The notes beneath the pieces are model-generated. The model was not told the origin of the DNA, made no database searches, and worked only from the letters and a program-made list of their open reading frames with translations. From Salpingoeca rosetta (lineage: Eukaryota; Protista; Choanoflagellata), in assembly GCA_033442325.1 (NCBI GenBank), contig JAWQFM010000024.1, positions 633,716-697,715 of the forward strand: DNA of 64,000 nt, given 5' to 3'. The translations under genes were made by a program, and so were the position numbers. Shown piece after piece: positions 1 through 64,000 of this stretch (positions are counted from its first letter, which is position 1; every line of letters begins with the position of its first letter).

Positions 1-3000
1 CTCGGCCAGTCCAACCTCATCCAGCACCACCACGGGCAGCACGTTGTCGTTGCTGGCTGTTTGCAGATACGCTTCCGCACGAGCAAACACCTGCAGGATA
101 CCCTCGCTCGTCGCCTCAACGCTGCCTTGGTACGCAAACACGGTGATGCCCGGGTACAACTTGAGCAGCGGGTCGCGCGAGTCTGGGCCGCGGAGACTGT
201 TGTTGACGAGGCTCATGCTCACCGTCTTGCTGTTGCCCGGCTTACCGACGAGGAAGATGGGGATGCGGTTGAGCAGCGACACGACAATGGAAAACGTGTT
301 CTCCAGCAAGGCCGCGTTCTCCGCCAAGTTCTGGAACTGCGGTGGCCGCCTGTCCATGCGGTCCACCATGTCCAGCTGCTCCTGATGCATGAACTTCAAC
401 AATGCTTTGGCTTTTGCCTGCTGCTCATCACCACCAATGCATCTCCTCAGTAGCGTTCGGCGTTGCGTATTGTCGGACAGGCGCACCATGTAGCACTGCA
501 TGAGCGACAGCCACGCGGCGTGCATGTTCGCCGTGAGCTCCGCCACGCGGACGTCACGCACGCACTTGTTGTGCGCAAGATCGCCACGGCGCTGCCGCCA
601 CGTCTTGAAGAACTTGAAGAGCGTGCAGAAGCGCTTGACGTCACGCAAGCTGATCATGTGGTCTGTCTGCGTCCTCAAGAAGTCGTGGCACTGATACAGC
701 ATGTGCACGACTGCGTTCTTCTCGTCCTGGTCCAGCCCAAGGCCGTCCACCATGCTGCCCATGTACAGTCGCTCGTCGCCAGCGGACAGCTCGCCAAAGT
801 CCCACACGTACGGCAGCATCGCCTCCGGCAGCGGGTGCACGCGGTACATGAGGTGCGACTGCGCGTCAATGGGCTGGCGCTCCGTGGTGACCAGCCCTGG
901 TGTTGGTGATGGGCGGTCACGGCGCTTGTACGGGTTGCACGCAGCCGCAATCTTGACGTTGTCCGGGATGGAGCGGGAGCCGCAGCGGCGGCGCACAATG
1001 ATGTCGGACAGCAGGTCGAGGTGTTCGCACGTGTTGATCTCGTCAAGGAAGACCCACACGGTCTTGCCTGCTGATTCTGCCACTGCCGCTGCCGTGGCAC
1101 GTGTGATGGCTGCGTTGACGTAAGCAACAATGTCCTGTGCAGTGGTGCCTGCATGGATGGCCAACGCACCGTCGTACACCACGTCGCGACGCATGTCTGC
1201 CAGCTGCTTGAAGAGGGACGTTTTGCCGCAACCTGCGTGGCCCATCAGAATGCACGGCACGTTGTTGGTGATGCGGATGTAGATCAGCACCATCTTCAGC
1301 ATGTTGTCCAGCGTCATGGCGTACTGGCCCTGCTCTCTGGTATTGGTGTGGTCAAGCAGATGCTGAACGCGCTCAAACAGCTCTTTCGAAGAGTGTGAAA
1401 CCATTGACCTGAGCGGCGCGAGCTGTGCCTCAAAGAAACGTTGCACCTCCTGTGGAACAGCCTGCGGGTCAGTGTAGAAAGGGTACACACACCCATCGTC
1501 AGCAGCGCACAGCATCCAGTGCGTCGCGCCTGATCCCGCGCCAGTCTGAATCCACGCCGGTACACGCTCCATGCGGCGCAGCATGTCATCTGTCATGGTT
1601 CCTTGCGAGTGCTGGTGGTGGTGCTGTGCTTGCCTCACTGCGTCGGCAGAAGGCACGGCAAACCGCCGAACTGTGTCCACCACAGCTGTGACCATGCCTC
1701 GGCGTATCTGGCGCGCTTGCTCTGGCGATAGCCCCATGTATGCGCAAAGCATCTGCTGTTGCACATACGCACTCGTGAACATGCGCGGCAGCTGCTGTGC
1801 TGTCACTCGAAGGAAAGCGTTGAGCTCGGCAAACGAGGCATGCCCCTCTTGCAGACGCGGGAAGTAGTGCTGAAGGAGCTCGAGGCAGCGCTCCCGCGGC
1901 AACGTTGGAATATCGACGAAGACTGTGGTGGCAATCTCTGCGCCGTACGTGAGGTGCGGCTCAACATATGCAGTGGACATGTCATTGGTGTGCAAGAGGT
2001 CCAAGTAGCGGCAGGCAAGCTGCATCGGGCTCTCAATGTCGGTGGACACGGTGACGTTCGACACATCCCAGGCAAGCCTGTGTGCACGAAACGGGGCTGC
2101 TGTTGTCAAGGACAGCTCGTCAAGCAGTCCGCTGTTGAGCGTGTTGCCGACCTCAACAAACACACGGAGTGAGGGTGGGATGTGCCACACGCGATCGTCT
2201 CTGGCCAAGCAGCGCAGCACCAGCAGCTGAAACAAATGCATGTTCAAGTCGGGCTCCACATTGAGGGCTGCGCCAACATCAATGTGTATGGCCCGCGGTG
2301 TGCTACCATCGCTGCTGATCCCAGGAAGGGCAGCAAGCTTCCCCAACAGTGTATCGAATGTGTCGTGGCCGGACACCAACAGCGTACAGGGCCGCTGCTC
2401 GGCATCAGCCTCGGCAGAGCGCATCTGCTCCTGAATCCACGTGGACTTTCCTTGCTGTGCCATTTCACTCGTCACCACAGTGACGTCTCCCTTGTCCTGT
2501 ATATGCAGGTCGACTTGGACTTTGAAGTCGTTGGCGGCGGTGATGTTACTGGCAACATCCTCCAAGTCCACGCCACTGATATCCACGAGCAGCTGCGCGT
2601 GTGTCGTGCGCTGACACACGACGCTGAGTCGAGGCAGAGGACGCCCGCGCAATTGCATGCCTGGGCGTCGTTCCATGTCTGGGCAAGGCGCCCTGGAGTG
2701 ACGAGGTGAGCACGGCGTAGTTGTCCACTGCCCCAGCTCGGCCTTGAGGTGCGCCTGTGCCTCGATGCTGAGGCGGCCAGGATGCACAAGTACGAATGGC
2801 GCGCCCGCACCAGGGTCCTGGCTGCGCTGGAGGAACAGGTGCAGTGTGTCTGGGTCCGTGTGTTTGGAGCAGAAGAGGCATTGTGCTGGAGCGAACCGCA
2901 GGTTGGCATCAGTGAAAGCTGCGAGGACGCATGTTGCTGTGGTCATGTCGTTGTCTGCAAGCATGACGCGCACGACGTCGTGTTTGGCGCCGTGCTGGAA

Positions 3001-5943
3001 GGGCGAAGGTGGAGGCGTGCTAGCTCGCGCCATCAGCGCTCGGGCAGACGTGGCATTGCTGCCGATGCTGTCTTGCACATCGGATAGCGCCATGCCCAGC
3101 TCGTATAGCGCTTCCTCGCCGCTCAGACCTTCAACATCAAACAGGCCATCATCGCCTGCCCAGTCTGAAAACTGCACGCTGTCCACGTGGGAACCAAACA
3201 GCAACGCCAACAGCTGCAGGCTCTCCTGCTCATCAAAGTCGCCCGTGTCTTCACAGAGAAAATGGGTCTGGAACAGAACAACAAGCTGCCTGTTTGAGAG
3301 CCGGGCAAGGGCTGGGAACCTTGCTCGTGCGCGCTGCAGGCTGGTGTTCCACATGCGCAGGTCCTGGACGAGTTCTTCGGCATACCCTTGCAACGACTCT
3401 TCATGCTCATCAGGGCGATGCACACAGGGAATGCGTCTGCGGTAATTGCTGCTGAACTCGCCGAGATGCCCGCTCTTGGCCAGTTTTGTAAGCTGCACCA
3501 GGGCCACGTCGACGTCGCGCAAGAGGTTACGAAACTGCAGCATGGTCTCACGCACCTCTGAATCCTCATCCGCAGAGAGCAGGCAAGCGCGCGCACGAAG
3601 GTCGCTGATGTCACGTTGGCCAAGCCTGGTGTTCCCCTCCTCCCCGACGAGCACGAGGGTGAAATCAGCAGTCTGGTGCAGCGTGTCGCAGTGGAACTCA
3701 ACGCATGCATGGAATGAAGGGTCCATGATCTTTCGGATTCTCTCGCGAGAAGCAGCGCCACGATCGGACACAGTCTCGACGAACATCTTCAAGCGAGGCA
3801 AGCTGGTATTGCAGATGCGAAGGAGCTGCGACAGTGAGTCGCGGCGCATAGCAGCACCAGTACGGTCGGCGGCGAATCGTGTGCCTGCGGTCTGCAGTGG
3901 CGCTTGCGTTTGATCGTATCGCTCGTGAAGTTTCTGTAGGTATGACTCGAAATCTGGGGCTTTCTCGTTCTCCAAAATCAGGGGCGCCATGAAGGAGTGC
4001 AGCTGAATGAAGGCATTGACCTGCTCCGACGTTGCCATGTATGCATCGGAGGCAAACGCCTCTGCACTCACGGTGTAGTGGCGGACGTCCTCGTGGCGTT
4101 GCTCGTAAAGGAATTCAAGAAGATCTGCTGAGTGTGCCAGCTCATGCACGACGTCCCACACCTCAGAGCGGGTTATCACACCCTCGACGCGCTGCACGGC
4201 ACGATGCAGCACCCCCAGCGTCTGCTCGTCGCCAGCATCAGGCTGCAACACGGCTTGAATGGTCTGTGTTAGGTGCGATGTGTTTGACGCGAGAAAACGT
4301 TCGCACACGCACAGCACGTGCTGCAGATCGGTGGCTCGGGCTTCGTACTCCTTGCGCTGAGCGTAGCTCGTGAGCTGTGCCTTGAGATCGCGGATGCTGG
4401 TACGTGTGCTTGTGCCTCGTTGGGATCGACCAAGGACGCGAAACAGCATGTCTACTTCAGGTGCGACTTGATCAGCGCTGAGATTGCCCCACATCACCTC
4501 CAAGGCACGCAGTGGTGTTGCTTCCGAAAGATGGAGAAAGTGGTTGGCATGGTCGCGTTGGGTCTTCACCGCTGTTGCAAGCGCCCTGTGCGCAGCAGAA
4601 GCTGATGGCTGGAAGTGGGAGATGTCGGGTTGGCGGGCAACACTAGCATCTCCGTCATCGCCATCGCCATCGTCATCGTCATCGTCATGAAGATCAGCGG
4701 ACATGCTGTTGTTGTGGTCGTCATCGTCGTCGTTGTTGTTGTTGTTGTTAATGAGTTGTTCGCGGTTGTCTTGGAGAGCCAGGATGTGTCTCACGTAAGC
4801 GCGGAAGGTGAGGCTGTCAGCCCGTTCAGAAACAGTGCGCAGATCATCAGCTTGGCTCCATTGTAGGATGCCTTGCCAGCGACTTGAGTTGGAGGCGCGC
4901 GATAGTGATTGGTCTCTCCATGTGCCCAGTTCACGCTGAAGCCTTTCAAGCCAAACATCTGACGGCAGCAGATGGTGTAACAAGCTGTGCAAGGCGCCAA
5001 CCAGTTGGCTTTCTTCCTCCAGTTTCTGTTGTGATGCAAATGCTGCGGTAACAATGTCCTCTGCGCAATGGCCAGCGTGCGTGACGAGGGACAGCAACGA
5101 GGTGAGCGCTTGCCTTTGTGCACGGACAACAGCAACATCGCGGCTCGTCTTCTTGAGATCGGCCCAGGCTTGCAGCTCCTGCACCAACACCCTGTGCGCT
5201 TCCTGCGCAGTCTGCGTTTCTGCCCACGCACGTGGTGAGTCAGCGCTGAGGATGCACTGCCACAGGGCCACGTGCTGCATCATGCTGCGGTACGACGTGG
5301 GCACCCGGATCAAAGCAAGAGCGTCCACGCCCAGCTGGTGGAACGTGGGATGGTGGGAATGGCTGTCATGTGCACCAGTTTGCAGGAGCTTGAGCACACG
5401 GCACAGATCGGCGTCGCTGGTGCGGCCAGAGCTGTGGCTTGCCGAAGCAAGCGCGCACACGCCTTTGCGTACAACGGCAAGCACCTCTTGGGCAGCACCC
5501 GCTCGATTCAGGTCAACGCAAGCGACGTTCTCCTGTGTGGCGCTCACCAGCTGCTCCAACAAGGTCATCGAGGGCGTATTGCACACACAGGCCACAACCA
5601 GTTGTGAGACAGGTTTCAGCCGCAGAGGGTCTGCACCGCGACAAGTTGGCCAAGGCTGCGTGCTGCGTGCTGTCGATGTCGAAGCAACGTTATCAGAGGG
5701 GACTTTGTGCTCTGCGCTGGCACTGCTGGGCGCGTCTTGCGGAACTTCCAGGCTGTTCTCTGGCGCATCACTGCTCTTATTCACGTGCCTGCTCTGCTCG
5801 TTTGCTCTGCTTGCAGCAATGACCTCGTCGTCGGCATCATCATCTTCATTTTCAGCAGCAGCAGCAGCAGCAGCAGCAGTAGCACTATGAGGAACAGCAG
5901 CATCAGCAGCATCATCATCACCATCACCATCATCATCATCATC

Positions 5944-6015
<72 letters not shown>

Positions 6016-8062
6016 GTCATCATCATCATCATCGGCAGCAGCAGCAGCAGTTGCTTCATTTGTATCAGCATCATCATTTGTAGCAGCATCATCATTTGTA
6101 GCAGCATCATCAGCGTCGTCAACACTGCCGTTACTGGGCGCCTGAGGTGGAGGAGTGAGAGCAGAAACGTGGCGCTGCAGCACAAGATCCAACTCGTGCG
6201 CATTGGCAAGCAGCTGCTTCACAGGCACTTGGAGGTGATCCGCAGTGCTCGAGCTGCTTGGGCGACGGGTGTGGCGACTGCCGTGGCTGGACAGCCACTG
6301 TTGCAGTGCACTGTTGGCCTTGGAAGTTGCTTTCACGTCAGCCCAGAGCTGGCACACGCTCTCAGCATCATCACGGGCCGTGCGCAGCACAGGCAACAGC
6401 AAGTTAGAGCACAAGCTGCTTGTCTTGCACTTTTCGAGAATGGTGGCCAGGAGGCGACTGCGCTGCTTCTTTGTCAGGATGTCGGACTGAGCCAGCTCAA
6501 CACTGCCATCCGCAAGTGTTTGCTGCTGTTGCAGCCCAGAAGCACTATCACTTGTTCTGGTGGCCCTGCTGCTGTTGGTGGTGGCGGTGGCACTGAGCTG
6601 GGACAGCCAAGCGTTGAAGACGACGTGCTTGGCGTCAGGGGTGTCCCTCATGAAACTCATGAAAGCTGTCGATGTGTTGTTGGAAGTGTTTGCGAGCGCA
6701 ATTTCAAGCTTCTTGTGGAAATCGTTGGGCCACTGCTCCCGCACATGCACAGCAAAATCGTGCTGGGTGATGAACGACAAGATTGAGGGGAGGTCATGCT
6801 GTGCTTGCATCACCCATGCGGCCAGTTGCACCTGTGTTTTCTTCGGCACCTTGACCGTCACCTCCTCCTTGTGTTTGCTGAGGAAGTCTGCGACTGCCAT
6901 CAGCATGGTATGGTGCTGTGTTGGACTGGGACGGAAGCCCTTTGGCAAACCAGCTTCGCACGTGAGGTTGCGCTGGCCAAAGCGGGGCTTCAGCGCTTGC
7001 ACGAGAGCAACAAACGCAAAGTTGTTTCGGCCGCACGCGGAGTCACGACTCTGGCCACAGTTCAGGATGGCTTTCAGCAGACGCAGGTGCCCACGCTTGG
7101 TGTCGGCGGCAGAGGGGCGCGCAGGAGACAACAGCCGCACAACGCTGTCGTCAGCGATGAGCAGCTCCTGCAAGGCCAGACGGGTGTGCGAGCTTGTGGC
7201 ACTTGAGCCAAGCTGCTTCTGAATGCTCTCATTGTCGGTAGCGTTCAGGAGCTGGAGGACGTTTTGCCCAGTGAGCTGCCTTGCAAACTGTGTGTCTCCA
7301 AACAGGAACTGGCACAGGGTCTGTGCCGGGATGGTGCGAAGAAGCGCCTTCAGCACACGCATGGCACCTTTGCCCCTGCCTTTGTTGGTGCTGCTGTTGC
7401 TGGTGCTGGTGCTGGTGCTGGTGCTGCTGGTACTGCTGGTGCCGGTGGTGCCGGTGGCGGTGGTGTTGTCGTCGTTGTTGCTGCTTAATTTGAAGCAGTG
7501 GCGCACGAAACAGCGCGTCGCATTGCCTGACAGAGCACTGCCATCTGTTTTGAAATCGCTGAAGATGTGTATGTGTGCTTGGCCTGGTGTGAGCCGTGTG
7601 TGTCGATTGTCTTTGTCCTGCCACGTCACAGCGTCACCATTGGAGTTGAACAATGAGACAAAACGGTCGGCCAAACCTCGCTGCTCCTTCCTCTTCACTT
7701 TGACGAGCTTGTGCGACAAGGTGCGGTCAGTGGTCTTGCCAGGCATGAGCTGGAGAGTGCGGTGGTAGTAGCTGCGTTTAGCGTCCATGCGTGTTTCCTG
7801 CAACCGCGTGTCTTCCGTTGGCAGCCATTCTTCTTTGTTGTCCTTGCCATTGAACCGCTGGCCCAGCTTTTCGTGCGATCCAAGAAGATGCAGCTCCAGG
7901 CCAGGCTCCTCAAGTACGTGCACATGCTATCCGTGCATGATTGTGGTGGCAGTGGTTGCGGTGTGTCCGTGTGGCATGGAGGGGTGAGAGAGTGGAGAGA
8001 GTGAGAGAGTGAGAGAGTGTGTGAGACGAAAGATGCGTTTGTGTTTGGGTGTGTGTGTGTGT

Positions 8063-8112
<50 letters not shown>

Positions 8113-9197
8113 TGTGTGTGTTGTGTTNNNNNNNNNNNNNNNNNNNNNNNNNNNNNNNNNNNNNNNNNNNNNNNNNNNNNNNNNNNNNNNNNNNNNNNNN
8201 NNNNNNNNNNNNNNNNNNNNNNNNNNNNNNNNNNNNNNNNNNNNNNNNNNNNNNNNNNNNNNNNNNNNNNNNNNNNNNNNNNNNNNNNNNNNNNNNNNNN
8301 NNNNNNNNNNNNNNNNNNNNNNNNNNNNNNNNNNNNNNNNNNNNNNNNNNNNNNNNNNNNNNNNNNNNNNNNNNNNNNNNNNNNNNNNNNNNNNNNNNNN
8401 NNNNNNNNNNNNNNNNNNNNNNNNNNNNNNNNNNNNNNNNNNNNNNNNNNNNNNNNNNNNNNNNNNNNNNNNNNNNNNNNNNNNNNNNNNNNNNNNNNNN
8501 NNNNNNNNNNNNNNNNNNNNNNNNNNNNNNNNNNNNNNNNNNNNNNNNNNNNNNNNNNNNNNNNNNNNNNNNNNNNNNNNNNNNNNNNNNNNNNNNNNNN
8601 NNNNNNNNNNNNNNNNNNNNNNNNNNNNNNNNNNNNNNNNNNNNNNNNNNNNNNNNNNNNNNNNNNNNNNNNNNNNNNNNNNNNNNNNNNNNNNNNNNNN
8701 NNNNNNNNNNNNNNNNNNNNNNNNNNNNNNNNNNNNNNNNNNNNNNNNNNNNNNNNNNNNNNNNNNNNNNNNNNNNNNNNNNNNNNNNNNNNNNNNNNNN
8801 NNNNNNNNNNNNNNNNNNNNNNNNNNNNNNNNNNNNNNNNNNNNNNNNNNNNNNNNNNNNNNNNNNNNNNNNNNNNNNNNNNNNNNNNNNNNNNNNNNNN
8901 NNNNNNTCTCGGGCAGTTTGACTGAAGGCGGTGAAGGAGCTGCCGTTGAATCGGGTTTGTAGCCAAGCCCATGATGTCTTGCAGCAAGCCAATCAGCCCT
9001 CGTGAAGCGGGTGCTTCAAGCCCCTGTTCTGGCAGCTGTGGTTGCTGCTGCTGCTGGGCACTTGACTGACTTGAGCTGGCTGCTGTTGTGATTGTGTTGA
9101 CACTGCTGGTGGTGGTGCTGCTGCTGCCATCAGCATGCTGGGACTTCTTCTTGTTGTCGCTCGATGGCTTCTTGCGACGTCTGTTCTTTCGACCCAT
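1..9197 (-). CDS. RNF213: RNF213/mysterin-like giant AAA+ ATPase (N-terminal part through AAA4; 3' end lies beyond the window)
   Basis: Probable first exon starts at ATG 9197 (MGRKNRRRKK...) and runs into the gap at 8128-8906. A large exon follows the acceptor 'tag' and runs 7926->1; both ends and every stretch I translated are in one frame. Motifs in RNF213 order: AAA1-like 'CLFCSKHTDPDTLHLFLQRS', AAA2 'VVTSEMAQQGKSTWI' (~2434-2478), AAA3 'YAMTLDNMLKMVLIYIRITNNVPCILMGHAGCGKTSLFKQL' (Walker A 1219-1242), 'VWVFLDEINT', 'IAACNPY', 'LVYRVHPLPEAMLPYVWDFGELS', 'VSLRDVKRF', AAA4 'NAALLENTFSIVVSLLNRIPIFLVGKPGNSKT' and 'VVVLDEVGLAE' (1-33). The E3 module is not visible, so orthology is not proven. 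Confidence 0.88.
5896..6031 (-). repeat. (GAT)n-rich coding repeat giving a poly-Asp/Gly acidic tract in the RNF213-like N-terminal region
   Basis: Plus strand (ATC)n. In the frame of the long exon it reads DDDDDGDDD... Confidence 0.85.
8128..8906. other. Assembly gap (Ns) inside the RNF213-like gene
   Basis: Run of N; may hide the end of exon 1 and further exons. Confidence 0.99.
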
Positions 9198-9686
9198 GAT
9201 GAGAGAGAGGCTGATGGTGATGGGGCGATCCCTCAGCCTCTTGTGAGTTTGGAGACTTGAAGACAGGAAGACAAGGCTACAAGGGGTGGGTTGCTGAGGC
9301 TGTTGGCGCGTCCGTGCGGCGCGGTAAGCAATACGGAAGCGTGAAGAGAGAAGAAAAAGGCAGAAAATGAGAAAGAGAAAGGTGGGGGGAGAGAAAACAG
9401 CTGCAGAGAGACGAAAAGGCTTCTTGGAGGTCAAACCTGTTCGTGGAGCTGACACGGAGAGCAGAGAGAAGAAGGAGAGAAAGAGCAGAGAGAAAGACAA
9501 CAAGGCTGGCGCCCCTGCTCTGCCACTGCGCTTACGTGGCTGTCAGTTCCACCTCACCAGACCTCACTGTCCGCAAACCAAACACAGAGCGAAAGTTTGC
9601 CTTTGGTTTGTGTGCTTTCGATTTTTTCAAGAAGTTATTCAATAATTGTCTTGAACGACAGCGACATACAGAACCACACATCGAAG
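9198..9686. promoter_or_regulatory. Short divergent intergenic region, putative bidirectional promoter (RNF213-like / LRR kinase)
   Basis: About 490 bp between the opposing ATGs at 9197(-) and 9687(+), with a GA/CT-rich tract. No defined promoter motif identified. Confidence 0.5.
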
Positions 9687-9904
9687 ATGAGGCAGTGCTG
9701 GTGGCTGTTGCTGATGATCGTGGTGTCTGCTGTTGTGCATGTGTGGGGTGCACAGAGCAAGCGCAGCAGTGTGCATGCTGCCACCATCGCACACCAAAGC
9801 ACGGTGTGTGTGTGTGTGTCTGTGTGTGTGTGTGTGTGTGTCTGTGTGTGTGTCTGTCTGTCTGTGTGTGTGTGTGTCTGTGTGTGTGTGTGTGTCTGTC
9901 TGTC

Positions 9905-9964
<60 letters not shown>

Positions 9965-12900
9965 TGTGTGTGTGTGTCTCGTGTGTGTGTCGTGTGTGTG
10001 TCGTGTGTGTGTGCGTGTGTGTCTGTTGTTCTGTGTGCGTGTGTGTGTGTGTGTGTGTCTGTGTGTGTGTGTGTGCGACCTGTGCTCTGTCGTCGCCTTT
10101 CTGCCTTTATCTTCTTCTCGCCTAACCCCGTGGCTTCCTCCTTCTTCACCCCGTGCCACACTCTTGATTCACCCCGACTGTCGTCTGCTCTCAAGCGCCA
10201 ACGTTTTCGTTCCTCCTCCGTCTTGCACAGCCCTCTTCCTCAGCTTTCTCACGCCAACACTCACTCACACGCACATCCGCAGGGTGATGAAGAACACAAC
10301 AAGCAGCTGTTATGCAGACAGGTGGACGACGTGTTAGAGCGGCTCGCATTGAGGCTCCAAGAGGACCAAGAGGAGGAAAGCTCAGCAAGAACAAGAAACA
10401 GAAGCAGGAGAACCGATCATCATCATCATCATCATCATCATCATGAGCAGCATCATCATGAGCAGCATCACAACCAGCAACGGCAACAACAGCAACAAAT
10501 CGTCCACTTTGATCATGGCCTCAGTGTACCACAGAGAAGAGCAGGGGCAAGGCATCTGTGGGACCCGCAGCCGCTTGATCTGTCTCCGATCAGAACCATG
10601 GCACAGTTGTTCGGCTGCTGCGTCAACTGTAGCGTTTCTCACACCAACCCAACGACAACGAGAGCCGGCAACCACTCTCAACAGCACCACCAGCATGATC
10701 AGAATGGAGGAAGCCTCAGCAAAACCACCACTGTGGGACAACAGCTCACAACACGTGCCTGGGAATCGCATCGACCCACCAGCCGCGCTACAAACACTCG
10801 TCGGGTTCGGCGTGACACCCCACTGCTCCTCTCGCGCCAGCTCTCGGAAGGCTTTTGCACGCTCGCCAGCCTGTTTGACAGCACGTGTCCGGGGCCCTTG
10901 AACAACCACACCCTCACCATCACCTTTGAAGGGGAAACTGCGATCGACCACAACGAAAACGCCACCGCCTCAGGGCGCGCCCTGCTCGACTCCTTCTCCG
11001 CTGACGTGCATGAACTGACGCTGCGTGGCATCATTCATGACCAGCCGCTCCAGTGGCTCCTCCACAACGTCGATTGGAGTGCCCTCAGCAGCATCACCCT
11101 GGAAGGCCTGCAGGCCCCCGAGTTCCAGTTTCACCTTCTCAACAGCTTGCAGGGCATCTCCGACGTGCGCATCCGGCACCACGCCCACCTCTCCATCTCA
11201 ACGCGCGCCTTCACCCGTGCGCACCAGCTCTCCACGCTCAGCTTGCGCAACAACTCCCTGCTCGCACTGCCTGAGCACGCGTTTGCCGGCATGACCGCGC
11301 TACGCGTACTGGACTTGCGGCAGAACCGCATCCGAACCGTGAGCGCAGCCATCCTCGCGCCCCTGTCCAGCGTCCGGCAGCTGCTGCTCGACTTCAACTT
11401 GGTCAGCAGCATTGAGCCGAGCGCCTTTAACACCACAACGCAGCTTACCATGCTCACGCTCAGCTTCAACGCCATGTCAGCCATTCCAGACGGCCTCTTC
11501 CACCCACTCTCGCGGCTGCGGCGCCTCAATCTCGGCGGCAACCCCATCCACAGCCTACGTCCAGCGACGTTCAGTTCCCAAACGGCCCTGCAAGAGCTGA
11601 ACCTCGACAACATGCTCTTGCAAAGCGTCCCACCACACCTGTTTGCTCACAACACGCGCCTGAGGATCCTCTACCTCTTCCGCAACTTCCTCACCTCGCT
11701 GCCGGAAGATCTGCTTGCAGGCATGTCGCAGCTGCGTGACCTCTTTCTCGATGGCAACCGACTCACCGCGCTTCAGGACGGCCTCTTTCGACACCTGACC
11801 GCGCTGGACTTCCTCACCGTCTCCCACAACCAGCTGACCACGCTCCCGCGTGGGTTGTTTGACAATTGCACCGCCCTGCGCGTGATCCATGCTCAAGGCA
11901 ACAAGCTTGCGTTGCTGCCTCCCGGTGTGTTCCGCAGCACCCCCTCGCTGCAACTCGTGTACCTGGCAAACAACAGGCTGCGGTCCATTGATGGCGTGTT
12001 TGAACAGACCACGCCCACCCTCGTGCGCGTTGATCTGGACCACAACCAGCTCTCGCGCTTCGAGGTGAACGCGCCGCTCTCACGCCTGTCAGCAATTACC
12101 CTCCGCAACAATCCGCTCGCCTCCCTGCCAGACCTGGCGGGCATGCACGTGCTGCAGGAGTTGCGACTGCTCAACCACCACATTCAGCGGCTGGACCTCA
12201 CGCCCGTCCTCGCCTCGGCCTCATTGCAAATCGTCCAGCTCGATGCGTCGCCCGATGCCAAGTCTGTTGCGCTCGTGGACACGGCCCAACTGGCGTCGCG
12301 CCCACCGCCAACACAGCTGCACACGCTGCACCTCTCCCACATTGACACCCGCGCCCTGTTCCGCCAGGCCTTGCCCCCACTGTCCCTCAATCGACTGCAC
12401 CTCGGTTGGCCTGGGATGAACGAGGACTCCGTCCCGCTGTCGCACATCTGTCGCCTCCTCGCCGACAGTGTTCAGGACATTTCGCTCACGACAACCATGT
12501 ACAAGACCGTGAGCCTTTGCGATAACAAAACCTATCATGCCGTCTTTCTCCAGGACAACACCGCGCTCAGGACGGTTGAAGTGCCTACGGGTGTGAGGAC
12601 GCTGAACGTGTCTGGGTGCCATGCCCTGGATCGCATCGATGTGCCGTTTGTGGACGTGCTTGATGTGTCGCAGACCTTGCTTGGGCCGAGCCAAGCCGTC
12701 TGCGACACGTTGGGACGCCGCATCCTGTTTGCGCGGGACATGAATCCAGCCAAGTTTCGCACGCTCGAGGTCAGCGTGACGCTGCGGCGCTGTTTGGAGC
12801 GCTTGGACGTTCTTGACCTCTCTCGCAACTCCTGGCTGGATTTGCCTGGGGAGCTCTCGCGACTCACGAGCCGCCCCGTCGCCCTCTCATCGCAGCCGCG

Positions 12901-14787
12901 GCTCACAGCTGATCTCGTCATCATCCGCTCCCGAGCAGCGCCACCTCTGCTGCAAGTCGCGGGCACGCCCGTGCAGTGTAACCTGCAACTTGGCAATGAA
13001 GACCTCCGGCTTCCTCTTGGCATTGCAACCTTCGTCACCGAAACTGTGTACACCTTCCACTGCACGTGCGCACGCGGTTTCAAGCTGACGTCAGGCGGGC
13101 GGTGCGTGGTGGACAACCCAGACATTGCCGGCATTGCCGTTGGCTCTGTGATTGGCGGGTTGTTCTTTGGCCTGTTTGTGGCGTGGCTGTCACGCCGCTA
13201 CCGTGGCCTGACCAAGCGCATTGACCTGCAGGAGCAGCTGCTGGTGGAGAGGGATGAGGAGGTGATGGCGCTGAAGAAGGCGTGGGAGATTGAGTACGAT
13301 GAGCTGAGGATGACCAAGCGTGTTGCAGCGGGTGCGTTTGGCGTGGTGTTTGAGGCAGAGTGGGACACGGTGATGGTGGCAGTGAAAGTGCTGCAGCAAG
13401 CCGTCATGGCGTTTGACGAGAGCACGGTGCTTGAGTTTGAGAAGGAGGTGGAGTTCCTGCAACGGACACGGCACCCGAATGTGGTGCGATTCTTTGGGGC
13501 GGGCACAAACCCCAGCGGCAGCCCGTTCCTGGTGCTGGAGTTTGTGGCAATGGGGTCACTCAAGGATCTGCTGGGGAAAGATATGGAACAGGTGTTGAGG
13601 GAGGTGAGGAACAGGAAGGTTGAGGAGAGCAACAGCAGCAGTGGTGGTGTCAGGGATGATGTGAACAGTGTGTGGGAGTTGAAGCTGCGCTTGCTGCGTG
13701 ACATTGCGAGTGGCATGGCTTTTATCCACAGTCTGGACCAGATGCATCGGTGAGTGTGTGTATGCGTGTGTGTTTGCGTGTGTGTGTGTGTGCGTTTGTG
13801 TGTGTTTGTGTATGTGCGTTTGAAGCTGCGTTTCTATGTTTGCATGCAGGTACGCACTCTTGCCCACTGCACCATCCTACCCTCAACCCACCACCACTTC
13901 CACACTCATTCACACCCACAGAGACCTGAAGAGCGGCAACGTGCTGGTGTCATCGTCGCTTCGCGCCAAAATCACGGATTTCGGGTCCATTCGCCAGTGC
14001 TTTACACGTGGTGGAGGTGGCAGAGCCCACGGCAGCAGCCACACTCGCCTGTCGTCCAGCCAAGCTGACGATGATCCGCAATACAGCCAGCGCACTGGAC
14101 TGCAGACAATGGCCAGCATGACGCTGACGGCTGGCGTGGGCACGCCGCTGTACATGGCGCCAGAGGCATTGATGGGTGACAAGTACAGCTTCGGCGCAGA
14201 CGTGTTCAGCTTTGGCGTGTTGATGTGGGAGGTGGCGACACAGCGACCACCGGATCTGATTGAGCAAGAGAAGGGGGGCGACTTTAGGGGGCCTCTGCTT
14301 CCTGCAATCACGGAGCTCCTGACTGAGGGCAAGCGCCTCAAGTTTCATGACACAGATGGTGAGTCCCATGTGTGTGTGCGTGTGTGCGTGTGTGTTTGTT
14401 TGTTGTTCAGACGTTTCCACACATATGTACATGGCTTGTGCACGTGCGTTGTTCACGCTGCAGTTCATGTGGCTGTTGTGTTGCATTGCCGCCACTTTTC
14501 ACCTCACTTTGATCTCTTACCGATCATGCTCTTCTCTCATAACCTTGTACAAATCACTATTAATCACACCAACCAACCTCACATGCACAATGCGCACGTG
14601 GACACGTGCACACATGCACACGTGGACACATTCACACATGCACACACGCAACAATGCAGGCATCCCAGAGTGGTTCGAGACATTGACACTGGACTGCATG
14701 GCACACGACCCGGCACAGCGCCCAAGCTTCAACGAGCTGAAGCTGAACCGACTTGGGGGACACACGCGCAACATGCTTAAATCGTAG
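9687..14787 (+). CDS. LRR receptor-like kinase: signal peptide, LRR ectodomain, EGF-like motif, single TM, TKL-group kinase
   Basis: Exons 9687-9803 (MRQCWWLLLMIVVSAVVHVWG signal peptide), 10283-13749, 13922-14358, 14660-14787, all GT-AG and phase-compatible. At least 12 LRRs of ~24 aa (LxxLxLxxNxLxxLPxGLF), 'CTCARGFKLTSGGRCV', TM 'IAGIAVGSVIGGLFFGLFVAWL', kinase motifs AGAFGVV, VAVK, HR|DLKSGN, DFG, GTPLYMAPE, DVFSFGV. Confidence 0.92.
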
Positions 14788-15041
14788 ACATTGTCACACC
14801 GTTAGTGATAACGTGAGTGTAGATTATCTGAGCCACTGTCACCCATCGTGGGTACATTAAATGAGCAGCCACGTGTTTGACACCCGCTTCACTGCGCAAA
14901 GGCCATTCTGTTTGCGTGAAGTGTTTCATGTTTACTTGCCTGGATGACCAGAGCAATTGCGAAAGGGTATTGCGACTTGTGACACGACACAACACGACAC
15001 AATCAATCATTCACACCGAACCCCGCAAACCAAGCCCTGAA

Positions 15042-22666
<7,625 letters not shown>

Positions 22667-23412
22667 GTTCGCTCTTTGGGTTGAGGTTTGCAGCAGAGGA
22701 AGGGACCCTGGAGATTAGGAGATTGGGGGGCTTTTGTATGTGCTCCTTTCGTCTTGTCGTGGTTTGTGTCCACCTTGCTGTTTGTGTGTGATCGTCTCGG
22801 GGGTGTTGGGTTCTCCTTTGATCCTTCAAGAGCCAAGCACGAGAGAGGAACAGAAAGATGCTTCGCAAGGACTGGACTGTCAAGTCCACACAAGTGCGCG
22901 CTTGACAGCAGAAACACAGTGAGTCCCTGGCTCTCTGGCTCATGCAAGTGTAAAGGCTGCGAGGGTCTCACCGGGAATGGGGAATGTGGAAATGAGCGAG
23001 CGAAGCTCCAATCACACCTCGAGCATTCCAACCGCACCCAGCAGAAGGAAAGAACAGAGGCCACCACCACATCAAGAAGACATCAACGCACCACGCACTC
23101 ATGTAAGCAAGTGATCGTCGTGATCGTGGTGGATCTTCTTGCATATGAGAGAGTTCTCGCTTGGTTGCGCTCAAGCAAGACCTCAACGCGTTTCAGCCAG
23201 ATGTGTGCGTGTCGCATCGTTCCCTTGTTGTTGTCTGCTGTCATTGTGTCCGTTGTTGTGCCTGCTTGCATCTTGTCGCACATGTTTCGCGACGCACGAG
23301 CCTCAAGCAAGACCAAATTTGCTGCAGAAAAATGCAGGGAATTTTCAACGAGTTTGCTGGACCGCACACACGCAATCCAGTCGCGTTGCGTGATGATGTT
23401 TGACCGCAGTTT

Positions 23413-23769
23413 ATGATGTCGCCAACCAACATTGTTGAACGCCAACCGACCATGATGCCTGTCGCCCTTGCCATGGTCATGGTTGTTGTTGCAGCGAGCA
23501 GCATCATGCCGGCCCAGCTGGTGGCTGCGGGTGGCAAGCGCACTTACGACTTTCAGAGAGATCTCACGCCACACAACTTGGAAAAACTGGTGTGTGGAGG
23601 AAGTGGTGGAGGGAGCGAGTGGCAGCGTGGAGGCGGCGTGGATGAAGTCGGGTGGAGCATATGTCGTGCACAGATGCTCTGATGCATGCCTGCATGCACG
23701 CACAACACACCTTGCACGACAGCCTGAAAGACAGCCATTCCTCAAATTGACAGAATGTTGCAACACAAC

Positions 23770-23834
<65 letters not shown>

Positions 23835-24187
23835 ACTCACACACACACTCACACACACACACACTCACACACACACACACACACTCACACACTCACTCAC
23901 ACACTCACTCACTACTTGGTTGGTCTCACCTTCTCTGCTGCCTTTATTGCATTTCTGCTTTTGCATCGCACGCTTTCCCCTTACCCTCCGCTGCCTCAAC
24001 ACTCCCACCAATCAACCGATCAGTGTCCCCTTGTTCCCGGCCATACTCGACCTCCGCCACAGTTGCTGAAACATATTCGGTGCGCTCATGCACTCAGAAA
24101 CAACTTTCACTCGCACACCACATAACATGCAGTCAACCCAGACTTCACCAACACGCACTCACACATGCATGCAAGCTCCCCCTACAC

Positions 24188-24232
<45 letters not shown>

Positions 24233-26048
24233 CATGAGTAACCTTGTGCCCTTGTTTGCTTGCTTGTTTGTTTGCTTGCTTGATTACTTGCGCAGATGGT
24301 TGCACGCCCCAAAGACTGGAACAAGCTTTGGAACATGCCTCATCCATTACGCCTGTCCCCTTCTGCCAGGCAGCATCTACCCACACAAGTGAGTGCACGA
24401 TCTTGGGCTCGCTGGACATGACCTGCAGCTTCTGTGAGCCCAGCACCTCCCTGTCTCGCCCCTGTTGTACACCTGTACACCGCCACACAATCACGCTCAT
24501 CACACTGCACATGTACAACAACACACCTAATGTTGTCGCAATTGCGTGCCAGATTCACGCTGGAAGAAGCGCAAAACAGCAGCTCTGGTGCGAGTCCCTC
24601 GGAGCTCATGCGGTTCTTCCTTGAGCGCTACAAAACAAAGGAGTACTGCCCCGGCGACGTGCATCTCAGGAAGATGTGGGGACACAAGACGCTCAAGGTG
24701 CCGTGCGTGTGTGAGCCAGCCGTGTCCTCATGCTGTTGTGTTCTGCTTGCATGGTGGCGCCGCCGCATCATGTAGCCTGAATGTCGCGCCTGCTTGCTTG
24801 CCTGCATGCAGCTTTATACGCGTGTGACAACACCGCCTCCCGGGCTGATGTGTGCCTCGCATATTGTGCCGTGTTTCCACACCGATCAGGAAACAGAAAT
24901 CAAGCAGGGCGGCATTGTCGGCATGTTCCGGGACCCGCGCATCCGGGATTACAGTGGTGCGTAAGACCCTCATTGGCAAGCATTGCCTGTCTTCACACTA
25001 GGTTTGAGGTCAAGGAATGCCGTTCATGGCTTCTTCATGTTGACTTCTCACGTGTGCACGGCTTCGTCGCTGCGACCTTTTCAACCATTTCGCTCACCCC
25101 GCACACATTTGCCTTGCCCGCGCTGCTGCTTGTGCAGAGTACCGTGTCCATGGGCACATTGGCACAAGCCGCCACCCTCGGAACATTTCCACATATGTCA
25201 GCATGTACCGAGGCTGCCAGGTGAGTCATCCATCTCTCCTGTGCAGTTGTCACCGTTGGCCGGACTTGTGGTTCAAGTGGTTTAGGTGGTCTCAAACGTA
25301 GTTGAAGTGGTTCAGGTGGTTGTCAAAGTGGCGGAGCTCTTCCGGAGCACGATGTCTCCATGCATGCTTGCTTGCTTGCTGGGCGTTGAAACCACTCCTG
25401 CTCTGCTTGCGCATATAACAGGCACATGTCCAAGTTACCATTTCTCGCAACCCGACACACATGCTCAAAACCATCACATGCGTACACGCATACATGCACA
25501 CAGACGAAGATGTTGCTGTGCAAGCCATGCAATCGCCCAAAGGACCCCGAGTTTTGGTTCTACAACACGACCAAGCAGGTCCGCGAATGACACATGACAA
25601 GCCCGAGCATCGCGCGCCCACCTTGCTTGCAAGCAGACAAACTCCATTGTCCGATTTGCGCGCTCGTGCACTCGTGTGCCTTTGTGTGCCTTTGTGCGCC
25701 TTTGTCCGTTCTCGTGTGCCCTTGTGCTTTCCAACCACCCATTTCAGCCCTCGCTCACGTCCACTCTTCATCCATCCTCTCCCTTTCCTTGCCAAATCAC
25801 GCGCAGGAGTTGGAGACAGCCATCAGATTACTCCGCAGTGAGAAGATTTCGTTTGTCGGTCTCACAGACTACTGGCGAGAAAGCATATGCCTGTTCCACG
25901 CCATGTTTGGGGGCAACATCACCGAGCATGAGTTTACCAACACGCGTCCGGGCGTCTCCAACACTGCCGAGGACATTCACGCCACGTGCGTTCACGTGTT
26001 GTGCATGAACTGTGCATGAGGTCTTGAGGGGTGTGCGTGTGGTGCACA

Positions 26049-26118
<70 letters not shown>

Positions 26119-26472
26119 ACACACACACACGCACGCACGCACGCACACACACGCACGCACGCACGCACACACACACACACAGCGCCATTGTTGTGGTGTT
26201 GTGCTTGTTGCTCTGCGTGGCTTCGCCTCAAGCGTCGCATGTTCACAACTCCCCCCCCCCCACTGTTGACTTCCTTTTACACAGCATGAACCACCCTGGC
26301 TTGGAGCACATCAGCGCTGCGGACGACCCAGCTGATTGGGAGATCTTCAAGGTGCGTCAACACATGATCCAAAGATGGCCGAGAAAAAATTGATTGATTC
26401 ACGCGTGCGTACTCCTTTCTCTCAGTGTGTGCTGCTGTTTGACATTTATACACTCGCCCACGCACACACGCT

Positions 26473-26565
<93 letters not shown>

Positions 26566-26797
26566 ACACTCACACACTCACACACTCACCTACATGCAGG
26601 TTGCCAAGGAAATCTTTGTGACACGCTTGGTGCAGTATGGCATCGAGGTGCCGGCTTCCTTGAAACGGTCCATGTCCTTAAATGACCAGCCCGTGCAGCG
26701 CTACTTTCCCGACAGCAACGGCGACAGCATCGACGATGATGACGCCGCGCAAGGCAACGATGACGATGATGCGGCAGATGACGACGACCAGGCTTGA
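23413..26797 (+). CDS. Golgi/secretory-type sulfotransferase (Sulfotransfer_2 / Gal-3-O / HS2ST-like fold)
   Basis: N-terminal hydrophobic segment (VALAMVMVVVAASSIMP). Spliced 5'-PSB motif KHIR|WLHAPKTGTSF (exons 24025-24079 and 24296-), 3'-PB motif 'GMFRDPRIRDYS' (~24920-24955), then 'FVGLTDYWRESICLF' and 'D-W-E-IF'. Last exon 26600-26797 has an acidic tail. Start could be 23413 or a nearby downstream ATG. Confidence 0.82.
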
Positions 26798-27249
26798 GTG
26801 CTGCTTTAGTTTCCCCAGTTCTCGGGCTCGCTTCCCCGTGATGTGATGTGATGTGATGCGATTGTACTTTCGTGCCTTATCATTTCAATCCTTGTCCTGC
26901 CCCTAAACTTTTACCTCTGTCCCTGCTTCTTGCTCCCCCCCCCCCGCTGTGCTCACGTACACACACATGCCCATATGACCAGCACCGCGGATGTCAACTG
27001 TTCTCTTTTATGGTGACGAGTTGACGGAGAGACAAAGCGAGCGGGACGTAGCTCAAATACACAACACAACACAACACAACACAACACAACACAACACAAC
27101 ACGCACACATGTCGTTCCTAACTGCATGATCCACGGAACAAAACGGAGCGCGCCAAGCAAATCAACACCATGATGACGCCAACAAACAAACGGCCATCAC
27201 ACCAAGACAGTGCGAGGCGTGCAGGAAACGAGGCAAACGCAGCACATGC

Positions 27250-27588
27250 CTATTGCGGGCCGGTTCGCCTCAGGCGCGCGCCCGTGTGTGGCGGTCGGTT
27301 GTTCCACTGGCGACCCTGGCCGCCACCGCGGTAGCGCTGGTTGCCGCGCTGCCCGTGCGAATAGCGGTTGTAGGGGCGGCGGCGGTTGTCCTGTTGCTGG
27401 CCGCCCTCGCGCGGACCAGAGTAGAAGCGGGCAGCATACAGCCGGTCGTTGGCATCAAGCAGCTGGCCAACCTGCACGCGCGTGAAAACGGCAACAAAGA
27501 AAAAGAATTGGTCAACGAGTGAGGGAACAAAACCAACTAATGGACAAACCAGGGAAGAACATGAGACAATAAACGGTTGCATACATGC

Positions 27589-27657
<69 letters not shown>

Positions 27658-29336
27658 TGGATTCCGCAATGAAACACACACACACGCACACACACGCACC
27701 TTGTCTGCGAGCTTCTTGGCAGCAACCTGCAGGCTGGATGGCTGCTGGCGGTACATGACAACGGCTGCGGTCATGGGATCGTAGAAGGCGTACAGCTCGC
27801 GACGGAAGATCATCTTGCTCACAATGCCGCGCACCTCTTTCATGTCCAGCTCAAACCGCTCTCTGAAGGGTTCAAGAAGCAAGGCAACACGCCGCAAACG
27901 TGAGCGCATCTCAAACCAACCAACACCACAAGCACACATGCAAACAAGCCTTCACACAAGCTGTCACAATCCCACACGCCAACGCAGTCTCGCGCTCCCT
28001 CTATCACACACACACCCATCCACATGACTCACGCAAGCTTGTCGAGGGTGATGCTGTCAAAGTATCCCGAGTTTGCGAGGAGGAAGGTGCGCAAGCCCTC
28101 GTGCTGGATCTTCTCGGCGAGCATGGTCAGCACGGCCGGCTTGTTGGGCATGAGGTCCCAAACGCCGAGGTCACAGATGAACTCGCGGCAGCGCACCCAG
28201 TCGCCCTGCAGCATGGCGAGCGACGCAGACATGATCTTCTCGCGGGTGGTCTCTGGCGGCGCGTGGTACGACTCGCGGCAAAACTCCTCCAGGCGGTGAC
28301 GGAAGTTGCGGTTCATGTACCGCGAGCGGCCAGTGCCGTACTGTCAAAAGAAGAACATGTTAGGCAGAGAACACAGTCAATGGAACGAGCATGAGACAAA
28401 CAAATGCAATGGACTGTTTGGGAGAGGGGCAAGAGACGCCACACTTGAACACCATCAGCATATTCCTTGCAAAGAGAACACACTGCACGGGCACACTCGC
28501 CAGCACATGCACACGCACACGCACACAGAGATACGCACCTGTGCGATTGCTGGGATCTCGATGAGCATGGATGCTGTGTAGTAGACGGCCTCGAGAAGGC
28601 CGACGTTGATGTGCATGTGGAACGGTGTCTGGCGCATCTTCTCCTTGGAGATTTGGCTCTGGCTCTTGTCGTGCCTGAACTTGTACCCCTGTGCCAACAG
28701 CTCCTTGGCCCTTTTTGCACGTAACAGATTTCGGATGTGGCGGCGACGCACGTGAGAACTCGAGATAAACGAAACAAAGAACGCCATGGATGCGAAGTCT
28801 CACGTCCACACCCACGCCCACGCCCACGCCCACGCCCACGCCCACGCCCACACAACACAACACAACACAACACAACACAACACAACACACACACACACCA
28901 GTACAGTCAAACACACAGAGCGCACGCTCACCTGCCCATCTGCACAATCTCGTTGAGGGCGGCCTGTGCCTGGATGACGTTGCCGGCGCGGAACGCACAC
29001 AGACCAAGCTGTACCATGGCCCGGTTGAACAGAATCTGCCAGCCACACAGAACAGCACACGTTGGGTATGAGAAACAAAAGGTTAACAAGGATGGTGTGG
29101 TGAGTCAGAGGAAATGGTGTGCGTGAGAAGAGTGTGGGTGTAAGCTCGTGCAAGTGAAGTGGGACGACAGCTAACTTGGGGGGCGATGGCCAAGCTGATG
29201 CTAACGCCTTTGCAGAGCATTGCAGTACCTGAGTGGGAATGTCTGCCTGAGAGATGGTGTCTTGCAGGCGGGACATGAGCATGAGGTCGCGAGCCTCCGT
29301 CCACCTGACTCAACCACAAAACGAAACAAAGTCAAA

Positions 29337-29375
<39 letters not shown>

Positions 29376-29889
29376 CGACAACAACGCGAATGGCAAGACA
29401 TAGAGCCGTGAGTCGATACGTTCTGCAAAACCATCACGTGACGCGCGAGAAAGACATTTGGTTCACACGGCATGGCACGCCCGCGGAAAGAGTGCACTTG
29501 CAACAATGCGAGGGTGAGTTCGCCAGCAAGTTTGAATGCACATACGCGCACATCTCATGTCACACACACACACACACACACACACCTGTCAAAGAGCGCC
29601 AAGTGGAACACGTGGCACAACGCGGTGCGCACGGCCATGCGGCCCTTGCAGTGCTTGTACACAAACTTGCACAGGCGGTCCACAAGGCCCTCAATGTCAG
29701 CCTCGACTTTGTTGTCAACAACCCATGGGGACGGCTGCGAATGTGTTTGTGCGTGTGTGTGCGTGTGTGGTTGCATGTGAGTCTGGCGTGAGGTTGAACG
29801 GTTAAGCGGGCATCCGAGAGCTACACAAACGCACACAATTACACAACCTCCACACACACACACACACAACACAAAATTACTCCTCGCCC

Positions 29890-29931
<42 letters not shown>

Positions 29932-32649
29932 CAATGACCTACCACGGGGAAGTGGATGTCCTCCGGCTTGGGCTGCCTGTCATACTTCTCCATGATGTGC
30001 TCCACCTTGCTGGGCAGCATGCGGGTGGGGCCACGAGGTGTTGGCGCAAGGAAGGTGCGCTTGTAGTAGATGCGCTCCAGACGAAGCAGGCGCACACGGC
30101 ACTGGGAGTCGGCAGTCAGGGTCCGGCTGTACTGCTGGGTCAGCACAATCAGGTTGTACAACACAACCTCATCCGACAATCTGCAGGCGCACAAATACGA
30201 CACAATCAAGGGTAACGTTTGCACAGCAGAGTGAGTGGCACAGACGAGGGCCATTGCAAAAGCGTCAGCGAAACGGAAAGAGGACGCGCAGCTGCACATG
30301 CAACAATTACAATGGATGCAACAAACACACTCACACACGCACGCGCACACCTTGCAATGTAGTCTGGGGAGTTCTGATCGATGTTGCGAAGGGAGCGCGT
30401 GAGCTCATCATCGAGGCGCTCAACCAGACGCACAACATCCACGTTGATCGACTTGTTCGATTTGCTGTTGCCTGCGACATGCCACATCAAACACATGTTT
30501 GCACATACATGTGTCAGCAAGGTGCAAGAGCTGACAAACGCATAAAATTCACAAATTGTCGGATGGTACTCACGCACGCACGCACACACACACTCTCTCA
30601 CTCTCACACACAAACGCACAAGCGCACGATACCTGTGGTGCTGTTTGACACGACAATGTCCTTGTTCTTCAGCAGCAGACCAATGAGCTCAACAAGCAAG
30701 TTGTGCACCCTGCATGACACAACGACAAGGAGAGCAACATGAGCTTCGGCGAGCATGTCACACCAGCAAACACACGATGCCACAAGCGACCGTCTTGCGC
30801 CCGAAAGCGGTCAAACACACACACACACACACGCAAGTGTATACACACATGCACATGAGAGGATGCACTTACAGGGCCCATTTCATAATGTCCATGTAGC
30901 CGGTGGCGGAGATGTCCTCATCAAAGTAGGATGTGATGAGGGCAACCAGGATGTTGCACGCGGGGAATGCGCCAAAGCCGTGATCATCAGAAATCTGGCA
31001 TCCGTACAAATCCATCGGGTAAGATGTGGCTAGAATGAGGTTGGCGCCCAACCGAGTGGGTTTCAGCAGAACAAGCGCAATAGCAGGCAAGACGTCGGAG
31101 AAAGGAAAAGAGGGCGCAGGGGCACACGTCAAGCATTCTCAGAACTAACGTTGCGGAGGCGGCGGAGTGCACGGCGATGGGCACCCTTCTCGCGCCTCTT
31201 GTTGCGAGCGCTTGTCAGCTACACGAATACAAATAAAGGTACACGGGATCAGTGGCAAGGTGAGCTACAGGGTGATGCCGATGGAGGCCACAAGTCCCGA
31301 AGAGCAAAATCCCAAGCGCTGGGTACAACATGTTAAACGTGCTTCACGACATGATCGCAAGGGGAGTGCAAGCAGGAAAACAAAAAGCGTGACATGGCAA
31401 CAGCTTCGGGCGTGCAGCCACACACACACACGCACACAGTACACACCTCCTTGAACTTGTTCATGACTTTGTCGTAGGTGATTTCCTCGCCCTTCTCAAA
31501 GAGGGGCTTCTCCTCCTTGGTCTTGCCCTGAACAACCATGGTGACTTCCTTCTCCTCGCCCTCGTCACCCTCCTCGCCTTCACCCTCCTTGGCGGCCTGC
31601 GGCTTGGGCTTGCTGCCCTCCTTGCCCTCGCGCTGCTTCTTCTTCGCCTGCGTGGTTGACTTGAGGAAGTCGGTGGCAACCCAGCCGCGGAAACCGCGCT
31701 GCTCGTTGCGCTCGCCAGCCTCCTCATCGTCGCTTTCGTCGCTGGTGTCGGTGTCCCAGTAGCTGTCATCGCTGTCCTCGCTCTCCTCCGGGGCCTTTGA
31801 CGCGCTCTTCTTCTCGTCATCCTCCTCTTCCTCCTCGCTCTCCTCATCCTCGCTCTCCTCCTGCTCAGACTCCTCCTCCTCCACGGGATTCTCGCGGTAC
31901 TCGTTCACGCTCGTCTCTGCGACAAAGAAAGGTCAGGCGTGATGTGTGTGTGTGTGTGCACGTACACGTGCATGTATACATGTGTGAGTGGGAGTGTGGC
32001 ATGAAGAGGTGCAGGGGGGACGAATAGAGCAATAACGCAAGTTTGCCTGACGTCGACATGCGTGTCCATGAGCAAGAACGCACTTCGAAAATGAGCACTC
32101 ACACGCAACCACGTAACCACACGTGTCATGCACATACCAAGCGGCTTGCGGTTGAAGACAGTCTTGAGGAACTTGGGGAGCTTGGACTGGAAGGGGGGAG
32201 GAGAAGTGTGCAAACGTGGGTGTGAGTGTATCAACGAAACACGGATGCCACTGGGAGGCGCACAAACAACAGCCTCACGGCACGCGAACGCACCATGCAC
32301 AAACACAGACACTCCCTCACACACAGACACACACACACACTCCAACGGGTACATACGTGGATCCTGTTGAGGGAGGTGCCCTGCTGCTTGTTGAGCTTCT
32401 TGCGGCTGCGGTAGGCCTCCTTGACCTCGTCTTGGAGCTCGACAAAGATCTTGAGACAGCTGATGGGCACGCCGACCTCGGCAATCTGCTTCTTGCTCTT
32501 CTCCAGGAGCTTGCACATGTTTGAGAAGGAGTCCTCCACAGAAGACCAGTCTGCGACCTTCATTCCGTTGCGGATCCTTGAGGCCTGCACGGCAGCATCA
32601 TCACGGCTGCATGGTGCATGTCATGCGGATGATATTGTGAGTGTGTTTT

Positions 32650-32685
<36 letters not shown>

Positions 32686-32933
32686 GTGGGCAGCCAGTCA
32701 GTGAGTGTTACAAGGTTGGGATGTTCTTGTGTCGCCATCGAGCACATGCAAGTCAGTACGCACAATTTCTGCGCCTTGCTCTTCACAACACGCTGCTCGT
32801 CCTCGTCGCTTGAGTCCACACGCGTGAACTGCCTGTGAACCAAGAAAGCAAGGATCCAACAGCAAGTCACAAGTATCAGTCCATTAAGCCATCCGGGGGG
32901 GGGGCACGCACACGCACATCCTCACACATACGT

Positions 32934-33004
<71 letters not shown>

Positions 33005-33158
33005 CACACACATCCACACACACACACACACACGAACACACGCACACATCCTCTCACACACACACGTACTTTGCTGAGCGGGTGGTCACCTCTGGGACTT
33101 CCTCCTCTTCCTCGGACGAGCTCTCCTCACTCGTCGATGCGGTGTAGAAGCGAGACAT
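27250..33158 (-). CDS. EIF3C: Eukaryotic translation initiation factor 3 subunit C (NIP1)
   Basis: [19 protein letters not shown]-terminus, '[17 protein letters not shown]', acidic linker (31440-31915), '[22 protein letters not shown]|[16 protein letters not shown]', '[15 protein letters not shown]', PCI end '[18 protein letters not shown]|[18 protein letters not shown]', RG-rich tail, stop at 27250. About 20 exons. Confidence 0.96.
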
Positions 33159-33987
33159 GGCCGGTTGTGCTGGTGTGGTGGTGTTGCTTGTCTTAGCTTG
33201 TGGCTGAAATCGCTGGTGTTGTCGCACACGTGAAAAGGGCAGTGCGCGGGGGTTGTGCTGCGGGCGAGACAGGAGAAACGAATAGTAGGTGTGTAACCGC
33301 CAATGTTCCCAAATATAGGTTTTCTTCATTTCAGAGCAAGGCACAAGAAGGCGTGGATGTTGCATTGACGCGGGTCGTACCATTTGAGTGATTTTATTCA
33401 TTTTGATTTGACTGTTTGCAAATCCAGCTCGATCGCGGCGCACCAAAGCCAAACACAAACAACAACGACGACCACAGCCAGACAGCAGTTCGTGTTCGGT
33501 GTGTCTGTGCGTCGAAGCTGTGTCGTGGCGTTGCTTCCATCCATCCACGCATCCATCCACGCATCCATCCGCGCGTCCATCCACGCACGGCTGCTTCACT
33601 TCACGTCCTCTGGCTCTGTGGTTTGTGGCGTGGAAGTGTCAAGAGCAATCAATCCCTTTGGCAGTCTTTTTCGTGTCAACAGCCAAACGAGCCAGTCAAA
33701 CACCTGTTTTGGTCCTTCGACACAATACAGAGGAGACAGCGACACAGCAACCAACCCAGGAACGAAAACGGACCACGCCACAACTCAGCGGCCATTTCCG
33801 ATTGGTGTGGCGTCTTCGAGGGTTCCGCATCAGGCGTGTTGTGTGCGGTGTGCGGTGAGCTGAGACAGAGAGAGAGAGAGGGAGGGAGACATCTTCAAGT
33901 CGAGCAACGCGCACTCATCTCAACCACGCAGTTTGGCGGTGACGCGAACAGCACCAAGAACAACAAAGGGTCAACGACCACAGGACA

Positions 33988-34143
<156 letters not shown>

Positions 34144-34158
34144 AAGCACCAACTGGTC

Positions 34159-34829
34159 ATGCCGGCACAAGGACAGCTCAGGCCGAAGCGACGAAGCGGC
34201 AAGCAGCACGCGCCGCTCGAGGTCGACACTGCGTTTCTCCATCCCATGTGCAAGTACGTCGGACGCCAGTGCAGCCAGCGCTCAGCCTACGGCGTATCCG
34301 TCAACTTTTATGTGAGTTGGTTGCCTCTACGCGCGCGCGCGTGTGTGTGAATGCGTGCGTGTGTGTGTGTGTGTGTGCGTGTGTGTGTACGTGTGTACTT
34401 GTTTGTGAGAGAGTGTGTGTGTTTGTGCACGTGTGCGTGTGTGTGCTTGTTTGTGAGTGTGTGCACATCGTGGCCTTTGGTGCTTGGAACCTTGCAACTC
34501 TGCAGTCACCCTCACCAAGTGTGACGTGTATCGTTATGCTTGTCACTTCGCACTCGTTGTTTCACTGTTGCACAGCATGTGGACTTCAGCCAGGGCCGCG
34601 TGTGTGGGGAGTTGACCATCAAGGAGCTGGCGCGAAACTGCCAGGACGTGACCACCTTCTTTGACGCCGAACTCGTGCAGACCGCTGACGACTTTCTCAC
34701 GCGTCGCTGGGGAGCAGATATGGACGTGGACATTGCACACTGGGTACAGCAATGACGAGTGTGTGCGTGTGTGTGTGTGTGTGTTCTTGTGTGTGTGTGT
34801 GTGTGTGTGTGCGCGTGTGTGTGGGTTCT

Positions 34830-34865
<36 letters not shown>

Positions 34866-35627
34866 CATGTGCCACTGTATGCGATGAAGCATGATGCAAG
34901 TACAGACCAACACCTCACGCTTCGATGCGCGGATGGGTTGCTTGTCAAACAGAAACGGCTGCCTGGATTTAACATGGCGTACCTCCGAGATGAGGATGCT
35001 TACGACTTTCGCACAAACCGATTCATCTTCATGCGCTGGAAGGTGTGCTGCGTTGTGTGTGTGTGTGTTTGGTTGGGGGAGCACGTGCACGTTCTTTTCG
35101 CCTGCGCCTTGATCTTGCATCGTTTTCGTCTTGTCACGAGCTCACCCCTGTCCCTCTCTCCCTCTCTCCCTCTCTCCCTCTCCCTCTGTCCTGCCTTGCT
35201 GTCCTTCCTCCCCGTCCCCACCCCACAGGAGAAGTTTGTGGTTCCGTATTGGGAGGCGCAGGAGGTGCCTGGCGCGTCGTATGCGGGCTTCTACTACATC
35301 TCCTTTGATCGCCTCAAGGGCGCCATCACGGGCTACTACTTCTTCAGGCGCTCAGAGAGGTCCGCTGCCGCTGCGTGCGTGCGTGCGTGCGTGTGTGTGT
35401 GTCTGTGTGTGTGTGTCTGTGTGTGTGTGTCTGTGTGTGTGTGTCTGTGTGTGTGTGCATTTTTGCAGTCAAACTCACCCTCTCCTTCGTGTCCCCCCCC
35501 CTCTCCCTCCCCCCTCCCTCACCAATCATCTCCACCCCCCCCCCCTCTCCCGCTTCGCAGGTACCAGGCGCTTGAGCTCAAGTACGACCACGATCATGCC
35601 ATCTTCCCGCACCAGCAGCTGCTGTAG
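34159..35627 (+). CDS. GID4: GID/CTLH complex substrate receptor GID4 (Vid24 family, Pro/N-degron recognin)
   Basis: Exons 34159-34311, 34576-34743, 34953-35042, 35229-35359, 35561-35627. Motifs 'TTFFDAELV...FLTRRWGADMDVDIAHW', 'FIFMRWK|EKFVVP', 'GASYAGFYYISFD...ITGYYF...SER|YQALEL'. Confidence 0.93.
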
Positions 35628-35930
35628 TAACCAACCCAACAACCGCAACACCCGCAATGGGACCCACCTGACCTGCGTTTGCGTTTGCTGCTGTTTGTTA
35701 CTTCTTTTGCGACGTTAAGAGCTCCGTTGTATGAGTCATGTTCCATGTTGGCCTTCTCTCCCCTTTGCCCCCCCCCCCCTCTCAGGCGCTGTTGACTGCA
35801 GTTGTACATATGCGCCTGCAGTGCGTTGTTTGATTGTTGTTGTTCGTTTGGTGTTGGAAAAGTGAAATTGGGTTCTTGGCTGTGCTGGCGTGTTCCTTGC
35901 TGTAAGTGTGTGTGTGTGTTTGTGTGTGTG

Positions 35931-36008
<78 letters not shown>

Positions 36009-36368
36009 GTGTGTGCGTGTGTGGTTGATTTGGTGATTCACGTGGTTGTGATGCTGTGGTTGATTGTTGGCCATTTCGCTTTGGTTTTATTCCGTTTCTA
36101 TTATGTGCACACAAACCGTCCTAGTTGCCTGCTGTGCTCGTGTCGCTGCTTGTGTCGCTGCTGGTGCTGCTGCGTGGATTGGGACCAGCCAACAAACGCA
36201 ATCGCACTACTGCGCAGCAACAAAGCGATCCGCAGCGCATGAATAAAAGACTGCACTTGCTCACAGAACTCAAAAGTCCACCGCAAATGCAGCAGGGCGC
36301 GAAGCATCAACAAGCAACGTCACCGCAATGCACGTTCACACGTTCACACACTCAACACACACCACACA

Positions 36369-40977
<4,609 letters not shown>

Positions 40978-41205
40978 GGCAGTGCGCCAATGCGATCAGG
41001 AGACGTGCAGTGGGGAGTGCTAGTTGGTGGGGAGGGGGGGTGAACGAGAACAATGAGACAACAAGCAAGAAGCAAGAAGCAAGCAAGAAGAGAGAAGAAG
41101 TTAACTGCTTCTTCCTCTTCTTCTTCTTCTTGTGCAAAATCAACAACACACACGCTTTCCACCACTTCAAACACCCGCAAGCAAGCAAGCAAGCAAGCAA
41201 GCGCG

Positions 41206-44741
<3,536 letters not shown>

Positions 44742-45075
44742 CGGCGCTAGTGTGTGTGTGTGTGTATGTGTGTGTGCGTGTCTGTCTCTGTGTGTGTGCG
44801 TGTCTGTCTCTGTGTACCTGTGTTTGTGCACTTGTTTGCCTGTCCCTCTATTGTTGTCCGTTTTCCTCTCCATCTGTCCATTGCTCCCTCTTGATGTTTC
44901 TTTCCACTGTTTTTCTCGCTCCAACCAGTAGCGTTGCACTGTCATTCGTGCTCAGTTCAGGGCAGGCCATCGATAGATGATAGCTTGTATTGTTTGGGTA
45001 TTCGCCACCTCTGCACGAAATGGTGTTGTCTGTAACTCTAAACAAGTACAGTTCAATGTATTACCAGTCCCTCCG

Positions 45076-45127
<52 letters not shown>

Positions 45128-45269
45128 GCACACACACACACACACAAGCACACAAGCACACAAGCGCACAAGCACACAAGCACACACACAAACACATTGA
45201 ATGCACTTTCTCCCGCACGAATCACATATGAGGACCGCTGCTGTTGTTACAAGGTTGTTCGCTGACGTG

Positions 45270-45586
45270 TTACACCCACGCCTGCCATCCCTCGAACAAG
45301 TGTGCGAGACGATGAATGTCCGTCGCCTCCTGCAGACACACACACACACGCACACGCACGCATGCACGCACGCATCAAAGCCGTGAATGGTCTGGGTTAT
45401 GGTAAACAGACGACAGGTGGTATGTGTCTATGTTTGCTGGCACGCAGTCCTTGGTATTCAAATTGCGGTAAGCACGAACCTGGATCAGAGCGCCGACATG
45501 ACCTTGAACCGATAGCTGCACCCCATCATGGAACCCAGACAGCTTTTGCCGCACCTGTGAACGTGTGTGTGTTTTGTGTGTGTGTG

Positions 45587-45663
<77 letters not shown>

Positions 45664-48564
45664 GCGTGTGTGTGTGTGTGTGAGTGGATGAAAGCTGTGT
45701 GAGCGCCATGAATGGACAAGCAAGCACCACGGGATGCAAGGAAGAACCAATTGCAAACACAAACCACCCGCTGCGCACCTTAATCAACACTTTCTGCGCC
45801 TCGTTTTCCTCCACAGATTCCGTTGGCGAGTCGGGGTCCATCGCTGTGTGCGTGCAAGCAACGACGCTCGCTTGTGAGTCACTGACACCACTCGCTGACA
45901 CCACACATGCACAACAACTGTGTCTAAGCTGCACCAGGGCATACAGCAACATCCAGAACAGCATATCACTCGCATTCAACAACAACAGCAACACCACCAC
46001 CACCACCCCTCCCAACGCACCCGTGCTCGTCTCCAGTGTGGTGTCCTCCGGGCGCTGCAGAGCATTGGCTTTGTCGCGCGTCAGCTTCCACGTCGACAGG
46101 GGATCGTGCACAAACACTTCCAGGATGGTACCCAGTGGTGACTGGGACGTGTTGGAAACACAACAACGCAATAATGTAGCGAGTGCACAGTGAAATGCAA
46201 TGTTGAGTGAGCAACGTGCACACAAGCGTACACATGAATATAAGATACAAGAGAGACTCAAACACGGTGTGCGTTCATGCGAAGAAGGAATGAGTTTGCA
46301 TTCATGCACACTCGATCACTCACCGCTGATTTACGAAGAACTGTGAGCGCCTTCTCGCAGCAGCGCCTGCGTGTGTGTGTGTGTGTGTATGTGTGTGTGT
46401 GTATGTGTGAGTGTGTGTGTGTGTGTGTGAGTGTATTTGAACAGTGTAAGGATGGCGTTGGCGCTATTCTGCTGCGGCAAAATGCACGCGCTTTAAAGAC
46501 CTCAGCTGCCCGCTTGAGGGGCATACCTGAACGTGCCGTCAACACCGGAGATGCCCATCCCATCGATGATGTCCCGCGTGAGGCGGAACGGAATCGTCTC
46601 GGGCGTCGGCAGCGTCGTGCCCTGGCAGTGAAGAGAAGCAGTGGGGTGTGGAGTGGGGTGATGAGGTGGCGTTAATCAGGCATGTACGCTAATACATGCA
46701 CACACTACACACATGTGTACACTCTGCACATGCACGCCAGCAAAGACGCGCATATCGCACATGCACGCACATGCAAACAGGTCAAGAAGCGCATGTGTGC
46801 GCTCACCTGCTCAAAGGCAACGCCCAGGTCAATGTTGACGAGCTCAGCGGTCTTGGTGTCAATGAGGATGTTGTTTGGATGTCTATCGGCAGTCGTGGTG
46901 GTGGTGGTGGCGGTGGTGGGGAGCGGGTACGCGATTGTGGTGATGTGAAAAGCGTAAAACCTCTCGTGCAACAAAGCATGTCCTCAACACAAACAGCATT
47001 CGTGTAATGGGTGCAGGTTCTTCGCCAAAAAATCATTCGCAAATTCACATGAACAAAAGAGACCAACAACGGAAAGGGGTAAAAGCAAATAACAATGCAT
47101 CTGCCTCCAACACCAACACCAACACCAACCTGTCGCCGAGGCCGATGACATATCCGACCATGCTGTTGGTGGCGACGCTGCGGGTGTACGCCAACCGCCG
47201 CTCGAACCAATCGCCCGGATCCTGGAACTTCTCCGTGAAGAACCGCCTGCATACGCACACGCACGCACACGTGTGAACGAGGGAGGAGAGGAGCAAAGTC
47301 GTTCGTGGTTGTGCACATATGTGTGTGTGTGTGTGTCATGACTTGACTGCGAGGTGTATAGTAGACCATCACCTAATCACCCCATCACCCGATATCGCCC
47401 AATCCCCTCACCGCATAACGGGCTTGAACTGGGCGCAGATGTCCCGGTATGTCTGCAGCTGCCGCGCCTTATCCACCTTCGACTCTGCACCAGCACCAGC
47501 ACATGAGCACAACGGTGATTTATAAGGGGGAGGATTGGTGTTGCGGTCATCGCAGTTGCGGTCAGGGGCACACAACCAGCAAGCAAGAGGCTCAAGGCGG
47601 CGCGTACGCTTGGCACACGGCAAAACCACACCACCATCACATGCAAGCCACACCAAGCGCACAAACCAAGACAGTGCCCCCCCCCCACACACACACACAA
47701 TGATGACTGTGACAGCCGAGAGGACAGACGCACTTCGCATGGCTGTGCGGCATTGGTGTGACGGGCGATCTTGCGGACGATAGCGCTCGTGCGCCGGTTT
47801 GCTGCTCCCTTCCCTCTTCACCAGCCACATGCCAAGCGGTACCGTGTTCACGCACCACTCCAGCACTCCAACCTTGCTGGACAACGGCACAATCTGTGTA
47901 CATTTATGTGGTGCGTGTGTGTGTGTGTGTGTGTGTTGGAGGTCAATGTCGGACCAATGCAGGTTCAATGCGCAAACATAGCATGTATCCTTTTCATGTT
48001 TCGTACCTTGTATGTGCGGATGTGCATGGAGCGGCGTTGACACTCTGGATCGCTCTTTAGCCACTGGTTCATTGCCCCAAACACCTGCACAACACAAGCC
48101 ACGAGAGGTTAAGCATACCCACGTAAACACGCACGTGTAATCACATACACGCACACACGTAAGCACAATGCACTTCGTGTACTGCAGTGCAGCTCATTAA
48201 ACTGTCAACTTCCACCGCCACAGCGCAATCACGATAACAGCATCCCGCAACAATGAACCTCTTTTTTGCCCTCCCCCCCCCCTCAAACACAAACACACAC
48301 GCGCCTCCTCTGCCTCATGTTGTCGCACCTGCTGCATGACGGCATCTTGCCGCGAGTCGTCGTTCCCTTTGATCACTTCTTTGTAGATCTTTCCGTCCGT
48401 ACCGATGCAATTCAAAATGCGCGGCAGATTCACGCCGCCTGCAAACGAAAACTGGTCTTCCCACTTGACGATGCGCACCACCGCCTCGTCGTTGTACGTG
48501 CCCGTCGGGTCAACCGGCACCTCCTTTGTCAGCACAGCAACCTGTGGTCGCACCGAACAAAGGG

Positions 48565-48644
<80 letters not shown>

Positions 48645-51081
48645 TGTGTGTGTGTTTGTGTGTTTGTGTGTGTTAGAAAGAGCAAAATGTAGCTTCAAGC
48701 CATAGAATGTAGCTTCAAGCCATGGAATGTTGCTGTAAGCTGTTGTGAATCCGGTCCCGCACAGTTAGACTGCTCACCTTCTCCACATGCTTCAGGGTGG
48801 CGAGCGAAAATTTCTTCCTGTACTGCTCCGGGTTGCGCTGGTACTCTCTGGCAATGGGCATCATGGCCAGCTGCACACAAATGCATCACACACATACACA
48901 CACATACACATACACACATACGCACACACGATCAAATGCGCACGGAAAGGGAGCTGAAGTCAGTGACTGGACCAAGCAGCCGTGCGCAAAGCAGAACACG
49001 CATCAACCACCACGTGTACAGCCATCCCATGCAATCTCCCAAAATAACTCTCAGCAATGTTGCAGTCAGCAGCTGGTGGCGCACCTCAGTGTATCCCGAG
49101 CACACCGTTCGCATCTGGTTCAGCAGCGGGGCCATCTTCCTGCCCCGACCATCTGGTGTGAAAAGAGGGGAGAGTTGCGAAGGCGCGCGCGTGTATGAGT
49201 GTGGGCGGCATGGGTGTGAAAGAAGGACAGCAGGAAGATAATGGCAAAGTCAAATTAGAAAGCAGCACCATCACGAGGTTGCAGCACATGAAGACTCGCC
49301 CTTCATCATTTCAATTTCGTGCAGCAGTGTATCAGCAGCCTCCATCTTCGTTGTTTTCTACGAATAAGCAGGTGTGTGAGTGGGTGATTGCAGGTGCATT
49401 GCTGCTGAGGAAAGTGCTTCCACGCACCAAAACTGACCCAGAAATGACGAAGAGCAACACCATCAACAAAATGTTTCAACAACAACAGCACAGCACCATC
49501 AACAACAATACCAACACTGTGTAGTTTGCACCTCGACGGCAGCGGATGTGAGCGTGCGGATCCCGTCCTGATCGCCATTGGCCAGCGCAATGAGAACGAA
49601 GAGCACGTGGTGCGGGTGGTTCACCGCCACACGCTTCACCAGGTCACCCAACGTCTTGTGGAAACTGCTCGGCGGATGCGTCTTGTCAATCCTACACAGA
49701 TGTGCGGGTGGGGAAGACAATTAAAGTGTAACAAGAACAACTCCAGACACAAGCACACACAAAGATACTCAAGCACATATACTCATACAATCCACGCAAC
49801 ACACACACACACACCAAAACGACTCAATTACGCACGCACACACACACATGCACACACATACACACACACACGTACCTGGCAGCGAGCTGGTAGATGAGGG
49901 GCAGCCATAGGTACGTGGGCAGGTCGGCGGCGCCCTCTGCAATGATGGACTGCACGGGCTCCAGCGACGAGTTTTGGAACCACAACGCACACACGCGGAA
50001 GATGATGTCGCGATAGGCGCTCTGCGTCTCGCGTGCTGCCAGCATGTAATTGCGCAGCGCCAGCTGTAGGTATTCCTGCTGGCGGGTCTGCATGGCAATC
50101 AGGGCCTCCTTGTCGCCTTTCAACCGCCGCTTCAGCAGCTGCCGTCAATAAACGGTTCAAGAAGACGGGATGGGGAGAACGTGAGAGAAGAGGAGAAACG
50201 CAAGGGAGAAGAAGGGGAAGGAGCAGGGAGGCGGGGGCGAATCGGATGACGGTCACAAACAGCAAAGGTGAAAGCAACAACACAGTGCACAGGCAAAGTG
50301 AAACCCATACACATGCACACACAACCACAACCACAACCACAACCACAACCACAACCACAACCACAACCGCAACCACAACCACAACCGCAACCGCAACCAC
50401 AAACACAAACACAACCACAAACCACAAACACAAACCAGAAACACAACCACAACCACAACCACAACCACAACCACAACCCACAAACCACAACCACACAAAC
50501 ACGCGGCAAGAAAAGAACCCACCATGACGCGCTTGTTTCTTGAGCGGTTGCCTGTGTTGTGTGACTGCTTGTGCATGGTCACCTCCGCATCGTTCTTGCG
50601 GATAATCTCCAGGTGCCGCGTGTGATCGCTCGACTCCATCTTCTCCGTCAGCAGCTGGTACTGCCCGTCTGTGTACTGCGCAAGCGCAAGCCAGCACTCT
50701 GCCTTCTGTTTGTCCCTGTGCCTCTGCTGTGCCTGCCGGTACTGTTCAGACGTGCCGCCAACCTGCATACACTCAACGCACGTGCATATGGGTGATTGTG
50801 TTGGATGAAAGTTGTGGGTTTGACGGTGAATGTGTGAGCATGCAAATGCATGTGTGTGTGCGTGTGTGTGTGTTCGTTGGTGGAGACAGCGAAAGCCGGG
50901 TGCTAATGTTCTGATAAAGTCATCTCAGGACAATGCCTCTTGCTTCAAACCAATGTCAATACGCACGTGGTCTTCCGTCTCCGCAATCTGTATCGCTTCC
51001 TCAAAGTAGTTGATGACGGTGGTCGGCGTTTCTGAGCGCAAGTCGCCCGTCCATTTCCCCAGCAGCCGCGACGCCTGCACG

Positions 51082-51159
<78 letters not shown>

Positions 51160-52053
51160 NNNNNNNNNNNNNNNNNNNNNNNNNNNNNNNNNNNNNNNNN
51201 NNNNNNNNNNNNNNNNNNNNNNNNNNNNNNNNNNNNNNNNNNNNNNNNNNNNNNNNNNNAAAAAAAAAGTAATAGATGCAGACGCGACCGACAGCTAAAT
51301 CCGAACGGTGTGAGTCATGACGCTCTCTGGCATAATTATGTATAAAAAAACATCAATGGAGACGAGCGATGACTCGTGGGATACTAATCTCATTTTTATT
51401 TGATTGTTAGTGAGTTATGTCAAACACGCAGTCTCTAACTCTCTCACTTATCCAAAATTCCATCAGATTCGCTTGCCGGAGCCACTGGCACAACCCATTG
51501 AAAGCGCACTCACATCACTTTAAGCACAACACGCACCCACAATCCGCAAACATCATACCAACAACCCACCACCACCATCACCACCACCACCACGAACATC
51601 AGCAAACCGCCAACAACCGCCAACAACCGCCGCCAGCAACACCACCAATAACACCCACTGACCAACCTCGGACAGGCTGCGCTTCTCGCGAATGGCCTTG
51701 ATGGTCTGCACGGCGAGCTCCGAGTCCTGGCGCATCCACAGCGTCTTCGCCGTCTCAATCAACCACAGGTCAGCAGGGATGGTGTGCGCGTGTGCACTCC
51801 GCCGCTGCAAGCGGCGTGCCAGCCCAATGGCGTGGTGGTACTTGTCAAAGCGGCGGCACAGCGCAAGCGTGTCCACCGCACAGCGCTGGAACTGCCGCTC
51901 AAGTGCCGTGCGCACATCCTGAAGCAGCGGCGTCGGCTCACCACGCTGCGTCATCATCGCCATCGTCATCATCATGTCTGCCGAGTCATCACCATCCAAC
52001 TGCAGGCGCGGGTGTGGTGAGGACTGTTTCCTTGTGGCAGCAGCAGCAGCAGC

Positions 52054-52093
<40 letters not shown>

Positions 52094-55000
52094 GCTGCTG
52101 CTGATGCGTCGGTCTTCGACTGCACCGTATCCAGCAGCAACTCCAGCAGGGAGAGGCGAAGCGATGTCGCTTCCTCACGCCCTTCAAACCGCTGTGGCAT
52201 CTGGGCCAGGCGGTGGTCCCAGCGCTCCGCCATGGCACTCAGACGCGTGCCCACGTGCACGTCGTTGGTGTGCAGGCACCTGAGCACGTCAGCAGCCTCC
52301 TGCATCTCCGTGAGCATCTGCAGCGACAACAGCTCTTCGTCGATGCCCTGCACGTCCTCAAGCCCACAGGATAGGAGCTGTGCCATCGTTGTGCTGCTGC
52401 CGTCGGCCACGTTCGACGCCAACGCGTCAACCGCACCCGAGCGCAGCGCCCGCAGACCCATGAACAGGTGCTTGTGGATGCTCGTTGTCTCTGCTTGCGT
52501 GGGGGCGAGGGTGTCCCACTGGCCAAGCCGCCACGCCGACTCATACATGTACGCTGCCTCTGCTGGCGTCTGCTCGCGACTGCCGGTGCGACACAGCAGG
52601 CTCGGGATGGAGGCGAGCCCCCAGTGGTGCGCACTAGTCAGCAGTCGCGCACGGGCCGCGCTGCTCTCCCTTGCATCGCCGCCAACCTGCAGAATATCCT
52701 CGTGTGCCAACAGCTTCCCGTACTCCTGCTCGTGGTGATACAGCAACATGTGCTGCCGCATGTCGAGCGGGTCCAGGAACGCATACAGCCCATCTGGCTC
52801 GTGCAACTGCTGCAAGGACGTCGACATGATTGACCGCAACCGCCGCCACTGCACATGCACGTCGCCAGCAGCACCATCTGTGCTGCCGTTGTTGTCGCTG
52901 TTGTCGTTGCTGCCGTTGTTGTCGGGGTTGTCGTTGCCGTTGCCACGACTGCTGCTTGCGGCGGCCGGCATCATGCGAGACAGCCCGCGCATCAGCCGCC
53001 CTTGTTCTTCTTGCTGTTTCTGCTGGTGTTGCTGGTGTTGCTGGTGGTGCTTGGCACCCTTTCCTTTTCCATGCGGTGGCTGCTGCTGCTGCTCACGCTC
53101 GCGTGCATCTGCCATACGTTCTGCTGCAATCTCGCAGAAGAGCACTGCAGAGTACTTGGACCCGCACACATGCGCAGCGTGTGCCACCTCCAGGTAGTCA
53201 AGGTCTCGCAGCCACTTGAGGCTGTCCCAGTGCGTGAGCGACTGCCCGCGTCGCCCGGCCTCCCCACGACTGGCAGACGGCTCGTACTCGATTCGCCGCA
53301 TGGTGTTGACGAGCGAGAGCAGCGTCTGTGTTGCTCGCCGCACGTCCGCGCTCGCCTGCGCGGTCACAGACGCAAAGTGGCGGTTGAGGTTGCGGCTGAT
53401 GCTGCGGCTGTGCTCCAGCTGTGGGTCATTCATCACAAGACCAAGCACCACGTACGGCAGAATAAACTCGCTAAACTCCAGGCTGTACCGGCACACGGCC
53501 AGCAGCGGCAGGTACTGTGCTTCAAACACGTCGTCCATGGCTGCCGATTCCCTGATGAGCGTGCACACAAGTCGCGTCAGCCACGTCGCGTATGCCAGCC
53601 CAGCGGGGCTCCACACGGCCTCAAAATCAAACCGCACATCGCCACCGCGTGCGTGTGGCTGCTGGGAAGCGTCCTCCAAAGAAATGCTGTGCACACTGCT
53701 GCTGTTGCTGCTGGAGGTGTGCGCGTTGCGAGCGAAGCCGTCGGTGGGAGGTACAGCGTCACTGATGCTGGGCAGGTGAAAGCGGTGCTTGCTGCCAAGG
53801 ATGGTTCGAACAGGTTTCAGCACCTTGCCGAGTCGGACACCGCTTTCCTCCAAGACGCGATATTCCCTCAACGCCCGCAATGCAGCCAGCACAACACGCG
53901 AATCTTTCCCAGCAACCATCAACCTGTGCGTGTGCATGTATGTTTGTTGTGTGGTGGGTGGGTGTGTAGTGTGTGTTTGCATGTAACGTGTGTATTGTGT
54001 GGTGTATTGCGTGTTTGCATGTGTTGTGTGTGTGTGTGAGAGTGTGCGTGTGAGAGAGTGAGTGAGAGTGAGAGAGAGTGTGTGTGTGTGTTCATGGCCA
54101 CAACATGATGAAATGCATGGCACGCATGGCGTACACAATCACAGCAACGCCACATGCGTGCCGCTGTTGCCCATCCTCCTCCTCCCCTCCTCCTCCTCCT
54201 CCTCCTCCTCCTCCTCCTCCTCCTTTTCCTCCTTTCCCTGCATTCTCACACACCGTAGCAGCTGCTCGATGATGCTGATGAGGCGCTCGCTCTCCTGCGA
54301 GCTGTACATGTGTTCACTGGTCCGCCCCGCCTCCGCCTCTGCGGGCGCGTACGCCCAGCCAAGCCCCACCTCGCCAATGCACCGCGCCGCGTGCACGGCA
54401 ACGGTGGTGCTCTGCCCCAACAACGGGGACAGCACGGGCAGCAGGCGGCTCAGGCTGAGTTGCGACTTCTCCCTGTCGCCGCCGCTGGGGTTGTTGTTTT
54501 CGGCAACCCACGAGGCCAGCAGCGTGTGCAGGTGTCGCAGGGTGTCCACTTGAACAGCGCCCGGAACACTGCGGGCGAGCGACACAAGCTGCTCCAGCGC
54601 AACATCTGCATTCTCTGGTAACGACATGACCTGCTTCACGTTCGAGCGCACATCAGCTGGCAGCGACCGCAGCGAAAACGGGGGTGACACTGATGATGAT
54701 GTTGTTGTTGTTGTTGTTGTTGATGATGATGGTACTGCTGCTGCTGCAAGCGATATGTCACCCGCTGCGGCAGCTTCGCCGGTGAGCTCGTGTGTTGAGA
54801 TGATGCGGGGCAGCGCGGGCCGTGTCTCCGCCAACACGGCCAGCACGTTTTCAGCCGAAAATATGGCGCGCAGCGTCATGCGTGCCAATCGCCGGACGCG
54901 AGCGGCAACTGCGTGCGGTTCATCACAAGTAACGCCACTGGCAACACCATCACCATGACTATCACGACCACGATCGTCACCATCGCCATCATCTTCACCT

Positions 55001-56852
55001 TCATCTGCATCGCCGCAAGCTGCACTTGTCCTTGCAGATGGTCCCCTCTTCCACATCACCGCCTCCTGCACAAGCGACGCCTTGGCCACGCGCGCCACCC
55101 ACTCCTGCTCCTCGGCACCCGCATACACTCCACCAGCGTGACAGCTGTCTTCACCGCCACGGCTCTGCATGGCGATGGTGTCGGGTGTGGTTGTTGCGAG
55201 TCGCGCCACATGGTGCATGATCCTGGGCACTGCCGCCGTCAACGCCTGTAGGGCGAACTTTGAGGCGGAATCAGCCATCTCAAACAGCTGTATCAGCAGC
55301 TGCATCGCCGTGCATGCTGCTGCACGGTTGGACGCGACACAACGAGGGGCTGTGGCTGAAACTGTGGCGGTGGGTGTGGTGGTTGTCACCATGGTCGCCG
55401 TTTCTGTGTGTGCGTTCGCGTCGTCTGAGGACAGTGCCAGCACACACAGCTCGAGCACTGCTTGCAGCACGGGTGCCGTGTAGATGGAGGATGACGAGCT
55501 GCCACGCGAGCGGCACCCAAGCACACGCTGCGACTCCAGAATGTCGCACACAAGAAACTTGAGCTTGCGCATATGCAGGGCTTGCATGTCCGGGTGTTGC
55601 GTGCGGCACAGGGCATCCCACAGGTCGACAATGGCATCATACACGCTGTCCTGCTCCTTGGTGAGCAGCGATCCCAGTGAACGGCGGGCGGTGGTGCCCT
55701 GGCCAGCTGCGACGCATTCAACAAGTGCGACGTGGCACTTCTTGCAGGTGAGCAGCGGCGCCTCTGGGGTGATGGCGCTGGAGCCGCTGCCGTCATCGCT
55801 GGAAAAGGGAAGCGGCAGGGCGAGCGCAAATAGGGCGCGGAACGTCTGACCAGTGAACCGCTGCTGTACCTCTGCAGCGTCAAGCCCTCCATTACTAACA
55901 CCGCCATCCACATCGTCATCGTCATCGTCATCATCGTTGTGGCTGTTGCCTTTGGGGCTCGTTGCCAAGTCTGAGAGCTTTCGCAGGCGGTCCCGCACGG
56001 GCGACACTGAAAACGCCGCAATGTATGCACGACACAGCGCAAAACTTCCGCGCACAGCCACAGATGGCCTATATGTTTGTGTATGTGTGTGTATGTGTGT
56101 GGGTGGGTGAACGTGTGTGTGTTTGTGTGTGTACGTGTGTGTTTGTGTATGTGTGTGTGTGTGGATGTGTGTTTGTGTTTGTATGTGTGTGTGTGTGTGT
56201 GTTAGAATGGCGCGTGAGAGTTTTACTGGCGCTGGTTGTCTCACACAAAATGGCAAGCGAGATGAGTGGGGTTGAGCTCACCGCTTTCGGATGACGGTAC
56301 AGACGGCTGCGAGCCAGGAGTCGATGGAGAGCAGCGGAGCAGCGCCAATGATGACACCAACAAACACCTGCCGTGACAAGAATCGCAATTGGACAGGTGA
56401 CACGTGGGGCGCCAGACAGATGTCAAAGTCATTGGCAAATACGCTGCGTGCACGAGACATGATGCATGTAAGGTCACCACCAACAAAAAGTACACACGCA
56501 CACACGCACATACGCACATACACACGCACACACGCACACAGTACCTGCCAGTGCCGCGTCACAAAGCGCTCCAGGTTTGCCTGAGCGGACGGCGACAGCG
56601 AGGCCGCTGCATTGCGTGTACGGCGCCAAGTGTCACGACTTCGCACGACAGAGGGGTCGAGCACCCCCACCGGCAGGGAGCAGAAGGGCGTGGCCTTGAG
56701 CGGTGTGCGGCAGCTTGCATCACCGCTCATCGATGGCTGTGTCAGCGTCATCCAGCGAGAAAGAATGCCCGGCAGCAGTGCAATGACAACCTCCGTCGTA
56801 TTGCTGCAGCGTGCGCAGACACACACACGCGTGTGTGTGGGGGGGTGTGGGG

Positions 56853-56883
<31 letters not shown>

Positions 56884-58849
56884 TGTGTGTGTGGGTGTGT
56901 GTGTGTGGGTGTGGGTGTGTGTGTGGGTGTGGGTGTGGGTGTGTGTGTGGGTGTGTGTGTGGGTATGTGTGTGTGGGTGGGTGTGTGTGGGTGTGGGTGT
57001 CAGCGTTATGTGAAAGGAATCGTGCAGTTGGAGCATCACGAGCAGAATGTTGTGCTCTTCCATGAAAATGCACACTGTTGGTATGACCCTCACCGAGCGT
57101 TGACGCTGGCAGCGATGCGGCGAAGCAGATGGGAGACGAAGGTGTGTTGACCGAGAAACGCGCATACTGCCAGCAGGTACGCCAGGCGCGGTTGCATCTG
57201 CAGATGACACCAAGATAGATGAGTGAGCCAGCAGAAGCGTTTGGGGCTGGATCAACGTCAACAATCTCCCACTTGCCATTGCAATCAGAAGCACAGACAG
57301 CCGCGCTCCCACAAGCAAACACACATACACGCTCACACGCTCACACACACACACACGCTCACACGCACACACGCACACACGCTCACACGCACACACGCAC
57401 AAACGCACACACTCTCACACGCTCACACGCTCACACACACACACGCTCACACGCACACACGCTCACACACACCAAATACACACAAACCTCTGGAAAGACC
57501 GGGAAAATCTCTGCGACAACGAGGAGACTGGTATTGAACTGCGCCTGCAGCTCGGATGAGTAGTCGTGGTCATCCGGCAACTCCATAATGTGATGGACGT
57601 ACGGATCCTCCTCTTGCTCATCAACAACATCATCATCATCATCAACATCATCATCAGTGCCACCGCGCAGGAAAGAGTTGAAGAGAGGGGTGATAACGGT
57701 CATGAGCGCATCGAATGCAGGCACACACAATGCAGGCGCCGTTGAGGTGATGCCTCGCATCAGGAGCGGGAGGACGCGGGCCATGTGGATGCGGCACAGG
57801 TGGTGGCGATCGCGTGTCAGCGCCATGACCTCCACCAGCGCTGTCTTGATCCGGTCACCTTGACCACCACCACCACCACCACTGCCACTGCCACTGCCAC
57901 TGCCATTGCCATTGCCATTGCCTGCCAGCTGTGGAGCGCCGATGGTGGTGCTGGGTAAGACGAGGCTGCGCAGTGCTGGTGCTGGTGAGACGGCGACGAC
58001 AGCCACGATGAGGTTTGCAACAGCCATGCGCTGGGACACGTCCAGGTCCGATTTCAGCTCGCGCGGAAACACGTACGGGACAGCCATGCGCCAGACACGC
58101 GTGAGGAAGCCGGTGCGGACGTGCTCGAGGGAGATGTCACCCTGCAGCTGCTGCAGCATGCGGTCGTGCAGCGGATCTTGCGCCCCTGGTCCTGCCGCTG
58201 AGGGGGTCGGCGTTGAGATGAAGGTGGAAGCGCTGGAGGGTGAAGCGCTGTTGATGATGGCAGCGATGAGTGGCGGGGCGACGCGTGTGATGACATCGAG
58301 CACCGTGTTGAAGCACGCCGGGAGAGGGAATGCCTCGTCATGTTGCAGGGCGTTGGAGGCGACCTCTGGATGGGCAAGCACACGCAACACTTGCTGGTGC
58401 GCGTGCACACGAATGCGTGGGTCGAGCGGGGGCACCTGCGCCAGCGACTGGCAGGCTGCCAGCGCGATCAGGGCAGGGCAGCTGACATCACCAAAGACGG
58501 CATCGCCAAGGAGCAAATCCGCGCCAATATCACACACCACGCCAGCGCCACCCGCGTTTGCGGCCAATGGCGATCGTGGCGGCGGCGACGACGTTGTGGC
58601 GACACGACGCGCGATGACGCGCCAGCAGTGCACAACATCCAGGCAGAGGGCCTGTGTGCGCTCCGTGGTGTGGCGCGGGGCGAGATGGCTGGCAATGAGG
58701 TGGCGATTTTCGCTGCTCAGCCGCACCGCCTGCTGCCTGGGATCAGACCGCGCTGTATGGGGCGTGTGGAATGCGGCATGTGTTGTATGTTGTATGTTGT
58801 GTTGTGTGCGTGCGTGTCATGTGCGTGTGTGTCCACGTGTGTGTTGTGT

Positions 58850-58908
<59 letters not shown>

Positions 58909-61900
58909 GTCATGTGCGTGCGTGTGTGTGTGTGTGTGTGAATAAAACTAAGGAAGGTGAAGCAGAGTGATGCTATGTGATGCCAATCAACAACTACAGC
59001 GACGTTATGATCGTCATCACCATCACCACCAAAGCGCAGCCAACCAGCCAACCTCCAGCGAGTAGCAACACAACATTACATGTTACAGCCCACTACCCCG
59101 ACGTACCGCCTCCCTCGCCCACCATCTCCCAACACCTGATCCCTCATCTGCCCTCACCGAATTCATCGTCTTCGAGAAGAGCGCTGTCTGGATCCCCGCC
59201 AGACACCTCGGCCTCCAACCTGACAACCTTCGCCGTCAAATCGCACACAACCGAGGCAAGCTCTTGCAGGTGGCATGCGACAGGGGGCCCACGCCGGAGG
59301 TAGGCTGTGATGGCGTGCAGCGCCGGGTCGTGCGGGACGGTCGTGCGCGCCTGGGGACTGCGTTCGCCACGCCAGCGGCGAAACGCAGCAGCGTCTGTGC
59401 ATGTGATCTGTAGGAGCAGGGAGATGAACGCGGCACCGTCCTCTAAACAGAAGCGGTGCGCACCACTTGATGTCGCTGCCTGGGTGCCAGCGGTTGCGGG
59501 CGTGGCCGCATGGCTCGACTCCGCCAGCACAGCGTCAATGTGGCGCTTAATTCGTCTGATGAGCCAGTCATGCAGCCGTGTCAAGTACGCCAGCGCAACA
59601 GCGGGGTTGTGCTCCGTGACCGCAGGCGCACATGCCGCTGATGCTTCTGCTGACCTGTGACTGGTACCGTTCATTGCGGCTGCCGTATCGGCGTCTCCTT
59701 GCTGGTTTGTGCGCACATCAACTAGCGCCAGCAGCTTGGTTACAAGTCCGGCCTGCCATGTTGTGGCATGCAGGGCGCCGGAACTCAGCTGTGCACCACC
59801 GGCAACATCATTGCCATCGTCAGTTTCGTCGTTGTGGGTGGTGGTGGTGGTGGTGGTGGTGGTGGTGGTGGTGGTGGTGGTGCGACCTTCCCTGCTGAAG
59901 CCGCAAGCTGCTGCCAGTTCGCGTGCAATGATGTTCAGCGCGTGCGTGTTGAGAGAAGCGCGGTTGACGGCATAAGCGTGCATCGTGCTCTCCTCGCTCA
60001 AGGTTGCGCATCCACAATCATCCTCTTCAACTCGCAAACATGCAGGCAACATCGCCTGCCATACGCGCGCGCGTGTGTGTATGTATATGTGTGTGTGTGC
60101 GTGCGTGTGTGTGTGGGTGTGTGCGTGTGTGAGTGTGAGTGTGAGTGTGTGTGTGTGTGTGTGTGAGTGTGAGTGTGTGTGTGTGTGTGTGTGTGCGTGT
60201 GTGTGTGTGTGTGCGTGTGTGTGTGTGTATGTGTGTGCGTGTGTGTGTGTGCATGTGAATCAGCGTAAGCAATGTCGGTCGGTCGTTGAAGCAGCAATAG
60301 GTGCAGAGCAAACATGGCTCTTCCACACGCACACAGAGCTTCGTTTACTCTCTTGTTCTTCCCTTCCTCCCCCTCCTCACTGACGTGGTTTGGGGCTGTG
60401 AATCGGTTGAAGAGATAGGCGTCCTCAAGCTCAGACAGCTCGCGGTCAATCATGCTGGATGCGTTTGCGCCGTCGCTCTCGGCACCACCGACCGTGGGCG
60501 CTGCTCGCACATGCGCTGGAGACTCGTTAGAAGACGGCACCAGCAACGATGGTGGCGCTGCCTTTGTGCTGCACAGCAGTGCCAAGCACTTGGCAACGGC
60601 CCTGGGGCAAAAAGTAGTGGGGGGAGGCGGATCGTGTCAATAACCCGGCGAGTGAGCTGCAAACGTGTGTCATGCATCGTTGGCAGTGCAGACGGAGCCA
60701 CACACACACTTACGTACACAGAGGCATGCACGAACACATGCACACATGCACACACATGCACACACGTGCACGCAAACACCAACGAACCATGACGATGCGC
60801 AGGTGCTGGTAAAGACGGTGAAGACAGTGAAAATTGGCGGCATGCACAGCCAGGAGATGACAGCTTCCAACAGAGGAGACTGCGTTACTGTGGGTAATTG
60901 CGGACGCACACAAAAAGCATACAAAGTGGTGTGGAGAATGAGACGGATCTCACGGCATGCCATTGGGTTTGAAATGATTCCACCATCACCAGCATCTGAC
61001 ACAATTACACTGACACGATCACACTCACACGCACGCGCACACACACACACACGCACGCACACAACTCTCCAACGTATACACGCACACTGACACACTAACA
61101 CACGCACACTGACACACTAACACACATACACACACACTGACAGTACATACACACACGACGAACCGTGGTGGTGTCCGCTTGGCGTGTGCAGGAGAGGAAG
61201 GAGAAAATCGACGTCGTCATCTGTGACGGGGTCGGGGTGGATGAGCGGAGATATGTCCACGTCCCGCAGCACATCTGGGGAGCCGTAGACCACAAGCGCG
61301 CGCCACAACGCGTTGCGTGCATGCAGGGAACTGCTTGGGACTGCAGCGCCAACCAGCAGCGCGCGCAGCGCAGAGAGCGCATCCAAGTACGCCGCGTCCA
61401 GTTCTTCATCAAAGCCCAGCACGCCACACGCTCTCGTCGCATCGCACGTCGGCGCTCTTGTTAGCGCCGTTGTTGATGACGCGTTGGCAGCAGTGGCGCT
61501 GAATGCAGTGCCAGTGGAGCCAGCTGCCGTGTACATTGCATGTGCGTGTCCATTAATGTCTGCTGTTCTTGCTGCTGCTGGTGCTGGTGCTGGTGCTCCC
61601 GGTGCATGTGCGCTTGTGGGAGAGTTGCTGGCGTTTGCTTGCGTGGTGCGCTTGATGGCGTGATGGGCAGCGTGCAGCAACGCAGCGACGCAGCGCAGCC
61701 CCCAGTAACTGTTCTCCCCTGCGCCCTCGCGGATCAGCGGCAAGGCGCCACGGATGGCCTGCTTGATAAACGGCAGGCCTGCCTTGTCAGCATGTCGCTC
61801 CACCAAGTATGTGGTGAGCACGATGGCGGCCTCCTCTTGTTTGCCAAGCCACCGCAACAGGGTGGCAATGGCACCTTCCTTCCTCTTGGCGCGCAGTCGT

Positions 61901-63303
61901 GGCGGCTCTGCGTCCCCAGCTCCTGCGCTGCTACTCGCACGTCCGCTGTTGTTGTTGCTGCTCCTGGCGCTGCTGTTGTTGTTGGGATTCTCCAGGTCAA
62001 TCACAACGGCGTCACCCTCATCACCATCACCATCACCATCACCATCACCAACACGACCACCAACACCGCTGCTCCTGCTCCTGCTGCTGCTGCTGCTGTC
62101 GTGAGGGCGGCGAGCAGAGGAGCGGGACTGCAGCGACGGCAGCCGCAGTCGCCCCATGCGCGCGCCAACAGCAGCTGCCATGGCGGTTGCTGCCCCTGTT
62201 GTGTGGAGCTGTGTAGCGGATGCCCGGCTGCCCGCACGCGTGGGAGGCGGTGGGATGACGCTGATTCGCTCATCGCTGTTGGAGAATGCCGGAACAATGG
62301 CAAGGAGGTCTGCGATGAAGGCTGCAAAGGCATGATTGTCCGGCGACAGCTTGGTGCCAGATGCCAACCGCTGGCGCACGAAAAGCAACCGCGGCAGCTC
62401 ACTCGTGACAAGCGAGGTGAAGCTGCTCAGCAGCTTAGAGTCGGCGCAGCTGCGAGCGGCCAGGAACACGCGGAGGGTTTGCACGGCCTGTGTGCGCACG
62501 TCGTCGGTGATGTTCGAGGAGAGGATGAGGTCGAGCAGCCGGCGGGCGCAGTCCTTGGCCCAGTGTGCAAGCGCAAGCTGGCCTTGGTGCGCCAGGAGGA
62601 GCGTGTAGGCGCGACATCCTCTGAGCAACTGCTTGAGTGTGCCAAAGTGGCCTTTGGCGGCGCTGCCAGCAGGGCCGAGCCGCTCCAGCGTGTCGTGGAG
62701 GGCGTCCTGGATGTCGTGGCGGTTCTTGGAGTGAATGATGCGCTGCTGAATCAAGGCCGGGCTGTCGCACAGCAGCCACTTGAACAGCTCGACGAGCTTG
62801 CACGTGTCCTTGTGAGCCCAAGTGCCCGGCTCTCGGACGGCTGGGAGGCAGATTTGCATGAACTTGTCTATGAGGGCGGCGGACATGCACGCGACGTATG
62901 CGTCGTGGATGAAAATGCGGCGCAGGAGGATGTTGACGACGTAGTGGACGCGGGCCGGCTCCTTGAGCCATTGGAGCATCTTCTTGAGGACCTGGTGCAT
63001 GAACTTTTCCGGCAGCATGGTTGTGCCGTGCTGCTTGAAGCGGGCATCTGCGCACTCGAGGATCTTGTTTAGGTGCTCAAACTGGAAGATGGTGGCCGTG
63101 ACGCGGCTGCCGATGTTGCCACAAGACGTCACGTACGGCTCAACGACGTCCTGCCATGTTGGGGTGATGTGGTCCAGGGTGTTGTCGTCGAGGGTGAGCA
63201 GGAGGTCTGCATTCTTCAGCATGTCAAACACATCCTCGCCCGCCTTTTTGGTCTTGGACGATTTCAGCTTCACCAGCTTCTCCTGTAGCGTAAGCAACGA
63301 CAT
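45270..63303 (-). CDS. ATM: Serine/threonine-protein kinase ATM/Tel1 (PIKK)
   Basis: Kinase '[37 protein letters not shown]', '[27 protein letters not shown]|HPNNILID...[10 protein letters not shown]|[21 protein letters not shown]'. FAT region '[10 protein letters not shown]', 'EPDGLY', '[11 protein letters not shown]'. FATC '[12 protein letters not shown]|[19 protein letters not shown]' (45329-45270). Probable start [10 protein letters not shown] at 63303; upstream or UTR exons near 63780 are possible. Confidence 0.95.
51160..51259. other. Assembly gap (100 N, probably unsized) inside the ATM gene
   Basis: Run of exactly 100 N. Confidence 0.99.
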
Positions 63304-63330
63304 GCCTGCCTCGCTCGCTGCTGACAACAG

Positions 63331-63574
<244 letters not shown>

Positions 63575-64000
63575 AAGTGAGTGTACGCGTAAGTGAGTGC
63601 ATCAATGGGAGGGAGATCTTGGTTGTAATTGGCGCCAACACCACAACACCGTATCACAACACGACAGTGACATCCAAGACGCACTCTCGTGTGTGATGAA
63701 TGCGGACAGCAAGCAAGCAAAACCCCCCTGCTGCATCACTCACGCACACACTCACTGTCACACTTGTGCGCACACAAACCTTGTTCCCGCCAAACTCGAC
63801 CACCACTGTCTTTTGTCTCTGTTGTCCGCAATGGAGTGGCAAACCGAAATTTGCCCACCGGCTTGAAGATCGTGATGGTAAAAGAGCCTGCAAGCAAGCC
63901 AAAATGCCTCACAATTCACTTTGACTGTGTGTGCGAGCAAAACGCTTCTTGTGCTTGCAACTCACATCAAGCGAGCACGACGAGCGTCATGGCAGGAAGA

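What the first reader, a model, noticed from the sequence alone, without database searches (positions are those of the whole stretch)
1..14787. RNF213-like giant ATPase head-to-head with an LRR receptor kinase: candidate pre-metazoan bacterial-sensing locus
Seen: an RNF213-type AAA core gene and an LRR-TM-kinase gene diverge from a ~490 bp spacer. Established: vertebrate RNF213 ubiquitylates LPS on cytosolic bacteria, and LRR ectodomains serve as pattern-recognition modules in TLRs and plant RLKs. Inference: in a bacterivorous unicellular holozoan, a surface LRR sensor and an intracellular RNF213-like effector could be co-regulated as an ancient cell-autonomous immunity unit. Caveat: every gene pair in this window is divergent, so adjacency alone is weak evidence.
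Basis: partly seen in the sequence, partly recalled or inferred. Interest (0 to 1): 0.75.

Follow-up and report, generated by a model that had tools for sequence, protein, structure and literature searches.

The report
RNF213-like ligase beside LRR receptor kinase
In the choanoflagellate Salpingoeca rosetta, a complete relative of the human antibacterial ubiquitin ligase RNF213 lies head-to-head with a leucine-rich-repeat receptor kinase, but the kinase belongs to a family of about 80 genes and no other RNF213-like copy has such a neighbour, so the pairing is probably not a functional unit.

Summary
On the minus strand, one open frame of 5,462 codons runs from window 7926 to 8,459 bases left of the window. 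It encodes an RNF213 homologue with intact AAA3/AAA4 Walker motifs, a C3HC4 RING and an RZ finger. On the plus strand, 9687-14787 is a four-exon gene for a signal peptide-LRR-TM-TKL kinase, annotated as S. rosetta XP_004990656.1.

The 489-bp spacer depends on an unverified first exon (9197-8907) that runs open into the assembly gap. The gap lies at the exon 1/intron 1 border and not inside the giant exon. GenBank starts the ligase at window 7788.

The proposed sensor-effector unit is not supported:
- The kinase family has at least 79 loci.
- None of the four other RNF213-like loci has an LRR kinase within about 10 kb.
- Cross-species linkage and co-expression could not be tested.

One oddity remains. 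This ligase gene sits between two LRR kinases, and two paralogues adjoin a kinase gene and a ROCO-TIR gene. That enrichment is post hoc, with P about 0.02.

The scan had already noted RNF213-like genes at other loci of this genome. Both genes are new members of known kinds.

The parts
1..7926 (-). N-terminal 2,642 codons of the giant exon of the RNF213-like gene. The exon continues 8,459 nt left of the window (L003:1541-10000), for 5,462 codons in all, with the stop codon at window -8462..-8460. Motifs inside the window: AAA3 Walker A at 1219-1242 and Walker B at 1033-1053; AAA4 Walker A at 223-246 and Walker B at 1-33. Motifs left of the window: RING at -4580..-4467 and RZ finger at -5954..-5847.
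7927..8127 (-). 3' end of intron 1 of the RNF213-like gene: a CA microsatellite, a pyrimidine tract and an AG acceptor at 7927-7928. The same acceptor, directly before the conserved HVHV start of the exon, is present in paralogues C29a and C29b.
8128..8906 (.). Assembly gap. It hides the end of candidate exon 1 and the start of intron 1, and is flanked by a microsatellite.
8907..9197 (-). Candidate exon 1 of the RNF213-like gene: ATG at 9197, then 97 open codons (a basic stretch followed by a Ser/Thr/Gln-rich stretch) running into the gap. It is unique in the genome and absent from the GenBank model.
9198..9686 (.). 489-bp spacer between the two start codons, the presumed bidirectional promoter region. 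It is unique in the genome.
9687..9803 (+). LRR receptor kinase exon 1: 39 codons with a hydrophobic signal peptide.
9804..10282 (+). Intron 1 of the kinase gene, almost entirely TG microsatellite.
10283..13749 (+). LRR receptor kinase exon 2. In order: a short helical pro-module; an R-S-R-R furin-type site at 10400-10411; a His/Gln-rich run; an LRR array from about 11020 to about 12900; a Cys-rich EGF-like stretch starting at 12977; a TM helix at 13124-13189; and the kinase N-lobe from about 13304, with the VAVK lysine at 13376-13393.
13922..14358 (+). LRR receptor kinase exon 3: HRDLKSGN catalytic loop, DFG, an insert of about 45 aa in the activation segment, and the APE motif.
14660..14787 (+). 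LRR receptor kinase exon 4: end of the C-lobe and TAG stop at 14785-14787. There is no TIR or other tail domain.

Best explanation
These are two separate, real genes of Salpingoeca rosetta that are neighbours because of how the genome is organised, not because they form a dedicated module.

Gene 1 (minus strand) encodes a giant RNF213-family enzyme of about 5,500 residues. It has a dynein-like AAA ring in which the AAA3 and AAA4 Walker A/B motifs are conserved, so ATP binding and hydrolysis are inferred. It has a C3HC4 RING and an RZ finger that keeps the catalytic-type Cys and His, so E2-dependent ubiquitin transfer by the RZ finger is inferred. Activity on lipid or sugar hydroxyls, as in vertebrate RNF213, is pure inference.

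Gene 2 (plus strand) encodes a secreted-pathway receptor. It has a signal peptide, a small pro-piece ending in an R-x-R-R furin-type site, about 20 LRRs, a TM helix and an apparently active TKL-group Ser/Thr-type kinase. It is one of at least 79 paralogues whose ectodomains have diverged to about 40% identity, while the TM/kinase ends are kept alike, probably by gene conversion.

The ligase gene lies between two such receptor genes. The right one shares its 5' intergenic region with the ligase, which is the normal arrangement in this gene-dense genome.
For: Ligase identity:
- AAA3-AAA4 aligns to mouse and human RNF213 at E 1e-53, with both Walker A and both Walker B motifs conserved.
- The following AAA part aligns at E 6e-25.
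- The RZ-type finger scores 37 bits against a cut-off of 27.
- RING and RZ motifs were read directly, and the C-x-C-G form of the RZ finger recurs in paralogues and in metagenome homologues.

Receptor identity: Pfam LRR plus kinase. The closest solved kinases are CTR1, IRAK4 and TAK1. GenBank names it 'TKL protein kinase' and its CDS span is identical to mine.

Family size and mosaic pattern: at least 79 loci. The left neighbour shows 90% nucleotide identity over 12923-14742, introns included, but only 42% amino-acid identity in the ectodomain, the same as about 25 other members.

Linkage among paralogues: no LRR kinase lies near the other four RNF213-like loci. Their neighbours are UBX and La; RhoGAP and a kinase; kinesin and Roc-COR.

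Chance: random placement gives P about 0.11 for at least one adjacency among ten gene ends. The GenBank gene order is - + - + with short spacers.
Against: - This ligase gene is flanked on both sides by LRR receptor kinases, which a naive random-placement null gives only about 0.4% of the time for five loci.
- Two of the three other close paralogues also have a signalling gene of immune-like type as a direct neighbour: a protein kinase after C29a, and a Roc-COR gene with a sub-threshold TIR match after C29b.
- A shared spacer of 489 bp would allow co-regulation.
- Expression was not examined.
Confidence: 0.75

Rival explanations
1. One reading: the surface LRR receptor kinase and the cytosolic RNF213-like ligase are co-regulated from one bidirectional promoter and act as sensor and effector of a cell-autonomous antibacterial response.
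For: The genes are head-to-head with 489 bp between candidate start codons. The ligase keeps the catalytic motifs of the vertebrate enzyme. The receptor ectodomain is hypervariable within its family, as expected of a recognition module.
Against: The linkage is absent at all four other RNF213-like loci. The receptor family is so large that adjacency is cheap. Divergent pairing is the local default. The spacer length rests on an unverified exon, and GenBank puts the ligase start about 1.9 kb away. No pathway is known from a TKL receptor kinase to RNF213 (my own knowledge, not tested).
Confidence: 0.1
2. A looser 'defence island' reading: RNF213-like genes in this genome tend to sit in neighbourhoods rich in LRR, TKL-kinase, ROCO and TIR genes. 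This could be because such genes work together, or because fast-duplicating families pile up in the same plastic regions.
For: LRR kinases flank both sides here. A kinase lies directly after paralogue C29a. A Roc-COR gene with a TIR_2 match lies tail-to-tail with C29b. Two of five loci lie within 4 kb of an LRR kinase, COR or TIR hit; my rough estimate from the counts is a per-locus P of about 0.02.
Against: The categories were chosen after seeing the data. These families are large: at least 79 LRR kinases, about 45 COR loci and about 38 TIR hits. The C22 and C3 loci show nothing of the kind. Co-location of duplicating families needs no shared function.
Confidence: 0.12
3. Assembly artefact: the gap at 8128-8906 joins two unrelated pieces, so the two genes are not truly adjacent.
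For: A gap of estimated length lies between the giant exon and the kinase gene.
Against: The same order and spacing are present in the independent GenBank scaffold GL832977.1. Intron-like sequence with a conserved acceptor sits left of the gap, and an open, coding-like frame on the same strand sits right of it. The gap is flanked by a microsatellite, the usual cause of such gaps.
Confidence: 0.03

Closest known systems
Vertebrate RNF213 (mysterin), PDB 6TAX/6TAY, 7OIK, 8S24
   Same: Giant single polypeptide. The AAA3 and AAA4 Walker A/B motifs align residue by residue (the Walker B of AAA4 is identical over 11 residues). A C3HC4 RING follows the AAA core, and the RZ finger has the catalytic-type Cys, the CxxC pair and a downstream His.
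   Different: Only 36-40% identity in the AAA core, and no detectable sequence similarity in the N-arm, E3 shell or C-terminal domain. The zinc-ligand His (human H4509) is replaced, with a Cys two residues earlier instead (C-x-C-G form). The N-terminal CBM20 is not detectable by Pfam or BLASTP. It is one of at least five paralogous loci. No function has been tested.
Plant LRR receptor-like kinases (RLK/Pelle) and animal IRAK/TKL kinases
   Same: The order signal peptide-LRR ectodomain-single TM-cytosolic kinase, with an HRDLKxxN Ser/Thr-type catalytic loop. It belongs to a large, tandemly clustered family with hypervariable ectodomains.
   Different: Membership of the RLK/Pelle/IRAK clade is not shown. 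The best solved match is the Raf-like CTR1, with IRAK4 and TAK1 close behind, all at modest E-values. It carries a pro-piece with a furin-type site and a poly-His run. The architecture probably arose independently in choanoflagellates.
Toll-like receptors and choanoflagellate 'Kinase TLRs' (LRR-TM-kinase-TIR; the latter recalled from Richter et al. 2018, not re-read here)
   Same: An LRR ectodomain and a single TM helix. The LRR part hits insect and vertebrate TLRs and chaoptin at 25-30% identity.
   Different: There is no TIR domain anywhere in the gene, so it is neither a TLR nor a Kinase TLR.

Membership tests
RNF213 family | Dynein-like AAA core with nucleotide-binding AAA3 and AAA4 (Walker A and B) | tested here: met
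   phmmer against RNF213 chains gives E 1e-53. The alignment shows GxxGxGKT and DE in AAA3, and GKPGxSK[ST] and the VVVLDEVGLAE block in AAA4. AAA1-2 and AAA5-6 were not resolved individually.
RNF213 family | RING finger downstream of the AAA core | tested here: met
   zf-C3HC4 scores 22.8 bits against a cut-off of 21. The full C3HC4 spacing was read in the sequence at residues 4132-4169 of the giant exon.
RNF213 family | RZ finger with catalytic Cys/His | tested here: met
   PF20173 scores 37.1 bits against a cut-off of 27. The alignment to mouse RNF213 keeps the VG[ED]CG cysteine and the CxxC pair, and a His follows at +1 spacing. The first zinc-ligand His is replaced; the C-x-C-G form is shared with paralogues and with metagenome homologues P0035 and P0086.
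RNF213 family | E3 shell and C-terminal domain homologous to RNF213 | tested here: inconclusive
   No sequence match outside RING and RZ in the PDB search. The word-based search found nothing. Full HMMER found only two short marine-metagenome fragments for the C-terminal domain. No structure was predicted.
RNF213 family | N-terminal stalk with CBM20 domain | tested here: inconclusive
   No Pfam hit at E up to 1 in the first 400 residues. There was no BLASTP match to the homologue P0086, for which the database records a CBM20 (PF00686) domain. The fold was not tested.
RNF213 family | Ubiquitylation of LPS / antibacterial coat formation | not testable with these tools
   This needs biochemistry or genetics.
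LRR receptor kinase (architecture class) | Signal peptide, LRR ectodomain, one TM helix, cytosolic active kinase | tested here: met
   VAVK, HRDLK, DFG and APE are all present. The model matches the GenBank protein of 1,382 aa.
RLK/Pelle-IRAK kinase clade | Kinase domain groups with IRAK/Pelle/plant RLKs | tested here: inconclusive
   The best PDB hits are CTR1 (E 2e-15 for the N-lobe, 4e-8 for the C-lobe), then KSR/Raf, TAK1 and IRAK4. No tree was built.
Toll-like receptor / Kinase TLR | Cytosolic TIR domain | tested here: not met
   No TIR hit in any exon or in the downstream frames.
Functionally coupled divergent gene pair | Linkage conserved among paralogues | tested here: not met
   The four other RNF213-like loci lack an LRR kinase within about 10 kb.
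Functionally coupled divergent gene pair | Linkage conserved in other species | not testable with these tools
   No other choanoflagellate genome could be reached. The nearest relatives of the C-terminal part are contigs of about 2 kb from marine sequencing runs. S. rosetta and M. brevicollis share little synteny in general (PMC4054682).
Functionally coupled divergent gene pair | Correlated expression | not tested
   The FPKM tables of PMC4054682 are truncated in the held copy and the PTSG ids are unknown.

The most novel reading that the evidence does not exclude
RNF213-family ligases of S. rosetta sit preferentially beside LRR, TKL-kinase, ROCO and TIR signalling genes: LRR kinases on both sides here, a kinase spliced or adjacent at C29a, and a ROCO-TIR gene at C29b. 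On this reading these are eukaryotic 'defence neighbourhoods', and at this locus a bidirectional promoter couples a hypervariable surface receptor to an RZ-finger ligase that acts on ingested or invading bacteria.
Probability: 0.1. Interest if true: 0.75.

Novelty: new member of a known kind. Interest (0 to 1): 0.33.

Why it matters
Open-access literature treats RNF213 as a vertebrate protein (PMC7311170). Only one held paper mentions both RNF213 and choanoflagellates, and there the choanoflagellate remark concerns the RZ domain of ZNFX1.

A copy with intact ATPase motifs, RING and RZ finger in a genetically tractable bacterivore would let the ancestral role of this ligase be tested directly. 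It might have handled bacteria, lipid droplets or something else.

The specific claim of this finding, a linked sensor-effector locus, would be notable if true, because eukaryotic immune genes are rarely organised as operon-like pairs. The evidence here does not support it beyond a weak, post hoc neighbourhood signal.

Tried and rejected
1. Reading the ligase gene straight through the gap. Rejected, because the frame that stays open across the N run (7698-9542) is not the frame of the giant exon, and the left flank is an intron.

2. Looking for exon 1 in the paralogues. No match anywhere else in the genome, so exon 1 rests on codon usage and the conserved acceptor only.

3. A shared promoter sequence. 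The 489-bp spacer has no second copy in the genome. The sigma-70 scan does not apply to a eukaryote.

4. Cross-species synteny.
   - Two word-based searches did not return the S. rosetta ligase itself or any choanoflagellate genome locus.
   - The full HMMER search of the E3 part gave only short contigs from marine sequencing runs.

5. Co-expression from Fairclough et al. 2013. The held supplements are cut, and searching by CDS length found neither gene.

6. CBM20 at the N-terminus. No support from Pfam or BLASTP. It was not folded.

7. TLR or Kinase-TLR reading of the receptor. Rejected, because there is no TIR.

8. The spliced receptor protein was never joined.
Full report
**Layout and the gap**

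The window is contig C24:633716-697715 of a 55.4-Mb assembly. The plus-strand gene's exon 2 is 100% identical to the GenBank protein XP_004990656.1 / EGD77312.1, 'TKL protein kinase [Salpingoeca rosetta]', on scaffold GL832977.1 of GCA_000188695.1. The organism is therefore the choanoflagellate S. rosetta.

The gap (8128-8906) was examined first.
- Left of it is a CA/TG microsatellite and a pyrimidine tract ending in an AG acceptor at 7927-7928.
- Right of it, on the minus strand, an ATG at 9197 opens a frame of 97 codons that runs into the gap without a convincing phase-0 donor.
- The gap therefore covers the exon 1/intron 1 border of the minus-strand gene. It does not interrupt the giant exon.
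- The frame that happens to stay open across the N run is a different frame and means nothing.

**The ligase gene**

From 7926 leftwards one frame stays open for 5,462 codons. It leaves the window and ends 8,459 bases to the left.
- Residues 2200-2642 align to mouse and human RNF213 structures at E 1e-53. Walker A and B of both active modules, AAA3 and AAA4, are conserved.
- The next 420 residues align at E 6e-25.
- In the part outside the window, Pfam finds a C3HC4 RING and an RZ-type zinc finger above its curated cut-off.
- The RZ finger keeps the catalytic-type cysteine, the CxxC pair and a downstream histidine. The first zinc-ligand histidine is replaced, with a cysteine two positions earlier. 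Paralogues and metagenome homologues carry the same variant.

Parts that could not be matched:
- The N-arm, E3 shell and C-terminal domain show no sequence similarity to vertebrate RNF213.
- A CBM20 at the N-terminus, proposed in another note of this scan, is not detectable by Pfam or BLASTP.

**Start of the ligase gene**

GenBank begins the protein at Met47 of the giant exon (window 7788; 5,275 aa). The 46 codons before that Met are conserved in paralogues, and these have the same acceptor directly before the same HVHV start, preceded by a CA-repeat intron. The true start codon should therefore lie in an upstream exon.

The candidate at 9197-8907 has the best codon-usage score of six frames and falls within the coding range. 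It has no homologue elsewhere in the genome. The '~490 bp spacer' (489 bp from ATG to ATG) is therefore plausible but not shown.

**The receptor kinase gene**

- Exon 1 (9687-9803) is a signal peptide.
- Intron 1 is nearly pure TG repeat.
- Exon 2 (10283-13749) holds a small pro-module, an R-S-R-R furin-type site, a poly-His/Gln run, the LRR array, a Cys-rich stretch, the TM helix and the kinase N-lobe.
- Exon 3 (13922-14358) holds HRDLKSGN, DFG, a long activation-segment insert and APE.
- Exon 4 (14660-14787) ends the protein.
- The four exons add up to 4,149 nt, exactly the GenBank CDS.
- There is no TIR domain.
- The closest solved kinases are CTR1, Raf/KSR, TAK1 and IRAK4, which makes it a TKL-group kinase.
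- The exons were searched one by one by reference. The joined protein was not built.

**How special is the adjacency?**

The TM/kinase part finds at least 79 full loci of this receptor family in the genome, many in clusters.

The nearest relative lies just beyond the 3' end of the ligase gene, on the plus strand. Its end lies within a few hundred bases of the ligase stop codon, by my estimate, so the ligase gene sits between two receptor genes.
- The two share 90% nucleotide identity over 12923-14742, introns included.
- They share only 42% amino-acid identity in the ectodomain, no more than about 25 other members do.
- This points to local gene conversion of the 3' part, not a recent tandem duplication. 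It matches a mosaic pattern that another agent noted in this family.

The genome has four other RNF213-like loci. I fetched 40-60 kb around each.
- None has an LRR kinase, and the genome-wide list shows none within 80 kb.
- Their neighbours are UBX and La-domain genes (C22); RhoGAP and a protein kinase (C29a); kinesin and a Roc-COR gene with a sub-threshold TIR match (C29b).

Under random placement:
- 1.1% of the genome lies within 4 kb of a family member.
- That gives P about 0.11 for at least one adjacency among the ten ends of five loci.
- It gives about 0.004 for one locus flanked on both sides.
- Adding COR and TIR hits, two of five loci have such a neighbour. My rough estimate is P about 0.02, with categories chosen after the fact.

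GenBank's gene order here is - + - + with short spacers, so divergent pairing is the norm.

**What could not be tested**

- Co-expression. The expression tables of Fairclough et al. 2013 are truncated in the held copy and I could not obtain the PTSG ids.
- Synteny in another choanoflagellate. The searches returned animal and metagenome homologues at 36-40% identity for the AAA core. For the C-terminal domain they returned only two fragments on contigs of about 2 kb from marine sequencing runs. The two sequenced choanoflagellates share little synteny anyway (PMC4054682).

**Verdict**

The sequence observation is confirmed and both gene identifications are correct. The ligase has the full set of recognisable RNF213 catalytic elements.

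The functional pairing is unsupported. The one linkage test available failed, and the receptor family is so large that a neighbour of this kind is cheap. A weak, post hoc signal remains that RNF213-like genes lie near LRR, kinase, ROCO and TIR genes, and it deserves a proper genome-wide test.

Other notes of this scan had already flagged RNF213-like genes at other loci of the same genome, and the RING/RZ part of this very gene.

Noticed in passing
window 1-1870 and L003 about 8700-10000 (giant-exon residues about 2017-3101), versus C29:411.5-414.5 kb, C29:875.3-878.5 kb, C22:1141.9-1145.3 kb: The four close RNF213-like paralogues share 82-88% nucleotide identity only over the AAA3-AAA5 segment. 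Elsewhere they are 25-43% identical at the protein level and invisible to blastn. This looks like gene conversion, or very uneven constraint, confined to the ATPase core.
   Followed up: partly
L015:8763-9578 (-) and L016:2-2038 (-), i.e. C29:886.8-890.0 kb: A minus-strand gene with Roc (weak), COR-A (E 9e-19) and a C-terminal TIR_2 match (E 1.8e-5, below the cut-off) lies tail-to-tail with an RNF213-like paralogue. COR and TIR hits about 1.1 kb apart recur at a dozen or so other loci, which suggests a ROCO-TIR gene family.
   Followed up: partly
proteins P0003-P0120, e.g. P0086, P0035, P0115: Hundreds of RNF213-like proteins of about 4,000-4,600 aa come from ENA, Logan and JGI metagenome contigs of 13-23 kb, apparently as single ORFs. 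They are 38-40% identical to the AAA core here. Some carry RZ (P0035, P0115), and one carries both CBM20 and RZ (P0086). Their source organisms were not examined.
   Followed up: no
window 10400-10480 (+): Directly after the R-S-R-R furin-type site, the receptor has a run of nine His followed by further His and Gln residues ([18 protein letters not shown]). Cleavage would expose a poly-His N-terminus, so a possible metal-binding or pH-sensing tip.
   Followed up: no
window 7788-7926 (-): The GenBank model of the ligase (5,275 aa) starts at Met47 of the giant exon. It omits 46 codons that are conserved in paralogues, and it is 141 residues shorter than the open frame downstream of that Met, so it probably contains spurious introns.
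   Followed up: partly
window 7960-8127, 9804-10100, 13751-13820, 14365-14400, 15035-15140: Nearly every intron and several intergenic stretches here are filled with TG/CA dinucleotide microsatellites, and the assembly gap abuts one. These repeats produce many long spurious open frames rich in Cys-Val or His-Thr.
   Followed up: no
L004:3206-5113 (+) and L004:55-2754 (+), i.e. 15-20 kb left of the window: Two long plus-strand open frames (636 and 900 codons) lie upstream of the left-hand LRR kinase. They have no Pfam domain apart from a weak teneurin TTR-like match. Another note of the scan describes a large surface-protein-like module in this area.
   Followed up: no
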